From the IMG/VR virus record IMGVR_UViG_2636415610_000011: DNA of 10,389 bases. The stretch is one strand, 5' to 3'. A model generated the notes under the pieces. That model was not told the origin of the DNA. It ran no database searches and was given only the letters and a program-made list of their open reading frames with translations. Below are positions 1 to 10,389 of this stretch, piece by piece. Source of the DNA: a virus (taxonomy: Duplodnaviria > Heunggongvirae > Uroviricota > Caudoviricetes). How positions within the stretch are numbered: position 1 is the stretch's first letter; every line of letters begins with the position of its first letter. The translations under genes were made by a program, and so were the position numbers.

Positions 1-1260
1 ATGCCAAAACTCACAGATATGCAGATCCGCGCATGGATAAAGGCGGGAGACAGATTTGATGGCAAGGCAGACGGCAACGGCCTTTATATTTGCTACCCCA
101 AAAACTACACAGTCCCGTTCTGGCGATTCCGCTATAAGCTCGCAGGAAAGCAGCGGGCTATGGTTATAGGCTCTTACTCCGAACTGTCACTATCAAAAGC
201 CAGAGAAACAGCAAAAGAGCTGTCAGCCAGAGTTGCTCTTGGCTATGACGTAGCAGCAGAGAAACAGGAACGAAAAGCTGAAGCACTGGCAAAAATGGAG
301 GCTGAGAAAAACGCCATGCGTGTTTCAGATCTGGCCTCCGAATACTTCGAGCGCCAGATACTTCCGAGATGGAAACATCCCGATATCCTTCGCCGGAGAA
401 TTGATAAGGATATTAACCCCTGCATTGGGCATATGAAGGTAGAGGACGTTAAGCCACGCCACATTGACGACATGTTGAAAGGTATCGTTGACCGAGGAGC
501 ACCAACGATAGCAACAGATGTATTACGCTGGACACGCCGTATCTTTGACTATGGGATAAAACGCCACGCTCTGGAGATAAACCCTTGTTCAGCGTTTGAA
601 GTATCTGATGCTGGTGGTAAAGAGGTTTCCCGCGACCGTTGGCTAACTCGCGATGAGCTTATCAGGCTATTCGAGGCTATGCGCACCGCAAAAGGATTCA
701 GCCGCCAGAACGAACTGACATTTAAGCTATTGCTGGCACTATGCGTTCGTAAGATGGAGTTATGCGCCGCACGATGGGAAGAGTTTGATTTAGATGGTGC
801 GGTATGGCATTTGCCGGAAGAACGCAGCAAAAACGGAGACCCTATTGATATACCTCTACCTTCCCCAGCCGTTGAATGGTTGAGAGAGCTACACACCTTT
901 TCATGTAATAGCGCATGGGTGCTTCCGGCCAGGAAGATGCAAAACAGAATGATCCCACATATTCAGGAAAGCACTTTACCCGTAGCACTGGCTAAGGTTC
1001 GCGCCGAAATGCCGGATGTGCCTAATTTCACGATTCACGACTTCCGACGCACCGCACGTACTCATTTAGCAGCGTTGGGTGTTGATCCTGTTGTGGCGGA
1101 ACGATGCCTCAATCATCGCATTAAGGGCGTAGAGGGGATTTATAACCGCCATCAGTATTTTGATGAGCGTAAAGCAGCACTGGCACAGTGGGCTGATCTG
1201 CTGGTGGCACTGGAAAGCGGAAAAGACTACAACGTAACGCCTCTCAGAAGGGCGAACTAA
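1..1260 (+). CDS. int: Tyrosine site-specific integrase, P4-type (N-terminal arm-binding domain of DUF4102 type plus C-terminal catalytic domain)
   Basis: 419-aa ORF. N-terminus LTDMQIRAWIKAGDRFDGKADGNGLYICYP...WRFRYKLAGKQRAMVIGSYSELSLSKARE matches the arm-binding domain pattern of P4-family integrases. C-terminus carries tyrosine-recombinase catalytic residues (HDFRRTARTHL ... LNHRIKGVEGIYNRHQY). ATG at window position 1, so promoter, attL and any tRNA target lie upstream outside the window. Confidence 0.93.
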   Translation: MPKLTDMQIRAWIKAGDRFDGKADGNGLYICYPKNYTVPFWRFRYKLAGKQRAMVIGSYSELSLSKARETAKELSARVALGYDVAAEKQERKAEALAKMEAEKNAMRVSDLASEYFERQILPRWKHPDILRRRIDKDINPCIGHMKVEDVKPRHIDDMLKGIVDRGAPTIATDVLRWTRRIFDYGIKRHALEINPCSAFEVSDAGGKEVSRDRWLTRDELIRLFEAMRTAKGFSRQNELTFKLLLALCVRKMELCAARWEEFDLDGAVWHLPEERSKNGDPIDIPLPSPAVEWLRELHTFSCNSAWVLPARKMQNRMIPHIQESTLPVALAKVRAEMPDVPNFTIHDFRRTARTHLAALGVDPVVAERCLNHRIKGVEGIYNRHQYFDERKAALAQWADLLVALESGKDYNVTPLRRAN

Positions 1261-1355
1261 CTGAATAGATTGAGCCTAGCTCGACGGGGCGAAAAGCGGG
1301 AAGCCTTACCGCCTGGCTCAATCACAAAATAAGGCGCAGCGTAAAAGGTGACGCA

Positions 1356-2321
1356 ATGAACGACTCTCATGAAACAACTGCGGTGCATAGAAATTTATGG
1401 CAGGAATCAGGTATTCCACCTTTGGACTACTGCACGATAGAGCGAGCATCAAAATTATTAAATTGTGAAATTGATGATATATGGCATTGGAAAGATAGAC
1501 TACATATAGACTTTTATGTCTATGCTGACTTTCTTGATTTCATTGAAGCTGATGCCGCCATCCACTTCAAAAAAGATGCTGATTTTATAACTGATTTATT
1601 ACTTATGTACCCAGAAGAAGTAAGGTTTACATTTCCTTTTCTTATTACCAGCGCAAGCAACGAAGTTTATATCCCAGCATCTGAAAGCGGTGCTTATGAG
1701 CTATTTTATGCACATAAACCACTGACAGTTGAAGACAGAGACAATAAAAATGTTTTTGAACAAATTGGCAAAAACTCTTTTATTGTAAGAAAATCAATTG
1801 CATGCGGATTGTTGCGTGTACGCGGTAGTACAACACGACATTATCATTCACAAGAATGTGGAGAGCCATATGTGCGACTTGAAGCAACATTTGATTGTGA
1901 TCTATATAAATTCAAAATGCAAAGTTCCCAGATTCACCTGAGTAGCCTGTCAGATAAAAACATTTATATAACAAAGGCTGATTTAGAATATCTTCACGAC
2001 GCAAAGGTTAATGGAAGTTTTGACGCAGCTAAGAGCAAAAAACGATACGAAATGGCGGTAGAACAGGAACTAATACCTGAAATAAAAAATAGCAACCATA
2101 ATGCCGAGAGACATGCTGAAAACAGGGAAAAACTTTTCAAATCAGCAATATATCTTTTGTCAAAGTATCCTGATGAATGCCGTGGCAAAAAGAAAGAAAT
2201 AAGCCCTGAGAAGTGGCGGGATTGCATAGTGGCTCATAAAGACGAAATTCCACCGTTAGCAATCACAAATGAAGATGTGATTTTGAGACACTTACGTGCT
2301 GCCGCCAACGGTAAGGGGTAG
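1356..2321 (+). CDS. Hypothetical protein, lower-GC orphan cargo gene in the int-alpA slot; function unknown
   Basis: 321-aa ORF with RBS AAGGTG (1345-1350) 5 nt before the ATG. GC is visibly lower than the flanking integrase and alpA (by-eye estimate, about 35-40% versus about 50%). Followed by a strong intrinsic terminator, so it is its own transcription unit. No catalytic motif recognised (no Walker A, HNH or obvious HTH). Confidence 0.75.
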   Translation: MNDSHETTAVHRNLWQESGIPPLDYCTIERASKLLNCEIDDIWHWKDRLHIDFYVYADFLDFIEADAAIHFKKDADFITDLLLMYPEEVRFTFPFLITSASNEVYIPASESGAYELFYAHKPLTVEDRDNKNVFEQIGKNSFIVRKSIACGLLRVRGSTTRHYHSQECGEPYVRLEATFDCDLYKFKMQSSQIHLSSLSDKNIYITKADLEYLHDAKVNGSFDAAKSKKRYEMAVEQELIPEIKNSNHNAERHAENREKLFKSAIYLLSKYPDECRGKKKEISPEKWRDCIVAHKDEIPPLAITNEDVILRHLRAAANGKG

Positions 2322-2336
2322 AGTAGCTAACTATTC

Positions 2337-2367
2337 AGGCACAGTATCATTACTGTGCCTTTTTATT
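2337..2367 (+). terminator. Rho-independent terminator after the orphan gene
   Basis: Perfect 9-bp stem AGGCACAGT (2337-2345) / ACTGTGCCT (2352-2360), 6-nt loop ATCATT, then T-tract TTTTATT (2361-2367); starts 16 nt after the stop codon. Confidence 0.7.
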
Positions 2368-2391
2368 GTTCATATATGTACAGATACTTCC

Positions 2392-2432
2392 TCCCGTAAC
2401 GAAGCAACAACTATCGCTAAGAGGTTACGGGA
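2392..2432. promoter_or_regulatory. Inverted repeat overlapping the alpA ribosome-binding site (putative operator or RBS-sequestering structure)
   Basis: TCCCGTAAC (2392-2400) and GTTACGGGA (2424-2432) are perfect reverse complements separated by 23 nt. The alpA RBS AAGAGG (2419-2424) sits at the loop-stem junction and the ATG is at 2436. Confidence 0.35.
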
Positions 2433-2435
2433 AGC

Positions 2436-2639
2436 ATGAACACCGACACTATTCCTACAAAAGGCTATATCAGACGCTTCCGCCTGGCTGAATTGCTGGG
2501 CGTTAGTGTATCCACCATCGACCGTAAAGTAAGAAACGGTTCACTACCACGTCCGGTAAAGCTGGGAGAAAAAATAACTGCGTTTGATGCGGTTGAGATT
2601 CACAACTGGCTGGCAGAACGCCGCGGGAAGGTGGCCTGA
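2436..2639 (+). CDS. alpA: AlpA/Vis-family small HTH transcriptional regulator / excisionase-like protein
   Basis: 67-aa ORF; IRRFRLAELLGVSVSTIDRKVRNGSLPRPVKLGEKITAFDAVEIHNWL is the characteristic AlpA (prophage CP4-57 regulator) / P4 Vis-like MerR-type HTH. Position downstream of a P4-type integrase is typical. Stop overlaps the next start (TGATG). Confidence 0.85.
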   Translation: MNTDTIPTKGYIRRFRLAELLGVSVSTIDRKVRNGSLPRPVKLGEKITAFDAVEIHNWLAERRGKVA

Positions 2640-3070
2640 TGGAAAAGAAAAACCGCCCATTACAGGCGGCTAATTCAGATATTCGCGTATCTGATGTTAC
2701 GCCCCTTACAAAATCCCTTCAAGAACCAAAGCGCACACCGAAAAAGCATCGTGCCAGAGTCTATATGCTGCGTACTGGTATAGAGGGATGGACAGAAAAT
2801 GACATTCTTCGCTACTGCCGTCTGTCTTCTGGTCGTAACTATGCAACAGAGTTAGAACGCCAGCTTGGAATCACTCTGGAGCGTATCGACGAAAAGAATC
2901 CTGATGGTATCGGAACACACCTTCGCTACCGTTTCTCCTGCCGTGGTGATGTTCTGAAAGTGATCACTCATGTTAACCATCTTGCGAACATAAATGATCA
3001 CAACGGACTTTCTCAGCAGGAAATTGCCGACATTCTGAAACTCTACCCGAACGCGTTTAACGCCGCCTAA
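2639..3070 (+). CDS. Hypothetical protein (143 aa), translationally coupled to alpA
   Basis: ATG 2639 overlaps the alpA stop; RBS GGAAGGTGG upstream. Basic N-terminus (KRTPKKHRAR). No family recognised. Confidence 0.7.
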   Translation: MEKKNRPLQAANSDIRVSDVTPLTKSLQEPKRTPKKHRARVYMLRTGIEGWTENDILRYCRLSSGRNYATELERQLGITLERIDEKNPDGIGTHLRYRFSCRGDVLKVITHVNHLANINDHNGLSQQEIADILKLYPNAFNAA

Positions 3071-3082
3071 CGGAGACTGAAA

Positions 3083-3916
3083 ATGAACATCGAAAAAAGC
3101 AGATTAATTTCTGAGGCCGCCCCTCATCTGAACGCCTCTCTGGGCACAATTAACGGTAATGAATTTGCCGCAATTGTCCCGGTTATTCCTGGTCATATCG
3201 GTGGGCGTGAAACCAATATTGTTAGCGCAAAAGCGTTACACAAAGCGTTGGGCGTGGGAAAAGACTTCTCTACATGGATCACTGATCGCATCTCTGAATA
3301 TGACTTCACCATTGGGCACGATTACTCAGTCCATAAAACAATTTCCCCAAATTTGGGGAAAAGCCCGAATGGCACGGCTTACAGCAAGATTAAGCACTCT
3401 GGCAGACCCGGCAAAGACTATCTGTTAAGTGTCGGAATGGCGAAAGAACTGGCAATGATCGAACGCAATGATCAGGGGCGCGCTATCCGCCGTTATTTCA
3501 TCCAGTGCGAGGAAGAATTACAGCGTAGCGTGCCTGAAATCGCCGCCCGCTATCGTCGCCAGCTAAAAGCCCGTATCAGTGCCGCAAACAACTTTAAGCC
3601 AATGTGCGATGCGCTGAATATGGCCCGTGCCGAGATGGGGAAAACGACGCAGCAACACCACTACACAAACGAGAGCAATATGATTTCTCGTATCGTTCTT
3701 GGTGGGCTAACTGCTAAGCAGTGGGCGCGGATAAATGGCTATTCTGGCGAACCTCGCGACCATATGAACGCAGAACAGCTTGAGCACCTCTCATATCTCG
3801 AAAGCACCAATATCACGTTAATTGATATGGGCATGGAATATGAGCAGCGCAAAGGAGAACTCACCCGCCTGTCGCAACGCTGGCTCGCTAAGCGTCTGGA
3901 GGCGGTCCATGTTTAA
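3083..3916 (+). CDS. Phage antirepressor-like protein (AntA/Rha/Bro-N-type N-terminal domain)
   Basis: 277-aa ORF with RBS GGAG (3072-3075). N-terminal region NIVSAKALHKALGVGKDFSTWITDRISEYDF...GRPGKDYLLSVGMAKELAMIERNDQGRAIRRYFIQCEEEL matches the conserved AntA/Rha-type antirepressor DNA-binding domain. C-terminal half not recognised. Confidence 0.8.
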   Translation: MNIEKSRLISEAAPHLNASLGTINGNEFAAIVPVIPGHIGGRETNIVSAKALHKALGVGKDFSTWITDRISEYDFTIGHDYSVHKTISPNLGKSPNGTAYSKIKHSGRPGKDYLLSVGMAKELAMIERNDQGRAIRRYFIQCEEELQRSVPEIAARYRRQLKARISAANNFKPMCDALNMARAEMGKTTQQHHYTNESNMISRIVLGGLTAKQWARINGYSGEPRDHMNAEQLEHLSYLESTNITLIDMGMEYEQRKGELTRLSQRWLAKRLEAVHV

Positions 3917-4091
3917 GCCGACAGGAACACCACAACCTCAAAAACGCTACAAAGATGCCCACGGAGCACTCGTTACTGTCGAAAGCGTGTCTCACAACCG
4001 AGTGACGTTTTATCGCGACGGGTATCAATCGCCATGCGTACAACCGCTGGCACGTTTCATGAAGGAGTTCGCGGAGGTTAACAAATGCTAA
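3909..4091 (+). CDS. Small hypothetical protein (60 aa), possibly DUF4222-like
   Basis: RBS GGAGG (3898-3902) 6 nt before ATG 3909; start overlaps the upstream stop by 8 nt (translational coupling). The ORF track's longer 3822 start lies inside the upstream gene and is rejected. Pattern YKDAHGALVTV...RVTFYRDGYQSPCVQPLARFMKEF resembles small DUF4222-type prophage proteins, from memory only. Confidence 0.6.
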   Translation: MFKPTGTPQPQKRYKDAHGALVTVESVSHNRVTFYRDGYQSPCVQPLARFMKEFAEVNKC

Positions 4092-5152
4092 CCGCCCAGA
4101 AGAAGACATTTTCACTGGCTGGTATGTCGCCAAAATCCAGCAATATGACAGCAAAGTCAGGCATTAATACAGCAGATACAAGCAAAGTTTATCATTTGCT
4201 GGTGGTAGGAGCGGATGCCTTAACTATGTCAGAAATTACGGTCGATGGTGTTAGCGTTGAGAAGGTCAGCGGCTGCGCCAGAGAATTTCTGGTCGTAGAT
4301 GGCTTTCTCTGCTCGCGTAGTGACTCCACAAAAACCTTCGTCCACGCGCGTGACGTTAACGAAATGAGCGCGATGTACTGTGCTTCTGGTTCTTCCAATA
4401 GTGAGTTTTCGGAGTCCATAAAAAAGAGCTTGCCGTTATGCGGCAACACGGTTTATGGTTATAAGGCACCTCATAAAACGGGTGCCGGGATTGGCGTCCT
4501 GGTAAATCGAATGGCGACATATGACGCGCCGAGCGTCTTTTTTTATGTCGTAGGTCTGACTCACCCATTTTTTGGGCGTTGGTGTATAATCCAGCGCCTT
4601 TGTCAATCAATGGTGGCTCAGGCAGGGGCTTCTTCGGAAGCGCCGGTATCCATTCGAGCCGGTTACGCCAACCCTGTCTGGGCTACCACCAGCGAAATTG
4701 GCGTTTCCGGTGGTAGCGTTACATGCTATCGAATGGAGGCTGCCACATGCTGGCTACTACCCCTACCCAAAAACCGCAATTTATCTGGATTATCGCCGCA
4801 GTTCGCCGCGATTGCCCGACAATTACCGCCAAAATTCATCATATTGCTGCCGAGTCTGAACGCGATGCTCGCCGTTCTCTGGTGCGCGATCACGTCTGCT
4901 TTTTTGCTGGTCGTATCCGCATGGAGGTGGCACATGATTAAAACCTACGATGTGCATATGGATCCCCTCGAACGCACAAGCCAGATCATCACACTGACAG
5001 AAGTGATTAACGACATTCTGGTGAGCAACTCTCCCTCACGAGACGAAAGACTGAAGGCGTTACTCGCGATATTGGATCTCGCCGTTCGTGACGTTCATTT
5101 CCTGCTGGAAGGTGGCGAAATGCCAGTAAAAACGGGGGAAACCAATGAATAA
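4085..5152 (+). CDS. Stop-free 355-codon frame; probably a composite: a roughly 222-aa gene (4085 to about 4753) that has lost its stop and reads through in frame into the 4934-5152 gene
   Basis: RBS GGAGG (4071-4075) and ATG 4085 coupled to the upstream stop (ATGCTAA). Codon usage read by eye looks coding from 4085 to about 4745 (G-rich first positions, few rare codons). The same frame over 4745-4933 is full of rare codons (CTA x3, TTA x3, GGA, CGA, ATA, AGG) while the -1 frame there has none. An automated gene caller would probably report the whole ORF as one hypothetical protein. Confidence 0.4.
4747..4941 (+). CDS. Small hypothetical protein (64 aa) in the -1 frame relative to the 4085 ORF
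   Basis: RBS GGAGG (4735-4739) 7 nt before ATG 4747. All codons are common enteric codons (CTG, CGC, CGT, ATC, CCG, GCC; no rare codons). Stop TAA (4939-4941) overlaps the next ATG (4934) in the same 8-nt coupling arrangement used elsewhere in this operon. Alternative start ATG 4723. Confidence 0.5.
   Translation: MLATTPTQKPQFIWIIAAVRRDCPTITAKIHHIAAESERDARRSLVRDHVCFFAGRIRMEVAHD
4934..5152 (+). CDS. Small hypothetical protein (72 aa)
   Basis: RBS GGAGGTGG (4923-4930) just upstream of ATG 4934; coupled to the upstream stop and to the downstream start (ATG 5145 / TAA 5150-5152). In frame with, and contained in, the 4085-5152 ORF. Confidence 0.45.
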   Translation: MIKTYDVHMDPLERTSQIITLTEVINDILVSNSPSRDERLKALLAILDLAVRDVHFLLEGGEMPVKTGETNE

Positions 5153-5339
5153 CTCAATTAATACCCCTCGCCTTACGTCCGCACTTCAATTAATCGAGCA
5201 AGCAGCGGCTGTCCTGGTTGCTGTCAGTCTTTCGGCTGAAGAAATGGACGCTACTGATGTCGTGGATGCGATTAAAGCGTGCTCATCTTTGGTTAACGAT
5301 GCCCGTGCAGAGCTGGTAATTCTTGGGGGTGAAAAATGA
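5145..5339 (+). CDS. Small hypothetical protein (64 aa)
   Basis: ATG 5145 overlaps the upstream stop by 8 nt; G-rich RBS GGGGGA (5134-5139). Ala/Leu-rich, helical-looking sequence. Confidence 0.65.
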   Translation: MNNSINTPRLTSALQLIEQAAAVLVAVSLSAEEMDATDVVDAIKACSSLVNDARAELVILGGEK

Positions 5340-5599
5340 ATATCAACTTAATTTATCGTCATCCGTGTGGGCTGGAAATTGAATCATTGCTGAGCCGTGA
5401 AGAGCCATATCCAGACACATTCACTCTTGCAGATCGCACGACTGAACGGCTTACCAGAGCGCGCACAGGTCTGGTTCATGTGATGAATGAGATTCTTCCA
5501 TCGGTGGGAGGGGAACAGGCGACAGTAATCACTAGCTGGCTACAAAAAGTTACCTCTCTGATAGATATCAGTTTAATCGATGCGGAGAGTGCGAAATGA
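5336..5599 (+). CDS. Small hypothetical protein (87 aa)
   Basis: ATGA start/stop overlap with the upstream gene (5336-5339); RBS GGGGGTG (5323-5329). Confidence 0.7.
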   Translation: MNINLIYRHPCGLEIESLLSREEPYPDTFTLADRTTERLTRARTGLVHVMNEILPSVGGEQATVITSWLQKVTSLIDISLIDAESAK

Positions 5600-5817
5600 C
5601 CAACATCCAGCTCATTGAAGCGCAATGTCGCATCGAACAGGTTCAGACTGTTTTAGGGTTCTGGCTTGAAGGGGCCAGCCCCAGCAACAGAGACAAGTTA
5701 ATGATTGGCGCGGTTATGTCACTGCTCAATGGCGTACCAGAAGCTATTCAGGAAGCAGACGAATTGTTGGGCAAATATGAGTTACAGAATCATTCAGGCG
5801 AGGCGAAACATGAATAA
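5596..5817 (+). CDS. Small hypothetical protein (73 aa)
   Basis: ATGA overlap with the upstream gene (5596-5599); RBS GGAGAG (5584-5589). Confidence 0.7.
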   Translation: MTNIQLIEAQCRIEQVQTVLGFWLEGASPSNRDKLMIGAVMSLLNGVPEAIQEADELLGKYELQNHSGEAKHE

Positions 5818-6412
5818 TTTCTTAACTTTCCATGCAGAAGCAACGCCTGACGGCGTAAACATCATGCACCGCAGCAACGATGGCATGACAGAACGCGTTG
5901 AGACCGTCTCATATATTGATGCCGTAAATCGTCTGGATGCCGGGGATTATGACGATAAACCAGATGAAGGCATGTCAATACATCTCGCTATAGCCGATGG
6001 CGGCAACCAGGGATATTTCGATTACACATCACAGCATAACGTCATTATGTGGAGATGGCTGATCGCAACAGTATTCATGCTGGAAATGAGAGAGGAAAAC
6101 GGCACTGTCAGCATCATTGATGATACTGGCAATCCTTCCGAAGTGGCTGTTTATTCCAACGGCATCGTCGCCATGCCGCTGTATCCAGTAGCAGAGCGCC
6201 TCGCTATGGCAAACAACATTGAGGGCGCGATGATAGAACGTTTTGGCATCGAGTCTGGCACAGAACGCGCCATCATTTTCTACAGAGCCATGATGGATGT
6301 GGAACAAGGAGCACTGACTCCATTTGGTCGTGAAACGCTTGCTGAACTTCACAACAGCTTTATAGCTGAACTGAATGAAAACGGCATGCCAGCGGAACCA
6401 GTGACGCACTGA
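5810..6412 (+). CDS. Hypothetical acidic protein (200 aa)
   Basis: ATG 5810 overlaps the upstream stop (ATGAATAA, stop at 5815-5817); RBS AGGCGAGG upstream. The ORF-track start at 5705 lies deep inside the previous gene in another frame and is rejected. Confidence 0.75.
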   Translation: MNNFLTFHAEATPDGVNIMHRSNDGMTERVETVSYIDAVNRLDAGDYDDKPDEGMSIHLAIADGGNQGYFDYTSQHNVIMWRWLIATVFMLEMREENGTVSIIDDTGNPSEVAVYSNGIVAMPLYPVAERLAMANNIEGAMIERFGIESGTERAIIFYRAMMDVEQGALTPFGRETLAELHNSFIAELNENGMPAEPVTH

Positions 6413-6422
6413 GGATGGAGCC

Positions 6423-6764
6423 ATGATTACTAAAAATTTCCGACTGAATGCGCTGGCAAATAAGTATGCGTCGGCACTGTATAACCACATTACCTCCACC
6501 AGCGGCGGGGACTATTTCATGGTTGATGCGGACGGCGAGGCCGTACGTGTGGAAATCGTCAATGGAGTAAAAGACGTTCGCAGCCTGATCGATAGCTACA
6601 CACTGGCAGCCATGAAAGTGTTCTACCCGCAGTGGGAAACCGTGGGGATCGAGCTTCTTGAGCGTTGCGTCACTAAGGACGGATTGACTGACGTCGGGCG
6701 TGAGATATGGCAAAGCATGGTTAATGACATGGGCGCAACTGTAGCGGGAGGTTCTCATGCGTGA
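6423..6764 (+). CDS. Hypothetical protein (113 aa)
   Basis: RBS GGATGGAG (6414-6421) immediately before ATG 6423, which lies 10 nt after the upstream stop. Confidence 0.75.
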   Translation: MITKNFRLNALANKYASALYNHITSTSGGDYFMVDADGEAVRVEIVNGVKDVRSLIDSYTLAAMKVFYPQWETVGIELLERCVTKDGLTDVGREIWQSMVNDMGATVAGGSHA

Positions 6765-7128
6765 AAATGCAGAAATGGCGCTTAGCTCCGCAATCGGAGA
6801 GCAGGTGGCAAAGATTGCTGGTGCTGTGTGGATTCATAACCTTCATTCTACTGGTGAAGAGAAAATGGCAATTCAGACGCCAGAGGGACGCACCATTACT
6901 ACATCTCTGAAGCCGTCAGATGTTTGTGATCTGATTTGCGCATTCATGTACCCAGCAATGAGGACTGTCCACAGCGATAAGTGGAAACTTGCGACAACCG
7001 CTGAATTTGATATGTGGCTAAACAATGATGGCATGCTGACTGATTACGGAATAACCAAGTGGCAGATGCTGGTTAGCCATATCGCAAACGCTATAGACCA
7101 CGTGGGGTACGGTGATGCGAAACATTGA
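6757..7128 (+). CDS. Hypothetical protein (123 aa), immediately upstream of and coupled to the primase-helicase
   Basis: ATG 6757 overlaps the upstream stop by 8 nt; its own stop (7126-7128) overlaps the primase start. Confidence 0.75.
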   Translation: MRENAEMALSSAIGEQVAKIAGAVWIHNLHSTGEEKMAIQTPEGRTITTSLKPSDVCDLICAFMYPAMRTVHSDKWKLATTAEFDMWLNNDGMLTDYGITKWQMLVSHIANAIDHVGYGDAKH

Positions 7129-9871
7129 TCTTATCCGTCAGGTTATCAGTGCGTCTGAAAACAACTGGCCTCATGTGCTGGGCTGCCTGAACATAAATGT
7201 CCCTGACTCTCCGCGCCGTCATGCTCCCTGCCCTGCATGTGGGGGCAAAGATCGATTCCGGTTCGATGACAACGGGCGCGGTAGCTTCATCTGTAATCAG
7301 TGCGGCGCTGGTGATGGGCTGGATTTAATTAAACGCGTAAATAACTGCGACACAACAGAGGCGGCGCTTCTTGCCGCTGATGTTCTGGGTATTGATTACC
7401 GGACAACGGAAACACCAGAAGCCACCAGCCAGAAACGGGAACAACTGGAAACCGAGCGCCAGCGACGCGAACAGGAGCGCCTGAAAAGGGCAGAGAAGGA
7501 CGAACAACAAAGACGGGATACGTTTTCCCGTCAGTTTGATGACATGCGCAGAAAGGCTGTAAACGGCAAATCTGATTATCTGGTTGCGAAAGGGGTAGGT
7601 GATTTTACATTCCCCGTGTTGCCCGATGGATCTCTGTTGCTGGCGCTGGTGGATAAATCCGGCGCAGTCACAGCAGCACAGACTATTACCTCACATGGTG
7701 AAAAAAGACTCCTGAGAGGTTCAGCAAAGCGGGGGGCATATCACGCCATAAACGCGCCAGAAACAACACAGAGCATCTTAATTACAGAAGGGCTGGCAAC
7801 GGCATTATCTGCCCATTTAATTCGTCCAGAGGCGCTGACAGTGGCGGCGATTGATGCCGGGAACCTGTTATATGTCGCCCAGGTACTGCGGGATAAATTT
7901 CCTTCAGCACAAATCATCATTGCTGCGGATAACGACCACAGCGAAGGAAGACAAAACACGGGGAGAATAGCAGCAGAAAAAGCAGCTTTATCTGTTTCTG
8001 GATGGGTGGCATTACCCCCGACAGATCACAAAGCAGACTGGAATGATTACCACCAAAAACACGGCATTAAATGCGCCACAGAAGCGTTCAATAAGTCAAT
8101 GTACCAACCACAGGGTAATGGCGTGAAACAGGAGCCACAGACCATTGAGGGAAGCGATTTTAAGGTTATGGATACCGACCCACTGAAACCAAGAATAGAA
8201 AGCCGCGAGGATGGTATTTATTGGGTATCTCCGAGAGCTGACAGCCAGAGTGGAGAAATCATCAATAACGAAAGCTGGTTATGTTCTCCGTTAAGCGTTA
8301 TCGGTACTGGCAGAGACGATAAAGACCAGTATCTCATTCTTCGCTGGCTGTCGTTTGGTTCTGAAACGCCGACAACCGCTGCCATTCCACTGGCTGATAT
8401 TGGTGAACGTGAAGGATGGCGCACACTTAAAGCTGGTGGGGTAAATGTCACGACCAAAAGCAGCCTCAGAGCAATACTGGCAGACTGGCTACAACGCAGT
8501 GGCTCTCGTGAATTGTGGCGTGTTGCTCATGCCACTGGCTGGCAATGCGGAGCGTACATCATGCCTGATGGGGAAATCATCGGAACACCTGAAAATCCTG
8601 TGCTGTTCAGCGGGAGAAGCTCAGCCGCAGCCGGATATACCGTCTCAGGGAGCGCGAAAAGCTGGCGTGATAACGTGGCGCGTCTGGCCTTTGGTAACTA
8701 TTCAATGATGACCGGGATCGGCGCAGCACTGGCAGCGCCATTGATTGGGCTGGTGGGCGCTGACGGGTTCGGCATTCATTTCTATGAGCAGTCGAGCGCA
8801 GGTAAGACCACCACGGCAAACGTGGCGAGCAGCTTATACGGCAACCCTGATTTACTGCGGCTGACGTGGTACGGAACCGCGCTGGGGCTGGCAAATGAGG
8901 CCGCCGCCCACAATGACGGACTAATGCCGCTTGATGAAGTTGGTCAGGGCGCTGATCCTGTCAGCGTTTCACAGTCTGCCTATGCGTTATTTAACGGTGT
9001 AGGGAAACTGCAAGGCGCTAAAGATGGTGGAAACCGGGATCTAAAACGCTGGCGTACAGTGGCAATCAGCACCGGAGAAATGGATTTAGAAACATTTATC
9101 GCTACTTCCGGGCGAAAAACCAAAGCCGGGCAACTGGTGCGACTGCTGAATATTCCGTTGAGTAAAGCAGTACGCTTTCACGATTACCAGAACGGAAAAC
9201 AGCACGCAGACGCACTGAAAGACGCTTACCAGCATCACCACGGCGCGTCCGGGCGTGAGTGGATTAAATGGCTGGCAGACCACCAGCAACAGGCTATTAA
9301 AACCGTTCGTGACTGCGAAAGCAGATGGAGAAGCCTGATCCCATCCGATTATGGTGAGCAGGTTCACCGTGTAGCCGCGCGATTTGCCATTCTGGAGGCC
9401 GCATTGTTGTTAGGCGAGGTTGTAACAGGCTGGGATGCTCAGACATGCCGTGATGCGATACAGCACAGCTATAACGCATGGTTGCGCGAGTTCGGCACAG
9501 GTAACAAAGAGCATCAGCAGATTATTGAACAAACGGAGGCATTTCTTAATGCCTATGGGCTTAGCCGTTTTGCACCATTTCCATACAGCCCGGCAGATTT
9601 GCCCATCAAAGATTTAGCCGGATACCGTCAGCGTGGAGAACATGACGAAAGCCCAATGATTTTCTACACATTCCCGGCCACATTTGAAAAGGAGATCGCA
9701 TGTGGTTTCAACGCAAAACAGTTTGCTGAAGTGTTGAAAAAAGCCGGGATGCTAACCCCACCAAACAGCGGTCGTGGATACCAAAGAAAATCACCACGTA
9801 TTCAGGGACGACAAATAAACGTTTATGTACTCAATTACCAGCCAGGAGATTATAACTCATCTGAAGAATGA
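7115..9871 (+). CDS. Primase-helicase of the phage P4 alpha type (N-terminal Zn-ribbon, Toprim primase core, C-terminal P-loop NTPase/helicase-like domain)
   Basis: About 918 aa. Zn-ribbon CPACGGKDRFRFDD...GSFICNQCG; Toprim signatures ITEGLATAL (conserved Glu) and IIIAADNDHSEG (DxD); Walker-A-like FYEQSSAGKTTTA in the C-terminal domain. ATG 7115 preferred; GTG 7112 (ORF-track start) is an alternative. Confidence 0.93.
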   Translation: MRNIDLIRQVISASENNWPHVLGCLNINVPDSPRRHAPCPACGGKDRFRFDDNGRGSFICNQCGAGDGLDLIKRVNNCDTTEAALLAADVLGIDYRTTETPEATSQKREQLETERQRREQERLKRAEKDEQQRRDTFSRQFDDMRRKAVNGKSDYLVAKGVGDFTFPVLPDGSLLLALVDKSGAVTAAQTITSHGEKRLLRGSAKRGAYHAINAPETTQSILITEGLATALSAHLIRPEALTVAAIDAGNLLYVAQVLRDKFPSAQIIIAADNDHSEGRQNTGRIAAEKAALSVSGWVALPPTDHKADWNDYHQKHGIKCATEAFNKSMYQPQGNGVKQEPQTIEGSDFKVMDTDPLKPRIESREDGIYWVSPRADSQSGEIINNESWLCSPLSVIGTGRDDKDQYLILRWLSFGSETPTTAAIPLADIGEREGWRTLKAGGVNVTTKSSLRAILADWLQRSGSRELWRVAHATGWQCGAYIMPDGEIIGTPENPVLFSGRSSAAAGYTVSGSAKSWRDNVARLAFGNYSMMTGIGAALAAPLIGLVGADGFGIHFYEQSSAGKTTTANVASSLYGNPDLLRLTWYGTALGLANEAAAHNDGLMPLDEVGQGADPVSVSQSAYALFNGVGKLQGAKDGGNRDLKRWRTVAISTGEMDLETFIATSGRKTKAGQLVRLLNIPLSKAVRFHDYQNGKQHADALKDAYQHHHGASGREWIKWLADHQQQAIKTVRDCESRWRSLIPSDYGEQVHRVAARFAILEAALLLGEVVTGWDAQTCRDAIQHSYNAWLREFGTGNKEHQQIIEQTEAFLNAYGLSRFAPFPYSPADLPIKDLAGYRQRGEHDESPMIFYTFPATFEKEIACGFNAKQFAEVLKKAGMLTPPNSGRGYQRKSPRIQGRQINVYVLNYQPGDYNSSEE

Positions 9872-9896
9872 GCTTCTTCATGTGCGTAGAAAAGGT

Positions 9897-10007
9897 GTTG
9901 GTTCAGTTGGTTCAGTTGGTTCAATTTGTAAAGAGTATTGTTTTATAAGGATTTTATTCTTTTTATTGAACCAACACTGAACCAACAACACGGTATTTTG
10001 AACCAAC
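9897..10007. repeat. Iteron array: putative replication origin of the island
   Basis: Three perfect tandem GTTGGTTCA (9897-9905, 9906-9914, 9915-9923), then a 43-bp strongly AT-rich tract (9924-9966), then three inverted copies TGAACCAAC (9967-9975, 9978-9986, 9999-10007) spaced 11 and 21 bp (helical phasing). Lies 26 bp downstream of the primase-helicase stop. Confidence 0.6.
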
Positions 10008-10098
10008 ACAATGTGACTGAATTGATGCGCACAACACCTGGCTGGCATCAGAGAGTGTTTTACGAGACTTTCGTAAAATCCTGTGTACAAGGGCGTGA

Positions 10099-10389
10099 TG
10101 AACCGCCCCGGGTTTCCTGGAGAGTGTTTTATCTGTGAACTCAGGCTGCCAGATCATCGTTTCCGATGGAAGCATAATAAGCTTTTTCTGCTTCTGCCGG
10201 TGGGATATGGCCCAGCCTTTCCAGCAATCGTCGATTGTTATACCAGTCCACCCACGTGAGTGTGGCCAGCTCCACTTCTGTCCGGTTTTTCCAGCTCTTA
10301 CGGTGTATTACCTCCGCTTTGTAAAGGCCATTGATGCTCTCCGCCATCGCGTTGTCATACGAGTCACCAGTACTTCCTGTTGATGCCAG
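10099..10389 (-). mobile_element. IS3-family insertion sequence terminus (IS629/IS1203-like), partial, continues beyond the window
   Basis: Terminal sequence TGAACCGCCCCGGG... begins at 10099 (5'-TG end typical of IS3 family) and precedes the 3' end of an rve-type transposase on the - strand. Assignment to IS629 is from memory of its terminal sequence, not a search. Confidence 0.8.
10141..10389 (-). CDS. IS3-family transposase (OrfB, DDE/rve integrase core), C-terminal fragment; 5' end outside window
   Basis: Reverse-strand translation ...LASTGSTGDSYDNAMAESINGLYKAEVIHRKSWKNRTEVELATLTWVDWYNNRRLLERLGHIPPAEAEKAYY... contains the conserved rve C-terminal motif (DSYDNAMAES). Stop at 10141-10143; the frame is open to the window edge. 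Confidence 0.85.
   Translation of the reverse strand: MASTGSTGDSYDNAMAESINGLYKAEVIHRKSWKNRTEVELATLTWVDWYNNRRLLERLGHIPPAEAEKAYYASIGNDDLAA

Follow-up and report, generated by a model that had tools for sequence, protein, structure and literature searches.

Left part of a probable EcCIMP1-type phage satellite with a yicC-specific integrase, cut short by an insertion sequence

What kind of mobile element carries its own integrase, regulator and primase-helicase and none of the genes of a virion? This question is raised by a viral record of 10,389 nucleotides (the window, by which we mean the whole stretch of DNA that was analysed), in which Pfam and PHROG searches found no phage structural, terminase or lysis genes. 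The initial annotation took it for the integration, regulation and replication side of a satellite island, and this reading has been borne out: positions 2629-10098 are 97.7% identical to EcCIMP1 at the nucleotide level over 7.49 kb, and the proteins of the regulation and replication core are 97–99% identical to their EcCIMP1 orthologues. EcCIMP1, a phage-inducible chromosomal island (PICI) residing in E. coli MP1, has the P22-like phage vB_EcoP_Kapi1 as its helper, and its excision, circularisation and transduction have been demonstrated, only with the helper Kapi1, together with their dependence on alpA and int (Pick, Stadel & Raivio, ISME J 2025, PMC11773190). We consider it very probable that the window holds the left 10.1 kb of a mosaic EcCIMP1-type phage satellite (PICI), whose full size would be about 19 kb judging from near-identical intact copies. 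The gene order first described for it, running from int through cargo, alpA, antirepressor and small genes to the primase-helicase and iterons, is present in full, with all genes on the plus strand.

The mosaic character is seen at the left end. Nucleotide similarity to EcCIMP1 starts at 2629, and positions 1-2628, comprising int, a gene for a 321-aa protein and alpA, are a module different from that of EcCIMP1, one also found in other satellites that insert into the last 7 codons of yicC. Its features are as follows.

1-1260, plus strand: P4-family tyrosine integrase gene, specific for the yicC 3′ end (Pfam Arm-DNA-bind_3, Phage_int_M and Phage_integrase)
1269-1335, plus strand: int-alpA RNA motif (Rfam RF02996, 60.6 bits against a gathering threshold of 35.8)
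1356-2321, plus strand: 321-aa open reading frame of the int-alpA slot, in a low-GC stretch (35-40% GC)
2337-2360, plus strand: intrinsic-terminator-like hairpin 3′ of the 321-aa gene, a 10-bp stem followed by a T-run
2436-2639, plus strand: alpA, a Vis/excisionase-type regulator gene (Pfam Phage_AlpA, E 2e-8)

Thus int lies at one end and is followed by alpA in the same direction, which is the PICI layout. The integrase is 92% and 87% identical to the yicC-adjoining integrases of E. coli and Salmonella satellites, 25% identical to P4 Int (E 2e-20) and only 29% identical to that of EcCIMP1; likewise, AlpA is 95.5% identical to the alpA product of another yicC-type satellite, 35% to P4 ORF88/Vis and 36% to EcCIMP1 AlpA. 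Given this distance of both proteins from those of EcCIMP1, the inducing signal and the helper could differ, and the role of AlpA as a master regulator is one carried over by analogy from EcCIMP1 genetics. Variation of int, alpA and perC among EcCIMP1-like elements has also been noted by the EcCIMP1 authors (PMC11773190). The int-alpA RNA motif follows int in 12 of 19 related loci as well. The gene in the slot between int and alpA, which EcCIMP1 lacks, had been called cargo; the gene is there and fills the same slot in several yicC-type satellites, and its product combines a winged-helix N-terminus with a hypervariable middle and a conserved C-terminal part of about 75 aa. Searches of PADLOC, Pfam, PHROGs and NCBIfam gave nothing credible for it, the best match being PADLOC PDC-S31 (E 0.002). 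With its winged-helix N-terminus the protein may have a regulatory role instead of being passive cargo, and a defence protein is the other candidate role; the hairpin behind the gene would putatively insulate it from alpA.

A tRNA or tmRNA had been expected as the attachment site, and EcCIMP1 indeed sits at tRNA-Thr; the actual site here is the 3′ end of yicC. Comparison of the K-12 empty site, attL, attR and attP places a 21-bp att core, CAGATTCAGAAYATCGAATAA, at the yicC end, with attL about 190 bp before the window begins. Both att sites that the initial annotation proposed to look for are found in intact near-identical copies, about 19 kb apart, and in these copies the element is a discrete att-flanked unit within the 10-20 kb of PICIs, both ends of the present copy being outside the window. 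The copy in strain cq9 differs from the window by 3 mismatches over 10,098 bases, its attR being without 11 bp of the core, and in strain W4 the whole gene set lies between yicC and dinD. Two relatives exist as free attP-containing records, one linear (19,226 bp) and one circular (12,152 bp). A 24-nt TGTACA-rich repeat was considered as the att core and rejected: a composite “empty site” query built on it had no full-length match in any genome, and the K-12 alignment led to the yicC stop region; for the TGTACA repeats, a role as integrase arm sites is more likely. In 296 genomes the right junction of the element is found at yicC, and 96 have at least 80% of the window; this version is carried by about 2% of complete E. 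coli genomes, and an element end at yicC by about 5%. The module places the element in the last seven yicC codons, and the element provides a substitute 3′ end for the gene.

From 2639 onwards the genes are those of the EcCIMP1-type core, beginning with three early genes.

2639-3070, plus strand: orf143, first gene of the EcCIMP1-type core, 97% identical to its EcCIMP1 orthologue
3083-3916, plus strand: AntA/Bro-type antirepressor gene (Pfam AntA, E 2e-21; PHROG anti-repressor, E 2e-37)
3909-4091, plus strand: gene for a DUF4222 small protein (Pfam DUF4222, E 2e-24)

No family match was obtained for orf143 in Pfam, PHROG or NCBIfam. AntA is 97.5% identical to its EcCIMP1 counterpart and has no similarity to either of the two Kapi1 antirepressors, and the DUF4222 protein has the identical accession in EcCIMP1 and strain cq9. 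Behind these genes lies a region of regulatory RNAs.

4085-5152, plus strand: “ash family” open reading frame overlapping isrK, C4 and icd (Pfam Phage_ASH, aa 124-232)
4404-4425, plus strand: conserved 22-nt box, GAGTCCATAAAAAA, 54 nt upstream of isrK
4430-4435 (TTGCCG) and 4454-4459 (TATGGT), plus strand: promoter-like hexamers before isrK, read from the sequence
4466-4543, plus strand: isrK/seqA-type leader RNA (Rfam isrK, 67.1 bits against a gathering threshold of 50)
4491-4497 (a1) and 4507-4514 (b1), plus strand: target copies within isrK that are complementary to C4
4523-4537, plus strand: intrinsic terminator ending isrK
4606-4693, plus strand: C4/P4-CI-type antisense RNA (Rfam C4, 79.5 bits against a gathering threshold of 45)
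4650-4657 (b′) and 4665-4671 (a′), plus strand: C4 recognition elements
4698-4704 (a2) and 4729-4736 (b2), plus strand: downstream targets, exact complements of a′ and b′
4747-4941, plus strand: icd-like gene, the first under predicted C4 control (NCBIfam phage_ICD_like, 71.7 bits, cut-off 25)

The C4 fold presents its two recognition elements in the second hairpin loop and in the unpaired bases next to it, and co-varying targets lie both upstream and downstream of it, b2 extending into the Shine-Dalgarno sequence GGAGG (4735-4739) of the icd-like gene. The three-way covariation was followed in 24 elements representing more than 10 genera. Between C4 and the upstream a1/b1 copies 96.9% of cells are paired, and between C4 and the downstream a2/b2 copies 94.4%; in either set 13 of the 15 pairs are compensatory, whereas slid-partner controls reach at most 49% over both sets and at most 46% for the downstream one. 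The alleles themselves differ between close relatives, a′ being ACGCCAA and b′ CCATTCGA here against CTGCGAA and CCTTGTAC in EcCIMP1. The C4 region is 71% identical in nucleotides to the P4 immunity region, where a CI antisense RNA likewise has seqA and seqC targets, and the icd-like gene, 43% identical to the corresponding part of the P4 immunity-region ORF, stands directly after C4 in all 19 related loci. The GAGTCCATAAAAAA box also stands 54 nt before isrK in 9 of 19 distant loci that have no other relatedness to the window in the sequence around it, and it is found again after the origin in five elements. Together with the hexamers it may mark a promoter just upstream of isrK; a scan for the sigma-70 consensus returned 5 promoter-like sites against 13.3 in shuffled sequences and recovered none of the proposed promoters. 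The int-alpA RNA, isrK and C4, each above its Rfam gathering threshold, and the icd-like gene had been missed in the initial annotation. As for the “ash” frame, its Phage_ASH match (nt 4454-4780) coincides with the RNA genes; the idea that it is a spurious translation of these was dropped, later coding tests having spoken both for and against it. Here the C4-like part is crossed by an open frame, and the same has been reported for orf45 in the isrK-orf45-anrP region of Gifsy-1 (PMC4825925).

The closest models for such a region are the c4-icd-ant immI loci of P1 and P7, which share the C4 fold, the position of a1b1 upstream and a2b2 downstream, and a target at the icd ribosome-binding site. 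P1 uses a1b1 and a2b2 as C4 targets in this manner. The corresponding Rfam families are C4 and c4-a1b1, motifs that Weinberg et al. 2010 list (PMC2864571), and Gifsy-1 has the isrK leader with its terminator (PMC4825925). Unlike in immI and Gifsy-1, the controlled operon here is that of replication (icd, small ORFs and primase), as in P4, and not an antirepressor, AntA being encoded upstream in the alpA operon. Repression is probably of the P1/P4 antisense kind. From sequence and covariation, transcripts from the promoter before isrK would mostly end at the isrK terminator, and those reading through would carry C4, whose a′ and b′ loops would pair with a2 and b2, mask the ribosome-binding site of the icd-like gene and silence the operon that runs from icd through the six small genes to the primase-helicase; a1 and b1 in isrK would be competitors for these loops.

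The operon so controlled ends at the replication origin.

5145-5339, 5336-5599, 5596-5817, 5810-6412, 6423-6764 and 6757-7128, plus strand: six tightly packed or overlapping small ORFs
7112-9871, plus strand: primase-helicase gene (Pfam Zn-ribbon, Toprim_3 and DUF927)
9897-10007, no strand: iteron origin, with three copies of GTTGGTTCA at 9897-9923, an AT-rich spacer and three inverted copies, TGAACCAAC, at 9967-10007

The small ORFs, whose stop and start codons overlap, match only PHROG families of unknown function, lead into the primase gene and are the same set of genes as in EcCIMP1. The primase-helicase is 99.3% identical to that of EcCIMP1, and it adjoins the origin, as in PICIs. It had been described as alpha-like, which holds for its primase half, where residues 8-362 share 32% identity with P4 alpha (E 2e-41), and fails for the helicase half, which gives no match to P4 alpha and is of the DUF927 (Cch/SaPI-Rep) type. 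In NCBIfam the protein matches the SCC Cch helicase weakly. The proposed iteron origin stands confirmed, with 6 copies of GTTGGTTCA where 0.12 are expected and none of 200 shuffles reaching 6. In intact copies a mirror-image second iteron cluster lies 8.1 kb downstream, adjoining perC.

The island sequence breaks off 91 bp past the origin.

10099-10389, minus strand: end of a multicopy IS3-family element, with a transposase C-terminus (rve_3/rve_2) at 10141-10347

The IS begins at 10099 with TGAACCGCCCCGGG, and all island matches stop at 10098. Its 291 bases are repeated 25,485 times across E. coli genomes, with 100% matches at many unrelated loci, and none of the 5,426 complete genomes searched contains the exact island/IS junction. 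The IS may have separated or deleted the right half, and the present copy may be immobile. What lies beyond the IS site in intact copies is a 53-aa ORF, genes for P22-type gp14/7/20/16 ejection proteins (PHROG families head morphogenesis for gp14, DNA ejection for gp7, and the gp20 and gp16 families), some of them pseudogenes, then a variable cassette, perC and the second iteron cluster. Part of this right half is 81% identical in nucleotides to Kapi1, and the window itself has no nucleotide similarity to Kapi1. The initial annotation had anticipated a packaging or capsid-remodelling half beyond 10099, and in this it was mistaken: no terS, ppi, rpp, sid, psu or cpm-type module is present in the window or in complete relatives, and gp14/7/20/16 homologues occupy the post-primase position. 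Intact relatives contain no capsid, portal, terminase, tail or lysis genes, although they do carry the four virion ejection-protein genes. A search with the joined ends of P4 for a cos site gave no significant match, the terS/pac region of Kapi1 shares only 14-mers below significance (E 0.03-0.06), and no packaging signal or gene was found in relatives.

EcCIMP1 thus agrees with the present element in orf143, antA, the DUF4222 gene, the ash/isrK/C4 region, icd, the six small ORFs, the primase-helicase and the iteron origin, and with the right half of the intact copies in the 53-aa ORF, the gp14/7/20/16-like genes, perC and the second iteron cluster; besides the int, alpA and site differences described above, the variable cassette is another one, and in this copy the origin is followed by an IS. 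EcCICFT073 and EcCIEDL933 are likewise 10-20 kb long, have int, alpA, primase and origin in one direction, no capsid or lysis genes, and a PerC-like gene as in our intact copies; the difference is that rpp, ppi, terS and a capsid-morphogenesis module are missing here. By its authors' scoring EcCIMP1 is a “Type C” incomplete PICI, and its phylogeny sets it apart from classical Gram-negative PICIs (PMC11773190).

Could the element instead be an integrative, plasmid-like one that replicates by itself without a helper and spreads mainly vertically or by other routes? It does have its own primase-helicase and iteron origin, and one relative was assembled as a circular “plasmid” (the 12,152-bp record). 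Moreover, transduction of EcCIMP1 is very rare, and a Kapi1-like prophage occurs in only 2 of 21 EcCIMP1 carriers (PMC11773190). However, Pfam, PHROG and NCBIfam profile searches found no relaxase, oriT-associated or partition protein family in the window, EcCIMP1 forms circles only when its helper is present, and helper-like ejection genes would hardly be kept by an element that is not packaged in virions; we regard this explanation as improbable. Still less probable is a decayed P22-like prophage remnant fused to an unrelated integrase island. Four P22-type virion genes, some of them pseudogenes, would fit such a remnant, as would the initial labelling of the EcCIMP1 region as an incomplete prophage (PMC11773190), but a 19-kb unit of the same gene order is found with precise att repeats at two sites, yicC and tRNA-Thr, free attP forms exist, relatives are without the capsid, portal, terminase, tail and lysis genes, and EcCIMP1 excises precisely and is transduced. 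The unit is neither a full prophage nor an ordinary plasmid, either of which would have spoken against the satellite reading.

P4 (NC_001609) itself shares with the element the integrase family, Vis/AlpA, a CI-type antisense RNA with targets on both sides, an icd/kil-like ORF, the alpha-type primase domain and two iteron clusters resembling ori and crr. The first reading had placed the element with PICIs rather than with P4 itself; the satellite type holds, and the contrast was too strong in view of the P4 CI/P1 C4-type repression and the primase similarity to P4 alpha. Even so, a P4-like satellite of a P2-like helper, its sid-delta-psu module lost or out of view, is very unlikely and already largely refuted by absent late genes and cos: the lack of sid, delta and psu homologues before the IS, as first reported, extends to epsilon when the window and P4 are compared by tblastn in both directions, Pfam gives no hits for such late genes, and homologues of sid, delta, psu, epsilon, gop, beta and cII are absent from the window, the complete cq9 copy and EcCIMP1 alike, the helicase is of the DUF927 type, the right half of intact copies resembles P22 and is not P2-related, and a P22-like podovirus is what mobilises the nearly identical EcCIMP1. 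A further difference from P4 is that the genes run in the same direction as int.

For the EcCIMP1-type satellite, the cycle assumed from EcCIMP1 would begin with lytic growth of a P22-like helper, upon which alpA is induced and AlpA and Int excise the element; the primase-helicase would then replicate the circle from the iteron origin. The right half, as seen in intact relatives, would provide the ejection proteins gp14/7/20/16, a variable defence-like cassette and PerC, and the DNA would putatively leave in helper capsids.

The element is ordinary in kind, with some undescribed details, and current understanding is not overturned. A common and poorly annotated E. coli island is now placed in an experimentally grounded satellite family whose members are scored as incomplete by standard satellite classifiers, and in which the integration/AlpA and regulation/replication modules are swapped as blocks. 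The text of the EcCIMP1 paper makes no mention of IsrK, antisense, sRNA or Icd (PMC11773190). The leads beyond that paper are an antisense immunity switch of many specificities, which would account for the coexistence of related satellites, two iteron clusters placed in the manner of P4 ori and crr, and satellite ejection proteins as the likely contact point with P22-like helpers. It is conceivable, though we would not expect all of it to hold together, that the EcCIMP1-type elements including the yicC variant form a distinct family with their own ejection proteins, a diversified C4-IsrK switch and a slot for a winged-helix sensor or anti-phage protein. If so, these satellites would exploit P22-like podoviruses through their own gp14/7/20/16 and not through capsid remodelling or terminase redirection, a P1/P4-type C4-IsrK antisense switch with many immunity specificities would keep them silent, and the int-proximal protein with its winged helix and hypervariable middle would be a helper sensor or an anti-phage factor.

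All substantial ORFs of the window lie on the + strand, and the gene content and order proposed in the initial annotation hold as written, with the ORFs, the iterons and the end of the IS all located. That sequence-only reading did not include the three Rfam RNAs (int-alpA, isrK and C4) and the icd-like gene. No tRNA gene was found within the window, and the GTTGGTTCA iteron occurs six times, where chance would give 0.12 copies. The features are as follows.

1-1260, + strand: P4-family integrase (int)
1269-1335: int-alpA RNA motif, directly 3′ of int (Rfam, above gathering score)
1356-2321, + strand: 321-aa ORF, in a low-GC stretch (35-40% GC)
2436-2639, + strand: alpA
2639-4091, + strand: together, a 143-aa ORF (orf143), AntA antirepressor and DUF4222 protein
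4085-5152, + strand: ORF annotated as "ash family"
4466-4543: isrK RNA (Rfam, above gathering score)
4606-4693: C4 antisense RNA (Rfam, above gathering score)
4747-4941: icd-like gene, 3′ of C4 (NCBIfam, 71.7 bits, cut-off 25)
5145-7128, + strand: six small ORFs, closely packed or overlapping
7112-9871, + strand: primase-helicase of 919 aa, with zinc-ribbon, Toprim_3 and DUF927 domains
9897-10007: iterons, three direct GTTGGTTCA, an AT-rich spacer and three inverted copies
from 10099: end of a multicopy IS3-family element

EcCIMP1, a phage-inducible chromosomal island (PICI) of 19,963 bp located at tRNA-Thr in E. coli MP1, forms circles only in the presence of the P22-like prophage Kapi1, requires its own int and the int-proximal alpA for excision, and is transduced by Kapi1 at low frequency (PMC11773190). 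Positions 2629-10098 of the window match this island with 97.7% nucleotide identity over 7.49 kb, with protein identities of 97-99% for orf143, AntA and the primase, whereas positions 1-2628 have no nucleotide-level match to it and Int and AlpA share just 29% and 36% identity with its proteins. For these two proteins, identity rises to 92% (Int) and 95.5% (AlpA) in the comparison with another satellite integrated at yicC, whose replication module is different and of the P4-alpha type. Given this split in identities, the window is, as judged by sequence comparison, a mosaic of a yicC-type integration/AlpA module and an EcCIMP1-type regulation/replication core, joined at the alpA/orf143 boundary. 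The earlier interpretation as a PICI-type satellite was essentially right, the core being EcCIMP1-like and its copies bounded by att sites. The description of the large replication protein as alpha-like fits the primase half only, since the N-terminal 360 residues share 32% identity with the P4 alpha primase domain (E 2e-41) and the C-terminal half, a DUF927 helicase weakly matching Cch, the helicase of the staphylococcal cassette chromosome, is not similar to P4 alpha.

The island (1-10098) differs from the chromosome of E. coli cq9 by 3 mismatches in 10,098 bases, and it is present at a coverage of at least 80% in 96 of 5,426 complete E. coli genomes, flanked in every case by yicC and dinD. 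The right junction of the element at the yicC site was found in 296 genomes, and in strain W4 (NZ_CP163132) all genes of the element are in place between yicC and dinD. Comparison of four sequences (the K-12 empty site, cq9 attL, cq9 attR and the attP junction of two relatives) gave the attachment core CAGATTCAGAAYATCGAATAA, corresponding to the last seven codons of yicC, for which the element supplies a replacement end. In attR of cq9 (30993-31002 of its island locus, L001), 11 bp (ACATCGAATAA) are missing from the 21-bp core, and the copy in this strain may no longer be able to excise; many other genomes, including W4, PK12 and 04-00955, match the attR junction query over all its 166 nt. Two related yicC-type elements have been assembled as separate records containing attP, namely NZ_LT599831.1 ("phage_14408_2", 19,226 bp, labelled as a phage) and NZ_CP148430.1 (a circle of 12,152 bp, labelled "plasmid", with most ejection genes lost), which suggests excised, replicating forms in those cultures. 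Outside the island, about 3 kb upstream of it in cq9 (L001 8142-9101), the slmA-pyrE interval contains a gene for a "reverse transcriptase family protein"; K-12 has no gene at this position, and the one in cq9 may be a retron-type insertion.

The other half of the element had been expected beyond 10099, and in intact copies it is indeed located there, its content being P22-type ejection genes and not sid/psu or terS/ppi. In cq9, W4, EcCIMP1 and the free 19-kb record, the origin is followed by the same series: a 53-aa ORF, homologues of P22 gp14 (DUF2824, head morphogenesis), gp7 (DNA ejection), gp20 and gp16, a variable cassette with ImmA/IrrE-type or Abi-type genes, perC, and attR. Part of this ejection module is 81% identical to Kapi1 at the nucleotide level, and none of terS, ppi, rpp, sid, delta or psu was found in the right half of the intact copies. 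A second iteron cluster (L001 30039-30159), with three plus three GTTGGTTCA around an AT-rich spacer, adjoins perC 8.1 kb downstream of the first and mirrors the origin (window 9897-10007), the two clusters resembling the annotated ori/crr pair of P4. The exact island/IS junction occurs in none of the 5,426 complete E. coli genomes, and the right half of the window's own copy may be displaced or deleted; if the IS insertion is simple, the sequence past it is predicted to resume with GACGTTTTTGAAAGTGAGCAC. In roughly this region, another EcCIMP1-like element has lost most ejection genes to the insertion of an IS3-family element.

For the alpA variant of the window, a helper-independent, plasmid-like life is unlikely, as the experiments on EcCIMP1 (PMC11773190) weigh against it and the intact relatives retain their ejection genes. 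Decay from a P22-like prophage is rejected, because the same 19-kb unit with precise att sites occupies two different chromosomal sites and exists in free attP forms, and genes for head, tail, terminase or lysis are absent from all relatives. A P4-like satellite dependent on P2 is likewise rejected, sid, delta, psu, epsilon and cos all being absent and the helper-related genes of the intact copies being P22-type.

The gene between int and alpA, initially read as cargo, encodes a 321-aa protein for which no credible family was obtained from any profile library (Pfam, PHROGs, PADLOC, NCBIfam). Its 48 homologues are all unnamed, every named source organism belongs to the Enterobacterales, and they share about 45 N-terminal and 75 C-terminal residues around a hypervariable middle; as a lead only, the protein could regulate by binding DNA or act in defence. 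Two homologues that were examined, in satellites of E. coli and Salmonella whose replication modules are different, occupy the same slot between a yicC-type integrase and alpA. The interval (window 1242-2448) is replaceable: in relatives with 98.6-98.7% identity in the int DNA, a different gene, of 216 aa, takes this place, and EcCIMP1 has none. In the window the int-alpA RNA motif lies upstream of the 321-aa gene.

In the fold of the C4 RNA a long outer stem surrounds two hairpins, and the RNA contains two recognition elements, each an exact complement of one upstream and one downstream target.

4650-4657: b′, in C4, complementary to b1 and b2
4665-4671: a′, in C4, complementary to a1 and a2
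4491-4497 and 4507-4514: a1 and b1, within the isrK leader
4698-4704 and 4729-4736: a2 and b2, downstream of C4, b2 extending into the icd-like gene's ribosome-binding site (GGAGG)

Through the Icd-like protein, 19 further loci were collected from other enterobacterial genera; C4 is followed directly by icd in all 19, and isrK exceeds the Rfam gathering score in 18, the exception being locus L026. Across the 24 elements of the covariation alignment the a/b elements occur in many sequence versions, with the three copies varying in concert. For a1b1 with a′b′, 96.9% of cells are paired (best slid control 49%), and for a′b′ with a2b2, 94.4% (best slid control 46%); in both cases 13 of 15 pairs show compensatory change and none of 500 shuffles reached the observed covariation. 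Pairing of C4 with its upstream and downstream targets is strongly supported by these alignments. The same architecture is that of P1/P7 C4 and P4 CI immunity, the immunity region of P4 is homologous to the window (71% nucleotide identity over 162 nt, 92% over 38 nt), and IsrK of Gifsy-1 has been called a structural homologue of P4 seqA (PMC4825925). By precedent from P1, P4 and Gifsy-1, C4 pairing would lead to transcription termination or a translation block of the icd-to-primase operon. Within a core that is otherwise conserved, variation is highest in this immunity segment, which fits a diversified immunity specificity. A TATAAT at 4585-4590, in the isrK-C4 interval, could give C4 a promoter of its own; the 39-42-nt stretch that holds it (window 4568-4606) is deleted in several relatives, and C4 is therefore probably also, or mainly, processed out of transcripts that read through isrK.

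In the "ash family" ORF, the Pfam Phage_ASH match (nt 4454-4780) coincides with isrK, C4 and the start of icd. The ORF's frame shows no codon-phase bias in substitutions and, in 23 of 24 elements, has no stop codon across isrK and C4, the isrK-to-C4 spacing (140, 128, 125, 101 or 98 nt) always being 2 mod 3; on this mixed evidence Ash may be a protein, an RNA artefact, or both. A 22-nt box, AGTTTTCGGAGTCCATAAAAAA (window 4404-4425), lies 41-62 nt upstream of the isrK start, and its 14-nt core recurs at the same distance in 9 of the 19 distant loci, where the flanks are otherwise unrelated. In five elements the box is found again past the origin, ahead of the ejection-gene operon (e.g., L001 22280-22301, beyond the IS site), and it may be an activator site common to early and late promoters. 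Directly after this second copy, a strong intrinsic terminator, GCCACCAGCTACTGAGCGGTGGCATTTTTTT, in an intact relative (L001 22302-22360) could mark another short RNA upstream of that operon.

The element is of a kind already described in 2025, and what is new is a mosaic member with another attachment site and AlpA, interrupted by an IS. Three details, namely a C4/IsrK switch with many alleles, paired iteron clusters and a conserved protein in the int-alpA slot, are apparently undescribed for the EcCIMP1-type family and are worth a note, while leaving the overall picture unchanged.

Follow-up and report, generated by a model that had tools for sequence, protein, structure and literature searches.

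The 321-residue open reading frame lying between the integrase gene and alpA in the DNA analysed here (the window, 10,389 nucleotides in all) is, as judged from its homologs and database copies, a real gene, and it is a member of a new family, at a position of a known kind. In related islands this position is a slot whose occupant differs from one island to another, and what is new in the present work is that a structured RNA, Rfam RF02996, is, on comparison of the loci, the fixed leader of this hypervariable slot. As to function, we tentatively favour a role of the slot protein as an integrase-coupled accessory factor of the excision/induction module, with its variable middle part giving specificity, which would make it the enterobacterial counterpart of the iolg and icg genes of Vibrio satellites; this is the best of the readings considered, held short of being probable.

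The gene (1356–2321, plus strand, ATG start) encodes WP_001555743.1, an identical or near-identical copy of which is found in ~77 complete E. coli chromosomes, annotated as 'hypothetical protein'. Full-length homologs with 57–72% identity are present in Salmonella, Enterobacter and Cedecea, and it is because of these homologs across genera and the identical copy annotated in many E. coli chromosomes that the reading frame is taken as genuine. The original prediction had termed it an orphan, a label that has to be dropped, since a database search gathered a family that forms 48 clusters when grouped at 90% identity; its named members all come from Enterobacterales, most are ~280–320 residues long, and the 48 clusters include neither a functional name nor a Pfam domain. 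The same observations bear on the idea that the gene is a mere passenger of the island, either decaying or without function. Decay would fit the lack of a known domain, the AT-rich composition and the slot reading frames that are split or missing in some related loci. It is nevertheless highly improbable in view of the intact 321-residue frame, identical in many unrelated E. coli strains, the conservation of the homologs across genera, the 27 invariant columns in an alignment of 26 family sequences, and the conserved Shine–Dalgarno sequence and leader described below.

The gene had been described as sitting between the integrase gene and alpA, as having a lower GC content than its surroundings and as ending in a perfect 9-bp-stem intrinsic terminator, and all of this was borne out. 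The left backbone flank of the slot is a tyrosine integrase gene (1–1260, plus strand; Pfam Arm-DNA-bind_3, Phage_int_M and Phage_integrase) whose stop falls at 1260, and the right one is alpA (2436–2639, plus strand; Pfam Phage_AlpA, E = 2.2e-8), with the slot gene occupying 1356–2321 between them. Its GC content is 0.375 (0.33–0.38 in 300-nt windows within it), whereas int reaches 0.496 and the 1.5 kb from the alpA start 0.490, that is, 37.5% against ~49% in the flanks. The terminator (2337–2366, plus strand) consists of a hairpin at 2337–2360 and a following T-run; the stem has ten pairs (the perfect 9-bp GGCACAGTA/TACTGTGCC and one A-T pair) closing a loop of four, and its fold of -17 kcal/mol (z = -4.76) was equalled by 0 of 200 shuffles. 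A backbone hairpin or inverted repeat, recognised by folding, lies just 5′ of the alpA start codon (2392–2432, plus strand), within the conserved flank that resumes at 2393; two of its seven pairs show compensatory changes among the ten loci compared.

In E. coli cq9 the island lies downstream of yicC, with the gene order int, slot gene, alpA, a PM1773-family protein, AntA, DUF4222, an Ash-family ORF, six small ORFs and a Toprim/DUF927 primase. E. coli UMNK88 is another strain with the island. Rfam matches to the isrK RNA (4466–4543) and the C4 antisense RNA (4606–4693) together mark a P1/P4-type RNA immunity module, and the Salmonella relatives carry capsid and protease genes downstream; judged by its genes, the element is an AlpA-type phage satellite of the PICI, cf-PICI or P4-like kind. 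A 21.8-kb circular Klebsiella record resembles an excised copy of the island. The order int, family gene, alpA, all on one strand, recurs in every family member examined, which together cover four insertion sites and several genera, and this fixed position and orientation is one reason for favouring a coupling of the gene to int.

Related islands were surveyed in species-level genomes with the backbone PM1773-family protein as the query, chosen to avoid circularity, which gave 45 loci, 40 of them with an integrase upstream. The slot contains a single co-oriented ORF of 199–374 residues in 33 of the 40 loci (three of these with a second ORF), two small ORFs in four and no credible gene in three; a co-oriented gene is thus present in 37 of the 40 islands, and the int–alpA distance is ~1.0–1.5 kb in 33 of 40. 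The 48 slot proteins collected from related islands fall into 12 blastp clusters, at least ten of them credible. This backbone is present in ~685 E. coli genomes. Different slot genes are found even among E. coli islands whose int is 95–99% identical (81% in locus L006) and whose alpA-side flank is 79–99% identical, the alternative proteins having 316, 281, 293 and 216 residues. Locus L003 is 99% identical to the window through position 1360 and again from 2393, homology to L005 and L006 stops at 1359, and on the right-hand side homology between islands resumes at either 2393 or 2449. From these sharp breakpoints it follows that the exchanged cassette consists of the coding sequence and its terminator, whereas the upstream spacer belongs to the backbone. 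The earlier view of the position downstream of int as a variable slot thus stands, and the alignment of related islands sharing int and alpA, in which the occupants differ between near-identical flanks, speaks for it as well.

The structured leader, the int-alpA RNA motif (RF02996; 1269–1335, plus strand), is located just 5′ of the slot gene; it matches the full model with 60.6 bits (E = 6.9e-11), the gathering score being 35.8, and folds at -32.4 kcal/mol (z = -2.56). It was found in 15 of 22 further loci (10/12 and 5/10), in each case preceded by the int stop and followed by the slot gene; it accompanies both integrase clades (at least 53% and ~28% identical to the window integrase), precedes slot genes that are unrelated to one another, and shows compensatory changes in eight of the nine pairs of its outer stem, which lies at about 1271–1279 and 1317–1325 in the window, across 15 loci. 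An ORF follows directly 3′ of the motif in all 16 motif-bearing loci, the window included, and the three loci without a slot gene are also without the motif. One locus, L025, lacks the slot gene and the RNA leader together and keeps alpA, isrK, C4 and the primase, a point against the int-coupled reading. After the motif comes a backbone spacer (1336–1355, plus strand) with the Shine–Dalgarno sequence AAGGTGA (1345–1351), and the same spacer precedes a different ORF in L003; across loci this sequence reads AAAGGTGA or GAGGTGG. RF02996 is a motif from comparative genomics for which, to our knowledge, no function is known, and no functional study of it or of DUF6387 was found in the literature searched. 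Rather than simply lying 'between int and alpA', it is here placed 14–20 nt upstream of where a hypervariable gene begins, a distance to the start codon that holds in 13 of 16 loci, the script having chosen an earlier GTG in the remaining three, of which L019 and L026 have ATGs at similar distances by eye. As a target of the C4 or isrK RNAs of the island the leader was rejected, the duplex energies being no better than those of shuffles (z ~ -1).

The slot gene had also been proposed to be independently transcribed. This found no support, since the spacer at 1261–1355 contains no sigma-70-like promoter site and unrelated occupants share the backbone RNA leader and Shine–Dalgarno sequence. In Pantoea the slot gene begins 11 nt past the int stop, and among the gaps between int and the slot gene are ones of 11 nt (L064) and 41 nt (L066). 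Co-transcription with int is more likely, because the spacer is free of promoter-like sites and the Pantoea gene starts so close behind int, and the sharing of the RF02996 leader and a Shine–Dalgarno sequence by unrelated genes is a second reason for favouring a coupling to int. The terminator that belongs to the cassette would in turn insulate alpA from upstream transcription, and the majority of the other cassettes inspected likewise carry a comparable terminal hairpin belonging to the cassette itself.

The main rival to the int-coupled reading, a rival that we consider doubtful, is that the gene is an autonomous cargo gene ('moron') encoding a non-enzymatic, single-gene anti-phage or exclusion protein of the resting island, its variable middle recognising part of an incoming phage or competing element. 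The slot does have the look of a cargo site, with at least ten unrelated clusters between sharp cassette boundaries, a terminator of the gene's own that leaves it outside the alpA operon, and, in L025, an island that dispenses with the gene. The GC content of the occupant lies more than 5 points below that of the flanks in 27 of 27 loci (mean gap 12 points), which is the usual signature of exchangeable cargo and counts against an integrase-coupled role. So does a Klebsiella chromosome in which one protein with the N-terminal module of the family stands alone, without int or alpA. A hypervariable middle between conserved ends would also suggest an arms race. Defence hotspots at fixed positions are known from P2 phages and from satellites of the P4 kind (Rousset et al. 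2022, PMC9122126), and PICIs carry immunity loci (PMC11364771, and Fillol-Salom et al. 2022 as cited in it); like the slot, these sites have a fixed place beside the integrase, conserved flanks, unrelated AT-rich occupants and expected expression in the resting element. Yet they hold systems of very different sizes and gene numbers, and many of these can be assigned to known types (RM, retrons, TIR, Abi), whereas the int–alpA slot holds one co-oriented ~1-kb gene in most loci, behind a shared RNA leader.

A search of PADLOC-DB v2.0.0 at E <= 0.001 gave no significant match to a defence family for the slot protein or for 15 other slot occupants, so that the suggestion of a defence gene drew no support from this check; the best scores, PDC-S31 for the slot protein (E = 0.002, 15.5 bits, residues 183–266) and JetC for the other occupants (E = 0.0016), are weak. 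Nor does the protein have a recognisable enzymatic or membrane effector, and tblastn against 50,697 phage genomes returned no match. In the literature consulted, validated PICI defence genes are situated elsewhere: in the att–int interval, at the 3′ end or beside pri (PMC10085698, PMC11364771), as with Tai, which adjoins pri (PMC11364771). With 37 of 40 slots filled, a uniform size and no significant PADLOC match among the occupants searched, the slot resembles a required, equivalent function, and for this reason, too, we favour the coupling to int. If the protein were a defence factor after all, the system would be new, non-enzymatic and made up of a single gene, and the slot would be a reservoir of at least ten further candidates.

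The family alignment of 26 sequences reveals a three-part layout in which conserved ends enclose a hypervariable middle. The N-module (residues 17–58; 1404–1529, plus strand) is a moderately conserved, acidic (pI 4.6) β-α-α-β winged helix of the Xis/MerR type. The β-rich middle, together with the start of a long helix (residues 59–244; 1530–2087, plus strand), spans ~190 residues and exists in at least four versions that cannot be aligned with one another. The C-module (residues 245–321; 2088–2318, plus strand) is near-invariant, basic (pI 9.0) and helical, and contains most of the invariant columns. An AlphaFold2 model of the slot protein (mean pLDDT 69.9) comprises a β-α-α-β unit at residues 25–57 (pLDDT 82–92), a β-rich middle domain, a long helix at 224–270 and a small helical domain at the C terminus, the long helix and C-module having a pI of 9.0–9.5. 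A query with the C-module retrieved only 30 representatives among 1.84 billion proteins; it is C-terminal in the full-length genuine matches, a few matches being short fragments and one a low-complexity artefact, and in the contexts examined its family was never found outside the int–alpA slot, which is hard on the idea of free-standing cargo. The N-module profile, run against 5.8 billion proteins, matched short fragments only and gave no informative fusions.

On model comparison, the N-module fold is similar to the winged helices of the MerR family and of Xis/AlpA. This is the fold of recombination directionality factors, and the resemblance is a further reason for favouring an integrase-coupled role. 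Against that role, the N-module is acidic, an unusual property for a helix-turn-helix that contacts DNA. The slot protein also departs from MerR, Xis and AlpA in that its putative recognition helix is acidic and a β-rich domain of ~150 residues separates the winged helix from the long helix, and at 321 residues it is much larger than an excisionase. Searches of Pfam, NCBIfam, PHROGs and PADLOC gave nothing significant; among the Pfam models, neither MerR, MerR_1 or HTH_17 nor Phage_AlpA matched the protein, the MerR-type ones not even at E <= 1. A sequence search of the PDB gave no match, Foldseek with the model against the PDB and BFVD gave nothing below E = 0.1, and the literature contained no mention of the six slot-protein accessions looked up. 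No catalytic motif was recognised in the protein, which would be expected to act by binding.

The N-module also partitions by integrase clade, another reason for favouring the coupling to int. A profile HMM of the family N-module matches 13 slot proteins, whereas the C-module matches six strongly and that of L003 weakly; since N-module matches outnumber C-module matches, the N-module must be joined to several different C-terminal regions. The N-terminus of L005-type proteins (hhalign probability 61.5%, E = 8e-5) suggests a diverged N-module. The module is present in 9 of 13 loci with an integrase of the window clade, two L005-type proteins related only through hhalign being included in the nine, as against 0 of 27 with the other clade, and the split holds although the downstream backbone protein can be 98% identical (L015). 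Physical linkage could explain part of this pattern. In addition, there are E. coli islands in which int is 99% identical and alpA is the same but the slot proteins differ, some being without the N-module, which is hard to square with a specific partner in the recombination complex.

The closest precedent comes from the PICMI satellites of Vibrio, in which the gene between int and alpA, called iolg when it overlaps int and icg when contiguous with it, belongs to 13 unrelated families and is lacking in three elements (PMC10803314). These genes are constitutively expressed with int, whereas alpA is phage-induced; deletion of iolg abolishes excision and transfer of PICMI115, and an Int–IOLG–AlpA excision complex has been proposed (Barcia-Cruz et al., Nat Commun 2024, PMC10803314). 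Like iolg and icg, the slot gene lies between int and alpA and is co-oriented with int; in both cases the occupants are of many unrelated families (13 there, at least ten here) and a few elements are empty. The Vibrio genes stand outside the phage-induced alpA regulon, and the slot gene, by its terminator and leader, would be likened to them in this respect. One E. coli slot type, the gene for the 216-residue protein, overlaps int by 4 nt exactly as iolg does, and this overlap and the PICMI precedent together are a reason for favouring the int-coupled reading, just as a need for excision in the equivalent position argues against autonomous cargo (PMC10803314). The likeness is one of position and description, and most loci here have a 95-nt structured RNA leader in place of the overlap. 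A role in excision is thus suggested by analogy, with PICMI115 as its one source; the requirement comes from one Vibrio element, an unrelated protein and a deletion overlapping int, all of which weighs against carrying it over.

The SaPI protein Stl, a proven DNA-binding repressor transcribed divergently from str/xis, offers a different comparison. It, too, is encoded between int and the lytic regulator of the element, is highly divergent between elements, and combines an N-terminal HTH-type fold with a variable domain, which in Stl binds a helper-phage protein, a layout similar to that of the slot protein with its MerR-like N-terminal fold. A master repressor of this type would bind DNA 5′ of alpA and silence the island until a helper-phage protein bound its variable domain. 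The global repressor of Gram-negative PICIs has been called 'unclear', alpA acting as an activator that an as yet unidentified factor of the helper phage turns on (PMC6092414), and a 14/16 palindrome, TGTTCATATATGTACA, is present at 2367–2382 inside the cassette. This palindrome has a counterpart in L002 but is absent from most other cassettes, and was rejected as a cassette-borne operator. The acidic N-module, such inconsistent operators, the RNA-based immunity of the island (C4, isrK) and the pairing of identical alpA and alpA leader with unrelated slot proteins are the reasons why we consider an Stl-like repressor quite improbable. Moreover, the slot gene is co-directional with alpA, with a terminator between them, rather than divergent; there is no Pfam HTH or MerR match; and L025 is still resident without the gene. 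In EcCICFT073, alpA responded to the helper phage on a reporter plasmid that carried none of the remaining island genes (PMC6092414), which speaks against such a repressor and also against the int-coupled reading.

An integrase-coupled factor might operate as follows. In the resting island the slot gene would be transcribed together with int, through the int-alpA RNA leader and the Shine–Dalgarno sequence, and its own terminator would keep int transcription out of the phage-inducible alpA operon. The Xis/MerR-like winged helix and the basic C-module may then dock onto DNA or onto the Int–AlpA recombination complex, and the hypervariable middle would confer specificity towards a factor of the helper phage or the host, in this way gating or assisting excision; co-transcription and any binding partner are here proposed from the arrangement of the locus. 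A bolder and clearly unlikely extension is that the int-alpA RNA and the slot form a platform for expressing interchangeable AT-rich, int-coupled sensors, each of which would recognise a different helper-phage or host factor and license excision by Int and AlpA. Were this so, it would provide the long-sought functional counterpart of Stl in Gram-negative bacteria, acting on the recombination complex and not by transcriptional repression, and a first function for the orphan motif RF02996.

The way in which Gram-negative satellites detect their helper phages is an open question in the field, and so is the joint action of Int, AlpA and the int-adjacent gene in excision (PMC6092414, PMC10803314). 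The locus described here is a tractable E. coli model for them: the protein family combines conserved, putatively docking ends with an exchangeable middle, islands with otherwise near-identical flanks provide natural allele swaps, and a conserved RNA leader is placed exactly at the cassette junction. Whether the protein proves to be a defence factor or a part of the excision module, the int-alpA RNA motif would gain a biological context.

Several resemblances noted in the course of the comparison were set aside. A helical C-terminal tail that by eye seemed common to unrelated slot proteins obtained an hhalign probability of only 0.5–2%, and hhalign between the tails of three slot-protein groups found no homology. 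The gene yfjH, which lies between intA and alpA of CP4-57 in K-12 and encodes 318 residues, was dismissed as a relative (BLASTP E = 0.43, opposite strand), as was EcCIMP1_002, which fills the slot in an E. coli PICI that has been characterised, as a lead, being small, mis-annotated as 'uvrB' and without a phenotype. One large cluster of slot proteins consists mostly of Pfam DUF6387, and in the Klebsiella island ICEKp258.2 DUF6387 adjoins an AlpA gene.

The integrase gene, the RNA leader, the slot gene (the 321-aa ORF at the variable position between int and alpA) and alpA seem to have been swapped between islands as a single module, with the junction lying between alpA and the next gene. This is suggested by the comparison of the window with another island, L015: the PM1773-family protein, encoded by a backbone gene downstream of alpA, is 98% identical between the two, whereas the integrases and AlpA proteins are only 29% and 33% identical, respectively, and the L015 slot is occupied by a different gene, of the DUF6387 family.

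The leader contains the int-alpA RNA (Rfam RF02996), found at 1269-1335 on the plus strand with a score of 60.6 bits. Wherever this motif is present in the related islands compared, it precedes the variable slot gene as its leader; a Shine-Dalgarno (SD) sequence comes next, and in 13 of 16 loci the slot-gene start codon lies 14-20 nt 3' of the motif. Its outer stem shows strong covariation among related islands; our literature search found no functional study of the motif. Immediately downstream (1336-1355, plus strand) is a small 4-bp hairpin, GCGT..ACGC, that apparently carries the SD of the slot gene in its loop; in the other integrase clade, the same position is taken by ACGC..GCGT. A further hairpin or inverted repeat of the backbone, CCCGTAAC-N23-GTTACGGG, is located at 2392-2432 (plus strand), just 5' of the alpA ATG (2436), and two of the seven pairs in its arms show compensatory changes between loci. 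At the RNA level, it could block access to the ribosome-binding site of alpA; at the DNA level, it could be an operator for AlpA. Other lineages have a different hairpin at this position, with the SD within its 3' arm.

In L060 (CP031371.2), a 21.8-kb circular 'plasmid' of Klebsiella pneumoniae, a gene like the slot gene of the window, alpA, an antirepressor gene and DUF4222 are found in satellite order; what was deposited as a plasmid is probably a satellite in its excised, circular form. Another K. pneumoniae locus, L061 (NZ_CP129740.1), encodes at 4986-5807 a 273-aa protein, WP_071177718.1, that has a clear N-module (the Xis/MerR-like winged helix of the slot protein), including the NIW motif before it, followed by an unrelated body. 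Its gene is isolated, being flanked by a WbuC cupin gene and cynR, and int, alpA and the int-alpA RNA are all absent around it.

Downstream of alpA lies an RNA immunity module of the P1/P4 type, made up of isrK RNA (4466-4543, plus strand, 67 bits) and C4 antisense RNA (4606-4693, plus strand, 79.5 bits); c4-a1b1 is weakly matched at 4453-4505. The isrK/C4 pair is kept in most related loci. Since both RNAs lie within the 355-aa ORF at 4085-5152 (RefSeq 'ash family protein'), the 5' part of that ORF has probably been over-called. The AntA-domain protein (3083-3916, plus strand) matches, over its C-terminal half, the candidate family PDC-S22 (E 4.3e-11) of PADLOC, a collection of anti-phage defence HMMs, so some PADLOC 'candidate' families may come from satellite backbone genes.

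The AT-rich stretch directly 3' of the primase gene contains three tandem copies of GTTGGTTCA (9897-9923) and, 45 nt further 3', an inverted copy, TGAACCAAC (9967-9987); these repeats may be origin iterons. A 68-aa ORF on the minus strand (10141-10347), whose product, in our reading, seems to resemble the C-terminal end of an IS3-family transposase, may be an IS remnant near the right end of the island.

In E. coli cq9 (locus L001), a 'reverse transcriptase family protein' gene (8882-9841), which may represent a retron-type element, lies between slmA and pyrE amid housekeeping genes, ~3 kb upstream of the island. At 23374-27742, behind the satellite and 3' of the primase gene, are genes for DUF2824, a 'phage DNA ejection protein' and an 'injection protein', the last of these truncated, which can be likened to the virion-related genes that EcCIMP1 has in common with its P22-like helper (PMC11773190).

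Follow-up and report, generated by a model that had tools for sequence, protein, structure and literature searches.

The closest described relative of the locus studied here is EcCIMP1 of Escherichia coli MP1, a phage-inducible chromosomal island (PICI) shown experimentally to be mobilised by the P22-like phage Kapi1, with excision, helper-dependent induction of alpA and transduction all demonstrated, and with an alpA promoter that is active solely once the helper has been induced (Pick, Stadel and Raivio 2025, PMC11773190). Neither a recognisable terminase or packaging-redirection gene nor a known defence system was found on EcCIMP1, and the 'antirepressor' label given there to one of its genes, the conservation of which was pointed out, is annotation alone (PMC11773190). 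The gene discussed below is already known as an annotation, both in RefSeq and in the EcCIMP1 paper, and its functional role is a predicted one only; the finding reported here is the correct recognition of an already annotated gene of predicted function.

In the window, by which we mean the whole stretch of 10,389 nucleotides that was analysed, positions 2629-10098 align with EcCIMP1 at 97.7% DNA identity over ~7.5 kb, and the gene order is the same in both: alpA, a gene for a 143-aa protein (orf143), a gene for a 277-aa AntA-domain protein (antA), a DUF4222 gene, 'ash', an icd-like gene and, further on, a gene for a TOPRIM-DUF927 primase. Judged from this alignment, the region 2639-3916 is part of an EcCIMP1-type PICI of E. 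coli, and the identity to a validated PICI bears out the satellite island that an earlier, sequence-only reading of this DNA had proposed. The orf143-antA pair is essentially that of EcCIMP1 (NZ_CP139039, 3,582,376-3,583,653), where it likewise stands behind alpA, with 139/143 and 270/277 identical residues in the respective products. The homology begins only at 2629, however, and the window island has another integrase and another alpA allele (the integrase/alpA module being swapped, with the two AlpA proteins equal at 8/67 positions), carries an additional low-GC gene for a 321-aa protein, adjoins yicC whereas EcCIMP1 lies at tRNA-Thr, and ends after the primase gene, cut by an IS fragment. 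With this truncation and its different integrase and alpA, the window island may be defective. The gene module is found in 616 of 5,426 complete E. coli genomes (~1 in 9), and also in other Enterobacterales and in Orbaceae.

Upstream of the module, an intrinsic-terminator-like hairpin followed by a T-run (2337-2370, + strand; hairpin 2337-2360, with a 10-bp stem containing 5 GC pairs, and the tail TTTTTATTGTT) closes the low-GC gene, and the alpA unit begins downstream of it. The first gene of the string, alpA (2436-2639, + strand), belongs to the swapped integration module and encodes a 67-aa AlpA/Vis-family regulator or excisionase (Pfam Phage_AlpA, E 2.2e-8). Its stop codon overlaps the start of orf143 (2639-3070, + strand) in the sequence TGATG at 2637-2641, a 12-nt gap with a GGAG ribosome-binding site separates orf143 from antA (3083-3916, + strand), and the start of the last gene, encoding a 60-aa DUF4222 protein (3909-4091, + strand; Pfam DUF4222, E 6.1e-25; RefSeq annotation), overlaps the antA stop by 8 nt. 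No terminator-like site was found on the + strand within 2361-4365, and the packing of the four genes is consistent with co-transcription. Both open reading frames of the 2639-3916 module put forward in the sequence-only reading lie where it had placed them, on the + strand, and its grouping of antA with alpA and a basic 143-aa gene agrees with what appears, from gene spacing, to be one tightly packed string. The alpA/orf143 overlap is retained in Klebsiella and Orbaceae islands, and the operon packing is conserved in Klebsiella, Enterobacter, Shimwellia, Acerihabitans and Orbaceae; RefSeq annotates both orf143 and antA, the products of which are 47-98% and 45-98% identical across genera, respectively, a conservation far above the expectation for chance ORFs. 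A search for repeated motifs around the module as candidate operators gave chance-level pairs only. At 4233-4339, ~320 nt downstream of the module, the window contains part of a small-terminase gene of the P22 gp3 type.

The orf143 product is indeed basic, with a pI of 9.5 and a net charge of +6 (residues 1-45 carrying +8), and consists of a basic, disordered N-terminal tail followed by the conserved core PKKHRAR...TENEILRYCRLSSGRNY...DGIG.H.RY. It matched no family in Pfam, PHROG or NCBIfam and no sequence in the PDB, and its model, built from a shallow alignment, gave no significant structural match; its fold is not assignable.

The 277-aa protein (pI 9.3) begins with a disordered segment (aa 1-26), followed by an AntA winged-helix-like domain, two long helices (aa 130-184) and a C-terminal helical bundle. 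The AntA-type N-terminal domain noticed earlier corresponds to a match to PF08346 at aa 47-129 (3221-3469, + strand), which covers the full model (1-68/68) with 76.5 bits against a cut-off of 27 (E 2.4e-21) and is present in 34/34 aligned family members; the N-terminal half also matches PHROG 'anti-repressor Ant' families, and a literature search on the AntA domain and PF08346 turned up nothing functional. The C-terminal half had been described as unrecognised, which holds for Pfam and NCBIfam, where it has no family, and does not hold for PHROG and PADLOC, where aa 102-266 match phrog_2657 ('transcriptional regulator') and the C-terminal domain matches the candidate defence family PDC-S22 (E 4.3e-11). 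In the 34-member family alignment, R164 and R225 are invariant, and G186, K187, E197 and R256 are near-invariant.

By tblastn, the C-terminal helical domain (aa 150-277; 3530-3913, + strand) is homologous to that of Rha- and KilA-N-family phage regulators (30-44% identity, E down to 4e-16), the relatives sharing it including Hafnia phage yong1 gp45, Salmonella phages ES18 (gp79), PS34 and SPN9CC, and Oceanospirillum phage GJ44. These proteins resemble the window protein in having a DNA-binding-type head followed by the same C-terminal domain, but their head is Phage_pRha (as in yong1 gp45) or KilA-N instead of AntA. Such fusions fit a C-terminal domain that serves as a shared module for effector function or oligomerisation, to which different DNA-binding heads can be joined. 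To our knowledge, no role has been established for these phage relatives; the yong1 gene lies between lysis and terminase genes, whereas antA of the window lies in an early regulatory operon.

The AF2 model of the AntA protein has a pLDDT of 80, with values >90 for most of aa 150-270. When it was compared with solved structures by Foldseek, the six top matches were all chains of DdrC from Deinococcus radiodurans (PDB 7QVB, 7UDI, 8U0G; E 3.6e-6 to 2.6e-3), and the following match had an E value of 0.35, making DdrC the sole significant match, with 12-16% identity in the structural alignments. The match spans both domains of the AntA protein and comprises a beta-hairpin plus Dachshund-type winged helix, long connecting helices and a helical bundle. 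The link is at the fold level only, with no detectable sequence similarity between the two proteins; a search of all PDB sequences with a profile of the 34-member family (E up to 10) failed to retrieve DdrC. DdrC, with a wHTH domain and a four-helix bundle, is a dimer that binds and compacts DNA, its winged helix being acidic and thought to make no DNA contact, and a role in protein binding has been suggested for winged helices of the Ski/DdrC type (PMC9303277). DNA circularisation and break sensing by DdrC were described in a 2024 paper. Structure prediction, a check proposed with the sequence-only reading, points to a DdrC-like DNA-binding architecture for the AntA protein.

Within the AntA head, the identity profile against the island L082, together with alignments, delimits an exchangeable cassette at aa 58-118 (3254-3436, + strand), which comprises the helix-turn-helix part and a disordered basic wing carrying a GRP motif. 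Of the 34 family members, 85% have a basic wing (aa 85-111; mean charge +3.2), and a GRP core resembling an AT-hook is frequent in it; the connecting helices are also basic. The window carries the type A cassette, found in 613 of the 5,426 E. coli genomes, and the rare type B (24/5,426) occurs in genes that are otherwise 97-100% identical. Compared with L082, the window differs in the cassette and also in the isrK-C4 region, within DNA that is otherwise 97-100% identical. Co-variation of cassette and C4, considered as a guide to the binding site, was rejected on the evidence of L009, in which the C4 is that of L082 but the cassette is of type A, and of L090 (type A) and L091 (type B), the C4 regions of which are 97% identical. 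A link to int/alpA was rejected as well, EcCIMP1 and L082 sharing the proA/tRNA-Thr site and having equally long integrases but different cassettes. Among the islands compared, cassette type showed no link to the DUF4222-isrK leader or to orf143, and it is unlinked to the replicase type (DUF927 versus D5_N/Pox_D5).

The reading that we favour, tentatively and as quite possible though short of probable, is that the 277-aa protein is a helper-induced DNA-binding regulator. In the first step of the predicted mechanism, induction of a P22-like helper prophage would switch on the alpA promoter, and AlpA would boost its own expression, both events having been shown for EcCIMP1, the alpA of which is a different allele (PMC11773190). 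The orf143, AntA and DUF4222 proteins would then be produced from one transcript, as the gene packing suggests. The AntA protein would belong to the shuffled phage AntA/Rha/KilA-N/BRO class and regulate by binding DNA, not by sequestering a repressor as a classical antirepressor does. It would probably dimerise through its C-terminal helical bundle and probably touch DNA with the wing, which is basic and flexible, and with the connecting helices, likewise basic, in the manner of the structurally similar DdrC dimer. The cassette allele segregates independently of each island module that we examined, and a single allele prevails in islands that differ in immunity RNA, replicase and integrase; from this we infer that the protein more probably acts on something conserved in the helper phage or the host, be it a site or a factor, than on an operator particular to the island. 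It might thereby govern transcription of the helper or the island, or take part in a DNA transaction, for instance replication or packaging. In favour of this reading are the DdrC-like model, the basic wing and connecting helices, the pI of 9.3, the PHROG label of the C-terminal part, the joining of the C-terminal domain to Rha and KilA-N heads, and the place of antA among the core genes of the family. Against it stand the fold-level nature of the DdrC link, the acidic winged helix of DdrC, the net charge of -3 on the helix-turn-helix part of the window protein (aa 58-84), the lack of repeated candidate binding sites around the module, and a cassette that co-varies with no island DNA and hence points to no particular target. 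As winged-helix domains are able to bind proteins too, the structure would also be compatible with an antirepressor.

A true antirepressor, which would bind and inactivate a repressor of the CI/C2 type made by a resident P22-like or lambdoid helper prophage, or a different one, for example LexA, and would thereby reinforce or trigger helper induction for the benefit of the satellite, we consider rather unlikely. The functional precedent for this idea, raised in the sequence-only reading as an action on a helper or island repressor, is epsilon of P4, a small protein that derepresses the helper P2. The idea goes back to the family name, and the Pfam name and the PHROG labels do speak for it; however, the protein lacks KilAC/ANT and P22_AR_C (Pfam), the domains of proven antirepressors or their close relatives, and P1 Ant1, a proven one, lacks the Pfam AntA domain. 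The comparison suggests that an 'antirepressor' label derived from the AntA domain is not evidence of antirepressor activity. The Ant protein of the Stx phage phi24B was also considered as an experimental precedent and rejected, being P22-Ant-like, encoded beside pR' and the product of a different gene from the AntA-domain gene of Stx phages near int. In favour of an antirepressor, antA belongs to the conserved core of the satellite family, and no homologue of P4 epsilon is present on the island (no tblastn match to the window at E up to 0.1), so that another derepressor could take that role; yet alpA is induced only after the helper has already been derepressed (PMC11773190), and Kapi1 has a P22-type Ant of its own. 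The independence of the cassette allele from all island modules would place the target outside the island, and the proposed protein-binding capacity of Ski/DdrC-type winged helices would suit contact with a repressor, but deletion of EcCIMP1 left the mitomycin-induced Kapi1 titre and CI-lux unchanged and lowered the superinfection immunity of the lysogen, the opposite of what is expected on losing an immunity-breaking antirepressor (PMC11773190). A role as the island's own derepressor by protein-protein contact, also raised earlier, is unlikely because the only recognisable immunity element of the island is a C4/P4-CI-type RNA (79.5 bits); no repressor-family protein was recognised among the window ORFs scanned.

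That the protein is an anti-phage or exclusion factor, which alone or with orf143 would add to superinfection immunity, for example by binding incoming phage DNA, appears quite improbable. EcCIMP1 does raise the immunity of Kapi1 lysogens while having no known defence system (PMC11773190), and the predicted fold would be that of a DNA-binding protein; the gene, however, sits in a helper-induced regulatory operon outside the variable cargo region, as a conserved core gene and not a swappable cargo gene. The match of the C-terminal domain to PDC-S22 points the same way as the immunity effect, but PDC-S22 is a computational candidate only, for which our literature search found no paper testing it, and candidates of the PDC type can be flagged merely through their location in prophages or satellites. 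Very improbable, finally, is a DNA-handling factor resembling DdrC in function, which would bind ends or nicks, or else condense satellite DNA or close it into circles while it is replicated or packaged or when it enters a new cell, since, although the whole-protein match to the DNA-compacting DdrC is the only significant structural one, EcCIMP1 has no recognisable terminase or packaging-redirection gene (PMC11773190) and the small-terminase fragment lies nearby, the likeness to DdrC is one of fold, no part in DNA repair or packaging is known for the Rha-type phage relatives encoded between lysis and terminase genes, and nothing ties the protein to the terminase-gene fragment, which is missing from several islands that keep antA.

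If the AntA protein is the means by which the satellite acts on its helper, it would offer a handle on how EcCIMP1-type islands choose and exploit helpers, and this would hold for a DNA-binding regulator and an antirepressor alike. The label concerned is widespread, thousands of phage and satellite genes being called 'antirepressor' through the AntA domain.

The locus is worth comparing with the systems that it most resembles. P22-type Ant is under Arc/Mnt control in immI. Like P22 Ant and the related Kapi1 proteins, the window protein is a two-domain protein with a shuffled N-terminal head and is annotated as an antirepressor, but antA is without Arc/Mnt control, no Arc/Mnt gene having been seen among the window ORFs scanned, and the C-terminal domains of the Kapi1 proteins (Kapi1_065, Bro-N plus P22_AR_C; Kapi1_032, Rha plus KilAC) are unlike that of the window protein, which shows no similarity to these antirepressor-type proteins (E 2.1 and 4.3); a comparison with the repressor-control genes of the helper likewise gave no match.

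As in the immI region of P1 (c4 RNA - icd - ant1/ant2), the island combines a C4-family RNA, with target sites up- and downstream of it, and a protein named an antirepressor. C4-complementary sites of 9-11 nt are located at 4198-4208, 4709-4717 and 4729-4737, with an 8-nt site at 4507-4514 inside isrK; they fall in the leader, in isrK and in the icd ribosome-binding site, the last belonging to an Icd-like ORF that is 28% identical to P1 Icd. In P1, however, ant lies downstream of icd and is C4-repressed, whereas antA of the window lies upstream of the RNA. Control of antA by C4 RNA, as in P1, was rejected because C4 sites are absent near alpA, orf143 and antA, a search of that region having given one chance-level 8-mer only. 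P1 Ant1 has a KilAC domain only, and a comparison with the window protein gave a marginal, non-significant match (E 0.012). In the island, unlike P1, the replication operon follows icd, as it does in P4.

With P4, the island shares the succession of a Vis/AlpA gene, a C4/CI-family immunity RNA (71% identical over 160 nt), small ORFs, a primase gene and iterons, and the window AlpA is 35% identical to P4 Vis/ORF88. Of the P4 proteins, only Vis, the N-terminus of alpha and Int match the window, in which no homologue of epsilon, orf151, orf106, sid, delta or psu was found. Nothing stands between vis and the immunity RNA in P4, whereas orf143, antA and the DUF4222 gene occupy that place in the window, and the helper of EcCIMP1 is of the P22-like type in contrast to the P2-like helper of P4.

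DdrC belongs to the chromosomal DNA-damage response and has been described as specific to Deinococcus, with no homologues elsewhere; the fold-level link to it would be worth structural and biochemical follow-up. We speculate, as an improbable possibility, that the widespread phage and satellite family combining an AntA head with the helical bundle is a mobile-element counterpart, and possibly the source, of DdrC, with a dimeric DNA-binding or DNA-organising function and a target set by the cassette. If this were true, the winged-helix cassette at aa 58-118 would determine which external DNA or helper component is engaged by EcCIMP1-type satellites.

Over positions 1–10098 the window is 100% identical to the region adjoining yicC in E. 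coli strain cq9, and over 2629–10098 it shares 97.7% identity with EcCIMP1 of E. coli MP1, an experimentally shown phage-inducible chromosomal island (PICI; Pick, Stadel and Raivio 2025, PMC11773190), which bears out the satellite-like character proposed in the sequence-only reading. Excision of EcCIMP1 requires the P22-like prophage Kapi1, which transduces the island at a very low rate, and the promoter ahead of EcCIMP1 alpA has been shown to be activated when the helper is induced, with AlpA boosting it further (PMC11773190). Both elements have the gene order alpA, 143-aa protein (orf143), 277-aa AntA-domain protein (antA), DUF4222, ‘ash’, icd-like ORF, and primase, with identities of 139/143 for orf143 and 270/277 for the AntA protein. 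The EcCIMP1 homology begins 10 nt before the end of alpA, indicating that a different integration module has been joined to the same downstream block; the window island has another integrase, another cargo gene, and another alpA allele. The EcCIMP1 authors color the gene ‘antirepressor’ from annotation alone and name the antirepressor, Ash, and primase as strongly conserved parts of EcCIMP1-like elements (PMC11773190), and the PICI genes that a 2026 survey lists as common in Enterobacter satellites include ‘antirepressors’ of the AntA/AntB, BRO, and Rha kinds (PMC13612085).

All genes of the main string lie in one direction on the + strand, from the integrase (1–1260) and an int-alpA RNA motif (Rfam; 1269–1335) through alpA (2436–2639), orf143 (2639–3070), antA (3083–3916), and a DUF4222 gene (3909–4091) to seven small ORFs and a TOPRIM/DUF927 primase (7112–9871), 3′ of which lie an iteron cluster and then an IS3-type transposase fragment. 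The segment 2639–3916 comprises exactly orf143 and antA, and its description as an AntA-domain protein and a basic 143-aa ORF behind alpA proved correct; Pfam AntA covers aa 47–129 with the full model (E 2.4e-21), and orf143 has a pI of 9.5 and an N-terminal tail charge of +8. The alpA/orf143 junction is a TGATG overlap, orf143 and antA are separated by 12 nt with a GGAG site, antA and DUF4222 overlap by 8 nt, and a terminator scan found no + strand terminator-like site in 2361–4365. From this tight packing we strongly infer a single alpA-orf143-antA-DUF4222 transcript, the form in which the claimed co-transcription with alpA stands. The two genes are real and conserved, and the satellite in whose early alpA string they lie is of the EcCIMP1 type.

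Elsewhere in the island, a low-GC (35–40%) 321-aa orphan gene matching no family (1356–2321, +) is closed by its own terminator-like hairpin (2337–2360, +) and has a weak PADLOC match to PDC-S31 (E 0.002); EcCIMP1 does not have it, other islands, those of Klebsiella among them, have ORFs of comparable length at this position, and it looks like a cargo or defense hotspot gene. Just 3′ of the primase gene (9896–10009), at least six copies of GTTGGTTCA in both orientations are probably replication-origin iterons; EcCIMP1 has a second cluster elsewhere, 80% similar to this one, and the pair is reminiscent of P4 ori and crr. Likeness to intact islands ends at 10098, and an IS3-family transposase C-terminus follows at 10141–10347 (−), whereas the cq9 and EcCIMP1 islands run on with DUF2824 and P22-type DNA-ejection protein genes; the copy in the window has therefore been truncated or interrupted, and it could be defective. 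A 355-aa ‘ash family protein’ ORF (4085–5152, +) spans isrK, the C4 RNA, the Icd-like ORF, and a 72-aa ORF, with Pfam Phage_ASH matching aa 124–232; the MP1 copy is flagged as a pseudogene, and the ORF is probably not a real protein, the Ash match probably arising from translated RNA-gene sequence.

A search of 1.84 billion representative proteins yielded 7,433 relatives of the AntA protein, many of them 220–310 aa long (mostly 240–280 aa) with the same two-domain design and 29–56% identity. In an alignment of 34 relatives, L56, W65, D80, R136, E143, R164, and R225 are invariant, and G186, K187, E197, and R256 nearly so. Structure prediction, which the sequence-only reading had named as a check, gave an AlphaFold2 model (mean pLDDT 80; >90 over most of aa 150–270) with a disordered N-terminus, a β-hairpin and helix-turn-helix with a disordered insertion (aa 86–108), two long helices (aa 130–184), and a helical bundle. 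In a Foldseek search against solved structures, the six best matches were all chains of the Deinococcus DNA-damage-response protein DdrC (PDB 7QVB, 7UDI, and 8U0G; E 3.6e-6 to 2.6e-3, probability 1.00), and no other structural match was significant. A dimer that binds and compacts DNA, DdrC combines a winged helix with a four-helix bundle, and both structure papers describe it as genus-specific, lacking homologues, structural ones included, outside Deinococcus. As the sole significant structural counterpart of a widespread phage and satellite family, DdrC may share ancestry with the mobile-element AntA-domain proteins; the link is at the level of the fold only, because the AntA family profile does not recover DdrC by sequence. 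The disordered ‘wing’ is variable in sequence yet basic in 85% of the 34 aligned relatives (mean charge +3.2; +6 in the window), and the connecting helices are basic too; the wing often has a GRP core between K/R residues, which we liken to the AT-hook minor-groove motif.

The C-terminal half, which had been noted as unrecognized, matches no Pfam or NCBIfam family, yet it is not an orphan by sequence comparison, since the same domain recurs in several phage proteins at 30–44% identity. It stands behind Phage_pRha in gp45 of Hafnia phage yong1, whose gene lies between lysis and terminase genes, behind KilA-N in an Oceanospirillum phage, and in 21 Salmonella phage records including ES18 gp79, PS34, and SPN9CC, where the homologues, if named, are called Rha-family or transcriptional regulators. 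Phage BRO/KilA/Rha/Ant regulators were reportedly seen by Iyer, Koonin and Aravind in 2002 as shuffled heads on common tails, and the AntA protein and these relatives, as aligned here, show that pattern.

The orf143-antA pair is present (coverage ≥80%) in 616 of 5,426 complete E. coli genomes, and the alpA-orf143-antA arrangement upstream of a primase occurs also in Klebsiella, Enterobacter, Shimwellia, and Acerihabitans, with the arrangement found in Orbaceae at 45–49% AntA identity. Shimwellia has a truncated orf143, and one Orbaceae island showed no detectable copy; orf143 is therefore dispensable, whereas AntA is kept. AntA follows alpA also in islands with a D5_N/Pox_D5 replicase and in islands without detectable C4 RNA, and Edwardsiella phage EPP-1 has a full-length homologue (63% identity). 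In a related type of E. coli island (L087–L089; 8001–8825 in L087), an 84–85% identical AntA protein directly follows alpA without orf143; no C4 RNA is detectable there, the place of the DUF927 primase is taken by a D5_N/Pox_D5 helicase, and genes for ProQ and PerC lie downstream. DUF4222 genes accompany AntA-domain genes in several contexts, including the window, Klebsiella (L092, 5154–5318, just upstream of the primase gene block), and the early-left region of Stx phage TL-2011c (L005, 9060–9281).

Island L082 is 97–100% identical to the window except in two sharp patches, AntA aa 58–118 (helix-turn-helix and wing; 34% identity) and the isrK-C4 region. The specificity link that this pairing suggested was refuted by further islands, in which the types assort independently; among the islands compared, cassette type was likewise independent of the DUF4222-isrK leader, orf143, int/alpA, and replicase type. 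Type A occurs in 613 and type B in 24 of the 5,426 genomes. Independent assortment and these counts mark AntA as a conserved core component with a specificity untied to any examined island module, which suggests either a target elsewhere than on the island or a non-specific activity.

In the reading that we tentatively favor, helper induction would switch on the promoter ahead of alpA, as in EcCIMP1, the four products from alpA to DUF4222 would be made from one transcript, and the AntA protein, to judge from its modeled architecture, may be a dimeric DNA-binding regulator of DdrC-like build acting on a helper or host target. A genuine helper-directed antirepressor, as the sequence-only reading proposed from the AntA domain, has that name in its favor but seems unlikely. 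A Pfam scan found none of the domains of proven antirepressors or their relatives in the protein: P1 Ant1 has KilAC without Pfam AntA in the annotated P1 record and aligns marginally (E 0.012), and a P1-like phage has ORF6N and KilAC in the ant position. Neither of the two antirepressor-type proteins of Kapi1 (Bro-N and P22_AR_C adjoining Arc-family genes; Rha and KilAC) resembles it. Moreover, deletion of the whole of EcCIMP1 left mitomycin-induced Kapi1 titer and Kapi1 CI-lux unchanged, and the island strengthens superinfection immunity of lysogens (PMC11773190); these data, for mitomycin induction and the Kapi1 helper, and the switching-on of alpA only after helper induction do not fit a strong immunity-breaking antirepressor. 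The phi24B ‘Ant’ of the one experimental paper found, a P22-Ant-like protein adjoining pR′, was rejected as a precedent, the AntA-domain gene of Stx phages encoding a different 209-aa protein near int, on which we found no study in the literature. That the protein derepresses the island itself, as was also suggested, is likewise unlikely if it were to work by protein contact, because no repressor-family protein was recognized among the window ORFs scanned and the recognizable immunity element is a C4/P4-CI-type RNA (71% identity with the P4 cI region). A defense or exclusion role is improbable, although the C-terminal domain matches the PADLOC candidate family PDC-S22 (E 4.3e-11), for which we found no test in the literature. 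A DdrC-like DNA-handling role, which the sole significant structural match would favor, is more doubtful still, given that this match is fold-level only. A share of the probability about as small falls to none of these readings. As an annotation the gene pair is already known, since the annotated satellite EcCIMP1 was published with an essentially identical pair and the class is a familiar one; new here are the DdrC match, the C-terminal domain common to Rha/KilA-N proteins, the exchangeable cassette, and the recognition that the name ‘antirepressor’ is not evidence of function.

Between DUF4222 and isrK, 107 nt (4233–4339) are identical at 95/107 positions to the antisense of nt 268–374 of a small-terminase gene (P22 gp3 type) from a P22-like prophage, and the homology ends exactly at the 22-mer GAAGATTTATCTGAAGTCGTTA (4339–4318, − strand), which we take to be the P22 pac site. 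The prophage gene agrees with it at 22/22 positions, the window and EcCIMP1 at 16/22 each; a 16/22 match alone is not significant, being reached by 21/200 shuffles. The fragment occurs also in L009 and L082 and is absent from other islands, and Kapi1 has a different small terminase and no DNA similarity to the window. Possibly the island has captured this segment as a packaging site that P22-like helpers of another group would use, which would agree with how rarely Kapi1 transfers EcCIMP1 and with the comment of the EcCIMP1 authors that its mode of packaging is unknown (PMC11773190).

The RNA immunity layout, with elements at 4196–4208, 4286–4298, 4507–4514, 4606–4693, 4704–4737, and 4904–4916, resembles that of P1 and P4, two segments of the C4-family RNA (4606–4693, +) being complementary to upstream sites in the leader (4196–4208) and inside the isrK-like element (4507–4514; element 4466–4543, +) and to downstream sites at 4709–4717 and 4729–4737, the last across the ribosome-binding site of the Icd-like ORF (4747–4941, +; 28% identity to P1 Icd). 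Four copies of a TTGCTGGTGGTAG-like repeat match the C4 3′ end, and islands that are nearly identical elsewhere carry different alleles of the C4/isrK region. P1-like C4 control of antA was rejected, no C4-complementary site lying near the gene; in P1, ant lies downstream of icd and is silenced by C4 RNA, whereas in the window antA lies upstream of the C4 RNA.

Follow-up and report, generated by a model that had tools for sequence, protein, structure and literature searches.

The window analysed here, which is the whole 10,389-nt stretch of IMG/VR record IMGVR_UViG_2636415610_000011, contains an open reading frame of 355 codons that passes without a stop across a region where several smaller genetic elements can also be recognized. 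The question is what such a frame is: the remains of separate genes that have lost a stop codon, a genuine large protein, an accident of stop-poor sequence, or a frame that is kept open for some reason other than its product. A sequence-only reading had chosen the first of these, and the ORF and the sequence features that it described are present exactly as it stated. The answer that we prefer, with a probability of about 0.7, is that the 355-codon frame is the counterpart of the eta frame of P4, lying over the immunity RNAs of a satellite, but shifted by one base such that it overprints the cell division inhibitor gene icd.

The island that carries the frame

The window is a satellite-type island, 99.9-100% identical to a locus of E. 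coli cq9 that adjoins yicC. In the cq9 island, PGAP calls an integrase, an HTH/AlpA regulator, an antA/AntB protein, DUF4222, the 355-aa "ash family protein", and a TOPRIM/DUF927 primase. Positions 2629-10098 of the window align at 97.7% identity to EcCIMP1, an E. coli phage-inducible chromosomal island (PICI) for which excision and transduction by the P22-like phage Kapi1 have been shown experimentally (PMC11773190). An integrase, alpA, and a primase module are present, and the sequence is nearly identical to that of a validated PICI; by these marks the window is a phage-inducible chromosomal island like EcCIMP1, and it carries the P4-type RNA immunity module described below. The 355-codon ORF, its junction, and the pac-like fragment are all shared with EcCIMP1, which differs in its integrase and attachment site: EcCIMP1 is inserted at tRNA-Thr near proA, and the cq9 island lies next to yicC. 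In the EcCIMP1 paper (PMC11773190), only an "Ash family protein" is annotated and the RNAs are not discussed.

Anatomy of the 355-codon frame

The features within and around the frame, by window coordinates, are as follows.

4073-4091, plus strand: start region of the ORF, with GGAGG at 4073-4077, a 7-nt spacer, and ATGCTAA at 4085
4085-5152, plus strand: stop-free ORF of 355 codons (355 aa, ATG start), proposed analogue of P4 eta
4233-4339, minus strand: 107-bp fragment of a P22-type small-terminase gene (P22 gene 3), antisense to the ORF
4430-4459, plus strand: promoter-like element, TTGCCG (4430-4435), 18 nt, TATGGT (4454-4459), ending 6 nt before the isrK start
4466-4543, plus strand: isrK/seqA-like RNA element (Rfam RF01394, 67.1 bits)
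4507-4514, plus strand: target TCGAATGG within isrK, complementary to the C4 loop
4523-4537, plus strand: hairpin, followed by a T run, of an intrinsic terminator at the isrK end (terminator scan)
4606-4693, plus strand: C4/CI-type antisense immunity RNA (Rfam RF01695, 79.5 bits against a gathering score of 45)
4649-4657, plus strand: C4 specificity loop TCCATTCGA
4729-4739, plus strand: seqC-like target TCGAATGGA (4729-4737), complementary to the C4 loop and overlapping the icd Shine-Dalgarno GGAGG (4735-4739)
4740-4746, plus strand: 7-nt spacer CTGCCAC between Shine-Dalgarno and icd ATG, the site where the long frame turns +1
4747-4941, plus strand: icd/kil-like gene for a 64-aa inhibitor of host cell division (NCBIfam NF033153, 71.7 bits, cut-off 25)
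4934-5152, plus strand: gene 3, 72 aa, in the P4 epsilon position, with its ATG behind GGAGG at 4923-4927

The ORF is the fifth cistron in a tightly packed series downstream of alpA, and in ATGCTAA its start overlaps the stop codon of the upstream gene, which is a DUF4222 gene by Pfam; this overlap suggests that translation of the ORF is coupled to that gene. Reading along the ORF, the order is the P22-type pac fragment, the P4 PLE-like promoter, the isrK/seqA-like RNA with its terminator, the C4/CI antisense RNA, the target on the icd ribosome-binding site, icd/kil, and gene 3. The last 2 are not placed alike with respect to the long ORF, icd/kil being in another frame and gene 3 in the same frame. 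The first 8 nt of gene 3 are also the last 8 nt of icd (ATGATTAA), which puts gene 3 at +1 to icd and hence in the long-ORF frame. The shifted frame being also that of gene 3, the long ORF ends at the gene 3 stop at 5152 and not at 4941. Gene 3 homologues of Klebsiella, Pluralibacter, and Leclercia exhibit conservative substitutions, a protein-level kind of divergence.

A P4-type RNA immunity module inside the frame

Both targets, the one within isrK and the one on the icd ribosome-binding site, are complementary to the same C4 loop, and the kil/icd homologue follows directly after the seqC-like target. With a C4/CI-type RNA, 2 loop-complementary targets, and this gene order, the RNA immunity of the window is of the P4 (and P1) type. 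The loop, the isrK target, and the icd target change together between immunity types, as between CGAATGG/CCATTCG in the window and CTGAAGG/CCTTCAG in another locus, L003, and between near-identical islands the divergence is concentrated exactly at the loop and the 2 targets. The pairing of each locus's own loop with its own targets averages 8.8 and 7.8 nt across 62 loci. The fold of the C4 RNA itself is under selection as RNA, with compensatory changes at 16 of the 28 consensus pairs among 35 sequences. The equation of isrK with seqA and of C4 with CI is also made in the literature (PMC10111431, PMC4825925).

The promoter is a weaker call. The 4430-4459 element scores below the threshold of a generic promoter scan and is weak by generic criteria, but its TATGGT aligns with the P4 hexamer annotated "-10" in X02534, and nearly all of the 50+ listed loci keep a GGCTTGC...TAT(A/G)GT motif that ends 6-7 nt ahead of isrK. 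We take the "-10" of X02534 to be that of PLE, with the window motif as its predicted counterpart.

Comparison with P4, P1/P7, and Gifsy-1

In the account of Forti et al. 1999 that is given in PMC10111431, P4 eta has its start ahead of PLE, is coupled to the homologue of alpA, and includes both the constitutive promoter and CI; translation of eta is reported to protect transcripts of the upstream promoter from Rho-dependent termination, allowing late transcripts to escape immunity. In the P4 sequence, we find the corresponding open frame of 217 codons, crossing the isrK-like and C4 elements and ending with kil; what was called the "putative ash gene" in 1984 is a part of it. P4 has the elements of the window in the same order: the internal promoter (predicted for the window), the seqA/isrK-like element with its terminator, the C4/CI RNA, the target on the kil/icd ribosome-binding site, and a small overlapping gene downstream of kil/icd. 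In both, a long ORF extends from a start upstream of the promoter across the RNA genes and is coupled to the gene before it (in the window, by the evidence of its start/stop overlap). P4 Eta aligns with residues 116-220 of the window product, the Ash segments having 40% identity, and the similarity ends at "EAA", just before the icd start.

The difference between the 2 systems begins at that point. P4 eta is in frame with kil and uses the same stop, whereas the window ORF overprints icd at +1 and closes at the end of gene 3. The window ORF starts upstream of the predicted promoter, is apparently coupled, and spans CI as eta does, but shares neither frame nor stop with kil/icd. Its N-terminal part also differs from that of P4 and contains the P22 pac fragment, and 4 genes intervene between alpA and the ORF in the window (3 ORFs that PGAP annotates in the near-identical locus L001, and a further ORF at 3159-3428), whereas the P4 ORF is coupled to the alpA homologue itself.

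Two further systems contain parts of the module. The immI operon of P1/P7 (c4 antisense RNA, icd, ant) has, like the window, a C4 RNA that targets the ribosome-binding site of icd and an Icd-family protein, and the Rfam c4-a1b1 target family matches the isrK region in relatives of the window. Unlike P1/P7, the window has no ant after icd, an antA/AntB gene being upstream instead. The IsrK sRNA of Salmonella Gifsy-1, called a structural homologue of P4 SeqA (PMC4825925), has the Rfam isrK match in common with the window, but it activates translation of orf45-anrP, whereas the window isrK is part of a P4-type module, with C4 and icd following it.

No stop codon was lost at the icd junction

The sequence-only reading had proposed that 3 ordinary genes were joined by the loss of a stop codon at 4751-4753, whether by mutation, sequencing error, or as a site of regulated read-through. 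Its observations at the junction are confirmed: ATGCTGG at 4747 with TGG at 4751-4753, the ORF 4747-4941 behind its own GGAGG, and the ATG at 4934 behind a second GGAGG and in frame with 4085. The resemblance of ATGCTGG to the ATGCTAA overlap at 4085, and the possession by icd and gene 3 of their own ribosome-binding sites, make the proposal understandable. Codon-usage log-likelihoods also agree with part of it: icd scores +0.37 in its own frame compared with -0.09 in the long one, and gene 3 scores +0.28 in the long one. The frame is a composite, as proposed, and icd and gene 3 stand as separate genes. The remaining member of the trio does not. The stretch that had looked coding to about 4745 scores near zero over 4085-4693 (-0.05 to +0.16), and Rfam puts 2 RNA genes there; the 3' half of the supposed first gene consists of those 2 structured RNAs plus the promoter-like element and the terminator, so it is not an ordinary protein gene.

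The homologues decide the matter. In 10 of 10 full-length E. coli loci, 86-100% identical to the window, TGG is invariant at the junction, and counting from the homologous ATG the frame has 355, 343, or 342 codons free of stops; the 2 loci with indels, L006 and L007, have net changes of -36 and -39 nt that stay in frame. EcCIMP1, Leclercia, and 72 IMG/VR loci that share this junction likewise have the long frame open. Full-length products are found in E. coli, Klebsiella, Raoultella, Pluralibacter, and Salmonella, and their protein-database clusters hold from hundreds to 1,393 member sequences. Relatives with the more common arrangement have no stop at the junction either, the upstream frame continuing into icd as P4 eta does into kil. 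Sequencing error is contradicted by the identity of the ORF in complete genomes and in EcCIMP1, and regulated read-through by the fact that there is no stop codon anywhere in the frame to read through. With the junction invariant and open in every homologue examined, and with RNA genes and no protein gene upstream of it, a fusion by stop loss is very improbable, and the 355-codon frame is neither a mutation nor an artefact.

The frame is conserved as open, and offset from icd by one base

To see how general the open frame is, we use 57 loci from 57 species that were picked by Icd alone. isrK and C4 are upstream of icd in all 57, and a stop-free frame leads from the isrK start to the icd ATG in 56. 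Among 69 unique segments there are 2 stop triplets in the Ash frame compared with 178 and 279 in the +1 and +2 frames, and both of the Ash-frame stops belong to a single locus, L051, whose C4 has an alignment gap. The avoidance of stops extends into the most variable part, with 1, 8, and 11 stop triplets in the Ash, +1, and +2 frames of 30 distinct hypervariable C4 loops.

Relative to icd, the spanning frame is co-linear, and icd nested in it as in P4, in 54 of the 57 species loci; it is at +1 in the window's lineage and in 2 Leclercia loci. The cause is in the spacing. P4-like in-frame loci have an 8-nt gap between Shine-Dalgarno and ATG, for example CTGCCATC or CTGCCGCT, and the window lineage has 7 nt. 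The C4 start and the icd ATG are 141 nt apart in the window (0 modulo 3) and 142 or 145 nt apart (1 modulo 3) in the in-frame relatives checked. Scanning IMG/VR with 2 exact junction patterns, and removing the many chance 15-mers by requiring an adjacent C4, we find the shifted junction in the above-mentioned 72 loci, which have 51 unique icd sequences. In all 72 the long frame runs past the icd end, by 10 to 868 nt, and enters whichever gene comes next, including a gene of the Phage_integrase family. The one-base offset is an undescribed but widespread frame variant of the known P4 eta/kil/CI architecture.

Protein, by-product, or open frame

If the ORF encoded a true "Ash family" protein with several domains, belonging to the Bro network and functional in its amino-acid sequence, one would point to its strong ribosome-binding site, its conservation across genera, its match to Pfam PF10554 (Phage_ASH) at 105.3 bits against a cut-off of 26, its matches to PHROGs families labelled as regulators, and the treatment of Phage_ASH as a Bro-network domain by Mageeney et al. 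The Pfam match, however, covers residues 124-232 only, and that is nt 4454-4780, which is both RNAs, isrK and C4, with short flanks. The conserved Phage_ASH residues map to nucleic-acid signals, VYGY being the -10, FF the terminator T run, and the others RNA helices. A protein would be expected to vary in excess at third codon positions, and no such excess is seen over the isrK and C4 segments, where the entropy by codon position is flat at 0.65/0.64/0.68 and 0.65/0.68/0.64, respectively; icd in its own frame gives 0.49/0.57/1.10. Over icd, the window differs from Leclercia at 10, 6, and 25 sites in icd codon positions 1, 2, and 3, respectively, and most of these are second positions in the long frame; the peptide overprinted on icd is therefore not conserved, in line with the sequence-only reading of this stretch. 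A PDB search with the ORF product finds no relative, and its AlphaFold model, from a shallow alignment, has a mean pLDDT of 32.5, with pLDDT <50 across residues 1-303 and no confident fold. The avoidance of stops together with the absence of codon periodicity means that openness of the frame is maintained but the amino-acid sequence as such is not, and we regard a functional Ash protein as quite improbable, although the N-terminal 125 codons, or the fusion product, may have a function.

Openness might then be only a neutral by-product of RNA sequences that happen to be poor in stops, the shifted lineage being a harmless frameshifted eta. The RNAs are highly conserved, the +1 frame across icd is already open in 36 of 58 loci (62%) that have the in-frame arrangement, and synonymous resampling of the window-type Icd leaves it open in 76% of cases. 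Conservation of the RNAs does not account for the hypervariable loops, in which the 1 stop of the Ash frame, against 8 and 11, belongs to the frameshifted L051, nor for the indels of L006 and L007 being multiples of 3. For the part across icd, 7 of 7 shift-type Icd lineages have an open +1 frame, with a joint probability of 0.007 if independent, and one of them, L132, has CTT ATT in place of the TTA ATC of in-frame relatives, which would give TAA in +1; these data weakly suggest that openness across icd is under selection. Overall we judge a neutral origin improbable. A remaining way to read the offset is that ribosomes make a programmed frameshift near the junction and so produce an Eta-Kil fusion after all, the icd frame being at -1 relative to the ORF and an in-phase A-AAA-AAG heptamer being present at 4420-4426. 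That heptamer was considered as the site and rejected, the icd frame being closed upstream of 4717 such that ribosomes shifting at 4420 would terminate quickly. AAAAAAG is also kept in in-frame relatives, and there is no slippery motif within 4735-4750, so a frameshift of this kind is as hard to credit as a lost stop.

How an eta-like frame might work across icd

We return to the reading of the frame as an eta counterpart and ask how it would operate. To the anatomy, the conserved openness, the RNA-level selection, and the one-base frame offset observed here, a mechanism can be added by analogy with P4. From the internal promoter, a short transcript would arise that carries the isrK/seqA-like element with its terminator and then the C4/CI RNA. 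The C4 loop would pair with the isrK target and the icd target, blocking icd translation and favouring termination. The eta-like frame starts upstream of this predicted promoter, is apparently coupled to the genes of the alpA operon, and passes both RNAs; being stop-free over them, it can be translated straight across the immunity region. On long transcripts induced by a helper, ribosomes would do so, and transcription would continue into the replication genes. Antitermination by translation of the window ORF is in this sense carried over from P4. Selection would act on the open frame and not on the amino-acid sequence. With a spacer one base shorter, the frame crosses icd at +1, where the DNA is naturally stop-poor for this Icd sequence.

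An open frame over the RNAs is kept throughout the Enterobacterales sampled, even through hypervariable immunity loops, and if the preferred reading is right, the P4 eta mechanism extends to PICI-like satellites. The shifted variant would then serve as a natural test of whether ribosome transit alone, and not a protein, is what matters.

It is tempting to go further and make the one-base shift adaptive, in that it would uncouple antitermination from the synthesis of toxic Kil/Icd and feed gene 3, and to make the P22 gene 3 fragment a packaging signal. We consider this extension doubtful. Were the shift adaptive, ribosomes on induced transcripts would pass through icd in another frame and cover its ribosome-binding site, and gene 3, or elsewhere a tyrosine-recombinase-like gene, would be made as an N-terminally extended product. 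The captured P22 gene 3 fragment would likewise be the packaging signal of the island for P22-type helper phages.

The P22-type pac fragment and the annotation of the locus

The observations on the fragment are these. Positions 4233-4339 match P22 positions 4-110 at 87.8% identity, and P22 pac is annotated at 4-25, placing the homologue of the 22-bp P22 pac site at 4318-4339. Residues like those of gp3 are encoded on the minus strand of the fragment, and within it 16 of 17 positions agree with the published pseudo-pac consensus. The small terminase of Kapi1 was considered as the source of the fragment and rejected, Kapi1 being without similarity to the window. The variable middle of the equivalent ORF in locus L008 was considered as a further phage packaging fragment and rejected as well, that segment having no phage match.

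The anatomy of the frame also explains a recurrent conflict of annotation, in which one intact DNA is named either "ash family protein" or "ash pseudogene" plus "Icd-like protein", and the Pfam family Phage_ASH is essentially the conceptual translation of 2 regulatory RNAs, a candidate promoter, and a terminator. The PGAP name for the 4085-5152 product is "ash family protein" (WP_001437061.1), while 2 of the 10 E. coli homologues, L002 and L007, are given as an ash pseudogene with an Icd-like protein despite an equally intact long frame. Across RefSeq genomes both namings of this intact DNA occur, and gene 3 is never annotated.

A P22-type pac fragment within the long ORF

The long Ash-frame ORF of the window (4085-5152) harbors a piece of a P22-type small-terminase gene, the counterpart of P22 gene 3, whose product is gp3. 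That piece and the matches to packaging-site sequences are as follows.

4233-4339, minus-strand sense, antisense to the ORF: 107-bp small-terminase gene piece, 87.8% identical to P22 positions 4-110
4318-4339, within that piece: pac homologue GAAGGTTTTTGTGGAGTCACTA
9807-9823, minus strand: second site, AACGTTTATTTGTCGTC, departing at one position from the pseudo-pac consensus of P22

One edge of the 107-bp piece falls exactly at the outer boundary of the annotated 22-bp pac site of P22. GAAGGTTTTTGTGGAGTCACTA is identical to P22 pac at 16 of 22 bases and satisfies the published pseudo-pac consensus at 16 of 17 positions, and the fragment containing it is kept in all 10 homologues compared as well as in EcCIMP1, the E. 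coli phage-inducible island mobilized by the P22-like phage Kapi1. The packaging mechanism of EcCIMP1 is given as unknown; the terS of Kapi1 is of another kind, and Kapi1 has no similarity to the window. The fragment may serve P22-type helpers as a packaging signal. Among islands, 11 of the 21 variable sites of the fragment lie at third-codon positions of gp3, which suggests that the islands have exchanged this stretch with helper alleles. The match at 9807-9823 is probably fortuitous, because about 0.66 matches at the one-mismatch level are expected by chance per window.

Immunity types and integration modules

Islands that are otherwise near-identical differ in immunity specificity. The heptamers of the C4 loop and its targets have been exchanged jointly at three sites.

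4500-4513, 4646-4660 and 4727-4738: sites of co-swapped loop and target heptamers

From these joint swaps it follows that many immunity types circulate among the islands, and 30 distinct C4 loops were counted across the loci.

At the integrase end, one further element is recognized.

1269-1335, in the gap that separates the integrase gene from the ORF after it: int-alpA RNA (Rfam RF02996, 60.6 bits)

This end of the window (1-2628) bears no relation to the integrase end of EcCIMP1. EcCIMP1 is integrated at tRNA-Thr near proA, whereas the near-identical island of E. coli strain cq9 adjoins yicC. With unrelated integrase ends and different integration sites, the immunity and replication module is common to islands that carry different integration modules.

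Annotation of the long ORF

The name of the Phage_ASH family (Pfam PF10554) traces to a "putative ash gene" of 1984 in the P4 record X02534. The family appears to be a conceptual translation of the promoter, the isrK/seqA element, the terminator and the C4/CI RNA (window 4454-4780), and several PHROGs families named "transcriptional regulator/repressor" likewise appear to be conceptual translations of the same promoter/isrK/terminator/C4 stretch. PGAP treats one and the same intact long frame differently from locus to locus: in some it becomes a 355-aa "ash family protein", in others an "ash pseudogene" with an "Icd-like protein", a contrast seen between loci L002, L007 and L291 (EcCIMP1) on the one side and L001, L003-L006 and L010-L012 on the other. 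In the lineage of the window, calling the long ORF leaves icd uncalled, and gene 3 of the ORF (4934-5152) has no separate PGAP call in any locus.

Variants of the frame

In loci L076, L137 and about 25 more from IMG/VR, the Ash-frame ORF reaches 500-524 codons, extending 868 nt beyond the icd-position ORF into a gene of the Phage_integrase family of about 290 aa. In most of this group, the icd-position ORF is 81 aa and diverges from Icd past MATTPTQK. In L006 and L007, a 38-nt deletion (window 4568-4605) removes the isrK-C4 spacer, including TATAAT at 4585-4590; both also lack 1 nt elsewhere, L006 has in addition gained 3 nt, and the net result in each is an intact frame. Upstream lie two adjoining features.

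4420-4426, plus strand: in-phase A-AAA-AAG heptamer
4430-4446: perfect hairpin TTGCCGTTATGCGGCAA

The heptamer is immediately 5' of the hairpin, and its A run is conserved in part of the family. Read on the minus strand, 4420-4446 looks like a terminator, with a T run behind the hairpin.

Follow-up and report, generated by a model that had tools for sequence, protein, structure and literature searches.

The left operon of satellite phage P4 comprises the seqA leader, the CI RNA, eta/kil, epsilon, ORF151, cnr, and alpha. In the immI region of phages P1 and P7 (c4, icd, and ant1/ant2), a C4-family RNA precedes an Icd-family first cistron, the ribosome-binding site of which is the downstream target of the RNA; a second C4 target lies upstream, and the downstream genes are translationally coupled to icd. 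Both RNase P processing and Rho polarity have been established for P1. Lambdoid early-left regions also carry kil-type division inhibitors.

A third point of reference is provided by the EcCIMP1-type PICIs of Pick, Stadel and Raivio 2025 (PMC11773190), together with the zone scheme of PMC10111431; the island family and its alpA control are described in these two papers. The excision, replication, and packaging of EcCIMP1, for which proA was named as a flank, were demonstrated to be induced by the helper Kapi1 (PMC11773190). C4 and isrK matches in the “Bro zones” of PICIs have already been noted (PMC10111431). The ORFs between Ash and the primase were not analysed in either paper, and neither described the covariation of loop, leader, and ribosome-binding site, the pairing of O6 with O7, or the paralogy of O7 and O8 presented below.

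The island and its early block

The window, being the whole stretch of 10,389 nucleotides that was analysed, shares int, alpA, an antirepressor, an Ash-family ORF, small hypotheticals, and a primase with EcCIMP1-type PICIs. The co-directional backbone (int, alpA, Bro-type/Ash genes, and primase) lacks a complete set of phage morphogenesis genes and is that of a Gram-negative PICI (about 10–15 kb), and the island is of the EcCIMP1 type. Strain MS1494 carries the window-type backbone inserted next to proA, and the AlpA-type protein is related to ORF88 of P4. In full-length relatives, the primase is followed by DUF2824 and P22 gp7/injection (P22-type ejection) genes; in the window copy, an IS3 fragment interrupts the late zone behind the primase. 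Assignment to the P4-like satellites was rejected, as no ORF resembles epsilon and the window contains no psu, delta, or sid, which are absent from its relatives as well. Matches to part of the block region occur in approximately 1,180 of the 5,426 complete genomes of E. coli. The features to be discussed are as follows.

4085–5152, + strand: long eta/“ash”-type ORF, 355 aa; Pfam Phage_ASH matches residues 124–232 (nt 4454–4781)
4466–4543, + strand: isrK-like leader; Rfam RF01394, 67.1 bits vs a gathering score of 50
4606–4693, + strand: C4 / P4-CI-type antisense immunity RNA; Rfam RF01695, 79.5 bits vs a gathering score of 45, full-length
4727–4746, + strand: putative downstream C4 target (seqC / a2b2 equivalent), from loop complementarity and covariation
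4747–4941, + strand: O1, 64 aa, basic (pI 9.5), Icd/Kil-type
4934–5152, + strand: O2, 72 aa, acidic (pI 4.7), variable middle set
5145–5339, + strand: O3, 64 aa, acidic (pI 4.2), variable set
5336–5599, + strand: O4, 87 aa, acidic (pI 5.0), commonest in the variable set
5596–5817, + strand: O5, 73 aa, acidic (pI 4.7), variable set
5810–6412, + strand: O6, 200 aa, net charge -21 (pI 4.35), first of the O6-O7 pair
6423–6764, + strand: O7, 113 aa, second of the O6-O7 pair
6757–7128, + strand: O8, 123 aa, O7 paralogue between O7 and the primase
7115–9871, + strand: primase-helicase, Zn_Ribbon_Prim + Toprim_3 + DUF927 (Pfam), phrog_1139, last cistron of the operon

The first-pass annotation had described eight ORFs of 64–200 aa running in one direction, each with its own ribosome-binding site, and ending in the primase gene, and all of this was borne out: O1–O8 occupy 4747–7128 on the + strand, with a GGAG/GGGG-type Shine-Dalgarno sequence before every start. 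The overlaps of 4–8 nt that it had reported hold for six of the eight junctions, being 8 nt at O1/O2, O2/O3, O5/O6, and O7/O8 and 4 nt at O3/O4 and O4/O5; O6 and O7 are instead separated by a gap of 10 nt, and the last 14 nt (ATG 7115) or 17 nt (GTG 7112) of O8 lie within the primase gene. No terminator-like or promoter-like site was found on the + strand of 4747–7128 by a terminator scan and a promoter scan, the latter being a crude consensus that weak or activator-dependent promoters inside the block would escape. As a whole, the block is a typical satellite “early” region with nothing exceptional about it.

The proposed C4 RNA switch and the Icd-type first cistron

Two RNA elements precede O1. 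The isrK-like leader holds the upstream, seqA-like C4 target, TCGAATGG at 4507–4514 (8-mer search), and an intrinsic terminator consisting of a stem at 4523–4537 followed by T7 (terminator scan). The loop of the C4 RNA, CCATTCGA at 4650–4657, is the equivalent of seqB, and ATCGAATGGAGG overlaps the Shine-Dalgarno sequence of O1, 10 nt 5' of the O1 ATG. Three copies of TCGAATGG or its complement are present in the window vs 0.41 expected: one within the leader, one within the C4 loop, and one at the Shine-Dalgarno sequence of O1. Among seven aligned elements, P4 included, no two share a C4 loop sequence, and each loop is matched at both targets; in every aligned island the complement of its own C4 loop adjoins an invariant GGAGGCTGCC and ATG. 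Nine of 13 further islands have an exact complement of ≥7 nt both ~99 nt 5' of C4 and 10–11 nt before the icd ATG, and the three-way match of loop, leader, and ribosome-binding site co-varies over at least ten immunity types with different loop sequences. With its conserved RNA structure and two co-varying loop targets, the element is, judged by sequence, an antisense RNA of the C4 / P4-CI type. Of 18 related islands scanned in other genera, 12 have it ahead of the block, with isrK alongside in all but one of these; a C4 match was absent from the other six, hence the block can be subject to different control as well.

None of the eight products had been recognised in the first-pass annotation, which does not hold for O1. 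This protein matches NCBIfam NF033153 (Icd family; E 3.7e-20, 71.7 bits vs a cutoff of 25) and is 43% identical over 58 aa to the P4 kil region. O1 is a true homologue of the P4 kil region and the first cistron 3' of the C4-family RNA, with its ribosome-binding site within the target of that RNA, and is predicted to be a host cell-division inhibitor of the Icd/Kil type. The host-takeover function that had been expected of the block is supported at its head by this homology.

The start of the long ash-type ORF overlaps the stop of a DUF4222 gene, and the ORF passes through both RNA elements (isrK-like and C4) and, in a different frame, O1, sharing its frame with O2. It stays open in all window-type islands despite divergence of up to 27% in the immunity region. 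In PT62, SH19PTE6, and P4, the long ash/eta-type ORF is in frame with icd/kil instead. Translation of this ORF would, by analogy, work as an anti-termination device like P4 eta (PMC10111431). In strain cq9 (99.9% identical), PGAP omits O1 and O2 and calls a 355-aa “ash family protein” at 4085–5152, an annotation problem in that the call spans two RNA genes and hides the Icd-like gene and O2 in many genomes.

We favour, at a probability of about 55%, the reading that the block forms the distal portion, under immunity control, of a single early operon of an EcCIMP1-type PICI, with the control and effector roles proposed here. In the quiescent island, a short transcript would end at the isrK-like terminator and yield the C4 RNA, the loop of which would pair with the leader and with the O1 ribosome-binding site. 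The resulting block of O1 translation should silence the whole chain because O1–O8 and the primase are linked by 4–8-nt overlaps and neither an internal terminator nor a recognisable promoter intervenes; the route would be lost translational coupling together with transcriptional polarity, as in P1 c4-icd-ant and P4 CI-kil-alpha. Upon induction of alpA by the helper phage, upstream transcripts would be translated through the long eta-like ORF, which would override termination and allow all cistrons to be made along with the primase. We infer polarity, C4 processing, and the eta-type override by analogy.

The comparison with P4 drawn in the first-pass annotation, where kil and epsilon lie ahead of alpha, stands in part. 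In both elements the isrK-like leader is followed by the C4-family RNA, then by the kil-type ORF, the small ORFs, and the Zn-ribbon/Toprim primase; the geometry of the loop/leader/ribosome-binding-site complementarity is also the same, and the kil homologue is present. On the other hand, homologues of epsilon, ORF151, and cnr are absent here, seven ORFs rather than three lie between kil and the primase, and the island is an EcCIMP1-type PICI. The helicase portion of this primase belongs to DUF927 and is not of the P4 type; the N-terminal 346 aa are common to islands in which the C-terminal helicase part is DUF5906 or P4-family. The arrangement described above for P1/P7 immI recurs here (C4-family RNA, Icd-family first cistron bearing the downstream target, second target upstream, and presumably coupled downstream genes) with a different cargo, the primase and seven ORFs rather than the Ant antirepressor, and the AntA-family gene is found on the 5' side of the RNA.

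Given that control of both P1 icd-ant and P4 eta/kil hinges on coupled translation (PMC10111431), the small ORFs might be mostly non-functional filler, with the act of translation carrying ribosomes and transcription to the primase and the products being unimportant. Their highly mosaic content, the tolerance of deletion fusions, and a long eta-like ORF kept open in either of two frames would all fit. We nevertheless consider this very improbable in view of the purifying selection seen at the protein level, pN/pS being 0.24–0.36 for O1, O4, O6, and O7 wherever relatives have diverged enough (O1, 0.28–0.34; O4, 0.33 vs PT62; O6, 0.30–0.33). O6 and O7 are moreover conserved at 30–70% identity throughout Enterobacterales and also in phages whose operons are laid out differently, and O7 has a confident, well-packed predicted fold. 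Protein-level homologues in other genera were found for O2 (39–48% identity, likewise directly after icd in Pluralibacter, Symbiopectobacterium, and Buttiauxella islands), O3 (62%, in an Enterobacter island), O5 (34–49%), and O8 (52–71%). O1–O8 are best regarded as real genes, conserved at the protein level.

Candidate effectors downstream of O1

The structure and remote-homology searches that the first-pass annotation had suggested disclosed the family of O1 and left O2–O8 without a family of assigned function, with zero matches in Pfam, NCBIfam, PADLOC, or PDB. Only chance-level matches (E ≥ 0.005) were obtained for O1–O8 against the PADLOC-DB defence models. No match to a structural or housekeeping family was obtained for any of the eight products, and every one of them is conserved in related elements, neither outcome contradicting the first-pass reading. 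O2–O8 are all acidic (pI 4.2–5.6), and the median pI is 5.2 across 134 block ORFs, some Icd ORFs included. We infer the biochemical roles of O2–O8 from charge, size, mosaicism, and context: most likely, they act by binding host, helper, or defence proteins in the induced state, and in our view they are neither DNA binders nor obligatory replication factors.

O2–O5 are drawn from a mosaic pool of ~18 small families, and the small-ORF set varies among islands sharing one backbone; in SH19PTE6, one deletion has fused two small ORFs and removed O6. The O4 family has 17 ORFs and the O5 family 13 members across 24 islands. O5 matches phrog_20558 (E 2.9e-9), the function of which is unassigned, and displays weak profile similarity to other ~65-aa families. 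It is proposed that O2–O5 are interchangeable members of a small acidic protein pool.

The position of O2 directly after the kil-type gene is that of epsilon in P4, and one or more of O2–O8 could be conceived of as an epsilon analogue, i.e., an antirepressor derepressing the helper prophage; such analogues need not share sequence, and small acidic proteins are plausible repressor binders. This role is decidedly unlikely in our estimation. Besides the absence of sequence similarity to epsilon, an AntA-family antirepressor is already present at 3083–3916, outside the block and upstream of the immunity region, and is itself a candidate helper-derepression gene; temperate phages themselves carry O6 and O7, and EcCIMP1 changed neither helper CI expression nor the titre of released phage (PMC11773190).

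The O6-O7 pair is kept in ~30 of 43 loci, before the primase in PICIs and also in the early-left operons of temperate phages. O6 matches phrog_1515 (E 1e-47), and its relatives form 550 clusters (123 representatives at 50% identity); a Pfam search of 53 diverse O6 members returned zero matches. Homologues of O6 are found in the early-left operons of phiP27, Stx phages, phi467, and Klebsiella phages. In these pL-type regions (phiP27 L06, phi467, and Stx), homologues of O6 (30–36%) and O7 (60%) adjoin Bro-N, ORF6N, pRha, or KilA-N genes, and in prophages the pair sits near int, beside Bro-type genes and far from replication genes. Unlike in the island, O6 and O7 are there free of C4 control (two such loci have no C4) and do not lie beside a primase. 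The occurrence of both genes in ordinary temperate phages argues against a satellite-specific helper-manipulation role, and we propose that O6-O7 is a two-gene module common to satellites and the early-left operons of temperate phages. Structure prediction was poor for O6 (pLDDT 52). The model of O7 consists of a long helix, then a beta-hairpin, then a three-helix bundle, and yielded no functional clue since, confident as it is, it had no match among solved structures or predicted viral structures.

O7 and O8 are 23% identical (BLASTP, E 4e-5; shuffle z 8.8), making O8, at the sequence level, a paralogue (duplicate) of O7; its distribution is narrow, with only 21 clusters. The primase start is overlapped by an O7/O8-family gene in more than 20 islands. 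In most related islands this gene is O7, the end of which meets or overlaps the start of the primase in 21 islands spanning many genera, and in Citrobacter and Serratia islands an O8 homologue, not O7, lies directly 5' of the primase. Such overlap would entail translational coupling with the primase. Coupled with the facts that P4 Cnr is likewise directly upstream of alpha and that phi467, which has O6 and O7 homologues, also encodes a Zn-ribbon primase, this location would suit O6, O7, and O8 as replication accessories of the primase-helicase, be it a loader, an origin factor, or a Cnr-like copy-number regulator. We hold this to be unlikely, however, as in MS1494 a DUF927 primase of 99.5% identity follows O6 directly, O7 and O8 being absent, and PA45B and ACN001 likewise do without both. 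The prophage location of O6-O7, near int and away from replication genes, also speaks against it, as does phiP27, which has an O6 homologue yet DnaC/DnaB-type replication genes. The proteins are acidic, and profile comparison revealed no similarity to P4 Cnr or ORF151 (O7/O8 profile against P4 ORF106 [Cnr, DUF5375], probability 0.4%; Pfam likewise empty).

A bolder reading, which we rate as less likely than not, is that O6-O7 (with O8 as a duplicate of O7) is a hitherto undescribed two-protein effector module of PICIs and temperate phages, which would always travel with Bro-type genes and would neutralise a host or defence function at lytic onset. The variable O2–O5 positions would then be filled from a rapidly diversifying superfamily of acidic helical hairpins, each ~65 aa long, that are caught up in an arms race and might inhibit, for instance, defence systems or helper proteins.

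Significance for satellites of Enterobacterales

On the reading favoured here, a widespread class of E. coli/Enterobacterales satellites would use the antisense-RNA switch of P1 and P4, which would gate a whole coupled gene chain, from the cell-division inhibitor to the replication primase. Many immunity specificities appear to have evolved via compensatory change at three sites. O6-O7, O8, and the small acidic families are conserved, uncharacterised early proteins that satellites have in common with temperate phages and, as such, reasonable candidates for host-takeover or counter-defence screens.

A coupled gene chain behind an isrK and C4 leader

The eight small ORFs (O1 to O8) that the first-pass annotation had described as an operon ahead of the primase gene were found exactly where it had placed them. 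Neighbouring cistrons are tightly joined: the junctions from O1/O2 to O5/O6 overlap by 8, 8, 4, 4 and 8 nt, O6 and O7 are separated by a 10-nt gap, O7 and O8 overlap by 8 nt, and O8 extends 14-17 nt past the primase start. Each of the eight starts is preceded by a Shine-Dalgarno-like run, and a consensus scan of the + strand detected no terminator-like or promoter-like site within the block.

Elements of the leader and of the eight-ORF block (window positions)
4466-4543, isrK-family element (Rfam, 67.1 bits; gathering score 50)
4507-4514, copy of TCGAATGG in the leader
4523-4537, stem, with seven T after it, of the intrinsic terminator that closes the isrK-like element
4606-4693, C4 antisense RNA (Rfam, 79.5 bits; gathering score 45)
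4650-4657, CCATTCGA in the C4 loop, complement of TCGAATGG
4729-4736, copy of TCGAATGG located 10 nt before the O1 ATG and continuous with the GGAGG of the ribosome-binding site
4747-4941, + strand, O1, 64 aa
4934-5152, + strand, O2, 72 aa
5145-5339, + strand, O3, 64 aa
5336-5599, + strand, O4, 87 aa
5596-5817, + strand, O5, 73 aa
5810-6412, + strand, O6, 200 aa
6423-6764, + strand, O7, 113 aa
6757-7128, + strand, O8, 123 aa

Where related islands have diverged sufficiently, most substitutions fall on third codon positions. The pN/pS ratio was 0.28-0.34 for O1, 0.33 for O4, 0.30-0.33 for O6 and 0.24-0.36 for O7, the estimate being limited to these four because the E. coli copies of O2, O3, O5 and O8 are too alike; for the latter, protein homologues at the same position in other genera share 39-48% (O2), 62% (O3), 34-49% (O5) and 52-71% (O8) identity. 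All eight ORFs were accepted as coding on this comparative evidence, and the proposal that the small ORFs are simply "translated filler" is considered less likely.

O1, the only basic product among the eight, belongs to the Icd-like family (NCBIfam NF033153, 71.7 bits; cutoff 25) and shares 43% identity with the P4 kil region, so the kil analogy first drawn for the whole block is literally true for this ORF. The "transcriptional repressor" label carried by its PHROG match was set aside, as it derives from an old P4 "cI protein" annotation.

An isrK-like element and a C4 RNA directly precede O1, in the identical order seen in phage P4 ahead of the kil/epsilon/alpha operon. The window contains three instances of the 8-mer TCGAATGG or its complement (0.41 expected): one in the leader, one in the C4 loop and one at the O1 ribosome-binding site. 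When the immunity regions of the window, five other E. coli islands and P4 were aligned, the seven elements displayed seven different C4 loops, each with a matching complement at both targets, the downstream one adjoining an invariant GGAGGCTGCC..ATG. Nine of 13 further islands from other genera likewise have exact complements of 7 nt or more at both places. This covariation across three sites argues strongly for a functional RNA switch that has the beginning of the eight-ORF chain as its downstream target. The C4 RNA lies ahead of the block in 12 of the 18 related islands scanned, accompanied by isrK in all except one (L048). Tiling of C4 against the window with RNAduplex was dominated by self-matches and hence uninformative, and the exact-complement and alignment analysis was used instead. 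An extended -10-like element, TGTATAAT (4583-4590), lies about 15 nt 5' of the C4 start; it is kept in the island of strain MS1494 and reads TTATAAT in that of HB37, and C4 may have its own promoter besides being processed from the leader transcript.

The same region is annotated by PGAP in the 99.9%-identical strain cq9 as a 355-aa "ash family protein" (4085-5152), whose match to Pfam Phage_ASH, residues 124-232, is the translated isrK and C4 region. The annotated ORF crosses the two RNA genes and masks the Icd-like gene and O2 in many genomes. An ORF of the same sort, eta, exists in P4, where kil is its in-frame C-terminal part and where translation of eta from upstream transcripts overrides the CI-dependent termination (PMC10111431). 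A 2-nt difference before the ATG places the long ORF of the window in the O2 frame rather than the O1 frame, whereas in the islands of PT62 and SH19PTE6, as in P4, it lies in the icd/kil frame. The long ORF is open in all window-type islands despite divergence of the immunity region of up to 27%, a pattern consistent with the act of translating it mattering in itself.

The island and its relatives

On the basis of ORF calls and Rfam and Pfam annotation, the window is a single co-directional island.

Remaining features of the island (window positions)
1-1260, integrase
1269-1335, int-alpA RNA motif in the gap that follows the integrase gene (RF02996, 60.6 bits)
1356-2321, low-GC cargo ORF, 321 aa (GC 0.35-0.40)
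2436-2639, AlpA-type regulator
2639-3070, 143-aa ORF
3083-3916, AntA-family antirepressor
3909-4091, DUF4222 gene
7115-9871, Zn-ribbon/Toprim/DUF927 primase
about 10141-10347, - strand, IS3-family transposase fragment

Full-length relatives carry DUF2824 and P22-type ejection genes downstream of the primase, and some a PerC-like gene too; the island is of the EcCIMP1 type of Gram-negative phage-inducible chromosomal island (PICI). In the case of EcCIMP1 itself, it has been demonstrated that excision depends on a helper, that the helper phage Kapi1 transfers the island and that alpA exerts control (PMC11773190). The island of the window lacks psu, delta, sid and epsilon and so does not count as a P4-like satellite, being instead a PICI equipped with the P4/P1 RNA switch, an occurrence already noted for PICIs in general terms (PMC10111431). 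The region 4400-7200 is partially matched in 1,182 of 5,426 E. coli genomes and at least 80% covered in 253, and the island backbone is also present across the Enterobacterales.

The IS3 fragment cuts the island 3' of the primase (9872-10389), where relatives carry DUF2824 and P22 gp7/gp20/gp16-like ejection genes, and because of this truncation the copy in the window is probably not transferable. Within the primase gene, the N-terminal 346 aa (Zn ribbon and Toprim) are conserved at 71-85% identity across the window and five related islands (L003, L004, L005, L008 and L009), and the C-terminal helicase part swaps between DUF927, DUF5906 and P4-family types, which marks a recombination joint within the gene.

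Related islands of other genera, at least 12 of them, carry the int-alpA RNA motif as well. The slot between int and alpA varies in content among relatives (DUF6387, other hypotheticals or nothing), and in the window its ORF gave a weak PADLOC match to PDC-S31 (E 0.002); the slot looks like a site for cargo or possibly a defence hotspot. Enterobacterial-type PICI or prophage sequence was also encountered in assemblies labelled Pseudomonas lundensis I31 and Chryseobacterium sp. 18061 (L020 and L022, the integrase of L022 being 90% identical to that of the window) and in "Elizabethkingia phage EKP1" (OM284015.1), records that are likely contaminated or mislabelled.

Mosaic middle and the O6-O7 pair

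Comparison of the block across 24 islands revealed a conserved frame, consisting of an Icd-type first cistron and of O6 then O7 directly ahead of the primase, around a mosaic middle of some 18 families of mostly acidic proteins, mostly of 55-100 aa, of which O2-O5 represent four. Gene-by-gene comparison bore out conservation of O2-O8 in related elements. The islands of MS1494, PA45B and ACN001 are without O7 and O8, even though the MS1494 primase is 99.5% identical; PT62 possesses a different small-ORF set; and in SH19PTE6 one deletion fused two small ORFs and eliminated O6. A 68-aa fusion ORF in L005 (6201-6407) joins the 59-aa post-icd gene of PT62 to the C-terminal half of an O4-like gene, O6 being lost in the same event. 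These comparisons are evidence that the small-ORF genes are dispensable for the island backbone.

Position just before the primase supports a primase-associated role for O7 and O8, the main rival reading, and in Citrobacter and Serratia islands the rare O8 (21 clusters) takes the place of O7 as the gene preceding the primase. Against such a role stand the islands without either gene, the absence of similarity to Cnr and the occurrence of O7 in prophages. Among 43 loci retrieved by an O7-seeded search, O7 abuts the primase in a PICI backbone in 21, and in about 20, from Xenorhabdus, Yersinia, Rahnella, Trabulsiella and Kosakonia, it lies in a prophage-like early-left region with no adjoining primase, 13 of these having an opposite-strand integrase 1-3 kb downstream. 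In 30 of the 43 loci the gene immediately upstream of O7 is O6, and in two more O6 is a single gene removed; where the setting is a prophage, genes of the Bro network lie next to them (ORF6N, pRha, Bro-N and KilA-N). Homologues of O6 occur in phiP27, Stx phages, Klebsiella phages and phi467. The notion that every phage carrying O6/O7 has a Toprim primase was rejected, as one is present in phi467 and absent from phiP27, whose replication genes are of the DnaC/DnaB type. O6 and O7 therefore form a conserved pair whose occurrence does not depend on the primase.

When O1-O8 were compared with the families of Pfam, PHROGs, NCBIfam and PADLOC, a named family emerged for O1 only: O2-O8 had no significant match in Pfam, NCBIfam or PADLOC, and the PHROG matches of O5, O6 and O7 are families of unknown function. 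Profiles of O6 and of O7/O8 matched no PDB sequence, the search for domain fusions among longer O6/O7/O8 relatives was uninformative (a 2,073-aa candidate proved to be an RTX/VWA repeat protein matched by composition), and a literature search with the RefSeq protein accessions of O3-O8 retrieved no paper. The AlphaFold2 model of O6, built from a 36-sequence alignment, was unusable for a fold search (pLDDT 52). By hhalign, the C-terminal half of O6 (residues 99-184, 6104-6361) aligned with O7 residues 30-103 (E 0.002, probability 14%), taking in nearly the whole O7 core and a common "G-LT-x-x-G-R-E" turn, and the order of secondary-structure elements agrees between the O6 and O7 models. This is only suggestive of an O7-like domain in O6; one domain may be common to O6, O7 and O8.

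Recent mutual paralogy of O2-O5 was not adopted as a claim, pairwise z-scores being low and profile comparisons marginal (best P 1.8e-4). The acidic families of about 65 aa (O5, O3, g6, g11 and g12), found in the window at 5145-5817 and in the variable middle of L011-L048, have the appearance of a helix-loop-helix hairpin. Profile comparisons link them weakly, with O5 at the centre (P 1.8e-4 to 6e-3), and together they may constitute a single superfamily undergoing diversification, of which an island can carry as many as four or five copies.

Proposed control and role of the operon

The sequence directly supports an upstream terminator, a single coupled chain that begins with O1 and finishes with the primase, and an antisense RNA with a loop matching both the leader and the O1 ribosome-binding site. 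By analogy with P1 c4-icd-ant and P4 CI-kil-alpha, the RNA would block translation of O1 in the quiescent island and the block would spread down the coupled chain through polarity; helper-induced expression of alpA would then lead to translation of the eta-like ORF and override the block.

The first-pass expectation of helper manipulation found no specific support. O2-O8 showed no similarity to P4 epsilon, ORF151, ORF106/Cnr or ORF88 by BLASTP and hhalign, and that one of them serves as an epsilon-like helper derepressor is judged less likely. The favoured reading is that O2-O8 are accessory, protein-binding early functions directed against host, helper or defence targets, given their mosaicism, their dispensability for the backbone, their acidity (pI 4.2-5.6 throughout, with a net charge of -21 for O6), their co-expression with a division inhibitor and their occurrence in phage early-left regions. 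The arrangement is a C4-RNA-gated early operon in an EcCIMP1-type PICI, and its modest interest lies in the uncharacterised O6-O7/O8 module and in the diversifying small acidic ORFs.

Follow-up and report, generated by a model that had tools for sequence, protein, structure and literature searches.

A candidate replication origin module directly downstream of the primase-helicase gene in an EcCIMP1-type PICI

Origins of the PICI/SaPI type are the closest described counterparts of the locus examined here. SaPI origins carry 6-12 iterons directly downstream of rep, in opposed orientations and with an AT-rich centre, and these iterons are read by a winged-helix domain within the Rep C-terminal domain (PMC9371898). 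Gram-negative PICI origins consist of two iteron sets around an AT-rich region just 3' of pri-rep, and that of EcCICFT073 was tested (Fillol-Salom et al. 2018, PMC6092414). Another PICI, EcCIMP1, excises and is induced and transduced by phage Kapi1, a helper reported to be P22-like and headful-packaging (PMC11773190).

We analysed a stretch of 10,389 nt (the window), which we assign to an EcCIMP1-type PICI at tRNA-Thr. A preliminary description had proposed that 9-bp iterons and an AT-rich tract located right after the primase-helicase gene form an origin of the satellite and PICI kind. We conclude that the replication origin of this EcCIMP1-type island is of the PICI/SaPI type and that the array (about 9876-10047) forms its Pri-Rep-proximal module, and we put the probability of this reading at roughly 0.8. 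It draws on the repeats and their geometry, their conservation 3' of the gene, their co-variation with a C-terminal patch of Pri-Rep, and the domain homologies of this protein, all of which are observed. Such an origin is of a known kind; it is new for the EcCIMP1 island family, for which no description was found in the literature examined, including PMC11773190, and a literature search with the iteron strings gave irrelevant matches only. The comparison was one of texts, with the iteron sequences drawn in Fig. 2a of PMC6092414 outside it, and a relative could appear there.

As in the SaPIs (SaPIbov1, SaPI1, SaPI5) and SCCmec Cch, the putative origin lies 3' of the initiator gene and has short iterons in opposed sets with an AT-rich centre; by homology, the two also share a self-loading hexameric helicase initiator whose C-terminal domain would read the iterons, with the primase fused or adjacent. 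In contrast to those systems, the window comes from a Gram-negative host, its iterons are 9 bp rather than 5-6 bp long, it has a Toprim primase domain of the P4-alpha kind, the last 100 residues of Pri-Rep do not match the C-terminal domain of SaPI Rep in sequence, and complete EcCIMP1-type islands carry a second, inverted module. EcCICFT073 has the same succession of int, alpA, unidirectional operon, pri-rep and then the origin, with two iteron sets flanking an AT-rich region, but its repeats are TCTACC and its initiator (D5_N/DUF5906/Pox_D5) has no detectable similarity to the Pri-Rep of the window. The reference PICIs EcCIRM13514 and EcCI042 also have other initiators; three of the four E. 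coli initiator types of PMC6092414, all but that of ED1a, were compared, and all three differ from this Pri-Rep.

Anatomy of the iteron array

Table 1. Features of the window, in window coordinates
Feature	Position	Strand	Description
pri-rep gene	7112..9871	+	919 aa; Zn-ribbon/Toprim primase ~8-362, DUF927 helicase core ~366-814, C-terminal domain
Putative iteron-specificity patch	9557..9826	+	Pri-Rep residues about 816-905; predicted from class-discriminating columns; includes GRGYQRKSPRI
Conserved non-iteron box	9876..9889	+	Between stop codon and first iteron; consensus tCACATGcG (37-locus alignment)
Left iteron set	9897-9905, 9906-9914, 9915-9923	+	GTTGGTTCA x3 in tandem, 9-bp pitch
AT-rich spacer	9924-9966	no strand	43 nt, 16.3% GC; presumed DNA-unwinding element
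Right iteron set	9967-10007	-	Inverted iteron x3, TGAACCAAC on + strand
Conserved box CCTGGCTGGCA	10037..10047	+	~30 nt past last iteron
End of IS3-family insertion sequence	10099..10389	-	Interrupts island 91 nt past last iteron; outside origin

Every coordinate given in the preliminary description proved correct, as did its three tandem iterons, three inverted iterons and 43-bp AT-rich tract between them. The copies of TGAACCAAC lie at 9967-9975, 9978-9986 and 9999-10007, with start-to-start distances of 11 and 21 bp; the spacing originally called helically phased is thus found in this right set but not in the left set, whose 9-bp copies are contiguous. The spacer is the lowest-GC 43-mer in the window, which overall has 48.5% GC, and an alignment of 37 loci shows the spacer core TTGnTTTATAAGGnTTTTnTTT (about 9938-9963) to be kept across iteron classes. 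The same holds for the box at 9876..9889, which is partly palindromic in relatives. The pri-rep stop codon occupies 9869-9871, and the first iteron begins 25 nt past it. Measured against the layout taken from PMC9371898 and PMC6092414, the array is located directly 3' of pri-rep and has two opposed sets around an AT-rich centre, with three iterons on each side where the published layout has at least two per side and 6-12 in total. The origin kind originally suggested, iterons plus a DNA-unwinding element, matches this published layout.

Chance, or a connection with the neighbouring insertion sequence, has to be considered as a source of the repeats. All six exact iteron copies found in the 10,389 bases are in the array, against ~0.08 expected from length alone (an arithmetic estimate), and none of 200 shuffles matched the observed iteron count with up to one mismatch allowed. 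The insertion sequence, in which a minus-strand ORF carries rve_3/rve_2, begins at 10099 with TGAACC, the same six bases that open the inverted iteron. However, in other E. coli strains the match to the window stops at 10098 and the sequence goes on with no insertion sequence, hundreds of E. coli genomes with no insertion sequence at this place have an identical array, and the array is conserved across genera. Both variants of this explanation are refuted and keep a negligible likelihood, which also contradicts the IS-flanking sequence that had been named as an alternative capable of refuting the origin. In this strain, the island may have been inactivated by the insertion.

Iteron plasmid origins (pSC101, R6K, RK2 and P1 types) resemble the locus in having an adjacent initiator gene and repeated sites beside an AT-rich unwinding element. 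Plasmid iterons are 17-22 bp long, all point the same way and function together with DnaA boxes, IHF and the host DnaB/DnaC. In contrast, the window has 9-bp repeats in opposed sets and a helicase-primase initiator, with no DnaA box (up to one mismatch) within about 1.9 kb of the array and no IHF consensus anywhere in its 10,389 nt. It does not show the long direct iterons and DnaA boxes of a RepA-, pi- or TrfA-type iteron plasmid origin, and the lack of a DnaA box and an IHF consensus at the array fits a self-loading initiator.

Two further searches concerned RNA-level features. Matches to Rfam lay elsewhere in the window, with no known RNA family at the array. The 7-bp inverted repeat around the pri-rep stop codon reported earlier (TGAAGAA/TTCTTCA, 9862-9868 and 9874-9880) is present, but its fold is not significant against shuffles (z = -0.26; 68 of 200 shuffles fold equally well). 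With folding at shuffle level and no terminator-like site called there, we rejected a stop-codon hairpin acting as a terminator or regulatory element.

Conservation of the array and its island context

The array was followed through 63 related loci from many Enterobacterales genera. It is present 22-48 nt after the pri-rep stop codon in 59 of them, plus one Desulfohalobiaceae MAG, so the placement right after the primase-helicase gene that was first noted here recurs widely; the other four loci (L051, L058, L065 and L069) have no array after the stop codon. In relatives, too, tandem copies (8-9 bp pitch) come first, followed by an AT-rich spacer of ~45-52 nt and inverted copies; the left set keeps its position and pitch whatever the iteron class of the relative. 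The inverted copies are spaced 11 and 21 nt in most relatives, also in other iteron classes, while EcCIMP1 of strain MP1 has a right-set spacing of 21/21 instead of 11/21. A reverse search with the class-A array alone gave a consistent picture: in 70 of 80 IMG/VR loci a Pri-Rep C-terminus ends 28-59 nt upstream. The array accompanies pri-rep and not the downstream genes.

The repeat itself is variable between loci. At least 8 iteron classes exist among the relatives, and the copies within one locus change together. The class repeats are GTTGGTTCA (class A), GTTGTCTCA (class B), ACGGGTTA, GTCGGTTCA, GTCGGGTA, GTGGGTTA, TTATCCCA and CAGGGGC.

The surroundings are those of an island. In the window, int, alpA, antA, ash and pri-rep are all on the + strand, and this content (int, alpA, a unidirectional operon and pri-rep) identifies the host element as a likely helper-induced PICI. 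Relatives place the island at the tRNA-Thr next to proA; among 5,426 complete E. coli genomes, 365 hold the region, at tRNA-Thr beside the vat island. Around the origin, the window and EcCIMP1 of strain MP1 are near-identical.

An island of this kind must be packaged, and with a helper reported to be P22-like and headful-packaging (PMC11773190), the array might be a pac site for the helper's terminase. This would make it comparable to the pac site of P1, and the parallel lies in the arrangement of repeats. There is, however, no terminase gene beside the array, and reading off its sequence we found no GATC in it. The repeat sequence tracks the C-terminus of Pri-Rep and no packaging gene. A P22-like ejection module occurs in only 1-2 of 54 relatives and is thus missing from nearly all of those that keep the array; on the same count we rejected a tie between the array and this module. 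A packaging sequence, the second alternative raised at the outset against an origin, is contradicted by these findings and we regard it as very improbable. What motivates the comparison is that short repeats lie on either side of the P1 cut site.

Pri-Rep and co-variation of its C-terminus with the iteron

The product of pri-rep combines parts related to different initiators. Pfam matches are to Zn_Ribbon_Prim, Toprim_3 and DUF927, and phrog_1139 covers the full-length protein. P4 alpha aligns with residues 8-362 at 32% identity (E 2e-41) and has no similarity to Pri-Rep after residue 362. A match to SaPIbov1 Rep (8tch) spans residues 403-814 (E 1.4e-11), and the NCBIfam model Cch1 also matches Pri-Rep (E 1.5e-9). 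By homology to SaPIbov1 Rep and Cch, we place Pri-Rep among the Rep-type self-loading initiator helicases.

A sequence-profile search of the PDB with the C-terminal domain gave matches only up to about residue 814 of the full protein, with none for the last 100 residues. An AF2 model of the domain is of moderate quality (pLDDT 62). Its best Foldseek match is the winged-helix oriT-binding protein TcpK, a weak one (E 0.03, prob 1.0, 60 residues), followed by 8tch, again weak (E 0.05). The modelled domain may be a winged helix, and GRGYQRKSPRI (residues about 887-897) may tentatively be taken as its wing.

The differences between iteron classes concentrate in this domain. All five columns that are invariant in class A and changed in class B lie within residues 821-904 (hypergeometric p 1.6e-5), as do all 12 of those changed in class C (p 1.1e-12). 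The motif [G/D/N/K]RG[YF]QRKSPR is kept in 33 of 33 class-A proteins and replaced in the other classes, its class B counterpart being GRGYQGRV-RE. Two proteins illustrate the switch. As far as about residue 800, class-A L013 and class-B L010 show mostly 86-100% identity, with 76-78% over 251-400, and their identity then falls to 66-68% and finally to 26% at the extreme C-terminus. These comparative patterns indicate that the iteron sequence is specific to a C-terminal patch of Pri-Rep (residues about 820-905). Because this patch is encoded directly beside the array, part of the co-variation could reflect joint inheritance as one recombination block rather than recognition. A 53-aa downstream ORF was considered as the iteron reader and rejected; it is near-identical between one class-C and one class-D locus, and its distance to the array varies. 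Co-varying iterons in related primase-helicases had been proposed as a check on the origin, and the iteron class indeed follows the C-terminal patch. Together with a helicase core homologous to SaPIbov1 Rep and Cch, this supports the earlier assignment of the upstream primase-helicase as the initiator.

A second module and the proposed two-sided initiation

Complete islands contain a second copy of the module, an inverted near-copy located 5.4-8.5 kb downstream beside perC, and in other genera both modules stand side by side with 12 iterons. In these 12-iteron relatives the CCTGGCTGGCA box is the midpoint between the two modules, and beside the distal module lies a similar but inverted motif, CTGGCTGA. 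Compared with complete islands, the array of the window would be only the proximal one of two modules, which corrects the preliminary description on this point.

This arrangement recalls P4. Like Pri-Rep, P4 alpha is a three-part initiator with primase, helicase and a C-terminal DNA-binding domain, and the two primase domains are homologous. P4 also has two sites kilobases apart that both hold alpha-binding repeats: crr, directly downstream of alpha, and the annotated ori, ~2.1 kb beyond the alpha start on the other side. By position, the nearest P4 counterpart of our array is crr and not ori, to which it had been compared. The array might then be a cis-acting replication enhancer like crr, bound by Pri-Rep, with synthesis starting at the distal perC module or elsewhere; the alpha-like primase domain and the kilobases between the two modules of complete EcCIMP1-type islands are in keeping with this. 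However, the proximal module alone has the full anatomy of an origin, with opposed sets around the AT-richest stretch of the window, and it matches SaPI/PICI origins placed immediately 3' of rep (PMC6092414, PMC9371898). The distal module is a near-copy and not another kind of element, unlike P4 ori and crr, which differ in structure, and many relatives have only a single six-iteron module within the 4-kb flank examined. The helicase (DUF927/Cch-type) and C-terminal domain of the window are not alpha-like, so the initiator is not of the alpha type throughout, and as first described the iteron is unlike the P4 repeat: P4 has 11 exact copies of TGTTCACC, which is unrelated to GTTGGTTCA. We therefore consider an enhancer role in place of an origin unlikely.

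In a further explanation, the array is mainly a transcriptional operator for the downstream operon, bound by Pri-Rep or another island protein. In relatives, as in the distal module, a conserved TTTTGCTTATnTATA(AT) adjoins the outer tandem triple directly upstream of the next gene, perC. Autoregulation is common among iteron-plasmid initiators, which lends this explanation a precedent. Yet a consensus scan gave no sigma-70 promoter at either module, no gene starts within 90 nt past the array of the window, and the small DNA-binding-like downstream ORF does not co-vary with the iteron class. An operator would also leave the conservation of the AT-rich centre and the opposed sets unexplained. 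As the main function it is thus quite improbable, more so than an enhancer; it could be a second function of an origin rather than a true rival.

Returning to the proximal module as part of the origin, we can outline how it would work, with binding, melting, self-loading and initiation at this site transferred from work on SaPI Rep and Cch. Induction by a helper phage would lead the AlpA-controlled rightward operon to express Pri-Rep, in which three parts appear to be fused: a Zn-ribbon/Toprim primase like that of P4 alpha, a hexameric helicase of the SaPIbov1-Rep/Cch type (DUF927) and, at the C-terminus, a DNA-binding domain. The last of these, tentatively a winged helix with GRGYQRKSPRI in the wing, would read the 9-bp iterons. 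Complexes on the two opposed iteron sets would melt the 43-nt AT-rich spacer between them, and the helicase would self-load on each side without DnaA or a separate loader. The built-in primase would then prime synthesis by the host polymerase.

A wider reading can be offered tentatively, at somewhat short of an even chance for all its parts taken jointly: Enterobacterales PICIs with a Toprim-DUF927 Pri-Rep would use a two-module origin. In each module, a tandem triple would be followed by an AT-rich core, a spaced triple and a CTGGCTGG box. The modules would be contiguous in some lineages and form a near-palindrome of roughly 280 bp with 12 iterons, while in others they would lie 0.4-8.5 kb apart, split by inserted cargo; in EcCIMP1-type islands the inverted origin copies would bracket a cargo of P22-like ejection genes. 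At least eight initiator/iteron specificity groups would have arisen by swapping ~100 codons together with the origin. If this is true, the existence of specificity groups would allow satellites sharing a cell to replicate without cross-talk, cargo would have its insertion hotspot between the modules, and the inverted copies could drive cargo inversion or P4-like looping between sites.

These results leave the general picture of PICI replication unchanged and extend it to a new initiator family. The EcCIMP1 PICI family gains a candidate replicon, with an initiator, an iteron, an unwinding element and a predicted specificity patch. The natural switch from class A to class B, in which the iteron changes from GTTGGTTCA to GTTGTCTCA and the protein motif from QRKSPRI to QGRV-RE, allows origin recognition by a helicase-initiator to be tested directly. 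Cargo lying between two modules gives a lead to the way in which these islands take up genes, and the specificity classes provide a way to type satellites and to predict which of them can share a cell.

Array anatomy and island context

All six iteron copies lie exactly where the preliminary description had placed them, three in tandem and three as the reverse complement, and they are the only exact copies in 10,389 bases. None of 200 shuffles reached the observed match count (≤1 mismatch), which contradicts chance repetition; the array is a real feature, far beyond chance. It starts 25 nt after the stop codon of pri-rep, an ORF of 919 aa; successive right-hand copies begin 11 and then 21 nt apart, and the 43-nt spacer has a GC content of 16.3% vs 48.5% overall, making it the lowest-GC 43-mer in the whole window. 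No DnaA box or IHF consensus was found at the array. A 7-bp inverted repeat over the stop codon, also put forward earlier, is present but was set aside, because shuffled sequences fold just as well (z = -0.26) and it is not terminator-like. EcCIMP1 of strain MP1 (L081 11270-11400) has a 10-nt insertion relative to window 9967-10007, so that its right-set copies are spaced 21/21 instead of 11/21; the spacing therefore stays near whole helical turns.

Features of the window and array positions in related islands
Feature	Sequence	Position	Strand	Basis or remark
Integrase	window	1-1260	+	ORF/domain annotation
int-alpA RNA motif	window	1269-1335	+	Rfam, 60.6 bits; directly 3' of integrase stop codon
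321-aa ORF	window	1356-2321	+	no Pfam or PHROG match
alpA	window	2436-2639	+	ORF/domain annotation
AntA antirepressor	window	3083-3916	+	ORF/domain annotation
Ash-family ORF	window	4085-5152	+	ORF/domain annotation
isrK	window	4466-4543	+	Rfam, 67 bits
C4 antisense RNA	window	4606-4693	+	Rfam, 79.5 bits
113-aa ORF	window	6423-6764	+	phrog_37628; intact here, ABU 83972 counterpart annotated pseudogene (internal stop)
Zn-ribbon + Toprim + DUF927 protein (Pri-Rep)	window	7112-9871	+	domain annotation
pri-rep stop codon	window	9869-9871	+	
Conserved box tCACATGcG (CACATG)	window	9876-9889		3' of stop codon; some relatives have palindromic CTCACATGTGAG
Left set, GTTGGTTCA x3 tandem	window	9897-9905, 9906-9914, 9915-9923	+	exact matches
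AT-rich spacer	window	9924-9966		
Conserved core TTTATAAGG / TTGnTTTATAAGGnTTTT	window	9938-9963		inside spacer
Right set, TGAACCAAC (reverse complement of GTTGGTTCA) x3	window	9967-9975, 9978-9986, 9999-10007		exact matches
Conserved box CCTGGCTGGCA (CTGGCTGG box)	window	10037-10047		beyond right set
End of IS3-family element	window	10099-10389	-	terminal inverted repeat begins TGAACC, as iteron does
12-mer GAGAGTGTTTTA	window	10120 and 10051		common to IS (10120) and island sequence (10051)
Module 1; module 2	ABU 83972 (L001)	12198-12308; 20657-20756		
Module 1; module 2	L002	6198-6308; 11676-11796		
Module 1; module 2	MP1 (L081)	11276-11396; 2736-2856		

Small ORFs also lie on the + strand of the window, besides the named genes. 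Among 5,426 complete E. coli genomes, 365 have this region, which sits at tRNA-Thr with proA on one side and the vat island on the other, and is near-identical to EcCIMP1 of strain MP1, a PICI whose excision and transduction by phage Kapi1 have been demonstrated in a study that covers neither an origin nor replication of the element (PMC11773190). The IS lies 91 nt past the last iteron and is absent from that position in other strains, with none among the matches listed from the complete genomes. Derivation of the array from the IS is contradicted by its presence in E. coli strains without an IS at 10099. The isrK and C4 matches, both within the Ash-family ORF, are the P4-type CI RNA / seqA immunity elements; such elements have already been reported for some Gram-negative PICIs. 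The 321-aa ORF, with a weak PADLOC match (PDC-S31, E 0.002), is an extra gene, since only ~430 nt separate int and alpA in ABU 83972 and MP1; PICIs often hold accessory or defence genes in this interval.

The putative initiator and conservation of its array

Residues 8-362 of Pri-Rep match the primase domain of P4 alpha (32% identity, E 2e-41), and nothing in P4 alpha aligns beyond residue 362. For residues 403-814 the match is to the solved SaPIbov1 Rep structure (8tch, E 1.4e-11), with a weaker one to SCCmec Cch (5dgk; NCBIfam Cch1). Both SaPI Reps and Cch belong to the self-loading hexameric helicases; their C-terminal winged helix reads 6-12 iterons located immediately 3' of rep, in two opposed sets with an AT-rich centre (PMC9371898). 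Sequence searches gave no match for the last ~100 Pri-Rep residues. The last 160 were modelled with AlphaFold at only moderate confidence (pLDDT 62); the model ends in a strand-helix-helix-strand-loop-strand unit, and the folds that match it best are those of TcpK, a winged-helix protein that binds oriT (E 0.03), and 8tch (E 0.05). GenBank phage records yielded no full-length relative.

Scanning one genome per species gave 77 loci with Pri-Rep relatives, 63 of them with a readable C-terminus and downstream DNA. A repeat array lies 22-48 nt past the pri-rep stop in 59 of these 63, with at least four copies in 57, and the layout is constant: 2-7 copies in tandem, repeating every 8-9 bp, are followed by an AT-rich spacer (~45-52 nt) and by inverted copies, which most relatives space at 11 and 21 nt. 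The repeat is GTTGGTTCA in most loci, the window included (class A), and GTTGTCTCA, ACGGGTTA, GTCGGTTCA, GTCGGGTA, GTGGGTTA or TTATCCCA in others; a Desulfohalobiaceae MAG, with protein identity of only 30%, has CAGGGGC. Within one locus all copies change together. This fixed layout and concerted change have the look of a binding-site array for a presumably co-evolving protein. The three non-iteron motifs at 9876-9889, 9938-9963 and 10037-10047 are kept across all iteron classes and could be host-factor sites, a primase start or something else.

Four loci (L051, L058, L065, L069) have no array after the stop; in the Serratia locus L058 (6700-6780) a GC-rich hairpin is followed directly by the next gene, and the Oceanospirillum locus L069 instead has a GTGTGTAA cluster ~2.3 kb upstream of pri-rep. 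In Cedecea davisae (L060, 6856-7190), a class-A first module precedes a decayed second module whose remnants (GTTGCCTCA, AGAGACAAC) resemble class B, which suggests past recombination between specificity classes.

Co-variation with the Pri-Rep C-terminus

The co-varying iterons that the preliminary description had proposed to look for are found: the repeat differs by locus and tracks the Pri-Rep C-terminus. In an alignment of 50 full-length proteins, we sought columns with a single residue throughout the 33 class-A members that no member of another class retains. Class B is discriminated by five columns (824 and 892-895) and class C by 12, all within 821-904, with only 41 of the 355 class-A-invariant columns inside 815-905; the hypergeometric probability of such C-terminal clustering is 1.6e-5 and 1.1e-12, respectively. 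Every class-A protein contains [G/D/N/K]RG[YF]QRKSPR; the counterpart is GRGYQGRV-RE in class B and different again in classes C, D and E. A class-A and a class-B protein (L013 and L010) are mostly 86-100% identical to about residue 800 (76-78% over 251-400), then 66-68%, and 26% at the extreme C-terminus. The C-terminal domain and the array have thus been exchanged together.

The C-terminal coding region and the array are adjacent on the DNA, and the co-variation signal comes partly from joint inheritance. As controls, a small downstream ORF hardly differs between a class-C locus and a class-D one, and the P22-like ejection genes, downstream in E. coli, occur in only 1-2 of 54 relatives; both point the same way, to the C-terminus as the probable co-varying partner. 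Since the array is present where the P22-like genes are absent, a packaging site is contradicted as well, so that comparison with relatives removes both results, packaging or IS-flanking sequence, that had been named as counting against an origin.

A second module and the probable origin

A search of IMG/VR with only the class-A array as query found 119 stretches, and 80 of these were fetched. The Pri-Rep C-terminus ends 28-59 nt upstream of the array in 70, and three are too near the locus end to judge. Among the seven left over, L141 has pri-rep, with the matched stretch beyond its stop, and L113 runs off the stored locus. The other five (L097, L109, L124, L137, L144) revealed a distal module: a mirror-oriented array directly 5' of perC, without pri-rep nearby. 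Both arrays are present in complete EcCIMP1-type islands, the distal module as an inverted near-copy of the proximal one; AAAAGGT, the tandem triple and ATTTGTAAAGAG are identical, and 5.4-8.5 kb of cargo, P22-like ejection genes included, lies between them. The modules adjoin each other in many other genera, forming a stretch of ~280 bp with 12 iterons and a central CTGGCTGGC box; in others they are 0.4-2.2 kb apart. The window has only the proximal module, with its CCTGGCTGGCA box, because the IS and the window end cut off the rest.

Gram-negative PICI origins lie just 3' of pri-rep and consist of two iteron sets around an AT-rich region, and that of EcCICFT073 was tested by plasmid maintenance (PMC6092414). 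Its sequence is laid out like the window array, but the repeats are TCTACC and the initiator is a D5_N/Pox_D5 protein unrelated to Pri-Rep; two further reference PICIs likewise have other initiators. Plasmid iteron origins differ in repeat length, orientation and DnaA dependence. P4 shares the primase domain, a repeat element immediately following the gene and a two-site arrangement, and differs in helicase, C-terminal domain and repeats; its alpha-binding repeat TGTTCACC (11 exact copies in P4) is, as first noted, unlike GTTGGTTCA.

In P4, crr is directly downstream of alpha, with ori on the opposite side of alpha. Module 1 might be such a crr-like auxiliary site, with initiation at the distal copy; this is the main alternative, and we consider it unlikely. 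The array may also act as an operator, possibly alongside an origin role. With roughly 80% probability, the best explanation is that the array is the Pri-Rep-proximal module of a PICI/SaPI-type replication origin, where Pri-Rep would bind, melt the DNA and initiate. A satellite-type iteron origin after the initiator gene, as first proposed, is favored by the layout conserved in relatives, the co-variation with the C-terminus and the helicase match to SaPIbov1 Rep.

The origin layout is textbook for PICIs, but we found no description of this Pri-Rep initiator family and its origin in the accessible literature. The more novel content comes from comparing relatives: at least eight putative specificity classes, a mapped candidate specificity patch, and a probable two-module origin that cargo may split.

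Follow-up and report, generated by a model that had tools for sequence, protein, structure and literature searches.

Introduction

The 10,389-bp stretch of viral DNA analysed here (the window; IMG/VR record IMGVR_UViG_2636415610_000011) closes with the end of an insertion sequence (IS), and a 12-base sequence from within that end, GAGAGTGTTTTA, recurs in the DNA just outside it. The 12-mer was found exactly twice in the window, at 10051–10062 and 10120–10131, both times on the + strand, as had been reported in an earlier note made from the letters of the window. That note regarded the match as unlikely by chance, and suggested that the IS had been inserted next to a target resembling its own end or that the outer copy was left over from an earlier IS end. 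The question raised by the locus is whether the outer 12-mer had any part in the insertion. The reading favoured here, to which we assign a probability of roughly 0.86, is that of an ordinary, recent IS629 insertion at the end of a contig, made under a loose target preference, in which the 12-mer match is coincidental.

Organization of the island

The genes of the window comprise a tyrosine integrase (1–1260), an AlpA-type regulator, AntA, an Ash-family gene and a primase gene, followed by iterons. The primase/helicase-type replication protein (918 aa; 7115–9871, + strand) was matched by the Pfam families Zn_Ribbon_Prim, Toprim_3 and DUF927, and is named 'TOPRIM and DUF927 domain-containing protein' in RefSeq. 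In an origin-like iteron cluster at 9897–10009, three copies of GTTGGTTCA come first and three inverted copies of TGAACCAAC last, with an AT-rich spacer separating them; the layout of the cluster and its place after the primase gene point to a putative origin of replication.

IS-free versions of the island run approximately 10 kb beyond the insertion point. A comparison with such alleles, as the earlier note had proposed, identified the downstream genes as a 53-aa ORF, DUF2824, P22-type gp7, gp20 and gp16 ejection genes, an M78 peptidase, PerC and Bro-N. In the IS-free locus L126, homologues of DUF2824 and of the P22 ejection proteins gp7, gp20 (Inj_translocase) and gp16 occupy 13342–18178 of an integrase/primase island. 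Ejection-protein genes are unusual cargo for a satellite-like island.

An integrase, an AlpA-type regulator, a primase and adjacent iterons, as expected of P4-like satellites and phage-inducible islands, were all found. The likeness to P4-like satellites and phage-inducible islands extends to the tyrosine integrase, AlpA, the C4 and isrK RNAs, the Zn-ribbon/Toprim primase and the position of the iterons after the primase. The difference is that IS-free alleles of this island encode P22-type ejection proteins downstream; in P4 itself, the capsid-size genes sid, delta and psu lie at the corresponding place.

Three RNAs were scored above the Rfam gathering score. An int-alpA RNA (1269–1335, 60.6 bits) lies just past the integrase gene, and isrK (4466–4543, 67 bits) and the C4 antisense RNA (4606–4693, 79.5 bits) lie inside the 'ash family' ORF at 4085–5152, which suggests a P4-type RNA immunity region hidden by the protein annotation. 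Between the integrase and alpA genes, a 321-aa ORF without a Pfam match was found at 1356–2321. The length of this ORF changes from allele to allele (281, 316 or 321 aa); the ORF is absent from the thrW-integrated version of the island, and may mark a variable cargo slot. In another island copy (L124, 3483–6071) the AntA region is interrupted by an IS66-family element; the island is thus hit by several IS families.

Identity of the insertion sequence

The last 291 bp of the window (10099–10389) come from the right end of an IS629 isoform whose transposase genes lie on the − strand. From 10099 the sequence reads TGAACCGCCCCGGGTTTCCTGGAGAGTGTTTTATCTGTGAACTC..., and the 44-bp tip is an exact match to the ends of more than 120 IS629 copies in IMG/VR prophage contigs. 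Full copies measured 1310 bp in 22 of 26 cases (e.g. L002, 12955–14264). The fragment was 95.5% identical (278/291) to the copy annotated as IS629 in phage CP-1639, for which 25-bp terminal features at both ends and orfA/orfB are annotated, and 96.9% identical to the L002 copy, for which the RefSeq label is only IS3 family transposase. With many plasmid-borne copies, which carry the annotation IS3 family transposase, identity was 100%.

The window holds one IS end only, the 25-bp terminal inverted repeat on the 3′-end side of orfB (IRR; 10099–10123, + strand), which begins with 5′-TG and is identical to the IRR of full copies. In a full copy, IRR and the opposite repeat, IRL, agreed in 23 of 25 bases; past position 25 the ends diverge. 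The 3′ end of the reading frame for OrfB, the DDE transposase, with its final 82 codons and stop, was located at 10141–10389 on the − strand. The encoded residues were matched by the Pfam families rve_3 (E = 2e-12) and rve_2 (E = 1.2e-7), and the position of the frame agrees with the annotated orfB of IS629 in L003. In IS629 the transposase is produced from orfA and orfB through a −1 frameshift, and such a frameshift is annotated in the full L002 copy; of the two frames, the window itself holds the last 82 OrfB residues only.

Subtypes of IS629 differ by 4–5%, and its isoforms include IS1203 and IS3411 (Rump et al. 2011, PMC3271280). The fragment has in common with IS629, IS1203 and IS3411 of E. 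coli and Shigella the 44-bp tip, the 25-bp repeat and an rve-domain orfB 3′ end at the same place, and, like most copies (62% in the same study), it lies within a prophage-like element. No difference of substance was found over the 291 of 1310 bp that are visible, the 4–5% divergence being within the reported subtype spread (PMC3271280). Given the tip match, the 1310-bp copies, the annotation in CP-1639, the sequence identity, the rve domains and the reported subtypes, the element is an IS629 isoform, and its earlier description as IS629-like and of the IS3 family is correct.

Insertion boundary and IS-free alleles

Comparison with IS-free alleles placed the boundary between island and IS at 10098/10099. 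In the window, ...CAAGGGCGTGA is followed by TGAACCGCCCCGGG (the start of the IS, also given as TGAACCGCC), and in IS-free alleles ...CAAGGGCGTGA is followed by CGTTTTTGAAAG (also given as CGTTTTTGAAAGTGAGC). Homology with IS-free genomes stops exactly at 10098, in keeping with the IS end noted earlier at 10099, and the distance of 90 bp from origin to IS is likewise borne out, the final iteron ending at 10009. Positions 1–10098 were 99.97% identical, with no gaps, to IS-free islands adjoining yicC (e.g. CP024997.2), and the IS is thus a recent arrival in an otherwise typical island.

The region 9850–10098 is carried by approximately 365 of 5,426 complete E. coli genomes, and the junction seen here was present in 0 of the 5,426. 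The exact junction, CAAGGGCGTGATGAACCGCCCCGGG, had no match in genome, viral or metagenome contig collections. A query with the IS629 junction gave 26,368 matched places in complete E. coli genomes, many of them not independent; only two covered at least 80% of the query, and these were insertions 556 bp away. Partial-coverage matches to the intergenic region (H144, H145) were considered as further IS insertions and rejected, being islands with other primase modules.

End of the contig

According to the earlier note, the IS end truncates the island. The window corresponds to the terminal 10,389 bases of the draft contig JWKE01000058.1 (116,633 bp; assembly GCA_000812325.1), as checked by sequence identity, and the contig end falls at window base 10389, inside a multicopy IS. 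The same 82-residue partial OrfB product was found on 20 contigs from various assemblies, and in the places listed it lay at, or within 2 bases of, the contig end. Such positions are what assembly breaks in multicopy repeats typically produce. The ending of the window in the IS is thus a short-read assembly break in a multicopy repeat, and a truncation of the island does not follow from it: the window stops since its source contig stops inside the IS. For the same reason the window says nothing on the DNA past the IS; a loss of downstream genes in this genome is possible.

A related arrangement was found in strain Z1323HEC0422 (L002), where the same IS lies 556 bp further downstream, lacks a target duplication and abuts a truncated ejection-protein gene. 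The two loci share the island family, the IS and its orientation, and in both the IS lies within a few hundred bp downstream of the origin. They differ in that approximately 4 kb are deleted in L002, whereas the contig of the window ends inside the IS and the far side of the IS lies beyond it.

Origin of the outer 12-mer

The inner copy of the 12-mer (10120–10131) corresponds to IS positions 22–33, of which only the first 4 bases fall within the inverted repeat. The outer copy (10051–10062) starts 48 bp upstream of the IS tip, with 36 bp in between. It was present in each of the 15 other copies of the region that were compared, all of which lack the IS at this site; among them are thrW-integrated versions and a divergent ETEC6 allele in which neighbouring bases are changed. 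The earlier note had named the finding of the external 12-mer as ordinary sequence in IS-free alleles as the outcome against its reading, and this is the outcome obtained with all 15.

The outer 12-mer also straddles a module junction. In ETEC6-type islands the homology of the replication module ends right past GAGAGTGTTTTACGA, and in DUF5906-primase islands with different iterons the shared downstream block begins AGAG-TTTTACGAGAC, inside the outer 12-mer. It also overlaps the left arm of a putative, operator-like palindrome, TTTTACGA-N5-TCGTAAAA (10058–10078; inverted repeat I12). Its presence in all 15 alleles, the module junction and the overlap with the palindrome together indicate that the outer 12-mer is native to the island and predates the insertion. 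On these comparisons, it is part of a regulatory and module-junction region of the island itself.

Homology breakpoints were observed on or beside the outer 12-mer in the window (~10050–10066) and in L144 (~2700–2716), L146 (~3999–4015) and L147 (~3997–4013). Islands whose primases are of the DUF927, DUF5906 or P4-family type, and whose iterons differ, have in common the block that begins at the first palindrome and extends to the 53-aa ORF.

The same comparisons bear on the suggestion that excision or deletion of an earlier IS629 copy left part of its end behind as the outer 12-mer. Its identity to subterminal IS sequence and its matching orientation would be explained in this way, but a remnant would not be expected in every other copy examined (n = 15), the divergent ETEC6 allele and the thrW-integrated versions included, nor across a native palindrome and module junction. 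No IS similarity was found on either flank: aligned in register with the IS, the 21 bases preceding the outer 12-mer matched the repeat at 5 positions, and the 12 bases following it matched at 1. A solo IS-end remnant is refuted in practice by the 15 copies and by the lack of extended similarity, and we attach hardly any credence to it.

Likelihood of a chance match

Of the 12 bases, eight fall beyond the 25-bp repeat, in sequence that IRR and IRL do not share; since this part is not common to both ends, it is unlikely to be what the transposase recognises. How improbable the match appears depends on the space that is searched. When the terminal 60 bp of the IS were compared with the adjacent 100 bp, a 12-mer match arose in 65 of 200,000 shuffles (3.3e-4). 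When the whole 291-bp IS fragment was compared with the rest of the window, at least one shared 12-mer arose in 489 of 2,000 shuffles (24%), and a second one does exist, 7972–7983 being the reverse complement of 10181–10192.

A search of 1.37 Mb of unrelated prophage DNA from E. coli gave the 12-mers of the IS tip at roughly the chance rate, in about 8 distinct non-island sequences (our own reading of the match list) against 8.0 expected, the latter figure counting occurrences. With thousands of IS629 junctions in E. coli, one or a few coincidences of this kind are to be expected somewhere, as a rough estimate.

A further short identity was noted between the iteron core TGAACCAAC (three copies in the same orientation, 9967–10007) and the IS tip TGAACCGCC (10099–10104), which share TGAACC; this is probably coincidence.

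Comparison with other IS629 junctions

Independent IS629 right-end junctions were extracted from IMG/VR loci (L004–L238), giving 117 in total and 115 after exclusion of IS-containing flanks. Among the 117, the longest exact match between flank and tip (outer 100 bp against terminal 60 bp, either strand) was 9 bases, and matches of at least 10 bases were found in 0 of the 117 flanks. Ungapped similarity did not differ between the 115 junctions and 524 control segments (Mann–Whitney p = 0.74), and near matches to the 12-mer were as rare at the junctions as in the controls.

These data were weighed against the possibility that the transposase, bound to the 12-mer, steered the insertion to a nearby position. 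IS911 and IS30 can insert next to sequences resembling their own ends, and the present locus resembles such cases in having a sequence identical to part of the IS end near the insertion point. The exactness of the match, its orientation as in the IS end, its distance of 36 bp from the tip, its low local chance value and the TGAACC shared by the iteron core and the tip would all fit such a process. It differs from the targeting described for IS911 and IS30 in that the similarity lies outside the repeat core (4 of 12 bases within the 25-bp repeat; 5 of 21 in the core), that the insertion does not abut the similar sequence, and that nothing comparable is seen at other IS629 junctions: end-like sequence was not enriched at the 115 independent junctions. 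Further points against it are the occurrence of the junction in none of the 5,426 complete genomes, of which approximately 365 carry the target, and the published finding of no sequence preference within 25 bp of insertion sites (PMC3271280). The claim of end-like targeting is also at odds with the presence of the 12-mer in all 15 other copies examined, and we hold it to be highly improbable.

The coincidental match that we favour has points against it as well. The junction is an outlier, since 0 of the 115 comparison junctions had a match as long, and the local chance is that given above. Two other independent IS629 insertions in this intergenic region (L081 and L002, described below), both oriented as in the window, could moreover hint at a regional preference.

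Target choice of IS629

The fifth base out from the IRR tip was C at 61 of the 115 junctions (p = 1.6e-10), and, as the mirror image, the fifth base out from the IRL tip was G at 50 of 122 junctions (p = 1.4e-4). Among 26 full IS629 copies in IMG/VR loci, a 3-bp target duplication was present in 12. The base counts and the duplication combine to a weak, symmetric target rule, C-N-[NNN]-N-G. The empty site of the present insertion, CG[TGA]CG, fits this rule. The predicted 3-bp target-site duplication is TGA at 10096–10098, whose second copy would lie past the window, and for a simple insertion the far junction would read ...CCCGGGGCGGTTCA-TGA-CGTTTTTGAAAGTGAGC.

In an earlier survey of 47 IS629 sites, no sequence-based preference was seen within 25 bp on either side, and duplications of 3–4 bp were present at 21 (Rump et al. 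2011, PMC3271280). The pattern C-N-[3-bp duplication]-N-G is thus a weak preference, derived here, where the 47 sites had given no pattern (PMC3271280).

A target-site duplication was absent in the other 14 of the 26 full-length copies from IMG/VR loci. The absence suggests that, in prophage regions, deletions beside the IS or recombination between its copies are frequent.

Insertions downstream of the origin

The region downstream of the origin might attract IS629 independently of the 12-mer, for example through DNA structure or replication-linked target choice. Three independent insertions were found within 560 bp, namely that of the window, one at +178 bp (L081) and one at +556 bp (L002, together with the sister strain H2), and all three have IRR toward the origin. 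For three of three, however, a common orientation has p = 0.25 and the numbers are too small, and only 1 of the 115 IMG/VR junctions lies in this island. The partial matches in complete genomes are module mosaics and not IS insertions, IS629 is generally enriched in prophage-like elements (PMC3271280), and the IS66 family also hits the island elsewhere (L124). A regional hot spot of this kind is considered quite unlikely. The form of the idea in which the origin-downstream region is a preferred landing zone, where subterminal IS-like sequence or origin-associated DNA structure may recruit the transposase, is considered very unlikely; if true, it would amount to a regional target rule of IS629 that is so far undescribed.

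The intergenic region and the effect of the insertion

Within the palindrome described above, the motif TACGA-N5-TCGTA occupies 10061–10075. In IS-free alleles it recurs 57 bp downstream, centre to centre (12947–12961 and 13004–13018 in L126), and the IS has landed between the two sites. These are the only two sites in a 22.7-kb island locus; at least two arose in 4 of 100 shuffles. The two palindromes may be operators for the downstream operon.

The promoter scan of the IS-free intergenic region found no promoter, and the Rfam scan of the same region gave only sub-threshold matches to plant and animal microRNAs, which arise from the inverted iterons. A single site came out of the terminator scan, a terminator-like hairpin upstream of the ejection-protein operon and downstream of the palindromes.

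In the IS-free locus L001, a possible 25-codon ORF (ATGCCTGTTCAGCAA...) was noted in 12464–12665, approximately 65–265 bp past the insertion point. In the interval from the palindromes to the 53-aa ORF, it precedes a hairpin that carries a T-run (GATGCCACC...GGTGGCATTTTTTT). The ORF and hairpin could represent a leader peptide or a small RNA.

From this layout, a conserved regulatory region is probably interrupted by the insertion, and the ejection-protein operon probably cut off from transcription entering from upstream.

Discussion

In the reading favoured here, an E. coli island of the integrase/AlpA/primase type recently received a copy of IS629, an IS3-family element moving by copy-out/paste-in, in its non-coding DNA downstream of the replication origin and ahead of the next operon. 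The island's 12-mer was in place before the IS, and the position would have been chosen by the loose local preference C-N-[3-bp duplication]-N-G, here CG[TGA]CG. The IS would be of full length and flanked by a duplicated TGA, and the regulatory region would be split, with the downstream genes cut from upstream transcription. The identity of 12 bases between subterminal IS and island DNA is, as part of this explanation, a coincidence.

Two points of practice follow for loci of this kind. A short exact match beside an IS end needs to be compared with alleles lacking the IS before a targeting signal is read into it, and a window that ends inside a multicopy IS usually marks an assembly break and not a biological truncation.

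Insertions of IS629 into E. coli prophage-like elements are a common and well-documented event, and the present finding is an ordinary one that matters little. The insertion may disable the ejection-protein operon of this island, an effect that would be strain-specific.
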